From NCBI GenBank assembly GCA_963702425.1, contig CAVPCQ010000037.1, positions 128,001 to 192,000 on the forward strand: 64,000 nucleotides of DNA. The letters run 5' to 3'. The position numbers and the translations under genes were made by a program. Positions 1-64,000 of this stretch are shown one piece after another (positions within the stretch are counted from its first letter, which is position 1; the number at the start of each line of letters is the position of its first letter). Origin of the DNA: an uncultured Acidobacteriota bacterium. Lineage in GTDB: Bacteria; Acidobacteriota; Polarisedimenticolia; J045. The notes beneath the pieces are model-generated. The model was not told where the DNA came from. It did no database searches and saw only the letters and a program-made list of their open reading frames with translations.

Positions 1-1555
1 CTTCCAGGCGCGAGAAGTCGAGCACGTCGTCGACGATCTGGAGCAGGTCGCGGGCGCAACGCCGGATCGTCTCCACCTGCTCCCTGACCGCGGGGGTGAG
101 CTCGTGCTCGAGCGCCAGCTCGGCCATCCCGAGCACGCCGTTCAAGGGGGTGCGGATCTCGTGGCTGACGTTGGCCAGGAAGAGGTTCTTGGCCTCGCTC
201 GCCGCTTCGGCGGCGCGGCGGGCGTGTTCGATCGTCGAGACGTCGCGCACCAGGAGGACGCTCGCCGCGCGTCCGTGGACCGCGGCCTGGGCGACGCTGG
301 CTTCGGCCTCGAGCAGCCGGCCGCTGGTGTGGCGGAAGGCCAGGAAGCGCGTTCCGCCGGCGCCCGGGTCGAGCGTCGCGCGGACCATCTCGGCGGGAGT
401 CTGCCCCGCGGCCGCGGCCAGGAGTTCCGCGAGCGGGGTGCCAACGAGACGGTCGTGCGCACGCCCCAGCCAGGCTCCCGCGAACGGGTTCGCGTCGAGC
501 ACCGTACCGTCGCCGGGCGCGACCACCAGGATCGCCTCGGGGGCCGCCTCGACGATCGAGGCCACCGCGCGCTCGCTCTCCGCGAGTTCGCGGCCGCGGC
601 GGTCAGCGACCTCGCGCAGCGAGCGCTGGCGGCGCTCCGTACCGTCGAAGAACCAGCCGCCGAGCAGTGCGAGCGCGACGCCGAGCTGAAGCACGAGCAT
701 CGGGCCGAAGCCGATGAACCCGCTGTCGAGTGCTTCCGAGCCCCAGGCGGCGAGACGGAGCCGCTGGCCGCCGGCCTCGATCTCCGCGACGTGCACGGTC
801 GCGGGCGTGGGCTTCCCGGCGCCCTCGTCGTAGACGACCTCGCTGCCGCGCTCGCCCGGCGCCTCGATGCGGCAGCCGAGCAACCGCGGGTGCCGCGCGA
901 TGGCCGTGCTCAGGACGACGGCCGGGTCGACGACGACGGCGACGAGCCGCGGGCGCGGTCCCGGATCGCTCCCGGCGCGCGTCACGACCATGGTGCGTTG
1001 CGCTCCGTCGAGGTCGGAGAAGAGCGGAGAGACCCGCGGGCTGTCCGATCGGGTGGCGCCGTCGAGGAACGATCTCAGCGCGGGGCCTGCGCCGCGAGCG
1101 TCCCCCTCCAGCCAGCCGCGCCGACCGGACCCGGCGCGCACGATCCGGTACACGAACCGGCCGCCTGCCGGCTCCGGCACGATCAACACGACATCGACGA
1201 CGCCGGGGAAGGCCGAGCCGGCCGCGTGCGCGACGCCCGCCACTCGTTCCGCTGGCGGAATCGCCGGTCCGGCCAGCGAGGCTCCGGCCAGTCGCGCGGC
1301 CTGCTCCGGCCCGGCCAGCGCCGCGGTGACGTCGCGGGCGAGATCCTCCGCTTCGCGGCGCAACCGGCGCTGCTCCTCCTCGCGTGCCCAGCCGCGTGCC
1401 GCACCGAAGGCCAGCGCGGTGACGGCCACACCGGCGAGCGCCGCGGCGAGGCCCCATCGCGAGAGCAGGCCGCCCTCCCCGCGGCGTGCGCGGAAAGCGG
1501 CCACGAGGCCGATCGTGATTGCGATCGCCGCGAGCCCTGGCTCGATCCACTCCAC
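1..1555 (-). CDS. Membrane sensor histidine kinase (TM segments, PAS-like region, HisKA); runs off the window edge
   Basis: Manual minus-strand translation gives the H-box AKNLFLANVSHEIRTPLNGVLGMAEL...DLLQIVDDVLDFSRLE, typical of hybrid kinases. In-frame GTG at 1555 starts a hydrophobic N-terminus (VEWIEPGLAAIAITIGLVAAF). Absent from the ORF track because it is truncated. Confidence 0.88.
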   Translation of the reverse strand, partial: MEWIEPGLAAIAITIGLVAAFRARRGEGGLLSRWGLAAALAGVAVTALAFGAARGWAREEEQRRLRREAEDLARDVTAALAGPEQAARLAGASLAGPAIPPAERVAGVAHAAGSAFPGVVDVVLIVPEPAGGRFVYRIVRAGSGRRGWLEGDARGAGPALRSFLDGATRSDSPRVSPLFSDLDGAQRTMVVTRAGSDPGPRPRLVAVVVDPAVVLSTAIARHPRLLGCRIEAPGERGSEVVYDEGAGKPTPATVHVAEIEAGGQRLRLAAWGSEALDSGFIGFGPMLVLQLGVALALLGGWFFDGTERRQRSLREVADRRGRELAESERAVASIVEAAPEAILVVAPGDGTVLDANPFAGAWLGRAHDRLVGTPLAELLAAAAGQTPAEMVRATLDPGAGGTRFLAFRHTSGRLLEAEASVAQAAVHGRAASVLLVRDVSTIEHARRAAEAASEAKNLFLANVSHEIRTPLNGVLGMAELALEHELTPAVREQVETIRRCARDLLQIVDDVLDFSRLE

Positions 1556-1651
1556 GCCCAAAAGGTAGGCTCCGCGCCCGCTCGGGCGCCGCTTCCGAGT
1601 TCCCGATCGACCTATCGGCCGGGAGGGGGGGAACTGCAGGGGGGGCGGGGG

Positions 1652-4600
1652 TCAGGGACAGCCGGAGGCCGGGCCGTCCTGAACCAGGTAGAAATACGAG
1701 ACCCCGTCCCGGAGGACCGGGTGGCGAGCCTCCGGGGCGGCCGACTCGAGGGCCGACGGAAGCGACCCGACCGTCGCGGCCTCGAGCGACCAGGGGAAGC
1801 GGTAGCGCGCCGCGCCCGGGATCGGGGCGCAGCGCAGGACCACCTGGTCCCCGTCCGGCGAGCGGTCGACGGTCAACCTCGCCGCTGCCAGCCGCGCGGG
1901 GTCGACGCTGCCGCAGTCCCGCGCGGTCAGCGTCGCCGAGGAGGCAGACGGCAGGGCGCATCCGCTCCCCGAGCGGGCGAGGACCTGATAGCGGTGGTCA
2001 CGGTTCGGCTCGGCGTCGTGGTCGTCGAAGCCGCGCGCGGAGGCGTCGACCGTGGCGACGAGCCGGCCGTCGCGCCAGATCTCGAAGACCCCGGTCCCGC
2101 CTCCGCCCCAGTCGACGACCTCGCCCCAGGAGAGGCGCACTCCGCCGGCCGCCGCGGGATCGAGGTCCTCCGCCGACAGCAGGCCGATGAACTGCGGGGG
2201 GGGCCAGCACGTCCCGGCCGAGCAGGCCGACGCGAGGCGCACGCCGCTCACTGCGAGGTCGTCGATCACCGCGCCGCCGTCGGTGCCGCAGTCGCTCGAC
2301 AGGTTGATCCGGAAGCGGACGGTCCGCCCCGCCCAGGGCTGGAGGTTGAACTCGAACCTCCGCCAGCCCGAGAGGGTTCCCGAGGCGGGTCCCGTGATGC
2401 AGCCCTGCGTCGGCGGGTAGTCGCAGCCGTTGATCCACGCCCCGTTGCCGCCCCCGTCGCCGGCGCAGGGGGGCGGGGTGGTATTGGCGAAGGTGTTCGG
2501 GTAGCCGCCGATCGGGGCGATCGGCGCGAACGGCCCGCCGTCGGCCGACAGCTCGACGACCATCCCGTCCCACCTGTGCTCGATGCTGTAGTCGGCGAAG
2601 AACGAGAGCCGCGGCGAGGCTGCGGAGTCGAGCGGCAACCCGGGACCCACGAGACCGAAGCAGGCCAGCGGCGGATAGCGCCCGGTGCCGAGCGGTTCGT
2701 CGTCCGACCAGTAGGACCAGCTCCCGCCATGGTGCAGGGCGATCGGGCTGCGCGACCAACCGGCGCCGGCGGCGGTCTCGTCTTCGGTCGTCTCGCTGGT
2801 CATCTTCGCCGGCCGGGCGTCACCGGCGTCGTCGATCCAGCTCCCCGACTGCCGCGGGCCGCCGGCGCGTACCGTGGCCCGGGTGCCGGGGCCCTCGAGC
2901 CCGCTCGCGGCGTCGAACGCGCGGACCTCGTAGGTCCAGCTGTCCCCCGCCGGCTCTCCCAACCCGTCCCAGCCGGTGGTGAGGGCCGAGTCGGCGTAGG
3001 CAGTGGCGCCAGTTTCGACCCTGAGGGTGGCCGGGCCGGGGACGAAGGCCGGGTCGGTCGAGCGGAAGACGCGATACGAGAGCGGGTCGCCGCACGGGGA
3101 GGTGACGGCGCTCCAGGCGAGCCCGACACCGCACTGCGCCGACTCGGCATCGGCGGCCGCGAGAGCGGCGGGCGCCGCGGGCGCGACCAGGCAGGTCGCC
3201 GAGGGGACGAGCGGATTCGAGGTGGCCGCCGGCGCCGCGCAGAGCCCCGACGCGTCCAGCGCCTCGACCTCGTAGGTGAAGGGGCCGGCTCCCGCCGGGT
3301 GGTCGAGCAGGGCGCCCTCGGATCCGGCGACCCGGCCCACGAACCGGCGCACGGCGCCTTCGATGCGCCAGACGTCGTAGTGATGGGCAGCGGCGGACCG
3401 GTTCCAGCCGACCACGACGGCGTCGCCGACGACGGTGGCGCTGACGCCGGTCGGTGCCGCAGGGGCGCTGCAGGCCGGAGCGCAGACGGTCGCGTCCGCG
3501 CTGCGGCGGATGTTCTCCCAGGTCAGCTCGACGTCGTCGACCCGCCAGCGGATCTCGTCGCCGCTGCTGCTGGTGCAGGACACCGCGCCGTCGGCGGAGT
3601 CGGCGATGTCGGCCCGGAACAGGAGCTGCAGCGTCGTCGCGTCGGCCGCCGGGGGGAGCGTCCACTCCGTGACCCGCGACGGGTCGAGGTCGGCGGTCAG
3701 GTTGGTCCCGTCGGCCGAACGGTCGCGATAGTAGCCGGAGGGGAGGGTGCGGCCGTCGCGGTTGGTGAAGACCTCGACCAGGGTCCTCTCGCAGGGCTTG
3801 CCGTCCTCGTTCAGCTTGAGGTGGAAGCTCTCGCGGAAGCGCACGCGCTCGAGGATCGTGGTCGTTCCCGGTTCGCCGGTGACGACCGACGGACTGACCA
3901 GGCGGTGGTTGACCTTCGACGCGGTGCTGAGCAGCTGGCCCGAGCAGGAGGGGATCAGGGCCTGCCGCGAACCGAAGCACAGCCCGATGTTCCAGGTCGG
4001 TTCCGAGGTGCTGCAGTTCTTGTTGGGGTCGAACCAGTACCAGGATCCCGGGGTCGGCGCGGGGTCGCCGTCGTAGCACTCCCCGAGGCTGCTGGTGAAG
4101 GAGTCGGTCCAGGAGCCCGGGGTGCGCGTCTCGTCGGTCTCGAGCGCGAGCGAGACCGGGACGATCCGCGGTTCGGTCCAGCCGTCGGCGTTTACGACCA
4201 ACTCGAGCGTCGCCGTCGTCGCGGTCGCGTCGCCGCGCAGCGAGACCTGGAACGGGACGGCGACGGGGGCCGCCCCGCCGGTCGCGAGGTCGCCGAACGC
4301 GCCCTCGGCGGAGGCGACGTAGAGCTGCGGGTCGGTCGAGCGCAGCGTGGCGGTGACGCCGCGCAGGTCCGCCGGCCCGGGATTCACGAGCGTCAGCGAG
4401 AGCGCGCCGGTCTCGCCGGCGTCCAGGAAGCCGTCCCCGTCGCAGCCGCCCGCGAACGTGGGCGGGCCGACGGACAGGTCCTGTCCGCAGCCGGTGAGCG
4501 CCCGCGCGGTGGCCGCGTGCGCCGGGCTCACATCCTGGTAGACGGCGCGGAGCTCGTCGCCGCTGGCCAGCTCCAGCCGGCCGTTACCGAGCACAATCGG

Positions 4601-7492
4601 CTGGCCCGACACCAGCGCGACGCCACCGGTGTAGCGTCCCCCGCCGAGCGCGGAGAGGGTCGCCGTTTCCTGGTCTCCTGACGAGGTCCGCACCGTCACG
4701 ACGATCGAGGCGCCGGCGTTCGCATCGAGCGCTTCCAGCCCGGCCACGCCGTCGCAGCCGAAGCGCGGGCGGGCGAAGCGCAACGATCCGCCCGCGGCCG
4801 AGACGGGCCCGACCGCGACGACCGCGAAATCCTGGCGCGCACCGCCGTCGACGAAGGGCGTGCCCGGGACGCTCTCCCCGACGACCTCGACCCGCCACAC
4901 TCCGGCCGGTGCGCCGCCGATCGGCAGCCGCACCACCTCGACGTTGTCGTTGTCGCTCACCGGGAACGCGTTCGGCGCCGTCGCTTCGCGCGTCGTCGCG
5001 TTGCGGTCGCGGGCGGACCACGCATTGCCGCGGTAGACCGTCCCGTTCGGCGCCGTGACGACGAGGTCGAGGTCGTTCACGAGGTACGACGGGGAGGCCA
5101 CGAGGGCCGGCGGATCGGGCCAGGTCAGCACGATCTTCAGCTCCTCGGCGCGGCCGTCGAGGTAGACCTCACTCGACCAGGACTCGCCGGTCGCGATCCC
5201 GCGGTCGCGCGCCACGTCCCAGACCGCGAGCCCGCGCGCGTCCCCGCCGAAGAACAGCGCGTCGTCGAGCTGGAGCCGCCCCCAGCCCTGCTCGTTCGTC
5301 GGCGCGTCGTCCTGCAGCAGCGCGAGGTTGCAGTCGCGGTCGCCGGTGCAGGTGAGCTGCGACTTCCCGCTGCACGTCCAGCAGTCGGCGTCCTCGGAGC
5401 AGGCGCCGAAGCCGTTCGTGCACAGGCCCACCGACAGGTCGCAGGTGTCGGGCAGGCAGGGCCCGTAGTCGGCGCCCCCGCGCCCGGTCATGTTGCGCGC
5501 GCCGGCGAGCAGCGTCGCCTTGAGCAGAGCCGCGGAAGGGACGAGCGCATCGCCTGCGCGCGCCGCGCCGGAGGGGTAGAACCCCTTCCGGAAGTACTCC
5601 CGCGCCAGCGCCGCGTAGCCCGCGACGAGCGGCGCCGCGAACGACGTGCCGTTCACCTCGAAGGTCGAGCAGGTGCGGCCGACTTCCTTGCGGTCCGAGG
5701 TGCCGGTGACGAGCGAGCGGCCCGAGATCACGATGTCGGGCTTGAGCCGCCCGTCCGTCGTCGGACCGCGGGAGGAGAACTCGGCGACGTTCTCCGGGTC
5801 GAGCGCCTTGGTCGGGTCGGGATCGGCTTGGACCCGCGCGTCCGACGCGCCGACGGTGAGCACGTTCTTGGCCGTTCCGGGGGAGGCGAGCGAGCCCGGG
5901 TAGGGCCCGCCGTTTCCGGCGCTGAAGACGATCAGGAAGTCGGGGTGATTCCACGCCATCCGGTCGGTGAAGAAGGCCAGCGTGTCGTACTGGTTCCGCG
6001 CCACGCCCCACGAGTTGGTCGAGATCCGGGCGCCGGCGTCACGCATCTGCTCGAACATCCGGTCGACGATCAGCGGGACCGGCAGCCCGAGCCCGACGAG
6101 CTGCCCCTGGTCGTCGCCGAGGTCCTCGACCACCAGCTTCGCCATCGGCGCGACCCCGTCGCCCGGGTCGTGGTGCGGGCCGAGCGGGTTCGCCTCGGTT
6201 GCCGGATCGGTCGGGTCGTCGCCGGCGGCCGAGACCGCGGTCCAGGTCCCGTGCGGGTCGCCGGAGCGCACGTCGTATGCGGTGGCCTTGGCCTGGAACG
6301 AGCCGAGCAGGTTGTAGGCGACGATCTTGCGCCGCGAGAGGTCGACCGGGATCGGGCCGGCCAGTGCGCCGTCGGCGGGAACGCTCGAGACCGGCGGCAA
6401 CCCGTGCAGGTCGTCGATCATCCAGCAGGTGTCGGGGTCGACGCCGCTGTCGGCGATCCCGATGAGCTCTCCGTCTCCGAGGAGTCCCCGCTTCCAGACC
6501 GTCGCAGACCTGGTGTAGTTGCGCTTCCAGAACCGGTCGTAGGACTGACCGATCCAGACCGCGTCGTCGTTGAGCAGTTCCACCGCGCCGCTCGGCTCGA
6601 GCGCAACCACCTCCTCGAGCGCCGCGACGCGCGACAGCGCGACACGCAGGCCCGAGCGCGGGACCGAGAGCGCGAGCAGCGCGACCGGGCCATCGCCGGC
6701 GACGCCGTCGAGGACGAGGCCCGGGAAAACCGAGGCGACGTCGTTCGCCAGGTCCTCCGCGGTCCGTCCCGGTCCGAGCAGCGCGAGCGCGTGGACCCGG
6801 AACGCGTCGAGCCCTTCGCCCGGCAGCGCACCCCGGGTCGGCTGGCCGGCCGCGACCCGGGCGAGCGAGCGATCGTACTTGTACCCGGGACGGTACCGGC
6901 CGACCCAGCGCACTCCCGGCAGTCCGGCCGCCCGGCCGAGCGCCAGGGCGTCGGCCCGCACCAGGTAGGCTTCGCGCGGCACGGCGAAGAGCGGCTGGAC
7001 CCCGGCCTCCGCCAGCGCGGCCCGCTCTCCCGGACCCGGGGGAGCGGCGAACTGGACCAGGGCGAGCCGTGGCGCGGCCGAGGAGAGGTTCTCGAATCCC
7101 GCGGGCTCGGGAGCGATCTCCGAGAGGTCCGGCTCCCCGTCCGCCAGCGGTTCGAAGGCCGTGGTGTCGAACAGGATCGCATGGGGCCGGGCCAGCAGAT
7201 CGTCCGGCGAGGGGTCCCCCCCGCGGCCGTCCAGGGCGCCCAGCCCCAGCAGGAGCGGGCCCCGCCAGCTACCGGGGAGCCGAGCGTCCGCCCCCGGCCC
7301 GGCCCCCGGACCGGCCCCTTCCGCGACCGCCGGAGGATCGGTCGAAAGGGGGACGGACGGGCCGAACGGCCCGCGGAAGGGGGCGGGCGGGCGCGTCGCG
7401 TCGCCGGCGAAGGCCGGGACGGCGGCTGCCGAAAAAAGGCCCGCGATAACAAAAAGGCGGGCCCGTCCGGCGCCCGCGGTCCACCCTGCCAT
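1652..7492 (-). CDS. Large secreted S8 (subtilisin-like) serine peptidase with FN3/Ig-like and other C-terminal modules, 1946 aa
   Basis: Signal peptide; catalytic motifs IGIADSG, HGTWTA, FSAGNGG and GTSFAAP; FSSRGPTTDGRLKPD and VNDLDLVV (KP-43-like); FN3-like W..Y repeats downstream. Confidence 0.92.
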   Translation of the reverse strand: MAGWTAGAGRARLFVIAGLFSAAAVPAFAGDATRPPAPFRGPFGPSVPLSTDPPAVAEGAGPGAGPGADARLPGSWRGPLLLGLGALDGRGGDPSPDDLLARPHAILFDTTAFEPLADGEPDLSEIAPEPAGFENLSSAAPRLALVQFAAPPGPGERAALAEAGVQPLFAVPREAYLVRADALALGRAAGLPGVRWVGRYRPGYKYDRSLARVAAGQPTRGALPGEGLDAFRVHALALLGPGRTAEDLANDVASVFPGLVLDGVAGDGPVALLALSVPRSGLRVALSRVAALEEVVALEPSGAVELLNDDAVWIGQSYDRFWKRNYTRSATVWKRGLLGDGELIGIADSGVDPDTCWMIDDLHGLPPVSSVPADGALAGPIPVDLSRRKIVAYNLLGSFQAKATAYDVRSGDPHGTWTAVSAAGDDPTDPATEANPLGPHHDPGDGVAPMAKLVVEDLGDDQGQLVGLGLPVPLIVDRMFEQMRDAGARISTNSWGVARNQYDTLAFFTDRMAWNHPDFLIVFSAGNGGPYPGSLASPGTAKNVLTVGASDARVQADPDPTKALDPENVAEFSSRGPTTDGRLKPDIVISGRSLVTGTSDRKEVGRTCSTFEVNGTSFAAPLVAGYAALAREYFRKGFYPSGAARAGDALVPSAALLKATLLAGARNMTGRGGADYGPCLPDTCDLSVGLCTNGFGACSEDADCWTCSGKSQLTCTGDRDCNLALLQDDAPTNEQGWGRLQLDDALFFGGDARGLAVWDVARDRGIATGESWSSEVYLDGRAEELKIVLTWPDPPALVASPSYLVNDLDLVVTAPNGTVYRGNAWSARDRNATTREATAPNAFPVSDNDNVEVVRLPIGGAPAGVWRVEVVGESVPGTPFVDGGARQDFAVVAVGPVSAAGGSLRFARPRFGCDGVAGLEALDANAGASIVVTVRTSSGDQETATLSALGGGRYTGGVALVSGQPIVLGNGRLELASGDELRAVYQDVSPAHAATARALTGCGQDLSVGPPTFAGGCDGDGFLDAGETGALSLTLVNPGPADLRGVTATLRSTDPQLYVASAEGAFGDLATGGAAPVAVPFQVSLRGDATATTATLELVVNADGWTEPRIVPVSLALETDETRTPGSWTDSFTSSLGECYDGDPAPTPGSWYWFDPNKNCSTSEPTWNIGLCFGSRQALIPSCSGQLLSTASKVNHRLVSPSVVTGEPGTTTILERVRFRESFHLKLNEDGKPCERTLVEVFTNRDGRTLPSGYYRDRSADGTNLTADLDPSRVTEWTLPPAADATTLQLLFRADIADSADGAVSCTSSSGDEIRWRVDDVELTWENIRRSADATVCAPACSAPAAPTGVSATVVGDAVVVGWNRSAAAHHYDVWRIEGAVRRFVGRVAGSEGALLDHPAGAGPFTYEVEALDASGLCAAPAATSNPLVPSATCLVAPAAPAALAAADAESAQCGVGLAWSAVTSPCGDPLSYRVFRSTDPAFVPGPATLRVETGATAYADSALTTGWDGLGEPAGDSWTYEVRAFDAASGLEGPGTRATVRAGGPRQSGSWIDDAGDARPAKMTSETTEDETAAGAGWSRSPIALHHGGSWSYWSDDEPLGTGRYPPLACFGLVGPGLPLDSAASPRLSFFADYSIEHRWDGMVVELSADGGPFAPIAPIGGYPNTFANTTPPPCAGDGGGNGAWINGCDYPPTQGCITGPASGTLSGWRRFEFNLQPWAGRTVRFRINLSSDCGTDGGAVIDDLAVSGVRLASACSAGTCWPPPQFIGLLSAEDLDPAAAGGVRLSWGEVVDWGGGGTGVFEIWRDGRLVATVDASARGFDDHDAEPNRDHRYQVLARSGSGCALPSASSATLTARDCGSVDPARLAAARLTVDRSPDGDQVVLRCAPIPGAARYRFPWSLEAATVGSLPSALESAAPEARHPVLRDGVSYFYLVQDGPASGCP

Positions 7493-7622
7493 GCCAAGCA
7501 GGTACGGTCAGCCGGCCCGGGGTGCAAGCCGGACCGGCCCCGCGCCGCCGCGCGACCCGGCTCCGGCCCGGGCCGTCGGAGCGGGGACCGGACCAACGGT
7601 CCCGGCCGCCGGCCGACGAGCG

Positions 7623-7652
7623 TTGACACCCGTTGGGCGCGGCTCTTAGCAT
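7623..7652 (+). promoter_or_regulatory. Sigma70-type promoter upstream of ilvE
   Basis: TTGACA-N18-TAGCAT. Confidence 0.55.
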
Positions 7653-7746
7653 CGACTCCGTTCCCCCCTGGTGTGCCTTCTTTTCGGATCCTGCCGTCGA
7701 CGAGCCGCGCTGTCGCGCCGTCGCACGGGGCGGTGGAGGCCTGCGC

Positions 7747-8673
7747 ATGGCGTTCGAAGGTGTCAGCTCGATCTGGATGAACGGCCGGCTGGTTCCCTAC
7801 GCGGAGGCCAACATCCACATCTGTTCCCACGTCATCCACTACGGCTCGTCGGTCTTCGAGGGGGCGCGCTGCTACAAGACGCCCTACGGCTCGTCGTGCT
7901 TCCGGCTGCGTGAGCACATCCGGCGCCTGATCGACTCGGCGAAGATCTACCGCATGCAGGGGGCCTTCACCGAGGAGCAGCTGGTCGACGCGTGCCTCGA
8001 GACGATCCGCGCCAACCGCTTCGAGGAGTGCTACATCAGGCCCGTGATTTACCGCGGCTACGGCACGCTCGGCGTCAATCCGTCGAACTGCCCGGTCGAC
8101 ACCGCCATCGTCGTCTGGTCGTGGGGCGCCTACCTGGGGGAGGAGGCCCTGTCCAACGGGGTCGACGTCACGATCTCGACCTGGAACCGGATGGCACCCA
8201 ACACGCTCCCCGCGCTCGCCAAGTGCGGCGCCAACTACATGAACTCGCAGCTGATCAACCTCGAGGCCCGGGCGCGCGGCTTCACCGAGGGGATCGCGCT
8301 CACGACCGACGGCCTGATCAGCGAGGGCTCCGGCGAGAACGTGTTCGTCATCTGGCGCGGGAAGATCTTCACCCCCGGCCTGCAGCATTCGATCCTCGCC
8401 GGCATCACGCGCGACTCGGTGATCACGCTGGCGAAGGAGCTGGGATACGAGGTGGTCGAGAGCGCGCTCCCGCGCGAAGCGCTCTACGTCGCGGACGAAA
8501 TCTTCTTCACCGGCACCGCGGCCGAGGTGACGCCGATCCGTGCGGTGGACGGGGTGCCGATCGGGAACGGCGCGCGGGGCGAGGTCACCCGCCGGATCCA
8601 GGAGGCCTACTTCAACGAAGTCAAGGGGGCGCAGCCCCGGCACCCCGAGTGGCACCTGAAGGTCCAACCCTGA
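7747..8673 (+). CDS. ilvE: Branched-chain amino acid aminotransferase
   Basis: HYGSSVFEGARCY, AKCGANY (PLP Lys), EGSGENVF, ILAGITRDSV, FFTGTAAEVTPI; ATG 7747 after GGAGG. Confidence 0.96.
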   Translation: MAFEGVSSIWMNGRLVPYAEANIHICSHVIHYGSSVFEGARCYKTPYGSSCFRLREHIRRLIDSAKIYRMQGAFTEEQLVDACLETIRANRFEECYIRPVIYRGYGTLGVNPSNCPVDTAIVVWSWGAYLGEEALSNGVDVTISTWNRMAPNTLPALAKCGANYMNSQLINLEARARGFTEGIALTTDGLISEGSGENVFVIWRGKIFTPGLQHSILAGITRDSVITLAKELGYEVVESALPREALYVADEIFFTGTAAEVTPIRAVDGVPIGNGARGEVTRRIQEAYFNEVKGAQPRHPEWHLKVQP

Positions 8674-8683
8674 GGGGAAGAAG

Positions 8684-9073
8684 CTAGCCGGGCGGGATCG
8701 GGATCGCCGCGAGACAGGCCGCCAACCGGCCGGCGCCGTGCGGGGGAAGCAGCGCCACCGCGCCCCAGCGTCGGGCCTGGTCCCCGGCGCCGGCGAGCTG
8801 CTCCGGAAGCAGGGCTACGGCCGAGGCGTGGCGGGACAGGGTCCGGATCACCTCCAGCCCTTCCTCCTCGAGCGAGACGAGGTCGACCACGACGAGCCCC
8901 GGCCGGTTCTGGGCGGCCACCGCTCCGGAGCCGCCCGGGGGCAGGCCCAGCAGCGACCAGGCGCGCTGCAGGTCGGGTACCCGCCGCGGCGAGAAGCCGG
9001 CCATCCGGATCCCCTCCTCGAGTTCCGGCAGACGGACCAGGTCGCGTGACACCAGCATCGCCCAGCGCAGCAC
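8684..9073 (-). CDS. Hypothetical protein, degenerate receiver-domain-like
   Basis: ORF filling the intergenic gap; PGLVVVDL...GLEVIRTL and ARRWGA resemble CheY-like elements, but the canonical acidic pocket and Lys are not evident. Confidence 0.45.
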   Translation of the reverse strand: MLRWAMLVSRDLVRLPELEEGIRMAGFSPRRVPDLQRAWSLLGLPPGGSGAVAAQNRPGLVVVDLVSLEEEGLEVIRTLSRHASAVALLPEQLAGAGDQARRWGAVALLPPHGAGRLAACLAAIPIPPG

Positions 9074-9271
9074 CGTGCCTCCGGAAGGTGACGGCCCCGC
9101 CGGGAGCCGGGCTCCCGGGGGGGCGGTTGTCCCCGCCGGCGCCGGAAACCTAGATTCCCGGGCGGGGGCCGAGCGCCCCGCCGTGGTCCGTCGGCGACCG
9201 GCCCGGCCCGGGGATTATCTCCCGAGTCGCGTGCGGCGCCGGGCGCGGCGTTGTCATCCCGGGAGACGGCC

Positions 9272-10489
9272 GTGCACATCAACGATCTCTTGAAGGCCGC
9301 GTCCGACAAGGGCGCTTCCGACCTCCACCTGAAGGTCGGCTCGTACCCGATCATCCGCGTCGACGGCCACCTGCTGGCGATGACCGAGCACCCGCGGCTG
9401 ATGCAGGAGGACGCGGTGGCGATGGCGTTCTCGATCATGAGCGCGCGCCAGAAGCAGAAGTTCAAGGAGAACCTCGAGATCGACATGGCCTACTCGGTTC
9501 CGGGGCTCGGCCGCTTCCGTGTCAACTGCTTCCAGCAGCGCGGCGCGGTCGGCATGGTCTTCCGCGTGGTCCCGGTGAAGATCCCGACCGTGCGCGAGCT
9601 GACGCTGCCGACGGTGCTCGAGCAGATCGCGTCGGAGGCCCGCGGGCTGATCCTCGTGACCGGGACGACCGGCTCCGGAAAGTCGACGACGCTCGCCGCG
9701 ATGATCGACTACATCAACGCGACGCGCTGCGAGCACATCATGACGATCGAGGACCCGATCGAGTTCCTGCACCGCGACAAGAAGTCGCTGATCAATCAGC
9801 GCGAGGTGGAGGTCGACACGAAGTCGTTCGCCGATGCGCTGCGCTCCGCGCTGCGGCAGGACCCGGACGTGATCCTGGTCGGCGAAATGCGCGACTACGA
9901 GACGATCGAGACGGCGCTGCTCGCGGCCGAGACCGGCCACCTGGTGCTCTCCACGCTGCACACCCTCGACGCCACCGAGACGATCAACCGGATCATCTCC
10001 GTCTTCCCGCCGCACCAGCAGAAGCAGATCCGGCTGCAGCTGGCGGCGGTCTTCCGCGCCTGCATCTCGATGCGGCTCGTGACCCGCGCCGACGGCCAGG
10101 GCCGCGCCCCGGCGGTCGAAGTGCTCCGCGTGACGCCGTACATCCGCGAGTGCGTCGAGAACAAGGACAAGACGAAGATGATCCGCGACGCGATCGCGCA
10201 GGGAACCTCGCAGTACGGGATGCAGACCTTCGACCAGTCGCTGCACCAGCTCTGGCAGGCCAAGGTCATCACCAAGGACGAGGCGCTCCTCCGGGCCACC
10301 AACCGCGACGAGCTGCGGCTGCGGATGGAGGGGATCGAGTCGACGTCCCAGTCGACCCAGGCGGCGATGCAGGAGGCGCTGGTCGGTGCGCCCGCTCCTG
10401 CCGGCGATGCCGGATCGTCCGGGCCGGCGCCCCGGCTGAACCGTTCCTCGCGCGAGGACGACTTCCCGCCGCTGCCGCGCACGCGCTAG
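9272..10489 (+). CDS. pilT: PilT/PilU family type IV pilus retraction ATPase
   Basis: ASDLHLKVG, Walker A GTTGSGKST, TIEDPIE, ALRQDPDVILVGEMRD, GHLVLSTLH, GMQTFDQ. Confidence 0.93.
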   Translation: MHINDLLKAASDKGASDLHLKVGSYPIIRVDGHLLAMTEHPRLMQEDAVAMAFSIMSARQKQKFKENLEIDMAYSVPGLGRFRVNCFQQRGAVGMVFRVVPVKIPTVRELTLPTVLEQIASEARGLILVTGTTGSGKSTTLAAMIDYINATRCEHIMTIEDPIEFLHRDKKSLINQREVEVDTKSFADALRSALRQDPDVILVGEMRDYETIETALLAAETGHLVLSTLHTLDATETINRIISVFPPHQQKQIRLQLAAVFRACISMRLVTRADGQGRAPAVEVLRVTPYIRECVENKDKTKMIRDAIAQGTSQYGMQTFDQSLHQLWQAKVITKDEALLRATNRDELRLRMEGIESTSQSTQAAMQEALVGAPAPAGDAGSSGPAPRLNRSSREDDFPPLPRTR

Positions 10490-10556
10490 ACCGCGCACCG
10501 CGCGGGGCCGCGATCCGCCGCCGGTCCGGGCCGCGGGGCGCGTGTATCCTCAGCGG

Positions 10557-11153
10557 ATGTCCCGCTCGAACAAGCCGGCCTTCGACCGCGCCGTGGCGGC
10601 GCTCGCGCACCGGGCGCTGAGCCTCGACGAGCTGCGCCAACGCCTGGCGCGGGCCGGCCACCCGCGCGAAGAGATCGACGCCGCACTGAACCGCCTGGCG
10701 GAACTGCAGCTCGTGGACGACCGGGCGGTTGCCTATGATCACGCCCGCTCGCGCGCCGCCGCCGGACGAAAGGGCCCGGCGCGCGTGCGGGCCGAGCTCG
10801 CAGCGCGCGGGATCCGGGGCGCCGACGCCGAGGGGGCGGTCGCCGCGGCGTTCGGCGAGGAGGGAGTTGCCGCCGCCGCCGCGCAGGCGTTCGCACGCTT
10901 CTCGCGCGGGATGCCGCGGCCGCTCGCGGCACCGGAACGCGCCCGGGTCGCGGCCCGCCTCGCGCGGGCCGGCTTCCCGGCGGCGATCATCCGGTCGCTC
11001 CTGGCATCGGACGGTGCCGGCGCCGCTGCCGCTGCCGCCGACGACGGCGCCGAGCACGGCGGCGACCCCGCGGTCGACGAACTGCTCCTCGACGGCTTCG
11101 ACGAGGAGTCGGGCGAGGATGAACCGGGCGTCCTGCGCGACGCCGAGGACTGA
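10557..11153 (+). CDS. recX: Regulatory protein RecX
   Basis: LAHRALSLDELRQRL, LVDDRAVA, KGPARVRAELAARGI, LARAGF; directly upstream of alaS, the usual recX-alaS synteny. Confidence 0.85.
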   Translation: MSRSNKPAFDRAVAALAHRALSLDELRQRLARAGHPREEIDAALNRLAELQLVDDRAVAYDHARSRAAAGRKGPARVRAELAARGIRGADAEGAVAAAFGEEGVAAAAAQAFARFSRGMPRPLAAPERARVAARLARAGFPAAIIRSLLASDGAGAAAAAADDGAEHGGDPAVDELLLDGFDEESGEDEPGVLRDAED

Positions 11154-11158
11154 CCACC

Positions 11159-13810
11159 ATGCATTCCCGTGACGTGCGCCGGACGTTCCTCGATTTCTTT
11201 GCCCGGCAGGGCCACCAGGTCGTGCCCTCCTCGCCGCTCGTGCTCCCGACGGACCCGTCGCTGCTCTTCGCGAACGCCGGGATGAACCAGTTCAAGGAGG
11301 TCTTCCGCGGGCACGACCACCGCCCCTACCGCCGCGCGGCCTCGTCGCAGAAATGCCTGCGCGTCTCCGGCAAGCACAACGACCTCGAGGAGGTGGGCCG
11401 CACCCCGCGGCACCACACCTTCTTCGAGATGCTCGGGAACTTCTCCTTCGGCGACTACTTCAAGCGCGAGGCGATCGCCTGGGGCTGGCAGCTGATGACG
11501 GAGGTCTACGGCCTGCCCGCCGAGCGCCTCCACGCGACGGTCTTCGCCGGCGACGACGATTTTCCCGGGGACGAGGAGGCGGCGCGCTTCTGGGAGAGCG
11601 AGGCCGGTGTCCCGGCGTCCCGGGTCACGGCCATGGGGCGCAAGGACAACTTCTGGCAGATGGGGGACACCGGTCCCGCCGGGCCGTGCAGCGAGATTCA
11701 CATCGACCTCCGCCCGCACGACCCGGTGCCGGCCACGCCGGCGACCGATCCCGAGCGCTTCATGGAGCTCTGGAACCTGGTCTTCATGCAGTTCGACCTG
11801 CAGCCGGGCGGGAAGGTCGGGACACTCCCCGCCCCGTCGGTCGACACCGGCGCGGGGCTCGAGCGCGTGACGGCGGTGCTGCAGGGGGTCTCTTCGAACT
11901 ACGACACCGACCTGTTCCAGCCGATCATCCGGAGCGTGGCGGCGGAGGCCGGGGTCGAGTACGGCGCCGGCGGCGACGCGGACGTCTCGCTGCGCGTGAT
12001 CGCCGACCACCTGCGCGCGATCGCCTTCCTCGTTGCCGAGGGGATCATCCCCGGCCCGGAGAAGCGCGGTGCGGTGCTGCGCCGGATCATGCGCCGCGCG
12101 CTGCGCCACGGGCGGCTGCTCGGAGCGCCATCGCCCTTCCTGGCGCCGCACCTCGAGGATGTGGCCGCCGTGCTGGGCGACCAGTACCCCGAGTTGCGGG
12201 AGCACATGGGGACGATGCAGAAGGTCGTACGCCGCGAGGAGCAGCGGTTCGAGCGCACGCTGGCCGACGGCTTCGCGCTGCTCGACGGGCGGATCGACGC
12301 CGTGCTGCGGGAGAGCGGCCGGCGTTTCCCCGGCGACGAGGCGTTCCAGCTCGAGAGCGAGCGCGGGCTGCCGATGGACCTCGTGCGCGATGCGCTGGAG
12401 GAACGCGGGCTCGTGCTGGACGAGGCGGCCTACGAGGCGGCCCGGGCCCGCCACGTCGCGACCTCCCGCGTGCTCAAGGCGGACGACGGGGATCGCGTCG
12501 AGCTCGAGGTCCTGGCCCCGTGGCGCGGGCAGGGCTCGCGCTTCGTCGGGCGCGAGACGCTGCGGGTCGACGCCGCGCGCGTCGTCGGGCTGCTGAAGGA
12601 CGGGCGGCCGGTCGATCGGCTCGCCGTCGGCGAGACGGGCGACGCGATCTTCGACGAGTCGCCCTTCTACCCCGAGGCCGGCGGCCAGGTGGGCGATCAC
12701 GGCCTGCTCGTGGGCGGCGAGGCCCGGGCACGCGTGACCGGCGCCCACGCGCCGATCAGCGGCGTCACGCTGCACCGGGTGGACGTGGGGGAGGGGACGC
12801 TCGTCCCGGGTGCCGTCGTGGTGCTGGAGGTCGACGCCGCCCGGCGGCGCGCGATCATGCGCCACCACACCGCCACGCACCTGCTGCACGCCGCGTTGCG
12901 GCGGCAGCTCGGGACACACGTCCGGCAGGCCGGCTCGCTCGTCGAGCCGGAGCGGCTGCGCTTCGACTTCGCCCACTACGAGCCGGTGGAGCCCGAGGTG
13001 CTGCGCGACATCGAGGCCGAGATCAACGAGGCGGTGCTGGCCGACACCCCGGTCGAAACGGTCGAGATGCCGATCGACGAGGCCCTGGCGAGCGGCGCGA
13101 TGGCCTTCTTCGGCGATCGCTACGGCGACCGGGTGCGCGTCGTCCGGATCGGGGAGGTCAGCCTCGAGCTGTGCGGCGGGACCCACGTCCTGCGGACCGG
13201 CGAGATCGGGACCACGGTGCTGGGGAGCGAGCGCGGCGTGGCGGCCGGGGTGCGGCGGATCGAAGCGCTCTCCGGGATGGCGGCGCTGGCCCGGGCGCGC
13301 GAGGAGTTCGACCGCACGCGGGACATGGCGCAGGCGATGGGAGTCGCCTCGGACGCGATCGCCGAGGAACTCGGGCGCCGGCTCGAGGCCCTGCGTCGGC
13401 TGCGGCGCGAAAACGAGGACCTGCGGCTCGAGCTGGCCCACGGCGGAGCGGCGACCGACGCGCCGCCGGAGGAGGTCGACGGCCTCCAGGTCATCGCGCG
13501 CCGGGCCGACGGCCTGGCCAAGGGTCAGCGGCGCGACCTGCTCGATACGCTGCGCCAGCAGAACCCGCGGGCGGTCGTGGTGCTGGCCGCCGCCGACGAG
13601 GGGAAGGTCGCCCTGCTCGTCGGCACCGGGCGCGAGGTCGGGGATGCGGTCGATGCGCGGCTGGTCGTGAAGGCGCTGGCTGCGATCGCCGGCGGAGCGG
13701 GCGGCGGCGGCCGCCCCGACCTGGCCGAGGCTGGAGGTCGCAACCCGGAGTCGCTGCCCGAGGTGCTCGCGCGAGCGGCCGAGGCGGTGCGGGGGGCTCG
13801 CCACGGCTGA
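11159..13810 (+). CDS. alaS: Alanine--tRNA ligase
   Basis: DPSLLFANAGMNQFK, HHTFFEMLGNFSFGDYFK, DTGAGLER, HHTATHLLH, ELCGGTHV, GGGRPDLAEAGG. Confidence 0.98.
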   Translation: MHSRDVRRTFLDFFARQGHQVVPSSPLVLPTDPSLLFANAGMNQFKEVFRGHDHRPYRRAASSQKCLRVSGKHNDLEEVGRTPRHHTFFEMLGNFSFGDYFKREAIAWGWQLMTEVYGLPAERLHATVFAGDDDFPGDEEAARFWESEAGVPASRVTAMGRKDNFWQMGDTGPAGPCSEIHIDLRPHDPVPATPATDPERFMELWNLVFMQFDLQPGGKVGTLPAPSVDTGAGLERVTAVLQGVSSNYDTDLFQPIIRSVAAEAGVEYGAGGDADVSLRVIADHLRAIAFLVAEGIIPGPEKRGAVLRRIMRRALRHGRLLGAPSPFLAPHLEDVAAVLGDQYPELREHMGTMQKVVRREEQRFERTLADGFALLDGRIDAVLRESGRRFPGDEAFQLESERGLPMDLVRDALEERGLVLDEAAYEAARARHVATSRVLKADDGDRVELEVLAPWRGQGSRFVGRETLRVDAARVVGLLKDGRPVDRLAVGETGDAIFDESPFYPEAGGQVGDHGLLVGGEARARVTGAHAPISGVTLHRVDVGEGTLVPGAVVVLEVDAARRRAIMRHHTATHLLHAALRRQLGTHVRQAGSLVEPERLRFDFAHYEPVEPEVLRDIEAEINEAVLADTPVETVEMPIDEALASGAMAFFGDRYGDRVRVVRIGEVSLELCGGTHVLRTGEIGTTVLGSERGVAAGVRRIEALSGMAALARAREEFDRTRDMAQAMGVASDAIAEELGRRLEALRRLRRENEDLRLELAHGGAATDAPPEEVDGLQVIARRADGLAKGQRRDLLDTLRQQNPRAVVVLAAADEGKVALLVGTGREVGDAVDARLVVKALAAIAGGAGGGGRPDLAEAGGRNPESLPEVLARAAEAVRGARHG

Positions 13811-13876
13811 GCGCCCCCGGCCGAGCGCTGCGACCGGACGGCCTGCCGTCTCGGAACCTACATTCGATCCCGGGAC

Positions 13877-14473
13877 ATGGGACTCCGGGACTCTGCAAGG
13901 CTCCGCGCCGTTCGGCGCGTGTCGGCGGCGTTCGCCGCGGCCTGTGGCGTGCTGTTCGTCTTCGCCACGGCGTTCGCGTCTCCCGCCGCTACGCGGTCGG
14001 CGGCGATCGGAAAGCCCTACCAGCTGCTCATCGAACGGACCGCCGAGCGCCACCAACTCGATCCGCTGCTGCTGGCGGCGCTGGTCGAGGTCGAGTCGGG
14101 GCGCGACGCGGAAGCCGTCTCGCCCAAGGGGGCGCGCGGACTGGGCCAGCTGATGCCGGCCACGGCCCGCCGCTTCGACGTCGGCGACGTTCACGATCCG
14201 GCGGAGAACCTCGACGGCGCGGCGCGCTATCTGGCCTGGTTGATCGAGCGCTATCAGGGCGATCTGACCCTCGCGCTCGCCGCGTACAACGCAGGGGAGG
14301 GTGCGGTCGACCGGCACCTCGGCGTCCCCCCTTACCCCGAGACGAAGGCGTACGTGCGGAAGGTGCTCGTCCGGGCCGGCCTCCGGGAGGGGGCGACGCG
14401 GCGCAGGGGTCCCGACCCGGTGCGGCTCTTTCGGCAGCCCGACGGGACCGTCCTCATCTCCAACCTCAAGTAG
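13877..14473 (+). CDS. Lytic transglycosylase (SLT domain)
   Basis: VEVESG, AVSPKGARGLGQLMPATA, ALAAYNAGEGAV, PPYPETKAYV. Confidence 0.92.
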   Translation: MGLRDSARLRAVRRVSAAFAAACGVLFVFATAFASPAATRSAAIGKPYQLLIERTAERHQLDPLLLAALVEVESGRDAEAVSPKGARGLGQLMPATARRFDVGDVHDPAENLDGAARYLAWLIERYQGDLTLALAAYNAGEGAVDRHLGVPPYPETKAYVRKVLVRAGLREGATRRRGPDPVRLFRQPDGTVLISNLK

Positions 14474-14581
14474 GCGCGGAGCCCGACCGGAGCCCCGACA
14501 GCCCGCATGACGCTCCTGTAAGTCCAGCCGCCCGCGCACCCCCGCAGTCCGCCGTCTCCGGCCTGGCACAAGGAGTTTTCC

Positions 14582-14609
14582 TTGCCGCCCCGCGCCGCCA
14601 GCGTACTTT
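14582..14609 (+). promoter_or_regulatory. Putative promoter of lipoprotein pair 1
   Basis: TTGCCG-N16-TACTTT; same architecture (cTTGCCG...gcgTA) as the promoter before pair 2. Confidence 0.5.
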
Positions 14610-14774
14610 TCCGGCCGGACCGGGGGGGACCGCAAGGTCCCCTCTAGGCGTTTTCTCTCAGTCCGGAAAGGGGGTCGGTCGTCGGTCGGAGCGCGTGTCA
14701 TGAACCAGGAGAAAAACCGAGAGAGCTGATAGAGGAGTTCAGATCAGGAACCCAAGGGAAAAGGAGTCGAGTTC

Positions 14775-15614
14775 ATGAAGAAGCTTCTCTTCATCGCGCT
14801 ACTGGCGGCATTCTCGCTGGGCTGCGCGATCACCAACTACCCGGTGATCACGGATAGCAGCGGCGCCGTCGACAACGGGGTGATGACCGGCCAGTACGAT
14901 CTGGCCTACATCATTCCGACCAGCCAGATCGCGACGATCTGGGACGACGGCACCGACGAGCTGTTCACCCTCGTGTCCCAGGACTGGAAGGGTGACCAGT
15001 GGCTGAAGACCTACAACAACTACGATTCGACGGGTGCCGTCGTCTTCCTCGACCAGACCTACTGCGATCCGACGTTCGACAGCAGCTACTGTGCGATCGC
15101 CACGGCCTGGAACCCGGACCTCCCGGACGCCTACGTCCACGGCGATCAGGGCGCCGGATACAACAATCTCGACAATCCGTTCGACTACACCGCTGACCTC
15201 AGCTGCAACGGCGCCCGCTCGCTGTCGGTGCTCGTCTCCTACACGAGCCGGATCGGCGAGTGCGGCAGCGGCGTCTGGGCCGACAAGCAGGGCGCTGCCT
15301 ACGAGTTCAGCATCCTGGGGCGGACCAACTTCCGCGGCCGGAGCCTGTACCATATCCCGCTGGACAACACCGTGGCCTCGTTCTCGGTCAACGGCACGGA
15401 GATGCCGGTCTACGGCCGGTTCAACCTCTACGTCGACGATTACATGCGCACGGTGATCCCGGTGACCCCCAACGCCCGGTACCAGCTCAACGCGCTGGAC
15501 CGTGCGGTGCGGCGGGACGGCCACTTCCTCGACGTGGACATGACGTACGGCTCGCTGACCGCGAATTTCAAGATCTATGTCAGCACCGTCCAGAACGCGC
15601 TCGACCGGCTCTGA
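14775..15614 (+). CDS. Lipoprotein of unknown family, type A copy 1 (A1)
   Basis: Lipobox FSLG-C after MKK plus a hydrophobic stretch; RBS AAAAGGAG; paralogous to the next three genes. Confidence 0.9.
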   Translation: MKKLLFIALLAAFSLGCAITNYPVITDSSGAVDNGVMTGQYDLAYIIPTSQIATIWDDGTDELFTLVSQDWKGDQWLKTYNNYDSTGAVVFLDQTYCDPTFDSSYCAIATAWNPDLPDAYVHGDQGAGYNNLDNPFDYTADLSCNGARSLSVLVSYTSRIGECGSGVWADKQGAAYEFSILGRTNFRGRSLYHIPLDNTVASFSVNGTEMPVYGRFNLYVDDYMRTVIPVTPNARYQLNALDRAVRRDGHFLDVDMTYGSLTANFKIYVSTVQNALDRL

Positions 15615-15632
15615 GCGGGAAAAGGAGAACTG

Positions 15633-16433
15633 ATGAAAAAGCTCCTGCTCAGCGCCCTCGTACTCGCCCTCGCAGCCGCCGGCTGCGCGGTGACCGACTA
15701 CCCCGTCATCACCGATGACCGGGGCAGCTACAGCGGCATCATCCGGACCGGCCACAAGGCCTACGTCGTGCCGACCTCGCAGATCGCGACGATCTGGGAC
15801 GACGGTTCGGACGAGCTCTTCTCGATGGTCTACCAGAACCAGTACGGAGACCAGAAGCTCTACACCTTCAACAACTTCGATCCGACGGCGTCGGTCCTGT
15901 TCCTGGACCAGACCTACTGCGACTGGCGCTACGATGATTGCGAAATCGTCCGCGCGTGGAATCCGGCCAACTCCAACATCGACAACCCGTTCGACTACGA
16001 GTTCTTCCCGGACTGCTCCGGGGCGCGCTCGCTGTCGCTGCTGATCAGCCAGAGCAGCCGTCTCGCCGAGTGCGGCGACAAGCTCCCGATGGCCGACAAG
16101 CAGGGCGTCATGGCCGAGTTCGCCAACCTCGCGACCACCACGTGGCGCGGCGGGGTGGCCTACGTGCTGCCGATCAACGCCGAGAACACCTCGGTCAGCC
16201 TGAACGGGGTGAGCATGCCGCTCTACGGGCAGTTCACGACGATCGTCACCGGCAGGATGGACCTGGTCGTTCCGGCCACCCCGAACCTCCGCCACGAGCT
16301 GCGCTGGCTGGCGGATTACGTCGCGAAGAACGGCAACCAGGCGAGCGTGTCGCTGACTTACGGTTCGGTCAGCGCCAACCTCGACATGGCGTTCTCCGCG
16401 AGCGGGATCAACTACAACCTCAATCGCTTCTGA
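15633..16433 (+). CDS. Lipoprotein of unknown family, type B copy 1 (B1)
   Basis: Lipobox AAAG-C; RBS AAAAGGAG; shares SQIATIWDDG, FLDQTYCD and C.GARSLS with type A. Confidence 0.9.
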   Translation: MKKLLLSALVLALAAAGCAVTDYPVITDDRGSYSGIIRTGHKAYVVPTSQIATIWDDGSDELFSMVYQNQYGDQKLYTFNNFDPTASVLFLDQTYCDWRYDDCEIVRAWNPANSNIDNPFDYEFFPDCSGARSLSLLISQSSRLAECGDKLPMADKQGVMAEFANLATTTWRGGVAYVLPINAENTSVSLNGVSMPLYGQFTTIVTGRMDLVVPATPNLRHELRWLADYVAKNGNQASVSLTYGSVSANLDMAFSASGINYNLNRF

Positions 16434-16456
16434 CCCTGTCCGACGCGCCGATCGAC

Positions 16457-16492
16457 GGGGGCGGCTCCGCGAGGAGCCGCCCCTTTTTCTTT
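16457..16492 (+). terminator. Rho-independent terminator after pair 1
   Basis: GGGGCGGCTCC-GCGA-GGAGCCGCCCC then TTTTTCTTT. Confidence 0.9.
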
Positions 16493-16631
16493 GGTCCGAG
16501 GCCGTTCCGGCAGAACCGGGACCGGGCTGGACCACCGTTGGGGCCCGAAAACTAACTAACAGTTACCGATTGAGAAGTAAACGCGATGGCCGTCCGGGTG
16601 AAACCCCGCGAGTGGCGCGGGAAAAAACTGC

Positions 16632-16659
16632 TTGCCGAGCCCCCGGGTCGGCGTAGATT
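16632..16659 (+). promoter_or_regulatory. Putative promoter of lipoprotein pair 2
   Basis: TTGCCG-N16-TAGATT preceded by an A-tract (GAAAAAA). Confidence 0.55.
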
Positions 16660-16800
16660 CCGCTCGGTTCAGTTGATCGAGTCGCAATCCAGGGAGACGC
16701 ATACTGGAGAAAGGGGGTAGTTAGTCGGGTTGAGCGCGCACGTTGAACTGGTAGAGAGACGGAAACCAAGTCAGGTAACCAAGGGAAAAGGAGTCAATCC

Positions 16801-17637
16801 ATGAAGAAGCTTCTCTTGATCGCCCTGCTCGCGGCTTTCTCGCTGGGCTGCGCGATCACGAACTATCCGGTGATCTTCGACAGCCGGGGCGCCGATGACG
16901 GCGGGGTGATGACCGGTCAGTACGATCTCGCTTACATCAGCACCTCCCAGATCGCGACGATTTGGGATGACGGCACGGACGAGCTGTTCACCCTCGTGTC
17001 GCAGGACTGGAAGGGCGACCAGTGGCTGAAGACCTATAACAACTACGATCCGACGGGCGCGGTCACCTTCCTCGACCAGACCTACTGCGATCCGACGTTC
17101 GACAGCAGCTACTGCGCGATCGTCACCGCCTGGAATCCGGACCTTCCGGAGGCCTACGTGCACGGCGACCAGGGTGCTGGCTACAACAACATCGACAACG
17201 TCTTTGACTATACGTTCGACACGAGCTGCAACGGCGCCCGCTCGCTCTCCCTGCTGGTCTCCTACACCACCCGCTACGGCGAGTGCGGCAGCAGCGTCTG
17301 GGCCGACCGGCAGGGTGCGGCCTACGAGTTCAGCCTGCTCGACAAGGTCAACTTCCGCGGCAAGAGCGTTTACCACATCCCGGTCGACAGCACCGTGGCT
17401 TCCTTCACGGTCAACGGGACCGAGATGCCGATCTACGGCCGGTTCAACATGTACATGAACGACAAGCTCCAGGTCGCCATGCCCATGACCCCGAATGCTC
17501 GCTACCAGCTCAACGCGATCAACCGGATCATCGAGCGCGACGGCCACTTCATGGACGTGAACATGACCTACGGCTCGCTGAATGCGAACTTCAAGGTCAA
17601 CGTGACCACCGTCCAGAATGCGCTCGACCGGCTGTGA
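16801..17637 (+). CDS. Lipoprotein of unknown family, type A copy 2 (A2)
   Basis: Close paralog of A1 (near-identical signal peptide, same TVQNALDRL end); RBS context CCAAGGGAAAAGGAGTC shared with A1. Confidence 0.9.
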   Translation: MKKLLLIALLAAFSLGCAITNYPVIFDSRGADDGGVMTGQYDLAYISTSQIATIWDDGTDELFTLVSQDWKGDQWLKTYNNYDPTGAVTFLDQTYCDPTFDSSYCAIVTAWNPDLPEAYVHGDQGAGYNNIDNVFDYTFDTSCNGARSLSLLVSYTTRYGECGSSVWADRQGAAYEFSLLDKVNFRGKSVYHIPVDSTVASFTVNGTEMPIYGRFNMYMNDKLQVAMPMTPNARYQLNAINRIIERDGHFMDVNMTYGSLNANFKVNVTTVQNALDRL

Positions 17638-17674
17638 TAGACGGAACCTTGAGCAGGATAAAAGGAGCGAGACC

Positions 17675-18466
17675 ATGAAGAAGCTGATTCTTTGCGCGGT
17701 CGTCCTCGCGTTCTTGGCGGCGGGCTGCGCGGTCACTGATTACCCGATCATCACCGATGACCGGGGCAGCTACAGCGGCATCATCCGCACGGGCCACAAG
17801 GCCTGGATCCAGATCTCTCAGATTGGAACGATCTGGGACGACGGAACGGACGAGATCTTCAACATGGTTTACCAGAATCAGTATGGTGACCAGAAGCTCT
17901 ACTCGTTCAACAATTTCGATCCGACCGGGTCGGTGATCTTCCTCGACCAGACCTACTGCGACTGGCGCTACGAGGGCTGCGAGATCACCCGTTCCTGGAA
18001 CCCCGCGAACCCCAACGTCGACGTCATCTTCGACTACGAGTTCTTCCCGGATTGCTCCGGTGCCCGTTCGCTCTCCCTCCTGGTCTCCTACACGACCCGG
18101 TACGGCGAGTGTGGTGACAAGTGGTCCAACATCCAGGACAAGGCCGCCGAGTTCGCCAACCTCGCCACGACCACCTGGCGCGGTGGCACGGCCTACGTGA
18201 TCCCGATCAACGCCGAGACCACGTCGGTGTCGCTGAATGGCGTGACCATGCCGATCTACGGCCAGTTCACCGCCTTCATCACCGACAAGAACAACACCGT
18301 CTTCCCGATGACTCCGAATGCCCGTCACGAGATCGCCTGGCTGAGCAACTACGTTGCCGAGAACGGCAATCAGGCCAACGCGACGATCACCTTCGGATCG
18401 GTCAGCGCCAACTTCAACATGGCGTTCGCGACGGACGGTCTCACCAACAACCTGAACCGGTTCTGA
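17675..18466 (+). CDS. Lipoprotein of unknown family, type B copy 2 (B2)
   Basis: ATG 17675 after AAAAGGAG; lipobox LAAG-C; close paralog of B1, ending NLNRF. Confidence 0.9.
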   Translation: MKKLILCAVVLAFLAAGCAVTDYPIITDDRGSYSGIIRTGHKAWIQISQIGTIWDDGTDEIFNMVYQNQYGDQKLYSFNNFDPTGSVIFLDQTYCDWRYEGCEITRSWNPANPNVDVIFDYEFFPDCSGARSLSLLVSYTTRYGECGDKWSNIQDKAAEFANLATTTWRGGTAYVIPINAETTSVSLNGVTMPIYGQFTAFITDKNNTVFPMTPNARHEIAWLSNYVAENGNQANATITFGSVSANFNMAFATDGLTNNLNRF

Positions 18467-18492
18467 TCTAGCACCGCGCGCTCAAACTGACG

Positions 18493-18521
18493 GGGGCGGC
18501 CCTTCGGGGCCGCCCCTTTTT
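18493..18521 (+). terminator. Rho-independent terminator after pair 2
   Basis: GGGGCGGCCC-TTCG-GGGCCGCCCC then TTTTT. Confidence 0.9.
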
Positions 18522-20073
18522 ATCTTCCGGAGGAGAGCGCCGGCTGGCGGCGCGCCGCCGCCACCGCGGCGGCCGGATCGACGAGACCGAACCCCGATGC
18601 GTCATCCGGTCCAGCCGGGCCGAGGTCTCGGGCCGTTGCGCGGAGGATCGCCTCGACCGCCGGCACGGGAAGCTCGGGGCGGACCTGCATGACGAGCGCG
18701 GCGACGCCGCCGACCCACCCGACCGCGAACGAGGTCCCCGACTCGAGCGTGAGCGACGTGGGATGGGGCGCACCAGGGACCGGGACCTGCCACCCCGGGG
18801 CCGAGAGGTCCGGAAAGACCCCGGTCCGTCCGCCGCACGGGGAGGGCCCGCGCGAGGAGGGACCGATCACCGCGAGCGCCTGGTCGACGGCTGCGATCGC
18901 CAGCGGGCCGCCGGCCCCCGGCACGAACCCCCCGAGGGCCGCGGGAGCCTGGCCGCTCGCCGCGTCGGGGCCGTCGTTGCCGGCGGCGAAGACCGGGACG
19001 ATGCCGGCCGCGCGGGCCGCCGAGACGAACGCGCGGTCGCGCGGATCGCAGTCGGACTTCCCGTGCCCCCACGCGCCGAGCACCACGTCCGGTCGGGCCT
19101 CGAAGATCATCCAGTCGGCGGCGAGCGCCATGTCGATGTTGTTGTAGCTGTTGAAACGGTTGGCGAGCGCGGCCACCCAGGTCGCCCCCGGGGCGGCCCC
19201 GAAGTCGTGCCCCTCGTACGGCCGTGCCACGGCGCAGGCCAGGACCTGGGAGCCGTGCGGCTTGGTGTCGATCGGCTCGCTGCGCTCGCCGCGCGGGTCG
19301 TACCACGACCGCTCGGGCCGGCGCCCGCCGGCGAGCAGCACGTGGTCCCCCATGACCCCGCTGTCGAGGCTCCCCACCACGATGCCGCGCCCGTCGACCC
19401 CGGCCTCCCAGAGCGGGCGCAGGCCGAGCGCCCCGACGCCCCAACTGTCGCCGGGCGGGATCGGCGGCGCCGCCCGGATCGCCGAGCTCGACTCGCGCCG
19501 CTTGTCGCGCACCGAGTCGTATTCGGGAATCAGTTCCGCCACCGCGGGGTGCGCGCGCAGCGGGTCGAGCGCGGCCGGCTTCGCGGAGAGGTAGACCCGG
19601 TTCCTGTACCGGAGGTAGCGGACGAACTCCACCCGCCCGTCCGCCACCAGGTCGTCGAGCAGGGGGGCGATCGCGGCGCGGCCCCGGTCGGCGACGGCAT
19701 CGAGGGCTTCGAGCGATTCGGTGCGGCTGGCCTGGCGGGTCAGGCCGCGTTCGAGCTGGCCGGCCAGCAGGGCCTCGGTGTCGACCTGCTCGCGCAGGTC
19801 GACGAGGAGGCGCAGATAGCCCTCGGACGACAGCTTCCGGCGATCGGAGAACCCGGGATCGAGCGGTCGCAGGGCTGCCGGGCCGGGGTCGGGAGCGAGG
19901 GGGACCCGGTGTGGCGGAAGCGGCCGCCGGGCCCGCACTGGACGCGGGCGGGGGAAGAGACGGGGTCCGGCAGCCGGAAACGGAGACGAGCGCGGCGAGC
20001 GCCGCGAGCGCCCCGAGCGCCGCGAGCCCGGTCCCGGGGATCCCGCGGGCCCCGGACCGCGCGGCCGACCCAC
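18520..20073 (-). CDS. S8 family serine peptidase (bacillopeptidase F-like catalytic domain); start uncertain
   Basis: VGSLDSG, HGSQV, FAAGNDG, SSRGP, GTSFAVG, GFGLVD. The N-terminus may be frameshifted, as a hydrophobic signal-like stretch near 19980-20030 lies in another frame. Confidence 0.85.
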   Translation of the reverse strand: MGRPRGPGPAGSPGPGSRRSGRSRRSPRSSPFPAAGPRLFPRPRPVRARRPLPPHRVPLAPDPGPAALRPLDPGFSDRRKLSSEGYLRLLVDLREQVDTEALLAGQLERGLTRQASRTESLEALDAVADRGRAAIAPLLDDLVADGRVEFVRYLRYRNRVYLSAKPAALDPLRAHPAVAELIPEYDSVRDKRRESSSAIRAAPPIPPGDSWGVGALGLRPLWEAGVDGRGIVVGSLDSGVMGDHVLLAGGRRPERSWYDPRGERSEPIDTKPHGSQVLACAVARPYEGHDFGAAPGATWVAALANRFNSYNNIDMALAADWMIFEARPDVVLGAWGHGKSDCDPRDRAFVSAARAAGIVPVFAAGNDGPDAASGQAPAALGGFVPGAGGPLAIAAVDQALAVIGPSSRGPSPCGGRTGVFPDLSAPGWQVPVPGAPHPTSLTLESGTSFAVGWVGGVAALVMQVRPELPVPAVEAILRATARDLGPAGPDDASGFGLVDPAAAVAAARRQPALSSGR

Positions 20074-20410
20074 CGTCGCGGCGCGCGCCCGGGAAGCCTG
20101 CCGTTCATCGGTTCGGTTCCCGGGTGTTCGCCGTGCCCGCCCGCCGGTGGGGGATGCCTGGTCGCGTCGTCGTCATGCGGGGAGTGTAGGTCGCGGGGCG
20201 ATGCCGGTCGAAATCCCGTCCGTGCGGGGTGGCTGCTTTCGTCGTACATTGCGACGGCAATCGGGGCACTTTCGGGGCGACGGACGTTGAGGAGGAGCTG
20301 ATGCGGGCCCATACCCCGCCCTTCGCCTCGGCGAGGCCTCGCCTCGCCGTCCGGCGCCCCGGTCCCGTCCCCAGAAACCCGTTCTCGTTCCGTTCTCCGG
20401 AGGTATTCGC

Positions 20411-27489
<7,079 letters not shown>

Positions 27490-27527
27490 TTCCCGTCGTC
27501 GCTCACCGCGGCGAACGCGGACCAGGG

Positions 27528-27562
27528 GCGCCGCCCCTCCTCGTGGGGGGCGGCGCTTTTTT
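27528..27562 (+). terminator. Rho-independent terminator after the giant FG-GAP gene
   Basis: GCGCCGCCCC...GGGGCGGCGC then TTTTTT. Confidence 0.65.
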
Positions 27563-28567
27563 GCGCCGCGGCGCCGGCGCCGGCGCGGGCGCCGGCGGTT
27601 CCTTCGGCTGCGGCCCGTCCCGTCCGGACGCGGAAGAGCCGTCGGTCGAGCCGCACGAGGTCCGCGGGCCAGGGGCTCTCGAAGGTCATCGGCTCGCGGT
27701 TCCGGGGGTGGAGGAAGGCGAGGCGCATCGCGTGCAATGCGACCCGGCCCGGACCGTCGTCGGTCGCGCCGTAGAAGCGGTCCCCGAGGATCGGCCAGCC
27801 CGACGCCCCGAACTGCGCGCGGATCTGGTTGCGGCGGCCGGAGACCAGGCGGACGCGGACCCGCGCGCGCGGCGCCGGGGACTCGGTCATCGCCTCGGTC
27901 TCGTAGGTCAGCTCGGCGTCGCGCGCGTCCCGCGGGCGGATGGCCTGCGCCGGGGCGACGAGCATCCGCAGCGAGCGCGGGTCCTCGCGCAGCAGGTGGT
28001 GCAGCCGGCCGCTCGCCGGCCGCGGCAGCCCCTCCGTCCAGGCGACGTACTCGCGCTGGGGCTGGCGCGCGCGGAACTGGTCGCGCAGCGCATCGGCCGC
28101 GGCGCGGGAGCGGGTGAAGACGACCAGCCCGGAGGTGTCGCGGTCGATCCGGTGGACGACGTGCAGCTCGGGGACGCGGTGGCCGGCGACCTGCAGCGCG
28201 GAGAGCAGGCGCGCGACCAGCGGCGGGTCGTTGGCGTCGGGCTTACCGGTCGGGATCGTGACGATGCCCGGGGCCTTCTCGACGACGACGAGCTCGCCGT
28301 CGAGGTGGATCACGCGGAAACCCGGCCCCTCGATCGGCCGCTCGCGCCGCGGGCGCGGCCCCCGCGCCGCGGTCCCGCCCGGCGCCTCGATCCGCACGCC
28401 GCCGGGCGGCCGCCGCACGGGATCGGCGACGACGGAGCCGTCCACGGTGACACCGCCGGTCTCGATCAGTTCCTTGCCGGCACGGTGGGACAGGCCGAAG
28501 TGCTCGTGCACCAGCGCCGCGAGGGTCCGCCGGTTCCCGGCCGGGACGAGGAAGGACGGCGCGGGGG

Positions 28568-29602
28568 TCACAGCGCGCCGCGACGCTCCTGGTCGCGCTC
28601 GATCGAGCGGAACAGGGCGCCGAAGTTCCCCTCGCCGAACGAGAGGTGGTTCTTGCGCTGGATCAGCTCGATGAAGATCGGGCCGATCAGGTTCTTCGTG
28701 AAGATCTGCAGCAGGTAACCGTCCTCGTCGCCGTCCACCAGCACCTTGTGCCGGCGGATCCGCGCGCGGTCCTCGGTGACGCGCGGCACGCGGTCGAAAA
28801 CGGTCTCGTAGTACGACGGATCGATGTCGAGAGTCTCGATCCCCGAGCCCTCGAGGCGGTCGAGGCTGGCGAGCAGGTCGTGGGTCAGGAAGGCCAGGTG
28901 CTGGATCCCGGGACCGTTGTACTCGCGCAGGTACTCCTCGATCTGCGACCGCTCCTCGCTCCCCTCGTTGATCGGGATGCAGAACGAGCCGTCGGGCGAG
29001 CGCAGCGCGTACGAGGTGAGGCCGGTCTTGACGCCCCGGATGTCGAAGTAGCGGACTTCCGTGAAGCCGAACACGTCGCGATAGAACGACGCCCACTGCT
29101 GCATCGTTCCCTGGCGGACGTTGTTGGTCAGGTGATCGATCGCGACGAACCCCTTGTCGGGGACGAGGGCCGGGTCGTCGTGCGGCCGGAATTCGGCGAG
29201 CCAGGCCGGCGGTTCGCCCGGTTCGACGAAGTGGATCAGGGAGTCGCCGATCCCGTAGATCGCGGGTGCGCCGCCGTAGGCCGGCGGCCCCTCGTACGGC
29301 TTCGCACCGCGCCGCACCGCTTCGGCGAGGGCGGCCGGTGCGCTCTCTACCCGCCATCCCATCGCCGAGATCGACGGGCCGTGGAGCGTGCCGAAGCGGT
29401 GGGCGAACGACGCCGGGTCGCGGTCGAGCAGGAAGTGGATCCCGTGCTGGCGGTAGTGCGCGACGTCGCGCGAGCGGTGGCGCGCGAGCCGCGAGAACCC
29501 GAACGCGCGGAAGAGCGCATCGAGGCGCTCGGGCCCCGGGGAGGTGAACTCGACGAACTCGATGCCGAGCAGGCCGCAGGGGTTGGCAGGGGGGGGAGGC
29601 AT
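28568..29602 (-). CDS. hppD: 4-hydroxyphenylpyruvate dioxygenase
   Basis: GIEFVEF, IDHLTNNV, GPGIQHLAF, LLQIFT, FIELIQRK, FGEGNFGALFRSIERDQ. Confidence 0.96.
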   Translation of the reverse strand: MPPPPANPCGLLGIEFVEFTSPGPERLDALFRAFGFSRLARHRSRDVAHYRQHGIHFLLDRDPASFAHRFGTLHGPSISAMGWRVESAPAALAEAVRRGAKPYEGPPAYGGAPAIYGIGDSLIHFVEPGEPPAWLAEFRPHDDPALVPDKGFVAIDHLTNNVRQGTMQQWASFYRDVFGFTEVRYFDIRGVKTGLTSYALRSPDGSFCIPINEGSEERSQIEEYLREYNGPGIQHLAFLTHDLLASLDRLEGSGIETLDIDPSYYETVFDRVPRVTEDRARIRRHKVLVDGDEDGYLLQIFTKNLIGPIFIELIQRKNHLSFGEGNFGALFRSIERDQERRGAL

Positions 29603-29679
29603 GGGAATCAGGATACCAAGCCGCGCCGCGGTTGGTATCCTCTCCCGTCGCCGCCGCCTCCGGCGGGAGGGGAGGACCG

Positions 29680-30329
29680 GTGCTCGTCTTCTACCAGGCG
29701 CCGTACAGCCATTGGTGCGTCAAGGTCGAGCGGATCCTGCGCGCCAAGGGGATTCCGTTCGAGTCCCGCCGCGTCGGGTACCACGACAAGCAGGCGCTGA
29801 TCGCCGCGACCGGCCAGGACTACGTCCCCGCCCTGGTGGACGGGGGGGAGGTCGTGCTCTGGGCCGCGATCCCGGACTGGTCGAGGCGAGGGCCCCGCAC
29901 CCGACGCTCTATCCCGGCGGCGACCCGGGCCTCCACCGCGTGCTCGAGGACTGGGCGCACGGCCGGCTCGAGGAGATGGTCTGGCGGGTCGTCGTGCCGG
30001 ACATGCCGGCGACGTTCGAAGACCCGCGCGAGCGCTGGGTCTTCGAGGAGATCCAGTTGCTCAAGCGCGGGCCGCTCGAGGTCCTGCGCGCGCGCCGGCC
30101 GGAATTCGAGCGCGACCTCGCCGGGCACCTGGCCCCGCTCGAGCAGATGCTCGCGCCCCGGCCGTTCCTGCTCGCGGACGCGCCCGGGCTGGCCGACTTC
30201 GCGGTCTTCGGGGCACTCGCCCCGCTGGAGTACGCCGGCCACCCGGTCCCGGCCCCGTTCCCGCGTCTCGTCGCCTGGCAGCGCCGGATCGCGGGGATCG
30301 GCGCGGGAGCAAGCGGCGTGGGCTCGTAG
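29680..30329 (+). CDS. Glutathione S-transferase family protein (frameshift near 29880)
   Basis: N-part YSHWCVKVERIL...TGQDYVPALVD; C-part in the next frame FLLADAPGLADFAVFG..FPRLVAW. Confidence 0.82.
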
Positions 30330-30369
30330 CCGCCGGGGCGCCTGTAACATGGGCCGTCCGGGAGCCCCG

Positions 30370-31155
30370 ATGCGAAACCTCACCCTCGACCGTCCCCTCG
30401 CCGTCTTCGACCTGGAGACCACCGGGATCGACCCGGCCCGGGACCGCATCGTCGAGATCGCGATCCTGCGGGTCGAGCCGGGAGGCGGGGTCCGGACCCT
30501 GTCGTCCCTGGTCGATCCCGAGATGCCGATCCCGCCGGAGGCCAGTGCGATCCACGGGATCACCGACCTGGCCGTTCGCGAGCAACCGACGCTCGCCGCC
30601 CTCGCGCCCGACATCCTGCGCCAGTTCGAAGGAGCGGACCTGGGCGGCTACAACACGATCAAGTTCGATCTGCCGCTGCTGGTCGCGGACCTGGCGCGGG
30701 CCGGATTCCTGTTCGACGCTGCCGGCCGGCGCCACGTCGACGCGATGCGGATCTTCCACGAGATGGAGCGCCGCGACCTGGCCGCGGCGCTGCGGTTCTA
30801 CTGCGGGCAGGAACTCGAGCAGGCGCACTCCGCGCTCGCCGACGCGTCGGCGACGCTGGCGATCCTCGACGCGCAGCTCGCGCGCTACCCTCAGCTGCCG
30901 CGCGAGCTCGACGGCCTGCACCGGCTCTGCAACCCGGACGAGGGGCGCTTCGTCGACGCGACGCGCAAGCTGGAGTGGGCCGCGGGCGGCGAGGTCGCGC
31001 TGGCCTTCGGCAAACACCGCGGCCGTACGCTGCGCGAGCTCGCGGTCCGCGAACGCTCGTACCTGGAGTGGATCGCCGGGAGCGACTTCACCCCCGAGGT
31101 GAAGGGGATCGTGGCCGAGGCGCTGCGCGGGGTCTTTCCCGGCAAGTCGGGATAG
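30370..31155 (+). CDS. DnaQ-like 3'-5' exonuclease (DEDDh)
   Basis: FDLETTG, IHGITD, GYNTIKFDLP, AHSALADA; C-terminal FGKHRG..Y..W module. Confidence 0.92.
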   Translation: MRNLTLDRPLAVFDLETTGIDPARDRIVEIAILRVEPGGGVRTLSSLVDPEMPIPPEASAIHGITDLAVREQPTLAALAPDILRQFEGADLGGYNTIKFDLPLLVADLARAGFLFDAAGRRHVDAMRIFHEMERRDLAAALRFYCGQELEQAHSALADASATLAILDAQLARYPQLPRELDGLHRLCNPDEGRFVDATRKLEWAAGGEVALAFGKHRGRTLRELAVRERSYLEWIAGSDFTPEVKGIVAEALRGVFPGKSG

Positions 31156-31179
31156 CGGCCCTGGAGGCTCCCCGCGGGC

Positions 31180-32811
31180 TCAGGAGCGCTCGGCGGCCTC
31201 GTTGGCTTCGCGCTGCGTCCGGTGGCCGAGCGCCACGTTCTGCGCCACGAAGCCCATTCCCGCGGCGTTGAGGGCCTGCACGAAGGGGATCTCCTCGAAC
31301 GGTACGACCTCCTCGACGAGCGCGACCACGACCCGCGCCAGGGCGGTATTCTCGCGGCGACGCGCACGGCCGGCGCGGGCCTCGACCTCCAGGTTCGTCG
31401 CGAGGCGCCGCGCCAAGAGGTCCCGCTCGGCGGCGGCGATCTCGGCCAGGTAGACGCGGAAGGCCGGCTCGTCGACGTCGAAGTGGACGCGCGACACGCT
31501 GTCCCGTCGCATGCGGGAGGCGAGGAACGCGTACGCCGCGTCCGATGCGCAGTAGAGCTCTTCGCAGAGCGGGAGCTTCGCGAGCAGTTCCGAACCGTCG
31601 ACCAGCGCGCCCGAGCGCGGCCAGCGGTCCAGCGCGTACGCGGAGAGGTCGGGCTCCCGGCGTTGCGCCGCGAGCGGCTCCTCGCCCAGGAGGTGGCGAT
31701 AGAGCAGGCACGGCGCCGGCGCAGGGCGACCCGCCGCAGCGTGGAAGGCAAAGGAGTCGGCGACGATCGAGCGCGCGAACGGCAGGTCGGCCGGCGCGAT
31801 CGAGACGCCCCCCGCGAGCTCGAGGCCGCGCACCAGCCGGGAACCGCCTTCCGGGACGAAGAAGACGTCCTTGACCCCTTCGACGTCGTTCACGAGCAGG
31901 CAGAGCGCGGAGCGATCGCGGCCCGCGCGGAAGAGCAGGCCGATCTGCCGCGAGCCCGCGCCGTCGACGATCGTCGCCCAGCCCCGCGTGAAGGCCGGGC
32001 CTGGAGGTGCCGCCGCCATCACGCCGTCCCGCTCGAGCTCGCCGGCGAGCCGCCGCGCGCGCGCTCCCACCGCACCGGCGGCCGGCAGGCTTCCCAGCTC
32101 CCGCAGCATGAACAGCGCGTACGGGTGGCGGGTCGCGGCCGCGACGGCCAGCTCGCCGGCGGCGCGCGCTGCACCGACGCCGGCGTGGAGCGCGGCGGCC
32201 GCCAGCGCGGGCAGGAAGAGCGCCGCGAGGGCGGGGTGGCTCTCCGCCGCGATGGCCCCGACCGTCAGCAGGGCCTCGAGGTCCGCCGGGTCCTGCAGCG
32301 GGCCGGGCCAGAGGCCGCGGGCCCCGACCAGCCGCAGCTCGCGGTCGATCGCTTCCGGCGTCGCCGGGAGCGAGGCCAGCTGACGCCCGACGAGGTGGCG
32401 GTGCGCGAACTCCGGCCGGCGGAACGACCGGCCGACGTCATCCGGGTGGAGCGGCACGCCGCACGCTTCGAGCGTGGGCAGCAGCTCGAGCTTGGCGTCG
32501 TCCGGCAGCGCGCGGTCGTCGAGCGCCGCGCGGAGCGTCTCGCGCGCCGCGGCCGCGCACCGGGACCGTTCGCCCGGATCGAGCGTGCGCCCTCCGAGCA
32601 GCGTCTCCAGCGTGCGGGCCGCGTGCGCGCGCAGTTGCGGGTCCGTGTCGCGGGCGGCCAGCCAGGCCAGCGCCGCGGCGCCGGAGGGCGCGTCCGGAAG
32701 CTCTCCGCTGACGAGCCCCGCCGACGCGCGTGCCGGCCGCGGCTGCGCCACGAGCGAGCGGCGCACCGTGAAGACGGATGCGGGCGGCGACGGGCGGCGG
32801 GGCGCAGGCAC
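31180..32811 (-). CDS. Hypothetical protein
   Basis: 543-aa ORF with coding-like composition filling the gap; DGAGSRQI...LLVNDVEGVKDVF core; no family recognised. Confidence 0.65.
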   Translation of the reverse strand: MPAPRRPSPPASVFTVRRSLVAQPRPARASAGLVSGELPDAPSGAAALAWLAARDTDPQLRAHAARTLETLLGGRTLDPGERSRCAAAARETLRAALDDRALPDDAKLELLPTLEACGVPLHPDDVGRSFRRPEFAHRHLVGRQLASLPATPEAIDRELRLVGARGLWPGPLQDPADLEALLTVGAIAAESHPALAALFLPALAAAALHAGVGAARAAGELAVAAATRHPYALFMLRELGSLPAAGAVGARARRLAGELERDGVMAAAPPGPAFTRGWATIVDGAGSRQIGLLFRAGRDRSALCLLVNDVEGVKDVFFVPEGGSRLVRGLELAGGVSIAPADLPFARSIVADSFAFHAAAGRPAPAPCLLYRHLLGEEPLAAQRREPDLSAYALDRWPRSGALVDGSELLAKLPLCEELYCASDAAYAFLASRMRRDSVSRVHFDVDEPAFRVYLAEIAAAERDLLARRLATNLEVEARAGRARRRENTALARVVVALVEEVVPFEEIPFVQALNAAGMGFVAQNVALGHRTQREANEAAERS

Positions 32812-32855
32812 CAGGGTCCCTCGAGCGGAAGGCTAGCACCGCGCCGCGGGGCTCG

Positions 32856-32891
32856 AAAAGAAGAACGCCGCGCGACAGGGCCGCGCGGCGT
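32856..32891 (-). terminator. Rho-independent terminator after the OmpW-like gene
   Basis: Minus strand ACGCCGCGCG-GCCCTGT-CGCGCGGCGT then TCTTCTTTT. Confidence 0.7.
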
Positions 32892-32915
32892 CGGATGATC
32901 CGTTCCGAGCTCGGA

Positions 32916-33534
32916 TCAGAAGCGGTACGCCAAGCCGGCCTGGAACGAGAGCGGGTTGAGGTCGTAGCCGCCGTTGATGCCCTCCACGTCGACGTCCGGC
33001 GAGAGGAAGATGTAGCTGATCGAGGTGTTGATCGCGAGCCCCTTGTCCGAGACGTTCCAGTCGGCGCCCCATCTGGACACCGTAGCCGAAATCGTCGTCA
33101 AGGTTGCGGCTGATGAAGTAGTAGCCGATGACGGGGCCGAGATACATGTCGACGTAGCTCCGGCCGAAGACGTGGAAGTTCAGCGCGAGGGCGATCGGCG
33201 TCATGCTGTACTTCTGCTGCTGGAAGAAGGTGTCGGTGCTCTTGCTGGAGCTCTTCGGGGTATCGGAACCCGCGTCGAAGTTGCTGTAGCCGGTGGAGAA
33301 CTCGAGCCCCATCAGCTTGCTGAAGCGGTACTCGTAGGCGAGGTAGCCGCCGAATCCCGGGTCGGTGCTGAACTCGATGTTCTCACCGAAATACTCGTAG
33401 TTCTGGTTGCCGTTGACCCACGTGTAGACCAAGCCGCCGCGGACGATGTTGCTGGTCTCGCCAGCAGCCAGCGCAGGGGCGGCGACGGCGGCGAGGACGA
33501 CCAGCGAGAGAGCGAGAATCTTGACCATGCGCAT
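32916..33534 (-). CDS. OmpW-like outer membrane beta-barrel protein (frameshift near 33070)
   Basis: Signal peptide MRMVKILALSLVVLAAVAAPALA; amphipathic strands; ends LNPLSFQAGLAYRF with a terminal Phe beta-signal. Confidence 0.82.
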
Positions 33535-33733
33535 TCCTGAATCCTCCAATTGGGTTCCGGGCCTTTCGGCCGGGATCGAGCGACAGTTTATACAGTAAAC
33601 CCGGTGCCGGCGCCGCCCCCCCCGCCACCGTCCATTCCCCACCGGGCGACCGCTGGTGGCGCACCGTGACCCGATCGTGACCGGCGGGGTGTAAAAAAGC
33701 AAGGTACCGACCCGTCCGGAACCGGAGTGCCTC

Positions 33734-33871
33734 ATGAATCGCTGGGTGAAGTGGCTGATCGTCATCGGCGCCGCGGCGCTGGTCTTCGAGGTGGTGCGCC
33801 GCGCGCGCGACGCCGACTTCCCGTTCGATCTGGACCTGCTCGACGAAATAGACATCGAGGAGATGAGCTAG
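33734..33871 (+). CDS. Small 45-aa single-TM protein with acidic tail
   Basis: MNRWVKWLIVIGAAALVFEVVRRARDADFPFDLDLLDEIDIEEMS; GGAG RBS; below the ORF-track cutoff. Confidence 0.65.
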   Translation: MNRWVKWLIVIGAAALVFEVVRRARDADFPFDLDLLDEIDIEEMS

Positions 33872-33901
33872 GCCTCCGGAGAACCGCACTCCCGCTCCGA
33901 G

Positions 33902-34285
33902 TTAGCCGGAGGGCCGGCCCCCGGGGTGGGCGCGCACCATCGCGATCCCGTCGTCGACCGACGGCCCATGATCGACGATCCGCAGGAACCAGATCGCCTC
34001 GAGCAGCCGCTCCACGGGCGGCGGCGCGGCCGCCAGGACGACCGGGTGGCCCGCGTTGCGCGAGGAGACCACGATCGCCGCCAGGATCCCGATCCCGCAG
34101 CTGTCGAGGTGACTCACGCCCGCGAGGTCGACGACCACGCCCCGGACGTCTCCCTTGATCGCGCGGCAGGCGCGTTCCTGGAACTCGAAGCAGGCCGCAC
34201 CATCGGACAGGCGTCCGCGCAGGTGAAAGACCCGCACGCCGTCCGCGAGGGACTCCTCGTCGCACCCGAATCGTTCCGAAGCCAT
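33902..34285 (-). CDS. STAS domain protein (anti-sigma factor antagonist)
   Basis: VVVDLAGVSHLDSCGIGIL motif carrying the phosphorylatable Ser. Confidence 0.85.
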   Translation of the reverse strand: MASERFGCDEESLADGVRVFHLRGRLSDGAACFEFQERACRAIKGDVRGVVVDLAGVSHLDSCGIGILAAIVVSSRNAGHPVVLAAAPPPVERLLEAIWFLRIVDHGPSVDDGIAMVRAHPGGRPSG

Positions 34286-34331
34286 CGTGATCCGCTCCTG
34301 CGGAAGGGCGACCCGCGGCGGCCGGTCGTCT

Positions 34332-34406
34332 TGGAGCCAGAGGCGAGGATTGAACTCGCGACCTGCTGATTACGAATCAGCTGCTCTGCCACTGAGCTAC
34401 TCTGGC
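34332..34406 (-). tRNA. tRNA-Thr(CGT)
   Basis: Reverse complement GCCAGAGTAGCTCAGTGGCAGAGCAGCTGATT-CGT-AATCAGCAGGTCGCGAGTTCAATCCTCGCCTCTGGCTCCA; cloverleaf with encoded CCA. Confidence 0.97.
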
Positions 34407-34506
34407 CGGGAGCCGCGAAAAAGCGGCGCATCATACCCCTTGGGGCGAGGGCTGCGCCAGACGGGGCGCGCTATGCTCGCCCGCCCGCAGCCTGGAGAAC
34501 GGGTCC

Positions 34507-34932
34507 ATGTTCCGCCGCCGCCGCCGTTTCGCCGATCGCTTCGAGAGTCGTCGCTTCTGGACCGACGAGCTTTCGTACGTCGGGCCGGGGCTGGTCCTCG
34601 AGGGCTCGCTGCGAGCCAGCGGCCCGGTCGCCGTGGCGGGCAAGGTTCGGGGCGGAATCGTCTCCGCCGGGCTCGTGCGAATCCTCCCGGGCGGCCTGGT
34701 CTGCGGCCCAGTGGAGGGGCTCGCGGCCCTGGTCGAGGGCCGGGTCGAGGGCACGGTCACGATCCACGAGGCCGCGGAGATCGCCGTCAGCGCGCAGATC
34801 ATCGGCAATCTCGAGGGGCCGAGCCTGGCGATCGCGGAGGGGGCCTACGTCGCCGGCCGCGTCGACGCGACCGCGCGCCACCCGGTGATCTTCCGCGAGC
34901 GGCGCCTCCCGCGGGCCAAGCCACCGCGCTGA
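34507..34932 (+). CDS. Bactofilin (polymer-forming cytoskeletal protein)
   Basis: SYVGPGLVLEGSL, V.GKVRG.I, VEGRVEGTV, LAIAEGAYVAG beta-helix repeats. Confidence 0.85.
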   Translation: MFRRRRRFADRFESRRFWTDELSYVGPGLVLEGSLRASGPVAVAGKVRGGIVSAGLVRILPGGLVCGPVEGLAALVEGRVEGTVTIHEAAEIAVSAQIIGNLEGPSLAIAEGAYVAGRVDATARHPVIFRERRLPRAKPPR

Positions 34933-34957
34933 GCGCGCTGTCGGCGATTCCCCGGCC

Positions 34958-36583
34958 TCAATACGGCCGGTCCCAGGGATCGCTCGGTGGAGCCTCCTTC
35001 ATCGCGCGATCCCACGCCAGGGGCCCCGGGTGGGCGGCGATCGCACGCGCCGCGGCGAGCGCGAGGCCGGCGACCCGGGCCGCCTTGCCGGCATCGAGCG
35101 CGTCCGCGGTGTCGCCCGGGGTGTTGTAGTCCTTGTGCGGCCCGGTGAAGAGCATCACGGCGGGCACGTCCTTCTCGGCGAACGAGGTGTCGTCGCTCCG
35201 TCCCGGCGGGCGGAGATAGGGGAGCTTGCGGACCTCGAGCCCGACCGTCGTCGCGGCCGCGGCGAGGATCGCCGGCAGGTCGGTCGCGCGCGCGGTGTAG
35301 GAGGCGAGCACGACGCCGGCGTAGTCGCCGCGATCGCCGTTGTTGCGGCCGATCATGTCCATGTCGATCACCGCGACCGGGCGCGACCCGCCCGGCCACG
35401 GCACGGCGACGAAGGCGTGCGAGCCGAGCGCGCCCTTCTCCTCGGCGCCGAAGACGGCGAAGACCACGCTGCGGGGCAGTCCGTGGCCCGCCGCAGCGCC
35501 CGCGCGGAGCGCCTCCGCGAGCGCCAGCACGCCCGCTGTGCCGCTCGCGTTGTCGTCCGCGCCCGGGTAGACGACGAGCGACCCGTCGGCTCCCGTGTCG
35601 GCGCCGATATGATCGTAGTGGGCCGCAACGACGACGGTCTCGCCGGCGAGCTGCGGATCGCTTCCGGGGAGCACGGCGACGACGTTCTGCTGCTCGAGCG
35701 TCTCGGCGCGGTAGCCCGGCAGCACGAGCCGCACCGTCGCACCGTCCAGGGCGCGGCGGGGACTTCGCCCGACGCCGGCCGCCGCGAGCAGCTCGGCGGG
35801 AGCGGCGTGGCCCGCGGCGAACAGGCGCGCGGCGACCTGCTCGCCGACGTACACGACCGGCGGCAGGGGCGCGGTGCCGGGCAGCACGAAGCGCGGCCGC
35901 GCCTTCTCGCGCAGATCGCGGCGCCAGGATTCCTCGATCGGCCGCCCCCCCGGCGGCGCGGCGACCAGCAGCAGCGCCGCCCCCGCCTCGGCCGCGGCCG
36001 CGGCCTTCGTGGCGACGAACGAGAAGCGCGACATCCGGCCCGGCGCGAAGGCCGAGCGATCCCCGTCCAGCTTGGGCTCGCCGGCCCAGACCAGGACCGC
36101 GCGCCCCTTGACGTCGAGCCCGGCGAAGTCGTCGTGTTCCGGCTCCCGCGCACGGATCCCCCAGCCGGCGAAGACGACGGAAAGGGGCGCCGTAGCGGCT
36201 TCGGTCGGCGGCGCCAGCAGCTCGACGAACACCCCCCGCCCCTGGGGAACGGCGGCCGTGTCGCCGACTGCGAGCCCCGCGCCGGCCTGGTCGAAAGAGA
36301 GCCGCTGGACGTCGAAGGGCTGCAGGTAGGCGCCGTCCGGCCCGGCCCCGGCGAGCCCCATCCTGGCGAAGCGCTGGGCGACCGCGAGCGCGGCGAGCGC
36401 AGCCTCCGGCGTGCCGGCCTCCCGGCCGCGCAGCGCGGGGTGGGCCAGGAGCTGGACGTCGGCGGCGATCGAGGCGGCGGAGATCGTCTGCGCCGCGGCG
36501 GCCGGGACGGTGAGCGCGAGCAGCGTCGCGAGCGCGGCCCGGCCGGCCGCGCGAGCGGGAACGGAGGCGCGTGAGCGGGTCAT
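34958..36583 (-). CDS. Secreted M28 family peptidase with PA domain
   Basis: GREAGT, AHYDHIG, PGADDNASG, FGAEEKG, DMDMIGR, RSDD; signal peptide from ATG 36583. Confidence 0.92.
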   Translation of the reverse strand: MTRSRASVPARAAGRAALATLLALTVPAAAAQTISAASIAADVQLLAHPALRGREAGTPEAALAALAVAQRFARMGLAGAGPDGAYLQPFDVQRLSFDQAGAGLAVGDTAAVPQGRGVFVELLAPPTEAATAPLSVVFAGWGIRAREPEHDDFAGLDVKGRAVLVWAGEPKLDGDRSAFAPGRMSRFSFVATKAAAAAEAGAALLLVAAPPGGRPIEESWRRDLREKARPRFVLPGTAPLPPVVYVGEQVAARLFAAGHAAPAELLAAAGVGRSPRRALDGATVRLVLPGYRAETLEQQNVVAVLPGSDPQLAGETVVVAAHYDHIGADTGADGSLVVYPGADDNASGTAGVLALAEALRAGAAAGHGLPRSVVFAVFGAEEKGALGSHAFVAVPWPGGSRPVAVIDMDMIGRNNGDRGDYAGVVLASYTARATDLPAILAAAATTVGLEVRKLPYLRPPGRSDDTSFAEKDVPAVMLFTGPHKDYNTPGDTADALDAGKAARVAGLALAAARAIAAHPGPLAWDRAMKEAPPSDPWDRPY

Positions 36584-36621
36584 GCCCGCATCGTAACCCG
36601 GGCAGTTAAACTCCGCGCATG

Positions 36622-38665
36622 GTGCGTCGTGAAGAAGCCGGTGGCCAGGGCCAGCAGACGGCGATGGGGGTCCGGTTTCATGCTGCACCGATCCAGCGGG
36701 TGGAAGTCCCGCCCCGGTAAGCGCCGGAGCGCCGGGTAGCAGGCCCCAGGCGAGGGCGGGAGACCGCCTTGCCCGAGCGGGGCATCGAAAGCCTGCGAGG
36801 CGGCGGAAGCCGTGCCGCAGGGAGCGAGCACGCGGGCCGCAACCTGAAGTGAAGCCTGCAGCCTCGACAGAGGAACAATCCGGGGGCCGAGCCGCTCATG
36901 TCACGGCGAAGGCAACACCGCCCGCGTCAGAACCGGAGCGCGCGGGCGGTCCCGGCGGGGTAGGGGGCGCAGCACGCGTGCAAGGAGCGGTGCGGAACAC
37001 GAGAGACCCGTCTGCGCGGCCCACGTCGGGGCCAGGCGCGCCGTATCAGCCGGAGGCGAAATCGGCCGTTGCGCAGCGGGAGTCCGAGGGGATCGTAGTA
37101 CCGGTGATCGTCGCGACGAAGAACGCGACGGGAGGGAAGGGTCCCTGCGGTGGTCATGTCGTCGAAGCAGGTAAGCGCGAGGGAATGGCCGCCGCGAGCG
37201 GACCTAACGACCCCGGCGCCGGCGAGGCGCGCGAGAAAGTGCGACGACTGCAACGACGGCTGTGGAGTGCGGCCAAACGGTCGGCTGGGAGGCGTTTTCA
37301 CGCGTTGTACGACCACCTCCACAGGGGTGACGTCCTGCGGGAAGCGTGGCGGCGAGTGCGGGCGAACCGCGGCGCGGCGGGCGTGGATGCCGAAACGATC
37401 GCCGAGGTCGAGCGGTATGGGGTCGAGCGGATGCTGAACGAACTCGGCCAGGCCCTGCGTGCGAAGGAGTACCGGGCCGGGGTGGTGCTGCGCCGGTCCA
37501 TCCCGAAGGCTGACGGAAGGCAGCGGCCGCTGGGCATCCCGACGGTCCGGGACCGGGTGGTGCAGAGGGCGGCGAAGCTGGTGCTGGAGCCGATCTTCGA
37601 GGCCGATTTCCTGCCGGTTTCGTATGGCTTCCGCCCCAAGCGGAGCGCGCAGGGTGCGCTGGAGACGCTGAGGAAGCTCGGCGCGAAGGGGCACCATCAC
37701 GTGCTCGACGCGGACATCCGCAACTACTTTGGGAGCATCGACCACGACAAGTTGCTGAAACTCGTCGGGCGACGCGTCTCGGATCGGCGGGTGCTCAAGC
37801 TGCTGCGGCAGTGGCTCGAGGCTGGGGTGCTGGAGGATGGCACGGTGACCCCGACGATCGCGGGGACGCCGCAGGGCGGGGTGATTTCACCGCTGCTGTC
37901 GAACATCTACCTGCACGTCCTTGATGTCCTGTGGACGCGACACAGCGCTCCCTTGGGGACGCTGGTGCGTTACTGTGACGACTTCGTGGTGCTGTGCCGC
38001 ACGAAGGTGGCGTGCGAGCGGGCCGAGGAGCGGATACGGGTGATCCTTGGGCGGCTCGGCCTTGAGTTACACCCGGAGAAGACGAGGCGGGTCGAACTCT
38101 GGAACGGTAAGGAGGGCTTCGATTTCCTCGGCTGCCATCTGCACAAACGTCTGAGCGGCAAGGTCTGGGAGCAGACGGGACAGCGCCTGTACTTCCTGCA
38201 CCGGTGGCCGTCTCCACGGGCGATGAAGCGGATCCGGCAGCGCGTGAAGGAGCTGACCCCGCGGGGACGATGCCACGCCGATCTGCGCGAGGTGATCGCC
38301 GTCCTCAACCCCGTCCTGCGCGGGTGGGGTGCTTACTTCCGCACCGGGAATGCCGCCAAGCGCTTCAATCAGGTCGATCGCTACGTCTGGCAACGGCTCC
38401 GGCGCTTGCGGCTTCAGCGCCAAGGCCGATCCCTCCAGCCTGGCGAGGCGGCCCGATGGACGCGCGAGTTCTTCTGGAACCTGGGATTGCACCGGCTGCG
38501 GGGCACGATCCAGTCCCCCGAACAGCCCTTCTGGCAGGCCGTGTAATGCCGCGCCTCGAGAGACCACCGGTAAGCCGTGTGCGGGAAATCCGCACGCACG
38601 GTTCGAAAGGGGGTCTTGCACGTCCGACGGGGCAACCCGGTCGGGCGCGATAGGATCTACCAATG
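36622..38665 (+). mobile_element. Group II intron (full length, RT/maturase, no endonuclease domain)
   Basis: 5' GTGCG at 36622; domain V AAGCCGTGTGCGGGAAATCCGCACGCACGGTTC (38572-38604, AGC triad); domain VI hairpin with bulged A at 38659; 3' end ...CTACCAAT(G) at 38664/38665. Confidence 0.93.
37185..38546 (+). CDS. ltrA: Group II intron reverse transcriptase/maturase
   Basis: RPLGIPTVRDRVVQ, SYGFRP, DADIRNYF, GTPQGGVISPLLSNIYLH, YCDD, FDFLG, and maturase NPVLRGWGAYF; likely ATG at 37185. Confidence 0.95.
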   Translation: MAAASGPNDPGAGEAREKVRRLQRRLWSAAKRSAGRRFHALYDHLHRGDVLREAWRRVRANRGAAGVDAETIAEVERYGVERMLNELGQALRAKEYRAGVVLRRSIPKADGRQRPLGIPTVRDRVVQRAAKLVLEPIFEADFLPVSYGFRPKRSAQGALETLRKLGAKGHHHVLDADIRNYFGSIDHDKLLKLVGRRVSDRRVLKLLRQWLEAGVLEDGTVTPTIAGTPQGGVISPLLSNIYLHVLDVLWTRHSAPLGTLVRYCDDFVVLCRTKVACERAEERIRVILGRLGLELHPEKTRRVELWNGKEGFDFLGCHLHKRLSGKVWEQTGQRLYFLHRWPSPRAMKRIRQRVKELTPRGRCHADLREVIAVLNPVLRGWGAYFRTGNAAKRFNQVDRYVWQRLRRLRLQRQGRSLQPGEAARWTREFFWNLGLHRLRGTIQSPEQPFWQAV

Positions 38666-41557
38666 CACACGACTTGCCGGAACGTACCCTTGGTCGTCCT
38701 CGTCCTCGTCCTCGCAGCGGCCGGCCTGCCGGCTGCCGCCAGTTCGGCCGCCATCACCTCACCCGCGTCCGCGTCCCCGACCGGCGCCGAACTCGCGGTC
38801 GTCACCGCCGTCCGCGAGCTCGTCTTCGCGAACGGCGCCCGGGCGTTGCTCGTGCCGCGAGCCGGGAGCGGGTCGGTGCTCGTGGCGGTCTCCGTCGGCG
38901 CCGGGGCCCAGGACGAGCCGGCCGACCGGATCGGCATGTCGCACTTCCTCGAGCACCTGCTGTTCGACGGCTTCGACGGGATGGACGAGCGCGGCGTGAC
39001 CGAGGCGTTCGAAGCGCTCTCCTCGTACGTCAACGCGTTCACGCGCGACCAGGCGACGGTCTACTTCGCGCTCACGCCGCGCGAGGAGGCCGCGCGCGCC
39101 GCCGCGCTGCTGGCCGGGATGCTCACGCGCTCCACGATCCCGGAGGCCGCCTTCGAGAAGGAGCGGAAGGTGATCCTCGAGGAACTCGCGCGCGAGGCGG
39201 CGCAGCCCTCCATGGTGCGCGAGCAGGCGGCGCGCGCCGCGCTGTGGCAGGACAGCCCTTGGGCCCGCTCGGCGGGGGGCACGCCCGAGACCGTCGGCGC
39301 GGCGACGCGCGACGAGGTCGTTTCGTTCTGGAAGCGCCACTACGTCCCCGGGGCGATGCGCATCCTCGCGATCGGCGACGCGGACCCGGCGACACTCGCC
39401 GCGATCCTGGCGCCGCTCGAAGCGCTGCCGCCCCCCGCGGCGCCCGGCGCGCGCCCGGCGCCGCCGCGCCCCGGGCCCGCGCGCCCGTCGCCCCGCAACT
39501 TCCCGCACTGGGCGACCTGGGTCGCTACGCCCGCGGGGGAGGAACCGCCGCAGCTGACGGTCGCCCTGGTGCCGCCCGCGGGGGTCGCGGGCGGACCCGC
39601 ACTCGACGTGCTGGCCGAGTGGCTGGGCGACGACGGCGGCCCGGTGTCGAAGGCACTCGTCGGTCACGGCGCGACCGAGGTCTCCGCCGGCCGGCTGCCC
39701 CGCCGGCCCGACGACGTGATCGAGATCACCGTCACCGCCGCGGAGGGCCAGGATCCGCAGGAGCTGCTCGCCCGCGCACTCGGCGTGCTCGAGGCCGCGC
39801 GCAGCGGACCGCTCGACGCCGAGGCGACGCGCCTGGCGCGGGCGTGGCTCTCCGAGCGCGCGCTCTCGCGCCAGCGCCTGCACTACACCGCGGTCCTGGA
39901 CGGTGAAGCGCTCGCCGCCGCCGATTCGCTGCAGGCGGCGATCGATCCGCGGGCGCCCACTGCAGCCGAGCTGCGCGCACTGGCTGCCGCGATCCTGACC
40001 GGCCTCGCGCCGCGCGCGCGCGCGGTCTGGTCGGGGCCGGGTGGGCCCGCGTCGCGCGTCGCGCTCCCGGCGCCGGTCGCGGCCGCGCCCGGGTCGGCGT
40101 CGAAGATCGCTGCCGGACCGCGCGGCAGCCGCGTGGCGACCCTTCCGAACGGACTCGTCCTCGGGGTGCTCGAGGAGCCGGGCAGCCCGGTCTTCGGGAT
40201 CCACCTGCTCGTGGCCGACCGCAATGCGCGCGAGCCGGCGGGCCAGGACGGCGCCGCCGACCTCGCGCACCGCCTGCTCGGGGAGGGTAGCCAGCTGAGT
40301 CCCGGAGAGAGCTTCGAGCGTCGCCTGCAGCGCGCCGGGATCGATCTCACCCCGGCCGACAACCCGATGATCCCGATGGACGATCGTTACCACGTGCCGG
40401 CCTGGTCCTACGTGCGGGAGGAGGGGCCGGCGGACGAGTTGGACGCGGCGCTCGAGTTGCTGGCCGAGATGCTGCGCCAGCCGCAGTGGAACACCGCGGC
40501 GTGGGAGGCCGCGCTGTCCGCTCACCGCCAGTCGCGGCGCGCGGGCGGGCAGGGGAGCGCGCGCCTCGACGCGGCCCTCCGGGCGCGGCTGCTCGGCCCC
40601 GATCACCCGTTGGCGCGGCCGGCGTCCGGGAGGCCCGACGCCCCCCCCCCGACCGAGGACCAGGTCCGTGCGTTCTGGGGGACCGGAACGGACGGCTACT
40701 TCGCGCCGGCCGCGCTGGTGCTGACGGTGGCGTCGCCCTGGGACGCGGCGACGGTCGTCGAGCGGGTCCTGGAGCTGCTCGGGACCGGTCCGGGCGCTGC
40801 CCCCGCCCGCGTTGCCTACCCCGACCCGAGCCCACGTGATACGCCTCCCGCAGCCGCGGCCGTGTCGGCCCCCCCGGCGCCACCCTCTGCGGCGTCCGGC
40901 GCCCCGGCGGCCCCCCCTGGAATGGCGGACCCTTCGTCGAAAGGGATGCCTTCCGGGATGCCTCCCGGGATGCCTCCGGGAATGCCCCCCACGATGCCCC
41001 CCACGATGCCGCCCGGGATGCCTGCCGGCGCCGGCGGCACGGGCCCCGGGGGGCCGCCCCCGCAGCTCGGCCTGGCCTGGGGGCGCGTGGTCGGAGTGCC
41101 CCCGGCGGATCGCGCCGCGCTGCTCGTCGCGGTCTCCGCGCTCGAGGACCGGATGACGGCGGAGTTGCGCGAGAAGCAGGGGCTGCTCTACCGCCATGAC
41201 GCGGGGGTTCGCGCGTTGCCGCGCGGCGAGTGGCTGATCTCGGCGTCGTTCTCGACGCGCCCCGAGAACGAGGCCCAGGCGATCGCCGCGTTCGAGTCGC
41301 TGCTCACCGGTCTCGCTGCGCAGCCGCTGCCTGCCGCCGATCTCGAGCGCATGCTGGCCCGCGCGCGGCGGCGCGCGATGCTCGACGGGCAGTCGGCCGT
41401 CTCGCGGGCCTACACCCTGGGGCGCCAGATCTACGAGGGGGACGCGTCGCCGCTCGGGATCACGCTGGCCGCGCTGGAGCAGGTGACGCCGCAGGCGGTC
41501 CAGGCGGCCGCCGCGGCGTGGCTCGAGCCCTCGCGGATGGCGCGGGTCCAGCAGTGA
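38663..41557 (+). CDS. Secreted M16 family (insulinase-like) zinc peptidase
   Basis: Signal peptide; GMSHFLEHLLF (HxxEH), NAFT, EKERKVILEE; second inactive M16 half. Confidence 0.92.
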   Translation: MHTTCRNVPLVVLVLVLAAAGLPAAASSAAITSPASASPTGAELAVVTAVRELVFANGARALLVPRAGSGSVLVAVSVGAGAQDEPADRIGMSHFLEHLLFDGFDGMDERGVTEAFEALSSYVNAFTRDQATVYFALTPREEAARAAALLAGMLTRSTIPEAAFEKERKVILEELAREAAQPSMVREQAARAALWQDSPWARSAGGTPETVGAATRDEVVSFWKRHYVPGAMRILAIGDADPATLAAILAPLEALPPPAAPGARPAPPRPGPARPSPRNFPHWATWVATPAGEEPPQLTVALVPPAGVAGGPALDVLAEWLGDDGGPVSKALVGHGATEVSAGRLPRRPDDVIEITVTAAEGQDPQELLARALGVLEAARSGPLDAEATRLARAWLSERALSRQRLHYTAVLDGEALAAADSLQAAIDPRAPTAAELRALAAAILTGLAPRARAVWSGPGGPASRVALPAPVAAAPGSASKIAAGPRGSRVATLPNGLVLGVLEEPGSPVFGIHLLVADRNAREPAGQDGAADLAHRLLGEGSQLSPGESFERRLQRAGIDLTPADNPMIPMDDRYHVPAWSYVREEGPADELDAALELLAEMLRQPQWNTAAWEAALSAHRQSRRAGGQGSARLDAALRARLLGPDHPLARPASGRPDAPPPTEDQVRAFWGTGTDGYFAPAALVLTVASPWDAATVVERVLELLGTGPGAAPARVAYPDPSPRDTPPAAAAVSAPPAPPSAASGAPAAPPGMADPSSKGMPSGMPPGMPPGMPPTMPPTMPPGMPAGAGGTGPGGPPPQLGLAWGRVVGVPPADRAALLVAVSALEDRMTAELREKQGLLYRHDAGVRALPRGEWLISASFSTRPENEAQAIAAFESLLTGLAAQPLPAADLERMLARARRRAMLDGQSAVSRAYTLGRQIYEGDASPLGITLAALEQVTPQAVQAAAAAWLEPSRMARVQQ
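40943..41026 (+). repeat. Imperfect 12-bp tandem repeat x7 encoding (G/T)MPP
   Basis: GGGATGCCTTCC GGGATGCCTCCC GGGATGCCTCCG GGAATGCCCCCC ACGATGCCCCCC ACGATGCCGCCC GGGATGCCTGCC. Confidence 0.85.
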
Positions 41558-42637
41558 GTGCCGATCGCCGGGGGCGCGCCGCCGCGGTCCACGCCAGCGC
41601 GCCGCTGCGCGTCGATCTCGCCGGGGGCACGCTCGACCTCTGGCCGCTCGGGCTGCTGCAGCCCGGCGGCGCCACCGCGGCGGTCGCGATCTCGTTGCGC
41701 GTCGCCGCGAGCGCCGGGCCGCCGCCGCGGCGCGGGGTGATCGCGCTCACCGCGGTGGACCTCGCGCTCTCCGAGCGGCATCCGGCCGACGCACCGCTCC
41801 GGCGCCGCGGCCGGCTCGAGCTGCTGCAGCGAATCGCCGCTGCGCTCGCCCCGCCCGACGGCGTGACGCTCGTCACCCGCTCACCCGTGTCGCAGGGCTC
41901 CGGCCTCGGCACGTCGTCGGCGCTCGGTGTCGCGGCGGCCGCGGCGCTGCTGCGATACCGCGGACGGCGCGCTTCGCGCGCCGCCGTCGTCGCGCTCGTG
42001 CGCGATCTCGAGGCGCAGGTGCTCGGCATCCCGACCGGGACGCAGGACCACGAGGCGGCCTGGGGGGGCGGGGCGTTCTTCATGCAGCACGCCGCCGGGA
42101 GGCGGGACGCTCTGGCTCCTGCCGCCGTCCGTCCTCGCGGGGCTCGACGAGCGGCTCCTGGTCTTCGATTCCGGCCTCGCGCGCAGCTCCGGTCCGTCGA
42201 ACTGGGACATGTTCCGGCGCCGCGTCGAAGGGGATCGCGCCGCGGTCCGCGCGCTCGCCCAGGTCGCCGACGCCGGAGCGCGGGCCGCGGAGGCGCTCGT
42301 CGCGCACGACTGGCGGGCGCTGGGGCGCGCGATGCGGAAAGACCTCGATGCCCGCCGCGGCTGGTCGCCGCTGGTCCTCACGCCGGCGCTCGAGCGGGCC
42401 TTCGACGCCGCGCGTCGCGCCGGTGCGACGGGGTGGAAGGTGTGCGGCGCGGGCGGCGGCGGCTACGCGATCGCGCTGGTGGAGCCGGCACGCCGCGCGC
42501 GGGTGGCGCGCGCGATCGAGGAGTCGGGGGCCCGCCTCAGCGAGGCGCGGCCGACGGCGCGCGGCCTCGTCGTCGCCCGGTCGCGCGAGCCCCGCCCTGC
42601 GAGGGCTCGATCGACGCGTGTTCCCCCTTTGATCTAG
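41554..42637 (+). CDS. GHMP kinase (HddA/sugar kinase-like), frameshift near 42080
   Basis: APLRVDLAGGTLD, GSGLGTSSA, GTQD, then in the next frame KVCGAGGGG; GTG overlaps the M16 stop. Confidence 0.85.
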
Positions 42638-43092
42638 CGCGCCGCGTTGAGCGCGAGCTTCACCTTCTGCTTGCCGGGGGCACAGAAACCGCTCGCCTTG
42701 ACGCAGTAGGTGAAGACCAGCGTGCCCTCGAGCACTGCCGACCCGGCGCGAGACGGCGTCACGCGCAGTTCGAGCGGATCGATCTTCTTGAAGGCGAACT
42801 CGGCGGGGTCCTCGATCGGCGTCGTCGTCCCGACGAACGCCTCGGGCTTCTCCAGGGCCACGCCCCCGGTCTTTTCGATCGTCAGCGTGATCCCGGGGTA
42901 CCGGTTGAGGGTGATCCCTGCGGGGGGCTGGACCGTGACCCGGACGACCCCGGCCTGCCCGGCCTCGAGCGGGTCGGGGGCCTGCGCGACGGTGAGCGTC
43001 ATCTCGGGCGCGGGCCCCGGCTTCAGGGCCAGGGCGGCCTGCGGGGCGAGTGCAGCGGCGAGCGCGGCGGCGGCGGCGGCGGTACGGCGCAT
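42634..43092 (-). CDS. Secreted protein resembling the DsbD N-terminal domain
   Basis: Signal peptide; Ig-like beta pattern with YC-x5-CAP near the C-terminus. Confidence 0.6.
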   Translation of the reverse strand: MRRTAAAAAALAAALAPQAALALKPGPAPEMTLTVAQAPDPLEAGQAGVVRVTVQPPAGITLNRYPGITLTIEKTGGVALEKPEAFVGTTTPIEDPAEFAFKKIDPLELRVTPSRAGSAVLEGTLVFTYCVKASGFCAPGKQKVKLALNAAR

Positions 43093-43230
43093 CGTGGTCT
43101 CCTGGGGCATGATACGGGGCGGTCGCGGAGATCGCCCGAGGTTCGCCATTCTGCTGGACGGCGGGCCGGATCGAGCGTATCAGGTGAGAGGTTCTGCCGT
43201 GCACCCGCCGCACCGTCCGGGAGGGACCCG

Positions 43231-43869
43231 ATGACTGCTTGGCCGAAGGCCGATCCGAGAACCCTGGTGGGCGCGATCTCCGCCCTCGGCCTGGCTCTGT
43301 TCCTGGCCGGCGGGATCGAGGCCCGGGCCGACGAGACGATCCGGTTCAAGAACGGCCATTCGCTCACGGTCCGGTCGTCCAGCGTCGAGGGCGAGACGGT
43401 GCGCGTCGTGCTGGCCAACGGGAGCGAGGCGAGCTTCCCGGCGTCGATCGTCAAGCTGACCGAGACCGGCGTCGTCGCCGCGCCAGCGTCGGCCCCGAAC
43501 GTCGCGAGCGGCTTTGCCGGGCGCGGCCCGCGCGGGGCGGACCTGCTCGGAAGCCGCCGGGCCGACGCCATGGCCGCCATGGCAAAGGCCGGCGGGTCCT
43601 CATCCAAGCGGGCCGTCGCGCAGGGATTCCTCAACTCGAACGGCGGCAACTCGCCACAGACCGTTGGTTTCTCGCACTGGGGAAGCACGGCGATCGGTCT
43701 TCCCGCTCCCGGCTCGCAGCGCGCACCGGTCGCCAGTATCGCCAACCGACCCACCGGGCGCGGCGGCTCCACCAACGGGACGCAGGGGCCGGGCGGGACG
43801 CCTGCGTCCTCCGGGATTCCCGACGGGGAGGTGGTGAATCCCTCCGACCGCACGCACGGCCACAACTGA
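43231..43869 (+). CDS. Secreted hypothetical protein
   Basis: Signal peptide ending ARA-D; ETIRFKNG..L.V small beta domain followed by a low-complexity tail. Confidence 0.65.
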   Translation: MTAWPKADPRTLVGAISALGLALFLAGGIEARADETIRFKNGHSLTVRSSSVEGETVRVVLANGSEASFPASIVKLTETGVVAAPASAPNVASGFAGRGPRGADLLGSRRADAMAAMAKAGGSSSKRAVAQGFLNSNGGNSPQTVGFSHWGSTAIGLPAPGSQRAPVASIANRPTGRGGSTNGTQGPGGTPASSGIPDGEVVNPSDRTHGHN

Positions 43870-43872
43870 CGC

Positions 43873-44445
43873 GTGCCGTTGATCGTCGGGCTCACCGGGC
43901 CGAACGCCGCCGGAAAAGGGGAAGCTGCACGCTGGCTGGCGGAGCGCGGTTTCGTCGTCCACTCCCTGTCGGACATCGTGCGCGAGCGGGCCCTGGCGCA
44001 GGGCCGTGATCTCGGGCGCGCGAGCCTGATCGAGACCGGCCAGGAAATGCGGCGCGAGGGGGGGCCGGGGGTTCTCGCCCGACTGCTCGTCCCGCGGCTT
44101 TTCGATCGCGCCGTGGTGGACTCGATCCGCCACCCGGCCGAGGTCGAGGAGCTGCGCCGATTGCCGGGGTTCCGGCTGCTGGGGGTCGACGCGCCGGCCG
44201 AGATCCGGTGGCGGCGGGCGGTCGCCCGCGGGCGGGAAGGGGATGTCCCCGACTTCGAGACGTTCGCCGCCCGGGAGCGGCTCGAGAACGGCACCTCGCC
44301 CGAGCAGCAACAGCTTTCCCGGGCGCTCGCGCTCGCGGACCGGGTGGTTGCCAACGATGGAAGCCTCGAGCAGTTCCGCGACGCCGTGCTGGCCATCCTG
44401 GCGGCCTGGGAGGCCGAAAGCGGTTCGCCGACCGGGGACCGCTGA
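43873..44445 (+). CDS. P-loop nucleotide kinase (dephospho-CoA kinase/NMP kinase-like)
   Basis: IVGLTGPNAAGKGE, SLSDIVRE, VVDSIRHPAEV, ADRVVANDGS. Confidence 0.8.
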   Translation: MPLIVGLTGPNAAGKGEAARWLAERGFVVHSLSDIVRERALAQGRDLGRASLIETGQEMRREGGPGVLARLLVPRLFDRAVVDSIRHPAEVEELRRLPGFRLLGVDAPAEIRWRRAVARGREGDVPDFETFAARERLENGTSPEQQQLSRALALADRVVANDGSLEQFRDAVLAILAAWEAESGSPTGDR

Positions 44446-44474
44446 TTGACGCCGCGGGACCCCCCACCTAGAAT
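44446..44474 (+). promoter_or_regulatory. Sigma70-type promoter for nuoI-dxs
   Basis: TTGACG-N17-TAGAAT. Confidence 0.7.
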
Positions 44475-44500
44475 CCGATAACTCCGCGTCAAAGCACGAT

Positions 44501-45019
44501 TTGGCGCGTCGAGCGCCGGAGGGCCGCGTGAGGGTCGAACGGAAGAAGCTCTCGCTCCTGCAGCAGACCTACCTGCCGCAGATCGCCGCGGGCCTCGCCA
44601 CGACGCTGGGCAACACGCTTCCCCGGGAGCGGGTCACCAGCCAGTACCCGGAGGCGCCGACGCCGATCCCGCCGGGCTACCGCGGCGTTCCGGCGCTGGT
44701 CCGCGACGAGAGCGGCCGGATCAAGTGCGTGGCCTGCCAGCTCTGCGAGTTCGTCTGTCCGCCGGAGGCGATCAAGATCGTCGCCGCCGAGTACCCGGGC
44801 AGCAACGTCGAGAAATACCCCGCGCGGTTCGACCTCAACATGCTGCGCTGCATCTACTGCGGGATGTGCGAGGAGGCGTGTCCGGAGGAGGCGATCTTCC
44901 TCTCCGACGTGGCCACCTTCGTCGTCGCGTCGCGCGACGAGGCGGTCCTCCCCAAAGAGAAGCTGCTGGAGATCGGCGGCGTCCGGCCCATGAAGATCCG
45001 CAAGTGGGCCAGCAAGTAA
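44501..45019 (+). CDS. nuoI: NADH-quinone oxidoreductase subunit I
   Basis: TSQYPE, CVACQLCEFVCP and CIYCGMCEEACP (two 4Fe-4S motifs). Confidence 0.9.
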   Translation: MARRAPEGRVRVERKKLSLLQQTYLPQIAAGLATTLGNTLPRERVTSQYPEAPTPIPPGYRGVPALVRDESGRIKCVACQLCEFVCPPEAIKIVAAEYPGSNVEKYPARFDLNMLRCIYCGMCEEACPEEAIFLSDVATFVVASRDEAVLPKEKLLEIGGVRPMKIRKWASK

Positions 45020-46980
45020 TGGAGCACGTGCTCGACGACAGCCGGGGCAAGGGTCGTGCGGTCTCGCGGGACGGCGCCGGCCCGCACGTCCGTTTGTCCT
45101 CGATCGATGATCCTTCCGACCTGCGCGCGCTGTCGCTCGATGACCTGCGCGACCTGGCCGAACAGATCCGCGAGTTCCTGGTCGATGTGGCCGCGACCAA
45201 GGGCGGGCACTTCGCGTCGTCGCTCGGCACGGTCGAGCTGACGCTGGCGCTGCACTACGTCTTCAACACGCCGCACGACCTCCTGGTCTGGGACGTCGGC
45301 CACCAGGGCTACGTCCACAAGATCCTCACGGGGCGGCGCGACCGGCTGCCGACGATCCGCCAGGACGACGGCCTTTCGGGCTTCCTCAAGCGCGACGAGA
45401 GCCCCTACGACAGCTTCGGTGCCGGCCACGCCTCGACCGCCGCCTCGGCCGCGCTCGGGATGGCGGTCGCCCGCGAGCTGAAGCACGAGCAGCGCAAGGT
45501 GATCGCGGTCGTCGGCGACGGTGCGATGACCGGAGGCCTCGCCTTCGAGGCGCTCAACAACGCGGGCGCGCTCGGGAAGGATCTGCTGGTCGTTCTCAAC
45601 GACAACGCGATGTCGATCTCGCCGAACGTGGGGGCTGTGGCGCACTACCTGACCTCGCTCACGACCCACCCCTACTACCGGAAGATGAAGGAGGAGATCT
45701 ACACCGTGCTGGCGCGGCTGCCGCGCGTCGGCGGTCCGGTGCGCGAGCTGGCGCAGCGGCTCGAGCTGGGCGTGAAGAGCGCGCTGGTTCCGGGGGCGTT
45801 CTTCCAGGCGCTGGGGTTCCAGTACCTCGGGCCGATCGACGGCCACGACCTCGACGAGCTGGTGCCGACGCTCGAGCGGATCCGGGACCTGCAGAAGGGC
45901 CCCGTCCTGCTGCACGTGATGACCCACAAGGGGAAGGGGTTCAAGCTGGCCGAGGCCGATCCGCTGACCTGGCACGGCGTGACCCCCTTCGATCCGACGA
46001 CCGGCAGGACGATTGCGGCACCGGCGCCTCCGGCCCCCGGTCCGGCCTACACGAGGGCCTTCTCGGACGCGCTGATCGACCTCGCCCGGCGCCACACGGA
46101 CGTCGTGGCGCTGACAGCCGCGATGGCCCCGGGGACCGGGCTCGACGCCTTCGCGCAGCAGTTTCCGGACCGCACCTTCGACGTCGGAATCGCCGAGGGG
46201 CACGGCGTGACCTTCGCCGCGGGACTGGCCACGCAGGGCATGCGGCCCGTCTGCGCGATCTACTCGACCTTCCTGCAGCGGGCCTTCGATCACGTGGTGC
46301 ACGACGTCGCGCTGCAGCACCTGCCGGTCGTCTTCGCGATCGACCGCGGCGGGCTCGTCGGCGCCGACGGCCCGACCCACCACGGTGTGCTGGACATCGC
46401 CTACATGCGCATGGTGCCGGGGATGGTCGTCAGCGCGCCGAAGGACGCCGACGAGCTGGCCGACCTGCTCGAGACCGCGCACGCGCACGCGGGCGGGCCG
46501 TTCGCGATCCGTTACCCGCGCGACAGCTCTCCGACCCCCCGCACGCGCGAGCCGCGCGTGCTGCCGATCGGGTCCTGGGAGCTGCTGCGGGAGGACGGTT
46601 GGGACGTGGTGCTGCTGGCCGTCGGATCGATGGTCGGCACCGCACGGAAAGTGGCCGACGGCCTCGCCGCCAAGGGATACGGCGTGGCCGTCGTCAACGC
46701 GCGCTTCGTCAAGCCGCTCGACTCCGCGATGCTGCGCACGATCGCGGCGAAGGCCCGGCTGGTGGCCACGCTGGAGGAGGGGACCCTCTGCGGCGGCTTC
46801 GGAAGCGCGGTGCACGAGGCGAGCGTCGAGGAGGGGCTCGATCTCTCCGCGCGGCTCGCTCATTTCGGACTGCCGGACCGGTTCCTGACGCACGGCAGCC
46901 GGGGGCGGTTGCTCGAGCATGCGGGGCTTTCGGCGCCGCAGGTGCTCGAGGCCGTCCTGGCTCGGCTGGCGCGCGGGTAG
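45019..46980 (+). CDS. dxs: 1-deoxy-D-xylulose-5-phosphate synthase
   Basis: GGHFASSLG, WDVGHQ, GAGHAST, GDGAMTGG..EALNN, DVGIAE, YSTFLQRAFD, GADGPTHHG. Confidence 0.97.
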   Translation: MEHVLDDSRGKGRAVSRDGAGPHVRLSSIDDPSDLRALSLDDLRDLAEQIREFLVDVAATKGGHFASSLGTVELTLALHYVFNTPHDLLVWDVGHQGYVHKILTGRRDRLPTIRQDDGLSGFLKRDESPYDSFGAGHASTAASAALGMAVARELKHEQRKVIAVVGDGAMTGGLAFEALNNAGALGKDLLVVLNDNAMSISPNVGAVAHYLTSLTTHPYYRKMKEEIYTVLARLPRVGGPVRELAQRLELGVKSALVPGAFFQALGFQYLGPIDGHDLDELVPTLERIRDLQKGPVLLHVMTHKGKGFKLAEADPLTWHGVTPFDPTTGRTIAAPAPPAPGPAYTRAFSDALIDLARRHTDVVALTAAMAPGTGLDAFAQQFPDRTFDVGIAEGHGVTFAAGLATQGMRPVCAIYSTFLQRAFDHVVHDVALQHLPVVFAIDRGGLVGADGPTHHGVLDIAYMRMVPGMVVSAPKDADELADLLETAHAHAGGPFAIRYPRDSSPTPRTREPRVLPIGSWELLREDGWDVVLLAVGSMVGTARKVADGLAAKGYGVAVVNARFVKPLDSAMLRTIAAKARLVATLEEGTLCGGFGSAVHEASVEEGLDLSARLAHFGLPDRFLTHGSRGRLLEHAGLSAPQVLEAVLARLARG

Positions 46981-47044
46981 CGGGACCCGTCCGGCCTCGG
47001 CAACGCACGGGGGATCGGGCGACCGATCCCGGGGAGCAGTTCAG

Positions 47045-48535
47045 ATGAAGGCCCGAATGGAAGTCAGCGGGCGCGATCTGTTCGAGATCGCGGCCGACGC
47101 CCACGTGTTGTTCATTTTCGAGGGGGACGCGCCGGCCGCCTCCGTGGCGCGCGGCCTGGCCGGCGCGGTCCGGACCGAAGCCGAGCGCAAGCGCTTCAAG
47201 GGCGCCAAGGGCGAGATCCTCGAGGTTCCGCTGCCGCCCCGGCCCGGCACCGCGCAGGTGCTGCTCGCCGTCGGGCTGGGCAAGCGCGAGGAAATCGGCC
47301 CCGAGCGCACTCGCCTCGCCGCGGCGGCCGCGGCGCGACGGGCGCAGGCGCTGCGCGCCCGCCGGGTCGCACTCGCGCTGCCGCAGGCGCCGGCCGGGCT
47401 GCTCGGCCCGCGCGAGGTCGCCCGGGCGATCATGGAAGGTGCGCTGGTCGGGACCTACCGCTTCGAGCGCTACCTCACCGATCCGGCGCGAAAGGCGGCG
47501 CCGGTCGAGCGCTTCCTGCTCGCGGCGGGTCCGGCGGCGGCGGTCGCGCGCGCGGTGCTCCCGACTGCGGAGGCGATCGCGGCCGCGGCGGAGCTGGCGC
47601 GCGACCTGGTCAACGCGCCCGCGGCGGCGCTCACGCCGGCGGTCTTCGCGCGCGAGGCGCTGCGGGTGGCGCGGCGGGCCCGGCTGCGGGTCGCCGTGCT
47701 CGGCCCGCGGGAGCTCAAGCGCGAGCGGATGGGGGCCCTGCTCGCGGTCGCGCAGGGGAGCGAGCAACCGTCGCGCCTGGTCCACCTCGTCTACAAGCCG
47801 CGGCGCGCCAAGGCCAAGCTTGCGCTGGTGGGCAAGGGGGTGACGTTCGACTCCGGCGGATACGACCTCAAGACGGCCGACGGGATGCTCGACATGAAGT
47901 CCGACATGTCGGGTGCGGCGGCCGTGCTGGCCGCCGTCGTGGCACTGGCGCGGCTGGGCGCCCCGGTCGAGGTGCACGGTGTGATGGGCCTGGTGGAAAA
48001 CATGGTCTCCGGCCGCGCTTACCGGCCGGGCGACGTGCTGACCACGCGCCGCGGCAAGACGATCGAGGTCAACAACACCGACGCCGAGGGGCGGCTGGTG
48101 CTCGCCGACGTGCTCGACTACGTCAGGACTCAGATCAAGCCCGACGCGATCGTCGACGTCGCGACCTTGACTGGGGCCTGCGTGGTCGCGCTGGGGCCGA
48201 TGGCGTCGGGAGTGATGGGCAACGACCAGGCGCTGATCGATCGGGTCCTCGCGGCCGCTCGTGCGGCCGGCGAGAAGATGTGGCCGTTGCCGCTGTACGA
48301 CGAGTACATCGACCAGCTCAAGAGCGACGTTGCGGACCTCAAGAACACCGGCGGGCGCTGGGGTGGTGCCCTCACCGCGGGACTGTTCCTGCGCGAGTTC
48401 GTCGACCGGACCCAGCCCTGGGTGCACCTCGATATCGCCGGCCCGGCGTTCGCGAACACCGACCACCCGTACTGGGGCAAGGGCGGAACGGGCGCCGCGG
48501 CGGCGACACTGATCGAGCTCGGCCTGTCCTGGTAG
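47045..48535 (+). CDS. pepA: Leucyl aminopeptidase (M17)
   Basis: GKGVTFDSGG, MKSDMSGAA, NTDAEGRLVLAD, ATLTGA, HLDIAG. Confidence 0.95.
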   Translation: MKARMEVSGRDLFEIAADAHVLFIFEGDAPAASVARGLAGAVRTEAERKRFKGAKGEILEVPLPPRPGTAQVLLAVGLGKREEIGPERTRLAAAAAARRAQALRARRVALALPQAPAGLLGPREVARAIMEGALVGTYRFERYLTDPARKAAPVERFLLAAGPAAAVARAVLPTAEAIAAAAELARDLVNAPAAALTPAVFAREALRVARRARLRVAVLGPRELKRERMGALLAVAQGSEQPSRLVHLVYKPRRAKAKLALVGKGVTFDSGGYDLKTADGMLDMKSDMSGAAAVLAAVVALARLGAPVEVHGVMGLVENMVSGRAYRPGDVLTTRRGKTIEVNNTDAEGRLVLADVLDYVRTQIKPDAIVDVATLTGACVVALGPMASGVMGNDQALIDRVLAAARAAGEKMWPLPLYDEYIDQLKSDVADLKNTGGRWGGALTAGLFLREFVDRTQPWVHLDIAGPAFANTDHPYWGKGGTGAAAATLIELGLSW

Positions 48536-48550
48536 CGGGGTGCGGCCCCG

Positions 48551-49900
48551 TCAGCCGCGGCGCCGGCCGCCGCGGCGGCGACCTCCGCGTCCGCCGCTGC
48601 GCGCCCGTCCGGCGGCGCGCCCCCCCTCGCGGGGTGCGGGAGCAGGGGCACTGCCTGCCGGGAAGGCCTCGGCGAGCCGGCGTCGCCAGGCCGCGACGTC
48701 CTCCAGCGCGTCGCCCGTCGCGCGCGCGTGAATCTCGAACAGGTCGAGCGTCTCCGGGAAGTAGTGGCGCCGCACCAGGGCGCCGGTCGGCGGCCGCCGG
48801 CGATCCGGGAGCGTAACCAGCCGGTCGAGCGTCAGCAGGACCTGTCGCACCCGCTCGGCGTCCTTTCGGCTCAGGGCAATCCGCTGGGAGAGCCCGCGCA
48901 GCACCTCGACCACGACCGGCGCCGGGTCGGCGGCGACCCCGCGCGCGCCGCGGGCCCGCGCTGCCGCGACCGCCTCCAGGACCGGGCCGACGAGCAGGAC
49001 CGAAAGCTGGACCGGGGTACCGAGCGCGCGGCCCGCGTGCGTCATGTGGTCGGTCTGCCGCAGCGCGGCGCGCAGCGCCTCGAGGTCCTCGAACCGTCCC
49101 TCGGCGAGGGCGCGCTCGAGATAGCCGTGCAACTCGGGCAAGACCACCGCCAGCACGCCGCTCTCGCGCAGGAACTCGAACGCGGGCGCAATCGCTCCGC
49201 CGCGGAACATCCGCAGCAGGTCCTCGAGGATCCGCGGCGCCGCGGCGCGGAGGATCTCCTCGCGCCGCGCGACCATCGCCCGCCAGGTATCCTCCTCGAG
49301 CGTGCAGCCCATCCGCGCCGCGAAGCGGATCGCGCGCAGGATGCGGATCGGGTCTTCCGCCATCCGGACGTCCGGGTCGCCGATCGTGCGCAGCACGCGG
49401 CGCTCGACGTCGGCCACGCCGCCGACGAAGTCGAGGATGACCTGGCGCCGGACGTCGTAGAAGAGCGCGTTCCAGGTGAAATCGCGCCGCCAGGCGTCCT
49501 CGGCCGCGCTGCCGAAGACGTTGTCCTCGCGGATCAGCCGGTCGCCGTCGACTTCGACCGGCTCGCTCGCGCCGGCGCGGAAGGTGGCGACCTCGATGAT
49601 CTTGTCCCTGAAGTGCAGGTGCGCCAGGCGGAAGCGCCGGCCGATGATCCGGCAGTTCCGGAACAGGCGCCGAACCTCGTTCGGGTGCGCCGAGGTCGCG
49701 ATGTCGAAGTCCTTCGGCCGCAGGCCGAAGAGCAGGTCGCGCACGCAGCCGCCGACGAGGTAGGCTTCGAAGCCGGCGTCCGCCAGGCGCTCGACGATGC
49801 GCACCGCGTCCGGATCGAGCCGGTCGCCCGGGAAGGCGATCGGGATCTCCTGCGCCGGGGGCAGGGCGGGTCGCGCGGGATCGGAAGCTTCGGTCATCAC
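48551..49900 (-). CDS. pcnB: Poly(A) polymerase I
   Basis: VGGCVRDLL, KDFDIATSA, PAP-specific IIGRRFRLAHL, EVATFR, RRDFT, EDPIRILRA. Confidence 0.92.
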   Translation of the reverse strand: MMTEASDPARPALPPAQEIPIAFPGDRLDPDAVRIVERLADAGFEAYLVGGCVRDLLFGLRPKDFDIATSAHPNEVRRLFRNCRIIGRRFRLAHLHFRDKIIEVATFRAGASEPVEVDGDRLIREDNVFGSAAEDAWRRDFTWNALFYDVRRQVILDFVGGVADVERRVLRTIGDPDVRMAEDPIRILRAIRFAARMGCTLEEDTWRAMVARREEILRAAAPRILEDLLRMFRGGAIAPAFEFLRESGVLAVVLPELHGYLERALAEGRFEDLEALRAALRQTDHMTHAGRALGTPVQLSVLLVGPVLEAVAAARARGARGVAADPAPVVVEVLRGLSQRIALSRKDAERVRQVLLTLDRLVTLPDRRRPPTGALVRRHYFPETLDLFEIHARATGDALEDVAAWRRRLAEAFPAGSAPAPAPREGGRAAGRARSGGRGGRRRGGRRRG

Positions 49901-49934
49901 ACCTCGCAGGGTCGAGCGTCGCCGGCCGGGCCGG

Positions 49935-50690
49935 TCAACCGCCGAACAGCTGGCCCAGCCAGCGACGGTTGACCTGGCGGTTGAGGCGGCCGATGGCGTC
50001 GGTCAGGGGGATCTCCTTCGGGCAGACGGCCGCGCAGTTCTGCGAGTTGCCGCACGCCGTGATCCCCCCCCGCCCCATCAGCGCCCCGAGGCGCTCGCCT
50101 TCCTCCATCCGGCCGGTCGGATTGAGCAGGAAATAATACGCCTGCCCGAGCGGGGCGGGGCCGATGAACTGCCCGGGATCGTGCCCGGTGAAGTTCGGGC
50201 AGGCTTCCATGCAGCAGCCGCAGGTCATGCAGCGACTGTACTCGTAGGCCTCCGCCTGTTCGGCCGGGGCCCGCCTCGGGGCGGGACCGAGGTCGTAGGT
50301 TCCCTCGATCGGGATCCAGCCCTTCACCCGCTCGAGCCCGTCGAACATCGGCGTCCGGTCGACGATCAGGTCGCGCACGAGCGGGAACTTCGAGAGCGGC
50401 TCGATCGTGATCGTGCCCTCCGGAAGGTTGTCGACCAGGGTCGAGCAGGCCTGCATCGGCACGCCGTTGACCCGCATCGAGCACGACCCGCAGACCTCCT
50501 CGAGGCAGGCCGACTCGTAGGCGATCGGCGTCACCGCGCGTCCCGCGGCGTCGACCGGCTGGCGCGCGATTTCCTGCAGGCAGGCGATCAGGTTCAGTCG
50601 CTTCTTGTAGGGGAGCCGGAACTCCTGCCAGGAGGCGGGCGCGCCCGGCCGTTCCTGTCTCCGGATGCGAAGCACGATCTCGCGGCGCAT
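49935..50690 (-). CDS. sdhB: Succinate dehydrogenase iron-sulfur subunit
   Basis: CLEEVCGSC, CMTCGCCMEACP, CGNSQNCAAVCPK. Confidence 0.95.
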   Translation of the reverse strand: MRREIVLRIRRQERPGAPASWQEFRLPYKKRLNLIACLQEIARQPVDAAGRAVTPIAYESACLEEVCGSCSMRVNGVPMQACSTLVDNLPEGTITIEPLSKFPLVRDLIVDRTPMFDGLERVKGWIPIEGTYDLGPAPRRAPAEQAEAYEYSRCMTCGCCMEACPNFTGHDPGQFIGPAPLGQAYYFLLNPTGRMEEGERLGALMGRGGITACGNSQNCAAVCPKEIPLTDAIGRLNRQVNRRWLGQLFGG

Positions 50691-50710
50691 GCGCTGTTCC
50701 TTCCCGACCG

Positions 50711-52534
50711 TCAGTCGTACTTGCGGGCCACCGGCTCGAGCAGCGAGGTGTCGATCGCCTCGAAGCTGAACTCGGGCCCCTTCGGGGTGTGGGTCGCGAT
50801 CGTCGACTTGAGCCAGTGCTCGTCGTCGCGGGCCGGGAACTCGGGCTTGTAGTGCGCCCCGCGCGACTCGTCCCGCAGCCGGGCGCCGCGGGTGATGAGG
50901 CGCGCGAGTTCCAGCATGTTCTCGAGCTGGTTCACGAAGGGCAGCTCCTGGTTGGACCAGTCGCCGGAATCGGTGACCCCGATCTCCTTCCAGCGGTCCA
51001 TGAACGCGGTGATCGCCGCGTCCGTCCGGTCGAGGTTCGCATTGGTTCGCACGATCGTGACGTTCTCGACCATCACGTCGCCCAGCTCGCGGTGGATCCG
51101 GCGGGCGTTCTCCCTGCCCTGCATCCGGCGGATCCGCTCGAACCGGTCGTGCCACTTCCGCGCGGCCTCGTCGAAGAGTCCCGAGGGGAGTTCCGCGGCC
51201 CGGCGCTCGGCGCCCTGGGCGGCATAGATCGACGCGGCCGGGCCGGAGACCATGCCGGCGTAGATGCACGACAGGAGCGCGTTCGCCCCCAGCCGGTTGG
51301 CGCCGTGGTACTGGTATTCGCACTCGCCGGCGGCGTAGAGGCCGGGGAGGTTGGTCATGTGGTTCCGCGGCGAGGCGTGGTCGTAGTACCCGTCGGGCGT
51401 CTTCTCGAAGTCGACCCACAGGCCGCCCATCGAGTAGTGGATCGCGGGGAAGATCCGCATCGGGACCGTGCGCGGGTCGTCGCCGACGAACTGCTCGTAG
51501 ATCTCGAGGATCGCGCCCAGCCGCCGGTCGAGGAACTCGCGGCTCTTGTGCGTCAGATCGAGGTAGACCTCGTTCTCGCCGCCGACCCCCAGGCCCAGGT
51601 CGACGCAGACCTGGTAGATCTCGCGCGAGCCGATGTCGCGCGGAACGAGGTTCCCGAACTTCGGGTACCGCTCCTCGAGGAAGTACCAGCGCTCGGACTC
51701 CGGGATCTCCTTCGGGTCGCGCACGTCGCCCTTCTTCCGCGGGACCCAGACCCGGCCCCCCTCACCGCGCGCCGACTCGGACATGAGCCGCATCTTGTCC
51801 TCGCCGGGGATCGCGGTCGGGTGGATCTGGACCATCTCCGGGTTGCCGAACCGTGCGCCCTCGAGGTAGGCCGCCGCCGCGGCGGAGCCGGTGCAGATCA
51901 CGGAGTTGGTGCTGCGGCCGTAGACCACGCCGAGGCCGCCCGTGGCGAGGATCACCGCGTCAGCGGGAAAGGCCTCGATCTTCATCGTCCGCAGGTCGAG
52001 CGCGACGATTCCGCGGCACGGCCCGCCGGGCGCGGCGAGCACCGGTCCGAGGAACTCCCAGCCCTCGTACTTCTGCACCAGGCCCTCGACCTCGTGGCGC
52101 CGCACCTGCTCGTCGAGCGCGTAGAGCAGCTGCTGGCCGGTCGAAGCCCCGGCGAAGGCCGTCCGGTGGTGCAGCGTGCCGCCGAAACGCCGGAAGTCGA
52201 GGTCCCCCTCCGCGGTGCGCGAGAACGGCACGCCCATCCGGTCGAGCAGGTAGATGATCTTCGGCGCCTCGTGGGTCATCGAGCGCACGGGCGGCTGGTG
52301 CGCCAGGAAGTCGCCCCCCTTGACCGTGTCGTAGAAGTGGATCTCGGGCGAGTCGTTCTCGCCCTTGATGTTGACGGCGGCGTTGATCCCGCCCTGAGCG
52401 CAGGCCGAATGGGACCGCTTGACCGGGACGACCGAGAACAGGGCGACCTGCTGGCCGCGCTCGGCGAGCTTGATCGTCGCCATCAGGCCGGCGAGACCGC
52501 CGCCGATCACGAGGAAGCGGGGCTGGGCGCTCAT
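50711..52534 (-). CDS. sdhA: Succinate dehydrogenase flavoprotein subunit
   Basis: VIGGGLAGL, RSHSACAQGG, QIHPT, SESARGEGG, HYSMGG, HGANRLGANALL, ESRGAH. Confidence 0.96.
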   Translation of the reverse strand: MSAQPRFLVIGGGLAGLMATIKLAERGQQVALFSVVPVKRSHSACAQGGINAAVNIKGENDSPEIHFYDTVKGGDFLAHQPPVRSMTHEAPKIIYLLDRMGVPFSRTAEGDLDFRRFGGTLHHRTAFAGASTGQQLLYALDEQVRRHEVEGLVQKYEGWEFLGPVLAAPGGPCRGIVALDLRTMKIEAFPADAVILATGGLGVVYGRSTNSVICTGSAAAAAYLEGARFGNPEMVQIHPTAIPGEDKMRLMSESARGEGGRVWVPRKKGDVRDPKEIPESERWYFLEERYPKFGNLVPRDIGSREIYQVCVDLGLGVGGENEVYLDLTHKSREFLDRRLGAILEIYEQFVGDDPRTVPMRIFPAIHYSMGGLWVDFEKTPDGYYDHASPRNHMTNLPGLYAAGECEYQYHGANRLGANALLSCIYAGMVSGPAASIYAAQGAERRAAELPSGLFDEAARKWHDRFERIRRMQGRENARRIHRELGDVMVENVTIVRTNANLDRTDAAITAFMDRWKEIGVTDSGDWSNQELPFVNQLENMLELARLITRGARLRDESRGAHYKPEFPARDDEHWLKSTIATHTPKGPEFSFEAIDTSLLEPVARKYD

Positions 52535-53244
52535 CGCGTGGCTCCTTCGGCGAAGGGGGCCTCCGGCGGCGGGCCCGACGCGGCCTTGGCCGGCTGCAAC
52601 CGGAGCGGCGAGAGCCCGCCGAGCGGGCCGAACGCGAGCAGCGAGTTCAGGCCCGTGATCGCGAAGGCCAGCGCGACGAGCAGCGCCGCCCAGGACCAGC
52701 GCCGCTGGGCCGCCTTCGAGGTCAGGAGACCCCAGTGGATCGCAAACCCCCAGAGACCGTTTCCGAAGTGGAACGACGCCGCCAGCACGCCCAGGACGTA
52801 GATCGCGACGGTGAGCGGGCTCTGCAGCTTGTCGTGCATCAGGGCGTAGAGGTCGTGGGTGCCCTGGCCGAACCACTCGGCGAAGCGGGTCGTGATCACG
52901 TGGTACGGGATGAAGAGCAGCAGGAGGACGCCCGACACCCGCTGCAGCGTGAAGAGCGCATTCTGCCGCAGCGGGAGCGCGCGGTTGTTGAACTTCGCCT
53001 CCCAGAAGATCCAGACGCCGATCACGGCGTGGAATGCGATCGGCAGGAAGATGCCGAAGGTCTCGAGCAGGAACAGGTATGGGAGCGAGCGCAGGAAGTC
53101 GACCTTCTCGTTGTAGGCGGCAGCCCCGCCGAGCGCGAACGAGTTGGTGAGCCAGTGCTCCAGCAGGAAGACGCCGACCGGCACGACACCGGAGAGGCTC
53201 TGCAGCCGGCGAAGGGTAAAGTACTGCCGATCCGACAACGCCAT
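52531..53244 (-). CDS. sdhC: Succinate dehydrogenase cytochrome b558 subunit (Bacillus-type)
   Basis: LRRLQSLSGVVPVG.FLLEH, LQRVSG, FHFGNGLWGF..HWG; several TM helices. Confidence 0.92.
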   Translation of the reverse strand: MALSDRQYFTLRRLQSLSGVVPVGVFLLEHWLTNSFALGGAAAYNEKVDFLRSLPYLFLLETFGIFLPIAFHAVIGVWIFWEAKFNNRALPLRQNALFTLQRVSGVLLLLFIPYHVITTRFAEWFGQGTHDLYALMHDKLQSPLTVAIYVLGVLAASFHFGNGLWGFAIHWGLLTSKAAQRRWSWAALLVALAFAITGLNSLLAFGPLGGLSPLRLQPAKAASGPPPEAPFAEGATR

Positions 53245-53393
53245 GAGCGACCTCTCCTCGGGTGCGGACGCCGGCCGGCACCGGACGATCCGGAGCGTCG
53301 CACGGACGCTCCGAAGGTGGGAGCCGGGGCGGCGACAGGCGGCAGGGCCCGTCGCGCCGGGGGATGATAGCGCACGGAGAACAGGGAGCGTCA

Positions 53394-54315
53394 TTGAATA
53401 AGCACTCACGCAGCCTGGCCTTCGGGTGTGTCTTACTTGGCGGTCTATTCATGTTAGACGGCCTGGGAGGCACCCCTCGGCCCGAGCCGCTGCGCTCGCT
53501 CGCCGGCTGGACGGCGCTCGAACTGGGCGGCGAGCGTTTCCTCGTCGCCGCGGCGCGCTCGCGGCTCGAGCGCTGGCCGGCGACCGAGGCCGCCGCCGAC
53601 TCGCTGCTACGGGTGACGACGACGGTGACGATCTTCGGAGCGCGGAACGGACGCCACCAGGTCGACGCGCTCTCCCGCGGGACGCCGCCTGCGACCTCGC
53701 GCTGGACCGAGGTCCAGTACGGCAAGCGTGCCCGCGCGATGCAGGTCGAGGACGGCTGGCTGTCCGCCTGGCGCTTCAACCTCCCCCCCGGTGACGCGCT
53801 CCCCGCGGCCGGGGCCTGGGGCAAGCCGAGCAAGCCGGCCGTCGTCGCGATCCCCGCCGGCGCTCCCGCCGTCTGCGGCACCGTCGATCCGTACACCCTG
53901 CTCCTGCGGCTCGACTGCCTGGCGGCCGACCCGACGCGCCGCGCCCTGCTGCTGTCCCGCGAGGGGGCCGCCGCGGTGCGGGTCGAGCGGCGGGAGCGGC
54001 GGGTCGAGAAGCTGAAGCTGCGCGATCTCGACAGCGGCCGGTCGATCGAGGCGGAACTGCTCCTGCAGCGCCTCGAACTGGCCGGCGGCGCCGGGGCGCG
54101 ACGGCGCAACGGCCTTCGGAATGGTCGGAGACGTCTCGATCTGGATTGACGAGACCAGTGGAGCGGTGGTGGAGATCGAGGGCCGGCACGAGCACGTGCC
54201 GGGGACCATCCGCCTCCGGGCGCGGGCTTTCTCACGGCGGGCGGTGCCCCGCCCGGCGCCGCCCTGGCCCTTCGTCCCGGTCGAGCGGCTTGACGGCGGC
54301 CCCGCCGGTTCGTAG
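53394..54315 (+). CDS. Exported hypothetical protein (frameshift near 54110)
   Basis: Hydrophobic N-terminus; continues in another frame as MVGDVSIWIDETSGAVVEIEG...; start uncertain. Confidence 0.5.
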
Positions 54316-54318
54316 ATT
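54290..54318 (+). promoter_or_regulatory. Sigma70-type promoter for the gamma-CA/DHH genes
   Basis: TTGACG-N17-TAGATT. Confidence 0.6.
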
Positions 54319-54343
54319 CCCCCCCCTTCCGCGGAGTCACCCC

Positions 54344-54871
54344 GTGCTCCACGCCACACGTCTGACCATCGCTCCGACCGCCTTCGTCGCCCCCGGCGCC
54401 GTGCTGGTCGGCGACGTCACGCTCGGCGACCAGGCCAGCGTCTGGTACGGCTGCGTGCTGCGGGGCGACATCGAGCCGATCACGATCGGTCCACGCACGA
54501 ACGTGCAGGACCTGACCGTGGTCCACGTCGATCTCGGCCTGCCGACGATCGTCGGCGCCGACGTCACGATCGGGCACCGCGCCGTGATCCACGGCTGCGT
54601 CGTCGAAGACGGGGCGCTGGTCGGGATGGGAGCCGTCGTCCTCTCGGGGGCGCGGATCGGCGCGGGCGCACTGGTCGCCGCCGGAGCGGTGATCAAGGAG
54701 CGGTTCGTCGTCCCGCCCCGCGCGCTGGTCGCCGGCGTGCCGGGGAAGATCGTCGGAGAGCTGGACGATGCGCTGCTGGAACGCGTGCGGCGCAACAAGG
54801 ACCACTACGTCGCCACGGCCGCCCGCTACCTGTCGGGCGAGCTGGGCGGGGGGCCGCGTGGCGGCCGCTGA
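54344..54871 (+). CDS. Gamma-class carbonic anhydrase family protein (YrdA/CaiE-like)
   Basis: Hexapeptide repeats, LRGD, TNVQD..VVH, TIGHRAVIHGC. Confidence 0.92.
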   Translation: MLHATRLTIAPTAFVAPGAVLVGDVTLGDQASVWYGCVLRGDIEPITIGPRTNVQDLTVVHVDLGLPTIVGADVTIGHRAVIHGCVVEDGALVGMGAVVLSGARIGAGALVAAGAVIKERFVVPPRALVAGVPGKIVGELDDALLERVRRNKDHYVATAARYLSGELGGGPRGGR

Positions 54872-55847
54872 CGAGCGCGCGTTCCTGGAGCTGGCCGGCC
54901 CGGGCCGGCGATTCGTGCTGACGACCCACGTACAGCCGGACGCCGACGGCATCGGCAGCGAGCTGGCGCTGGCTGCGCTGCTCCGCGCGCTGGGCGCGGA
55001 GGTCCGCATCGTCAACGCCGACCGGACCCCGGCCGCGCTCACTTTCCTCGACGAGGCGGGGGAGATCGCGACCTACGAGCCCGCGGAACACGACCCGCTG
55101 CTGGCCGGCGCGGACGCGATCGTCATGCTCGACAACTCGGATCCGGCGCGGCTCGGTGCGCTCGAGCCGGGCGTCCGGGCCTCGACCGCGCGCACGGTGA
55201 GCATCGATCACCATCCCGATCCCGACCCGTTCTGGTCGCTGCTCGTGGTGCGCATCGGGGTGAGCTCCACGGCGGAGGTCGTCCTCGACCTGGCGCGCGC
55301 CGCCGGCGTGCCGCCGTCACCGGCCGCGGCCCGCGCGCTCTACGCCGGCCTGGTCGGCGATACCGGGCGCTTCCGGTTCGGCAGCACCAGCGCCGAGGCG
55401 TTCGCGATGGCGGCCGAGCTGGTCCGGGCCGGCGTGTCGCCGGCGGCGATGTTCGCGCGGATGGAGGAGTGCGTCAGCGGGCCGTTCCTGAAACTGATGG
55501 GGCGCACGCTCGGGGCCGCCGAGCTGCTCGAGGGGGGCCGGCTGGTGGCGCTGAGCGTGCCGCGGGCCCTGATCGTCGAGCTGGGCGCCGAGGACGAGGA
55601 CACCTCGGAGATCATCAACGAGGCACTCCGGCTGGAACCGAGCCGCGTCGCGGTGCTGTTCCGTGAGCAGGCCGACGGACGCACCAAGGTCAGCCTCCGC
55701 AGCAAGGGGCTCTTGGACGTCAACCGGGTCGCCCGCCGCCACGGCGGCGGAGGTCACCGCAACGCGTCGGGGATCGTGCTCGGGTGTCCGCCCGACGAGG
55801 CGCGCCGGCGGCTCCTCCCCGAGCTGGCCGAGCTGGCTGCGGAGTAG
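54858..55847 (+). CDS. nrnA: DHH/DHHA1 phosphoesterase (NrnA-like nanoRNase)
   Basis: THVQPDADGIGS, IDHH, GDTGRF, KVSLRS, GGGGHRNASG. Confidence 0.9.
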   Translation: MAAADERAFLELAGPGRRFVLTTHVQPDADGIGSELALAALLRALGAEVRIVNADRTPAALTFLDEAGEIATYEPAEHDPLLAGADAIVMLDNSDPARLGALEPGVRASTARTVSIDHHPDPDPFWSLLVVRIGVSSTAEVVLDLARAAGVPPSPAAARALYAGLVGDTGRFRFGSTSAEAFAMAAELVRAGVSPAAMFARMEECVSGPFLKLMGRTLGAAELLEGGRLVALSVPRALIVELGAEDEDTSEIINEALRLEPSRVAVLFREQADGRTKVSLRSKGLLDVNRVARRHGGGGHRNASGIVLGCPPDEARRRLLPELAELAAE

Positions 55848-56707
55848 CGCGCCTCGAGGCACGCCACCAGGGCCGCGGCGACGTTGCGGCCGGAGGCGCT
55901 CTCGATCCCCTGCAGGCCGGGCGAGGCGTTCACCTCGAGCACCAGCGGCCCCTTCGGCGACTCCATCAGGTCGACCCCCGCCGCGCGCAGCCCCACGGCG
56001 CGCACCGCCTCGATCGCGATGCGCCGCTCCTCGGGCTCGGCGTGGTGCACGACCGCCACGCCGCCACGGTGCAGGTTGTTACGGAACTCGCCGGCGGCCG
56101 CGCGCCGCCGCATCGCGGCCACGACCCGGCCGCCGGCGACGATCAGCCGGAGGTCGCCGTCGCCGCGCAGGAACGGCTGCACGAGGATGTGCTGGTTGAA
56201 GACGTGGAACGCGCCGACGATCGACTCCGCCCCCGCCGCGCTCTCGGCCAGCATCACCCCCATCCCCTGGCTGCCGTCGCTGAGCTTGACCACGACCGGC
56301 GCCCCGCCGAGGACCTCGATCCCGCCCCGCACGTCCCGCGCGTCCCGGGCGAACGCCGTCGCGACGGCGGGCACCCCGTGCCGGGCCAGGCACTGCAGCG
56401 TCGAGAGCTTGTCGCGGGCGATTGCGATCCCGCTCGCGGAATTGAGGCCGGGGACCCCCAGCGATTCGAGCTGGCGCAGCACGGCGAGGCCCGCGAACGA
56501 CCACGAACGGCCGATCCGGGGGAGGACGGCGTCGACCGGCCCGAGCGGCTCGCCGCGGTGGAGCAGCGCCGAGCGTCGGCCGTCTACCAGCATCGCGCAG
56601 CGCAACGGGTCGACGACCCGCACCTCGTGGCCACGGGCACGGCAGACCAGGGTCAGCCGTGCCGTGCTGTAGAGGTGCCGGGAGCGGGACAGGATGACGA
56701 TTCTCAA
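55754..56707 (-). CDS. rimK: RimK family ATP-grasp alpha-L-glutamate ligase
   Basis: ILSRSRHLYSTARL, ARDKL, GSQGMGV, EFRNNLHRGG, AGVDL, LEVNASPGLQGIE. Confidence 0.92.
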   Translation of the reverse strand: MRIVILSRSRHLYSTARLTLVCRARGHEVRVVDPLRCAMLVDGRRSALLHRGEPLGPVDAVLPRIGRSWSFAGLAVLRQLESLGVPGLNSASGIAIARDKLSTLQCLARHGVPAVATAFARDARDVRGGIEVLGGAPVVVKLSDGSQGMGVMLAESAAGAESIVGAFHVFNQHILVQPFLRGDGDLRLIVAGGRVVAAMRRRAAAGEFRNNLHRGGVAVVHHAEPEERRIAIEAVRAVGLRAAGVDLMESPKGPLVLEVNASPGLQGIESASGRNVAAALVACLEARYSAASSASSGRSRRRASSGGHPSTIPDALR

Positions 56708-56802
56708 GGGGGCGCGCTCCAGGGGGCGTGCCGGGTCAGTATAGATCGATGCCCCAGTTCTCCGTCCGTCGCTGTTGACAGGCGGGGGGCGCGGCGGCGA
56801 CG

Positions 56803-57474
56803 ATGCCAGCCTCCCCCTTCCCCTTCCGCGAGGACCGCGATCCCGTGTTGCGCGTCGGCATCCTCCTCGCCGGCTGCGGAGCCCACGACGGTACCGATCC
56901 GTTCGAGGTCGCGTTCGCGGCGCTGGCGCTGGACCGTCACGGCGTGCGCGTGGCGTACCTCGCGCCGGCCGGCCCGCTCCAGGAGGTCATGGACCACATC
57001 GCCGGGATGCGCGACGAGTCGGCCGCCCCGCGCCGGCTCGATGTCGAGAGCGCGCGGATCGCGCGCGGCCCGCTGCTCGCCTTCGACGAAAGCGGAGCGC
57101 TCGGCCTTTCGGCGCTCGTCGTCCCGGGGGGTGCCGGGGTCGTCAAGTGCCTGATGCACGGCGCCTTGGTGCCAGGCGAGCGAGCCGAACTGCACGAGGC
57201 GGTCCGGCGCCCGCTGGTCGCGCTCCGCGCGCGCGGAGCGCCGCTCGGCGCGATCGGACTCGGGATCGAGGTGCTCGCCCGGATCGAGCCGGAGGCGACG
57301 TTCGATGCCTTTGCGACACCGCCCCGGACGGCCGGGGTGGACGAGGCGCGGAAGCTGGCCTGGGCCCCCGGGTTCCTCGGGACGGATCGCCCGGCCGACG
57401 CCGCGGCCGGGATCGAGGCGATGGTGAAGGCGCTGGCGCGGATGCTGGGCCGGCCGGCAGCCCTTCCGCGATAA
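56803..57474 (+). CDS. ElbB-like DJ-1/PfpI family protein
   Basis: ILLAGCGAHDGTD..E, ESARIARG, VVPGGAG; the usual Cys of GAIC appears as GAIG. Confidence 0.75.
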   Translation: MPASPFPFREDRDPVLRVGILLAGCGAHDGTDPFEVAFAALALDRHGVRVAYLAPAGPLQEVMDHIAGMRDESAAPRRLDVESARIARGPLLAFDESGALGLSALVVPGGAGVVKCLMHGALVPGERAELHEAVRRPLVALRARGAPLGAIGLGIEVLARIEPEATFDAFATPPRTAGVDEARKLAWAPGFLGTDRPADAAAGIEAMVKALARMLGRPAALPR

Positions 57475-57495
57475 TGGCGTCCGGAGTCGAGACGG

Positions 57496-58426
57496 ATGAC
57501 GAAGAGCAAGCGTGCGCTGCTGAAGATCCTCCTGATGACGCCCAGGCCCCTGGTCTGGCGCTTCGCCCGGACCTACATCGCGGGCGACACGCTCGATGAC
57601 GCCGCACGGACGATCCGCGAGCTGAACGCCGAACGAGTCTGCGCGACCGTCGACGTGCTCGGGGAGTGGGTCGAGAACGAGGGCGAGGTCCAGTTCTTCG
57701 TCGACCAGTACGGCAAGACGATCGACCGGATCGTCGCCGACCGGCTCGACGCCAACGTATCGATCAAGCCGACCGCGATGGGGCTGGCGATCGCCCCCGA
57801 CCTGGCGTTCCGCTCGATCAGCGCGGTTCTCGAGCGCGCGAAGCGGCACGGCCTGTTCGTGCGCCTCGACATGGAGGACAGCCCCTACACCCAGGCGACG
57901 CTCGACCTCTATTTCCGGCTGCGCGAGGCCGGCTTCGACAACGTCGGCGTCGTGCTCCAGGCCTACCTGCGCCGGACCCTCGACGACGCCGCGCGGCTGG
58001 CGGACGGCCGGGGCGTCGGTCCGGCTGTGCAAGGGGATCTACGTCGAGCCGCGCACCCTCGCGTACCAGCAGTTCGACGCCGTGCGGGAGGGGTTCGTGG
58101 CGGCGATGGAGATCCTGATGAAAGGGAAGGGCTACACCGCCGTGGCGACCCACGACGAGTGGCTCGCCTTCCGGGGTCAGGCGATCGCCCGGTCGCTGGC
58201 ACTGCCGCGCGACCGATTCGAGTTCCAGATGCTGCTCGGCGTCGATCCCGAGCTGCGGCGGATCATCGTCGGGCAGGGCTACAAGATGCGGGTCTACGTG
58301 CCGTACGGGAACGGCTGGTTCGGCTACTCGATCCGGCGCCTGCTCGAGAACCCGAAGTTCGCGACGCACGTCGTGAAGAACGTGCTCGGCCTTGGCCCCG
58401 GGTCGGGGGCGGCTGCGAAGGCGTGA
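57496..58426 (+). CDS. Proline dehydrogenase (monofunctional), frameshift near 58015
   Basis: YIAG, SIKPTAMG, RLDMEDS, VLQAYLRRT; next frame RLCKGIYVEP, ATHDE, FEFQMLLGV, RVYVPYG, RRLLENP. Confidence 0.9.
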
Positions 58427-59148
58427 AGATCTTCGCGCTGGGCGATCCGCACCTTTCGTTCGGCCGTCCCAAGCCGATGGACATCTTCGGCCCGCTCTGG
58501 GTCGACCACCCGCGGCGGATCGCCGAGGCCTGGGACGCGGTCGTAGGAGCGGACGACGTCGTCCTGGTCCCGGGTGACATCTCCTGGGCCCACACGCTCG
58601 ACGAGGCGGCGCCCGACCTGGGCTTCCTCGCCGCGCGGCGGGGGCGGCTGAAGGTCCTGCTGAAGGGCAACCACGACTCCTGGTGGCCGTCGATCGGGAA
58701 GCTGCGGGCGGCCCTCCCACCGACGCTGGCGGCGCTCGACAAGGACGCGCTGCGGCTCCGGGAGGGGGTCGTGCTGTGCGGGGCCCGCGGCTGGAACCTC
58801 CCCGAGATGCCCTGGAGCGACCCGGAGAAGGACCCGGCGATCTTCCACCGCGAGCTGGTCCGCCTCGGCCTCTCGCTGGCCGCGGCGCGCGCCCTCGCGC
58901 AGCCGCGCGACATGCTGCTGGCCCTGTTGCACTACCCGCCGCTCGGCCCGGGCGCGACGACGAGCCGCGTGCTCGAGGAACTCGCGGGCGCGGGGGTGAC
59001 CCGCGCGGTCTACGGCCACCTCCACGCCGACGACCACCGCTGGGCCCCGCGCGGGCCTCACGGCGGGGTCGAGCTGGTCTTCGTCGCCGCCGACTACACC
59101 GCCTTTTCGCCGGTGGAGGTCTGGGACTCCGCCCGCCCGGGTCACTGA
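58423..59148 (+). CDS. Calcineurin-like metallophosphoesterase
   Basis: GDPHLS, PGDISW, KGNHD, LHYPP, YGHLH; GTG overlaps the upstream stop. Confidence 0.9.
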   Translation: MKIFALGDPHLSFGRPKPMDIFGPLWVDHPRRIAEAWDAVVGADDVVLVPGDISWAHTLDEAAPDLGFLAARRGRLKVLLKGNHDSWWPSIGKLRAALPPTLAALDKDALRLREGVVLCGARGWNLPEMPWSDPEKDPAIFHRELVRLGLSLAAARALAQPRDMLLALLHYPPLGPGATTSRVLEELAGAGVTRAVYGHLHADDHRWAPRGPHGGVELVFVAADYTAFSPVEVWDSARPGH

Positions 59149-59402
59149 CCTCGCGAGATGGACACCGGGGAGGACGATCTTGCTGTCCCGCGGGAACCGA
59201 GCAGTCGGCCGTGGGGCCGGCCGCGAAGCGCACGCCGATGCCGCTCTACGAGAACCGTCGCAGTCTCGCTGGAGTCCGAGTCGCGACCCGAACGTTTCGA
59301 GCACGCGGGGTGCGACCCGCTCCGCGGGGCGCACGATCCGCCGCGGCCGCCAGGGACGTTCACGGTGACTCCCCGCCGGCGTGCGGGACTGTAGCCGCCG
59401 TC

Positions 59403-59633
59403 CTACGGGCGAATACCCCCGCCGGAGAGAAGTCGGCCCCGGGGTCGCCCGGCCGTCGGTGTTGCGAACTCTCGAGTCGCCGCTACCTGGCCGCGCCCCC
59501 TCGCGACCCGCAGGCTCGCGAAGAGGCCGCAGGCACGACAACGGAACCACTCCAGATCCGCCAGTGTGCCAAGGGGGACACCCTCGCCGCCGCAGGCTTC
59601 GCACTCGACGTAGAGCAGATCGTCATGGATCAC
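59403..59633 (-). CDS. Small zinc-ribbon protein (76 aa)
   Basis: GAGGAGG RBS, GTG start; CEACGG...WFRCRACG (two CxxC). Confidence 0.55.
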   Translation of the reverse strand: MIHDDLLYVECEACGGEGVPLGTLADLEWFRCRACGLFASLRVARGRGQVAATREFATPTAGRPRGRLLSGGGIRP

Positions 59634-59861
59634 GGTTCCTCCTCCTCGGGCGCGAAGAGCAGCACGATCAGCACGATCAGCACGGTCACGAAAAACGGCC
59701 ATGGGAGCTCGCCGAGGTCTCGCTCTTCGACCCCGAGCCCCCGACACATCACGCGCCGGTACCGCGGGGCCAGACCCCCCCACGCCCGCGCTAGCCACCA
59801 GTCGCCCGACGCCCAGCAGCAGCACGGGCACGAGCGCCTCGAGGAACGTCGCCGCACTCAC
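59630..59861 (-). CDS. Small membrane protein, probably frameshifted
   Basis: GTG overlapping the upstream TGA gives VSAATFLEALVPVLLLGVG; the other frame ends WPFFVTVLIVLIVLLFAPEEEEP with TGA overlapping the next GTG. Confidence 0.35.
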
Positions 59862-60202
59862 CTCGGCCGGGGCCTTCCGCTGTAGAACATCGCCTCTTCC
59901 GACTCGGTCAACGCCGCCCATGAGCACTTGGATACCAGTTGGATCGCCCCGCCGCGGGTGCACCGGTGCGGTTCGTGCGGGTAGACAGCCGCGACCGAGG
60001 CCCCAGACAATCCGCAACTCGTCGGCGGGAGGATTGCGGGGTTCCTGCGCTCACGCCGTCCGTCGAGCGCGATCGGGCCGGAACACCGCGCGGCGATCCC
60101 GAGCCCCACCTGCACGAGTTGCGCGAGCTCGAGCGGGATCAGGGACGACTTGATTCTCGACCCCTGGTACGTCCGCTTCGCCTTGCTCATCTCTCGTGCC
60201 AT
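59858..60202 (-). CDS. Small hypothetical protein
   Basis: Purine-rich RBS (GGAAAGG) before ATG; MAREMSKAKRTYQGSRIKSSLIPLELAQL... Confidence 0.35.
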   Translation of the reverse strand: MAREMSKAKRTYQGSRIKSSLIPLELAQLVQVGLGIAARCSGPIALDGRRERRNPAILPPTSCGLSGASVAAVYPHEPHRCTRGGAIQLVSKCSWAALTESEEAMFYSGRPRPR

Positions 60203-60436
60203 CCTTTCCGTCCTTCCCGCGCGCGCTTCGCGCCGTGAGGCCGGGTCGCGGCGGTGAGTTCGCAAGGCGACGCCGCCGCGGCGCAGGTTTCGGGGGAAGG
60301 CACCGCGATCCCGGCTCTCTTGTCCAGAAGGGGGCAGCGGGTGACCGGGAGAGGGGACGCGCTAGGGCGTTTCATGGCACCTCGTGACGAGAGAGAATCC
60401 GCGCCGGGCGCGGAAGGACGGGGTTGCGGAGGACCG

Positions 60437-60833
60437 ATGCCGATCTACGAGTACCGCTGCCAAGCCTGCGGCGACGAGTTCGAGATCATCCAGAAGCTCT
60501 CGGACGCGCCGCTCTCGCGCTGCAAGAAGTGCGGCGGGTCGCTCGAGAAGCTCTTCTCGCGCACGGCCTTCCTGCTCAAGGGGGGGGGCTGGTACGCGGA
60601 TGGTTACGGCGGGCCCGGGATCGAAGAAGGGGTCCGGCGAAAGTGAGACCGCGCCAGGGAAGGGGTCCGGGGGAGGGGAGACCGGCCCAAGGAAGGAGTC
60701 CGGCGGAGGGGAGGCCGCTCCCAGGAAAGAGGGGGCCCCCTCGAAGGACGGGGGGAGCGCAGCCAAGAGCGAGCGCTCATCCGTTCCGCCGGCCGGACCC
60801 TCGTCGTCCTCGTCATCCTCGTCATCTGACTGA
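60437..60833 (+). CDS. FmdB family zinc-ribbon regulatory protein (frameshift near 60615)
   Basis: MPIYEYRCQACG.EFE...CKKCGG...LKGGGWYADGY; low-complexity tail in the next frame. Confidence 0.88.
60624..60722 (+). repeat. Imperfect 33-bp tandem repeat x3 in the FmdB tail
   Basis: Units encode KKGSGESETAP / GKGSGGGETGP / RKESGGGEAAP. Confidence 0.7.
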
Positions 60834-60844
60834 CCCGGCGAAGG

Positions 60845-60873
60845 TTGACCGTCGCGTCGCGTGCCGGTAGCAT
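60845..60873 (+). promoter_or_regulatory. Sigma70-type promoter about 490 nt upstream of rny
   Basis: TTGACC-N17-TAGCAT. Confidence 0.7.
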
Positions 60874-60878
60874 GCCTT

Positions 60879-61215
60879 GACGGGCGGTTGAAGACCGTCC
60901 GCGGAAGGCACGCATGACGCCCCGGCGGTCCCTGAAGCGACCGTCCCCGGACGTTCGCAGAGTATTCAGCGCGAGAGAGTTGCCAGCGGGCCAGCCGGCG
61001 TTCCGGTTGGTCATGAGGTGGTTCTGCCTCGCGCGTCTGATCACGGGGATCGCCCGTTCGACCGGTTGGATCCGGCTCTTCCCGACGCCGCGCCACTCGC
61101 TGTTCCTGTCCTACGCACCGGCGCCCGGCTGGCCGCGTTCACCCGCCGTTCTCGACGCTCAGCACCCGGACCGCCCGACCTTCCCGTCCATCAGGCTCAC
61201 CGCCTGCGGCGGCGT
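60879..61215 (+). ncRNA. Structured RNA candidate (6S RNA-like or rny leader); boundaries uncertain
   Basis: Begins just after the promoter; nested complementary segments GGCCAGCCGG/CCGGTTGGTC, GCGCGAG/CTCGCGC, TCCCCG/CGGGGA, GACGGGCGGT/ATCGCCCGTT; no convincing ORF. Confidence 0.4.
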
Positions 61216-61365
61216 GGCGATGCTGCCGCGCCCCTCCGGCGGCCATCGCGGGGAAGGCGGAATCGGACGCGACCGCGGCCTGTGGGCCGTGTCGCGGGGG
61301 AGCTGAGCGCGCGGGGCACGCACGCGTCGCCTTCCAGCTGAGCCCACGGGGCTCCTGGAGGCGAG

Positions 61366-62964
61366 ATGCACGGTCTTGTCCTGGCCGCGGACGCGAACGG
61401 CACGCTGGTCGTCTGGCTGGCCGTCGCGGGTCTCTCCGGCCTGCTGTTCGGTGCCGTTCTCGGCTGGCTCCTGGCGGCGCGCGGCGGCCGGGGAATCGTC
61501 GCCACCGCGCGGCGCGAGGCGTCGGCCCTGCTCGAACAGGCCCGGAACCGGGCCGACGAGCAGGTACGGGGTCTCGTCGCCCAGGCCGAGCAGGAAGCGG
61601 CCGGCAAGCGCGAGCGGTGGGCCGAAGAAGAGCGGAGCCGGGTCGCTCGGATCACGGAGCAGGAGGAAGAAGCCGAACGACTGCATCGGCGGCTGGTCGA
61701 CCGCGACCGGGCCCTGGCCCGGCGCGACGAGCTGCTGGGCGAGCGGGAAGGCGAGATCGATCGCAAGCGGCAGGAACTCACCCGGCAGCGGGAGCGCCAG
61801 GCGGAGCTGGAGCAGCAGACCCTGCTCCGGCTCGAGGAGGTCGCGGGACTGTCGCGCGACGAGGCCAAACGCCAGATCGTCGAGGCGTTCCGCGCCGAGG
61901 CGCGCCAGGCCGCGGCGTCGGAGATCCGTGCGATCAAGGAGGAAGCCCAGCGCAACGCCGAGCTCGAGGCGCAGAAGATCATGGCGCTGGCGATCGAGCG
62001 CTTGGCGTCCGATTTTTCGGCGGAGCGCAGCGTCTACTCCGTGCCGCTCCCGGACCCGCAGCTGCGGGGCCGGATCATCGGGGCCGAGGGGCGAAACATC
62101 CGCACCTTCGAGAAGCTCACGGGGATGCAGCTCGTGATGGACGACGATCCGACCCACGTGCTCGTCTCGGGCTTCAACCCGATCAAGCGCGAGGTCGCCA
62201 AGCGCTCGCTCGAGCGCCTGATCGAAGGCGGGACGATCCACCCGCGCAAGATCATCCAGGTCGTCGCGTCGAGCCGGAAGCGGCTGGATCAGGAGATGCA
62301 GAAGGCCGGCCAGGAGGCCGTCGACGAGTTCTCCTTCCGCTCCGTGCACCCCGAGATCGTCGGGCTGCTGGGGCGCCTCCGGTACCGCACCAGCTACGGC
62401 CAGAATGTCCTGGAGCACGTCAAAGAGGCGGCCTGGATCTGCGGGATCATGGCCGCCGAGCTGGGGCTCGACCAGAAGCTGGCACAGCGCGCGGCGCTGC
62501 TGCACGACATCGGCAAGGCGGTCGACTTCGAGCGCGAAGGGACGCACCCCGAGATCGGCGGCAAGCTGGCCCGCCAGTACGGCGAGCCGGAAGTGGTCGT
62601 CAACGCCATCGAGTCGCACCACGACGACTGCGAGGTGATCGATCCGATCTCGGTACTGGTCGCGGCGGCGGACGCGCTGTCCGGCGCGCGCCCCGGGGCC
62701 CGGCGCCGGACCACCGTGGACTACATCCGGCGCGTGACGCAGCTCGAGGAGCTGGCGCGCTCGTTCCCGGCAGTCGACAGCTGCTACGCGCTCCAGGCGG
62801 GGCGGGAGATCCGCGTCATCGTGGAACCCAAACGGATCAACGACGACGGCGTGGCGCTGCTGGCGCACGACCTGACGCAGCGGATCCAGTCCGAAATGGA
62901 CTTCCCGGGCCGGATCAAGGTCACGATCATCCGCGAGGTCCGGGCCCAGGCCGTCGCCCGCTGA
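61366..62964 (+). CDS. rny: Ribonuclease Y
   Basis: N-terminal TM, coiled coil, KH GRIIGAEGRNIR, RYRTSYGQNVL.H, LLHDIGK, ADALSGARPGAR, FPGRIKVTIIRE. Confidence 0.97.
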   Translation: MHGLVLAADANGTLVVWLAVAGLSGLLFGAVLGWLLAARGGRGIVATARREASALLEQARNRADEQVRGLVAQAEQEAAGKRERWAEEERSRVARITEQEEEAERLHRRLVDRDRALARRDELLGEREGEIDRKRQELTRQRERQAELEQQTLLRLEEVAGLSRDEAKRQIVEAFRAEARQAAASEIRAIKEEAQRNAELEAQKIMALAIERLASDFSAERSVYSVPLPDPQLRGRIIGAEGRNIRTFEKLTGMQLVMDDDPTHVLVSGFNPIKREVAKRSLERLIEGGTIHPRKIIQVVASSRKRLDQEMQKAGQEAVDEFSFRSVHPEIVGLLGRLRYRTSYGQNVLEHVKEAAWICGIMAAELGLDQKLAQRAALLHDIGKAVDFEREGTHPEIGGKLARQYGEPEVVVNAIESHHDDCEVIDPISVLVAAADALSGARPGARRRTTVDYIRRVTQLEELARSFPAVDSCYALQAGREIRVIVEPKRINDDGVALLAHDLTQRIQSEMDFPGRIKVTIIREVRAQAVAR

Positions 62965-63055
62965 CGCCGGCTGTGGTCCGACGAGTCGGCGATCGTCTCG
63001 AGGATCCCCGACGGCTTGGCCGCGGGCATCCCGACCCGTCCTACAATCGGGTGCG

Positions 63056-63724
63056 ATGACGCGGCGGGAGCAGGGGATCCCCGGAGAGGTGCGGGAGGAG
63101 TTCCTGCGCCTGACGGCGCAGGCCCTGGAGTCGCTCTCGTGCGGCACGATCGGGGTCTCTCGCGCTACCCAGTCGATGGCCCCGCTCTTCCTCGGCGGCG
63201 AGCGCCTGGCGTGGCGCCGGACGGAGTCGACGCCGCGCACCGGCGAGCTGCTGCTGTACCTGCAGCGGCCGGGACCGATCGTGCATCGCGTCGTCGGCCG
63301 CGCCGCCCGCGGAAGCTGGCGCACCAAGGGCGACAACCGACCGATCTGCGACCTGCTCTTCGTGTCCGAGCGCGAGGTGCTGGGGCGGATCGTCGCGTTC
63401 GAGCGCGGCGGCGAGGTCTTCGCGCTCGAGGGGCGCGGCGCGCGGTGCTATGCCCGGGCGGCGGCGTTCCTCTCTCGCGCCGGCGATCTCGCCTACCGCG
63501 CTGCAGCGCTGGGGGACGCGGTGCTGCGGCGCGCGCTCTTCGTCCTCGGCGAGCGGGCCGACCGGGAGCTCCTGCGGCGCCCCGCCTGGTGGGCGCAGCG
63601 GCTCTCGCAGCGCGCGCTCCACGCCCTGCTGTTCGATGCCTGCCACGCGCGGCTGACGGAGCTGCCGTACCCGGAGGCCGACCCGGCGACCGGCGCCGGG
63701 CCCCTTCCCGGAGTCGCACCATGA
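63056..63724 (+). CDS. S24/S26 family peptidase-like protein
   Basis: SMAP, IVHRVV and TKGDN motifs as in archaeal-type/SipW signal peptidases. Confidence 0.7.
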   Translation: MTRREQGIPGEVREEFLRLTAQALESLSCGTIGVSRATQSMAPLFLGGERLAWRRTESTPRTGELLLYLQRPGPIVHRVVGRAARGSWRTKGDNRPICDLLFVSEREVLGRIVAFERGGEVFALEGRGARCYARAAAFLSRAGDLAYRAAALGDAVLRRALFVLGERADRELLRRPAWWAQRLSQRALHALLFDACHARLTELPYPEADPATGAGPLPGVAP

Positions 63725-64000
63725 ACCAGTCCGGTCCGAGCGGTTGCACCTACTTCTCCGTCGACGTCGAGGCCAGCGGCCCGGTCCCCGGGCTCTACAA
63801 CCTGGTCAGCCTCGGCGCGACCGTCGCGGCCAAGGGCGCCGACGGGCGCTACCGGCTCGGCGAGTCGTTCTATGCCGAGCTCAAGCCGGTCTTTCCCGGC
63901 CAGGATCCGAGCGCCAACCAGGTCCACGGCCTCGACCCCGAGCGGCTAGCCCGCGAGGGCCTGGACCCGCGCGCGGCGCTCGCGGCGCTGTCGGACTTCG
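63721..64000 (+). CDS. DEDD 3'-5' exonuclease family protein (partial)
   Basis: Manual translation MNQSGPSGCTYFSVDVEASGPVPGLYNLVSLGA...FYAELKP...ANQVHGL; ATG overlaps the upstream stop. Confidence 0.82.
   Translation, partial: MNQSGPSGCTYFSVDVEASGPVPGLYNLVSLGATVAAKGADGRYRLGESFYAELKPVFPGQDPSANQVHGLDPERLAREGLDPRAALAALSDF

Follow-up and report, generated by a model that had tools for sequence, protein, structure and literature searches.

How does a group II intron come to stand exactly between the start codon and the second codon of a protein-coding gene, and why does it end in a start codon of its own? The locus lies in the window, a stretch of 64,000 nucleotides from an uncultured Acidobacteriota bacterium. 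The common view of group II introns in bacteria is that they persist by staying away from genes. It is likely that the lineage of this intron uses the first four positions of leaderless-type genes as its homing site, ends in an AUG of its own and keeps the frame of the host AUG open. The features of the locus are the following.

34958–36583, minus strand: divergent neighbour gene, 541 aa with a signal peptide (ATG 36583→36581, translation), presumably an M28-like peptidase by recognised motifs
36590–36595, minus strand: TACGAT, which resembles a −10 hexamer and precedes the ATG of the divergent gene by 6 nt (TANNNT geometry, as in excerpts of PMC3898074)
36607–36612, plus strand: TAAACT, which resembles a −10 hexamer (TAnnnT) and precedes the host start codon by 6 nt, conserved in three sister-genome empty sites
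36618–36621, plus strand: IBS1 CATG, which pairs with EBS1 CAUG; 36619–36621 is the host start codon, kept in the empty sites
36622–38665, plus strand: group II intron, GUGCG...CUACCAAUG, 2044 nt (Rfam, Pfam, empty sites, covariation, domain VI fold)
36670–36671, plus strand: two extra bases (GT) relative to copies 2 and 3 (three-copy alignment, frame analysis)
36870–36873, plus strand: EBS2-like GAGG, which pairs with CTC at 36611–36613 (IBS2, the 3' part of the hexamer and the next base; alignment columns 274–277)
36897–36900, plus strand: EBS1 CAUG in the loop CUCAUGUCA (36895–36903) (covariation, outgroup register)
36963, plus strand: EBS3 G, partner of C38666, with which the 3' exon begins (alignment column 391)
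37179–38546, plus strand: internal SD GAGGGA (37179–37184) and RT/maturase ORF (37185–38546), 453 aa, intact in the window copy
38572–38604, plus strand: domain V (Rfam and fold)
38609–38661, plus strand: domain VI, in which a bulged A (38659) is the candidate branch point (fold, z = −4.4)
38651–38656, plus strand: TAGGAT in the 3' strand of domain VI, 6 nt before the terminal ATG, containing AGGA (38652–38655)
38663–38665, plus strand: intron-terminal AUG, a non-canonical 3' end in frame with the host ORF
38666–41557, plus strand: 3' exon, codon 2 onwards of an M16 peptidase ORF (964 aa if read from 38663; signal-peptide-like N-terminus)

Judged from its sequence, 36622–38665 is a group II intron. 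Its bit scores with the Rfam models D1D4-4 (62.1) and D1D4-6 (54.2) exceed the gathering score of 49 that applies to both, and the domain V/VI model RF00029 scores 39.0, slightly below its gathering score of 40. The 5' end (GTGCG at 36622) matches GUGYG, which is replaced by UUGCG in part of the lineage. In the fold of domain VI the bulged A, the seventh base from the end, is followed by two pairs and an unpaired AAUG, and the AGGA sits in the 3' strand of the stem. The RT starts 563 nt behind the intron 5' end, close to which there is only a variable hairpin of some 50 nt. The RT ORF consists of RVT_1 (3.2e-34) and GIIM (2.1e-17) with no domain beyond GIIM, and is thus endonuclease-less. It matches TIGR04416 with 402.6 bits (cut-off 300), and its nearest solved structures are group II RTs (about 1e-50). 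A class name for the IEP was sought via PDB relatives, NCBIfam and plasmid records and none was obtained; the IIA, IIB and IIC relatives in PDB score alike. Empty sites and EBS3 covariation place the 3' end at UG (...CCAAUG), where canonical introns have AY. All other core features are present, and the UG end is read as a variant group II end, not as a sign of non-membership. Near-identical copies were found in the same genome (97%) and in a sister genome (95%). These three copies at different sites indirectly suggest that the window intron may self-splice and retrohome, and the same layout in the two close copies and in about 60 distant relatives excludes chance.

At the left junction TAAACT is followed by ccgcgc, the ATG and, from 36622, GTGCG; at the right junction gatAGGAtctaccaATG (38663–38665) is followed by CACACG. 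Both junctions, including the TAAACT-N6-ATG arrangement, are in the sequence as the preliminary description gave them. The window site is empty in three sister genomes, which read ...CGCG[C/T]ATG and then CG[C/G]... and are exactly as long as a direct fusion of 36621 to 38666. This makes the inserted unit 2044 nt long (GTGCG...AATG), not 2043. The downstream ORF (38663–41557) is an M16 peptidase. The site of copy 3 is empty in two counted genomes and in a third by eye, that of Mycobacterium simiae in all six congeners inspected, and that of Sorangium in all seven. A search for intron-less alleles in relatives had been proposed as a check. It yielded empty orthologous sites at four loci in at least 18 genomes, and at these the insertion is clean and directly behind the start codon. 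The empty sites carry only one start codon and no target duplication. For copy 2 an empty site was sought in four sister genomes (completeness 81–96%) and not found. Among public reads, the best run matched 0.29 of the sampled words; all contigs obtained are related introns from metagenomes, and they show no 36621/38666 joint and no intron ends.

Several other ways of drawing the element were considered. The hexamer is already present in the empty sites, so the −10 box is not carried by the element. An intron ATGGTGCG...CCA, with the 3' ATG belonging to the host, was rejected because copy 3 has a GTG 5' exon and its empty sites keep the GTG; the bulged A would also stand only 3 nt from the end. 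A one-base shift (GGUGCG...AAU), in which the insertion would part position 2 of the start codon from position 3, describes the same DNA as GUGCG...AAUG. It was set aside on the EBS1 register, which is that of outgroups with unrelated exons, and on EBS3, whose partner is the base that follows the G. At +2 of the 3' exon, the three copies of this genus all have A and their empty sites have G. It does not covary with any intron column, no such difference is seen at the M. simiae and Sorangium sites, and it is treated as chance or allele choice.

Covariation among the aligned introns points to three exon-intron pairings. For EBS1, exon position −3 pairs with column 315 in 43 of 48 introns, and position −4 forms Watson-Crick pairs with column 316 in 40 of 48. 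In the outgroup introns L118, L119 and L120 the same loop holds a 6-nt EBS1 complementary to unrelated 5' exons. This register, together with the −4 covariation, places the 5' splice site after [A/G]UG. The EBS3 column 391 and the base after the terminal AUG form Watson-Crick pairs in 42 of 48 introns (45 with wobble), and the best other column reaches 26. Canonical outgroup introns ending in GA-CC-CUAC have the same spacing, a bulged A and 6 nt; the empty sites, the EBS3 covariation and this domain VI spacing put the 3' splice site after AUG. For EBS2, hexamer position 5 pairs with column 276 (37 of 45 Watson-Crick) and the base after the hexamer with column 274 (35 of 45), and the invariant A of column 275 faces the final T of the hexamer. 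In genome G000, 2209 sites fit the paired part of the target and 18 of these have TA. Both occupied sites have it, so TA is needed beyond the pairing. Sequence comparison shows these three pairings, as it does the anatomy of the element, its exact mode of insertion, and the recurrence and open frame described below.

The 80 loci behind the counts below were picked by RT similarity to the window intron, and relatives of this kind are not independent of one another. Among 64 related introns from about 10 phyla the terminal triplet is AUG in 60, GUG in three and ACG in one. The trait fills a clade of 55 rows (SH-aLRT 97) and a second set of nine rows. RT identity across the AUG-ended introns goes down to about 55%, and the neighbouring domain VI sequence varies freely. 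TAnnnT-N6-8-[A/G/T]TG precedes 52 of 54 introns, against 121 of 10415 control [AG]TG sites (1.2%), with a spacing of 6 (33 introns), 7 (16) or 8 nt (3). The codon of the 5' exon is ATG in 45 of the 54, GTG in eight (one of them the outgroup L120) and TTG in one. Downstream ORFs belong to mutually unrelated Pfam families in 40 of 50 cases, with matches starting at the N-terminus, and include the housekeeping genes mnmE, smpB and a class I tRNA synthetase. The reading frame set by the terminal AUG contains no stop for 100 or more codons in 46 of 56 cases, versus 11 and 25 in the other two frames. Copy 2 precedes an ORF of merely 20 codons, and fewer than 40 codons were found at four of the 56 sites. 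Cultured carriers are Sorangium sp. So ce176, Embleya sp. NBC_00896, Nannocystis pusilla Na p29 and Pelomonas dachongensis DC23W.

The idea of a lineage specialised for start codons is therefore strongly supported by the 60 AUG ends, the 52 sites, the 40 unrelated genes and the empty sites at four loci. Alignment of both flanks of RT homologs, another check proposed in the preliminary description, gave the ATG/GTGCG type of layout again before unrelated genes. This large family, with insertion at start codons before unrelated genes in many bacterial phyla, is apparently undescribed. A literature search for AUG-ended start-codon introns found no description, and overlap is possible with Michel et al. 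2007, a work represented in this search by the papers citing it.

The host genes seem to have leaderless-type starts. In the window the divergent ATGs of the neighbour and the host gene are 35 nt apart, and TAnnnT-N6 before both of them indicates such starts for both genes. According to the excerpted rule for mycobacterial leaderless transcripts, a TANNNT is centred 7–12 bp before the transcription start, with no −35 element (Cortes 2013, PMC3898074). A strict sigma-70 scan of 36450–36750 gave no promoter, so that TAnnnT is the sole basis of the −10 reading, and a scan of the same interval for a terminator-like hairpin gave none. In G000, TAnnnT-N6-8-[AG]TG is followed by at least 100 open codons in 364 of 666 cases, versus 192 of 468 at control spacing. 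The enrichment is only modest in a genome of 71% GC, and the count is therefore no measure of the number of leaderless genes.

The surroundings of the terminal AUG vary within the lineage. From its sequence, TAGGAT of the window intron can be read equally well as an SD-like element or as a second −10 box of the leaderless type. TAnnnT-N6 stands before the terminal AUG in 12 of the 64 introns, and SD-like purines are found 5–16 nt before it in only 23. In a large actinobacterial subclade CCCCUGACUACCAAUG occupies the place where the SD would stand. With an SD-like element in so few, translation of the unspliced RNA from the terminal AUG is not obviously provided for in most members. The rebuilt ribosome binding site of the preliminary description is thus no trait of the lineage; in the window its AGGA lies in the domain VI stem as part of TAGGAT.

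At the other end of the intron, 49 of 56 introns (30 of 33 in subclade A and 19 of 23 in subclade B) have no stop for 100 codons or longer in the frame that begins with the host start codon; in the other frames this holds for none. The median first stop in the host-AUG frame comes at 638 codons in subclade A, versus 26 and three in the other frames, and at 125 codons in subclade B, versus 17 and three. The stop-free stretch spans 300 to 1900 nt, in one frame only. In 28 of the 33 introns of the window's subclade the host-AUG frame is stop-free and in frame with the RT. A conserved protein in this N-terminal extension was considered and rejected. The entropy at its codon positions is 0.53/0.58/0.64, against 0.59/0.47/1.08 in the RT, so that codon periodicity is almost absent; the frame is kept open but does not encode a conserved protein. 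The internal SD and ATG of the RT are conserved too, and the fused frame is therefore not required for making the RT. In the window copy the GT insertion breaks the host-ATG frame after 33 codons; copies 2 and 3 have a +1 frameshift in the RT. Judged by its frames, the window copy is slightly decayed, its long frame broken by the 2-nt insertion and its RT intact. The frame open from the host start codon deep into the intron, and the pairing of EBS2 with the −10 box, had both been missed in the preliminary description.

A mechanism that would fit these observations starts from a target of the form TAnnnT, 6–8 nt, [A/G]TG and, behind the insertion point, N. The start codon pairs with EBS1 (CAU, often CAUG), the last three bases of the hexamer and the next base with a 4-nt EBS2, and the first base behind the start codon with EBS3. 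The invariant TA of the hexamer would have another reader, or would be there because the promoter has to function. After entry between the start codon and codon 2, the host promoter would transcribe the intron, and the host start codon (36619–36621) is probably the entire 5' exon of the transcript. A 5' exon this short, 3 nt, is not known to work in group II splicing. The intron's own AUG end, in place of AY, would leave codon 2 preceded by a start codon in unspliced RNA, and splicing would restore the original junction of AUG and codon 2. Ribosomes starting at the 5' AUG would probably translate into the intron, which may feed RT synthesis, shield the long RNA from premature termination, or both. 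We infer that transcription starts at the A of the ATG, that a 3-nt exon is spliced, that the terminal AUG serves as a start codon and that translation runs through the ribozyme. The intron might be harmless without splicing, as the preliminary description suggested.

A further proposal is tentative, and we would put it somewhat below even chances: a fourth target specificity, directed at the unit of leaderless promoter and start codon, combined with an exchange of start codons between retroelement and host. The target may be read while RNA polymerase keeps −10 to +3 open, which would account for the TA, to which no RNA pairing corresponds. In the exchange, the 5'-terminal AUG of the host would be taken and 70S ribosomes would translate through the ribozyme into the RT. 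The host would be repaid with a new AUG, the last three nucleotides of the intron, and some members would add a −10 box or an SD in domain VI. Decayed copies would leave intron-derived promoters and start codons behind; one sister genome has a remnant in front of a GTPase gene that points this way.

Other explanations have to be weighed against a start-codon homing site. One is a canonical intron 36622–38664 (GUGCG...AAU) that lies before a gene by chance, or canonical ends hidden by an indel at a junction. AAU would then be an AY end, with the bulged A sixth from the end. However, removal of 2043 nt leaves one base extra compared with every empty site, and the G shows no covariation with EBS3, whereas the base behind it does. 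The same end also occurs in 64 independent assemblies, which disposes of the junction indel that had been named as a possible refutation. That canonical boundaries do not fit, as the preliminary description held, is upheld by the empty sites, the EBS3 covariation and the domain VI spacing, which give GUGCG...AAUG, and the canonical intron, already refuted, has practically no probability left. It is very unlikely, too, that TAnnnT is a mere recognition motif (IBS2 and protein contacts) at genes with ordinary leaders from upstream, the target being simply an ATG after an AT-rich patch. EBS2 does read part of the hexamer, and 36450–36750 contains no canonical −35/−10 pair. But the hexamer occurs in the empty sites of intron-free species and hence belongs to the genes, and the 35 nt between the divergent start codons, each with its TAnnnT-N6, leave no room for leaders or SD. 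The geometry equals that of the mapped mycobacterial leaderless promoter in the excerpts of PMC3898074, and the gene families genuinely begin at this ATG (Pfam). The open frame, moreover, would be sensible only if ribosomes start at the host ATG on intron-bearing RNA.

Host genes could also be expressed through efficient splicing alone, with the terminal AUG and the open frame as a neutral ancestral legacy. Splicing would restore the exact original mRNA, and kin share traits by descent. Against this, AUG is kept in 60 of 64 introns despite RT identities that go down to about 55% and a freely changing domain VI, and three of the exceptions are GUG, which is also a start codon. Canonical relatives keep YAY at the same place, and stop freedom is confined to one frame in 49 of 56 introns and absent from the other two, all of which makes a neutral legacy most improbable. 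The terminal AUG may instead serve the ribozyme, which we regard as unlikely. It would act as an IBS1 mimic: with the 3-nt 5' exon (pppAUG) lost after the first splicing step, the AUG of the intron would pair with EBS1, and hydrolysis at AUG/N would release an entire lariat that is able to move. Expression of the host gene would hang on the spliced fraction, or the gene would be sacrificed. The terminal triplet varies as IBS1 does, AUG or GUG, both pairing with CAU. No SD stands before the terminal AUG in 41 of 64 introns, and an exon-intron pairing of 3 bp would seem too weak to hold a free trinucleotide. Yet in L075 an EBS1 CAC and a 5' exon GUG go with a terminal AUG, which gives an A-C mismatch. 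A conserved A precedes the terminal AUG, whereas EBS1 usually has G as its fourth base, which limits the mimic to 3 bp, and many hosts are housekeeping genes (mnmE, smpB, class I tRNA synthetase) whose loss is not tolerable. A role as IBS1 mimic and a role as start codon do not exclude each other.

If the start-codon homing site is correct, the lineage would add a fourth target strategy, one that is embedded in gene expression, at the point where transcription and translation of leaderless genes begin. The lineage would tolerate or exploit a 3-nt 5' exon, break the AY rule with a start codon and keep a frame open through a ribozyme. Several questions would become testable: the minimal length of a 5' exon, competition or cooperation between the ribosome and ribozyme folding, the reading of promoters by an RNP, and mobile introns as a source of novel start sites for translation or transcription. 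Both for these host genes and for the RT, gene-calling programs will put the start in the wrong place. The short generic target could be useful to those who design targetrons for high-GC bacteria.

Among known systems, the IIB1/CL1 start/stop-codon lineage (Michel 2007, as reported in excerpts of Gomes et al. 2025, PMC12584367, and of PMC4028801) is similar in that monophyletic bacterial group II introns are tied to host translation signals. As reported there, the introns in groEL interrupt its stop codon and supply a replacement (UAA to UAG), whereas the introns described here follow the start codon and bring an AUG. Subdomain Ia (300–700 nt, near the 5' end), which the excerpts of PMC12584367 describe for that lineage, is missing from the window intron with its 563 nt before the RT. 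The RT of EcKTE56.groEL is described with a C-terminal endonuclease domain (CL1-type), in contrast to the 453 aa of RVT_1 and GIIM in the window. In these accounts the IIB1/CL1 lineage comes from proteobacteria, while the hosts here span about 10 phyla. Insertion at start or stop codons is shared by the two, but in the lineage described here it is confined to start codons, lies behind a −10 box and is combined with an AUG end.

Group IIC and IIC-attC introns resemble the present ones in being endonuclease-less, in using a generic genomic signal in place of a long homing site and in occupying a safe transcribed niche. The EBS1-IBS1 pairing of group IIC introns is very short, 3–4 bp. Their signal is a DNA hairpin (terminator or attC) and they have no EBS2, whereas here the signal is a −10 box with a start codon, and EBS2 and EBS3 are present. 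In the yeast mitochondrial coxI introns aI1 and aI2 the IEP is in frame with the upstream exon and is read through domains I–III into the RT. In the lineage described here, by contrast, the exon part of the frame is the start codon alone, the hosts are bacterial, and an internal SD and ATG are also kept for the RT. As excerpted from a 2015 review (PMC4424553), three target specificities are distinguished, namely homing sites, terminators and attC. IIC-attC introns are reported to carry outward promoters (PMC3001079), and these are comparable to the TAGGAT-N6-ATG in domain VI of the window intron.

The intron in the window sits directly on the start codon of an M16 peptidase gene. Both junction sequences in the preliminary description proved exact on re-reading, and the DNA that separates them is a complete group II intron by Rfam, Pfam, NCBIfam and folding. 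Two Rfam models of domains I-IV exceed the gathering score of 49 (62.1 and 54.2 bits), and the model of domains V and VI (DV/DVI) reaches 39.0 bits against a gathering score of 40. The reverse transcriptase (RT) ORF scores 402.6 bits against the NCBIfam group II RT/maturase model (cut-off 300), and a domain scan of this ORF found no domain after GIIM. DVI folds with one bulged A (38659), 2 further pairs and an unpaired AAUG tail; the AGGA of the window lies inside its stem. EBS1-3 denote intron bases that pair with exon or target bases. The features of the locus are:

34958-36583, minus strand: divergent neighbour gene (start codon 36583 to 36581), 541 aa with a signal peptide, secreted M28-like peptidase
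36590-36595, minus strand: TACGAT, 6 bases upstream of the ATG of the divergent gene
36607-36621, plus strand: left junction, TAAACT (36607-36612), 6 bases, ATG (36619-36621), then GTGCG
36870-36873, plus strand: EBS2-like GAGG in domain I, pairing with positions 4-6 of the hexamer and the base that follows
36895-36903: EBS1 loop CUCAUGUCA; the same loop in outgroup introns is complementary to their 5' exons
37185-38546, plus strand: RT/maturase ORF, 453 aa, RVT_1 and GIIM
38663-38665, plus strand: right junction, gatAGGAtctaccaATG, then CACACG
from 38663, plus strand: M16 peptidase ORF, 964 aa

The statement that canonical boundaries do not fit this intron was borne out by empty sites and by the EBS3 register. 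A second copy (97%) is present in the same genome (contig C17) and a third (95%) in a sister genome; their flanks differ left of the junction up to ...[A/G]TG and right of it after ...CCAATG. Intron-less alleles were sought in relatives and found, and they define the inserted unit. The empty peptidase site reads ...ACTCCGCG[C/T]ATG, then CG[C/G]... in three sister genomes, and the empty copy-3 site reads ...TAGTCTCGG[T/C]CCGTG, then CGAGCG... in two genomes, with L045 the same by eye. Empty sites were also found in two genera with cultured members, for Mycobacterium simiae (6 congeners) and Sorangium So ce176 (7), and in all 13 congeners the start codon is followed by codon 2 without an extra base. 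Because of the empty orthologous sites, the inserted unit is GTGCG...CCAATG or the same unit shifted cyclically by at most 3 bases. The same sites exclude GTGCG...CCAAT as the unit.

In outgroup introns, six bases of the EBS1 loop are complementary to unrelated 5' exons, and the last exon base pairs with the second loop base. In the alignment, the fourth EBS1 base pairs with exon position -4 in 40 of 48 introns. The column of G36963 and the base after the terminal AUG are Watson-Crick partners in 42/48 (45/48 including wobble), and the next best column reaches 26/48. This column is an EBS3, and its pairing places the beginning of the 3' exon behind that AUG. The canonical relatives end in GA-CC-CUAC, a bulged A plus 6 bases, and A-CC-AAUG of the window intron gives the same count. 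From the empty sites, the EBS1 loop, EBS3 and the bulged-A spacing it follows that the 5' end is canonical and that the 3' end is non-canonical and is itself a start codon.

This organization is shared by a large set of relatives. An RT search with one genome per species yielded at least 594 confirmed relatives among 600 stretches scored, from which the best 80 (50-83% identity) were kept. The 3' end was readable in 64 introns (61 loci and the three copies). The 19 loci left out comprise two contigs that end too early, one interrupted RT, L109 (end missed by the pattern; CUAUCCAAUG by eye), 14 outgroup loci without the motif, and L127, a false pattern match. Among these best relatives and the copies, the last intron triplet is AUG in 60/64, GUG in 3/64 and ACG in 1/64. 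The 5' junction was placed at 54 sites, among them the outgroup intron L120, included by accident; the 5' exon ends in ATG (45), GTG (8) or TTG (1). At 52 of the 54, a TAnnnT hexamer precedes the start codon at a distance of 6 (33), 7 (16) or 8 (3) bases, compared with 121 of 10415 control [AG]TG sites of the same loci. The two exceptions are L068 (GACAAT) and L120.

Downstream, the terminal-AUG frame is open for at least 100 codons at 46 of 56 loci with enough flank (other frames: 11 and 25). Pfam families were found in 40 of 50 downstream ORFs of at least 60 codons, and the matches run from the very start of the protein and of the profile alike. The families are mutually unrelated and include MnmE, SmpB, class I tRNA synthetase, gamma-glutamyltranspeptidase, MFS, GntR, M28, antitoxins and others. 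With the flanks of RT homologues aligned, a start codon recurs at both junctions before unrelated genes. The proposed lineage specialised for start codons is upheld by the AUG ends, the TAnnnT sites and the diversity of downstream genes.

A quick maximum-likelihood tree, with no fixed root, was built from 78 RTs. In it the AUG end occupies a clade of 55 rows (SH-aLRT 97) plus a further set of 9 rows; canonical or different ends occur in a Paenibacillaceae clade and in a clade of 8. A single origin of the trait is likely in this unrooted tree. The hosts are Pseudomonadota, Myxococcota, Acidobacteriota, Planctomycetota, Spirochaetota, Actinomycetota, Chloroflexota, Gemmatimonadota, Nitrospirota and a Melainabacteria MAG. 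Many actinobacterial members start with UUGCG instead of GUGCG (L074, L076, L078, L085, L087, L090, L092-L096, L099), and L078 has a TTG start codon in its 5' exon despite an EBS1 CAU. Of the Paenibacillaceae outgroup loci (L115, L116, L123-L126), the three with inspected 3' ends (L116, L125, L126) show conservation behind domain VI as far as ...ACUCUAG and diverge from there on; this would be another non-AY end. The RT match in L089 and L100 is stretched over about 3 kb by something inserted in the RT region, which could be a twintron or another element.

The target resembles a leaderless gene, in which TAnnnT lies 6-8 bases before the start codon and leaves no space for a Shine-Dalgarno (SD) sequence. 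In M. tuberculosis, 73% of primary start sites have a TANNNT motif centred 7-12 bp upstream and no -35 motif (PMC3898074). The divergent neighbour starts only 35 nt from the peptidase ATG, and the locus appears to be a pair of back-to-back leaderless-type starts; a strict sigma-70 scan of 36450-36750 found no promoter. The host start codons are presumably leaderless. EBS2 covaries with the target at two variable positions (37/45 and 35/45 Watson-Crick), and an invariant A faces the hexamer's final T. Part of the -10-like box is thus read by the intron RNA; no RNA pairing accounts for the invariant TA. In the window's genome, 2209 sites match the paired part of the target, and TA is present at just 18 of them; 14 of these 18 are followed by an ORF longer than 150 codons. 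The two occupied sites carry the TA. Copy 2 lies at the same motif ahead of only 20 codons, which speaks for recognition of the motif and not of the gene.

The 18 sites, which fit EBS1/2/3 and have TA (e.g. C19:105078), are unoccupied; most lie before long ORFs, and the orthologue of the site occupied in the sister genome is among them. The 3' exon starts with CA after all three copies (window 38666-38667; L002; L007), where their empty orthologous sites read CG. This difference is not accounted for by any RNA pairing; it could reflect chance, allele choice or protein contact.

The reading frame from the start codon of the 5' exon was absent from the preliminary description. It was followed in 56 introns: subclade A (n=33, the three copies among them; RT identity of about 55% or more, GUGCG ends) and subclade B (n=23, mostly Actinomycetota, many UUGCG ends). 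In this frame the first stop lies a median of 638 codons away in A and 125 codons away in B; the medians for the other two frames are 26 and 3 codons in subclade A, 17 and 3 in subclade B. It is open for at least 100 codons in 30/33 and 19/23 introns, the other frames in none. In subclade A it is the RT frame and runs through domains I-III without stops in 28/33; the other frames average 5.2 and 6.4 stops there and are never stop-free. In subclade B the frame closes either at a conserved position within domain III or 3 bases short of the ATG of the RT. Codon periodicity is almost absent in the extension (0.53/0.58/0.64 vs 0.59/0.47/1.08 in the RT), and the RT also has a conserved SD and ATG of its own. 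Selection therefore acts on an open frame and not on a protein domain. Most simply, ribosomes would initiate at the 5' AUG of RNA that carries the intron and would have to avoid an early stop. The open frame may serve RT synthesis, guard against premature transcription termination or decay, or deliver ribosomes to the terminal AUG.

As for the terminal AUG, the preferred reading is that it would keep host codon 2 behind a start codon on unspliced RNA. Support for this reading is indirect: AUG is conserved where canonical relatives have YAY, the only common variant is GUG, and many host genes are ones a cell cannot lose. Its main rival is that the AUG mimics IBS1, the 5' exon partner of EBS1, and permits 3' cleavage once the three-base exon is lost. 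The start codon for unspliced RNA proposed at the outset thus stands as the preferred reading; the rebuilt ribosome-binding site fared worse, with SD-like purines before the terminal AUG in only 23/64 introns. The AGGA of the window is also part of TAGGAT-N6-ATG, a second leaderless-type box of a kind present in 12/64, and would fit either role equally.

The window copy has an intact RT (one tblastn segment, 451 residues), and its long frame is interrupted after 33 codons by 2 extra bases (36670-36671). In copies 2 and 3 that frame is kept (677 codons open from the host start codon), but both carry a +1 frameshift close to RT residue 331, immediately upstream of the maturase domain. These two copies may depend in trans on the window's intact RT, or the frameshift may be read through. 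The copies and two fragments from a sister genome are:

G000:C17:143589-145631, minus strand: copy 2 (L002), window's genome, shared RT frameshift
G003:C19:183512-185554: copy 3 (L007), sister genome, shared RT frameshift
~1380-1633 (G004:C4, ~1436490-1436750): L030, decayed ORF-less remnant of a related intron; a piece of domain I, DV and DVI recognisable
~1430-1620 (G004:C3:224226-224405): L009, degenerate fragment matching domain I and DV

The L030 remnant ends in TAGAAT-CGACCT-ATG before a 325-codon OBG/DRG-like GTPase ORF, which hints at possible exaptation of an intron end as promoter and start codon. No recognisable ends were found for L009. Metatranscriptome contigs of related introns (RNA runs X20 and X18) lack the RT ORF, with joints at window 37161-38569 and 37219-38562 that skip 1407 and 1342 nt; ORF-less derivatives of the lineage therefore exist and appear in RNA libraries.

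The initial observation was thus confirmed and its interpretation was right in its core. Several features of the lineage are unexpected for a specialist. Within the full-text articles searched, AUG-ended introns, introns at leaderless genes and a bacterial IEP frame fused to a host start codon were not described. Specialised lineages already on record comprise IIC introns behind terminators, IIC-attC introns and the IIB1 family; three target specificities are distinguished in a 2015 review (PMC4424553). The present lineage has its idea in common with the IIB1 family but lacks two of that family's defining features.
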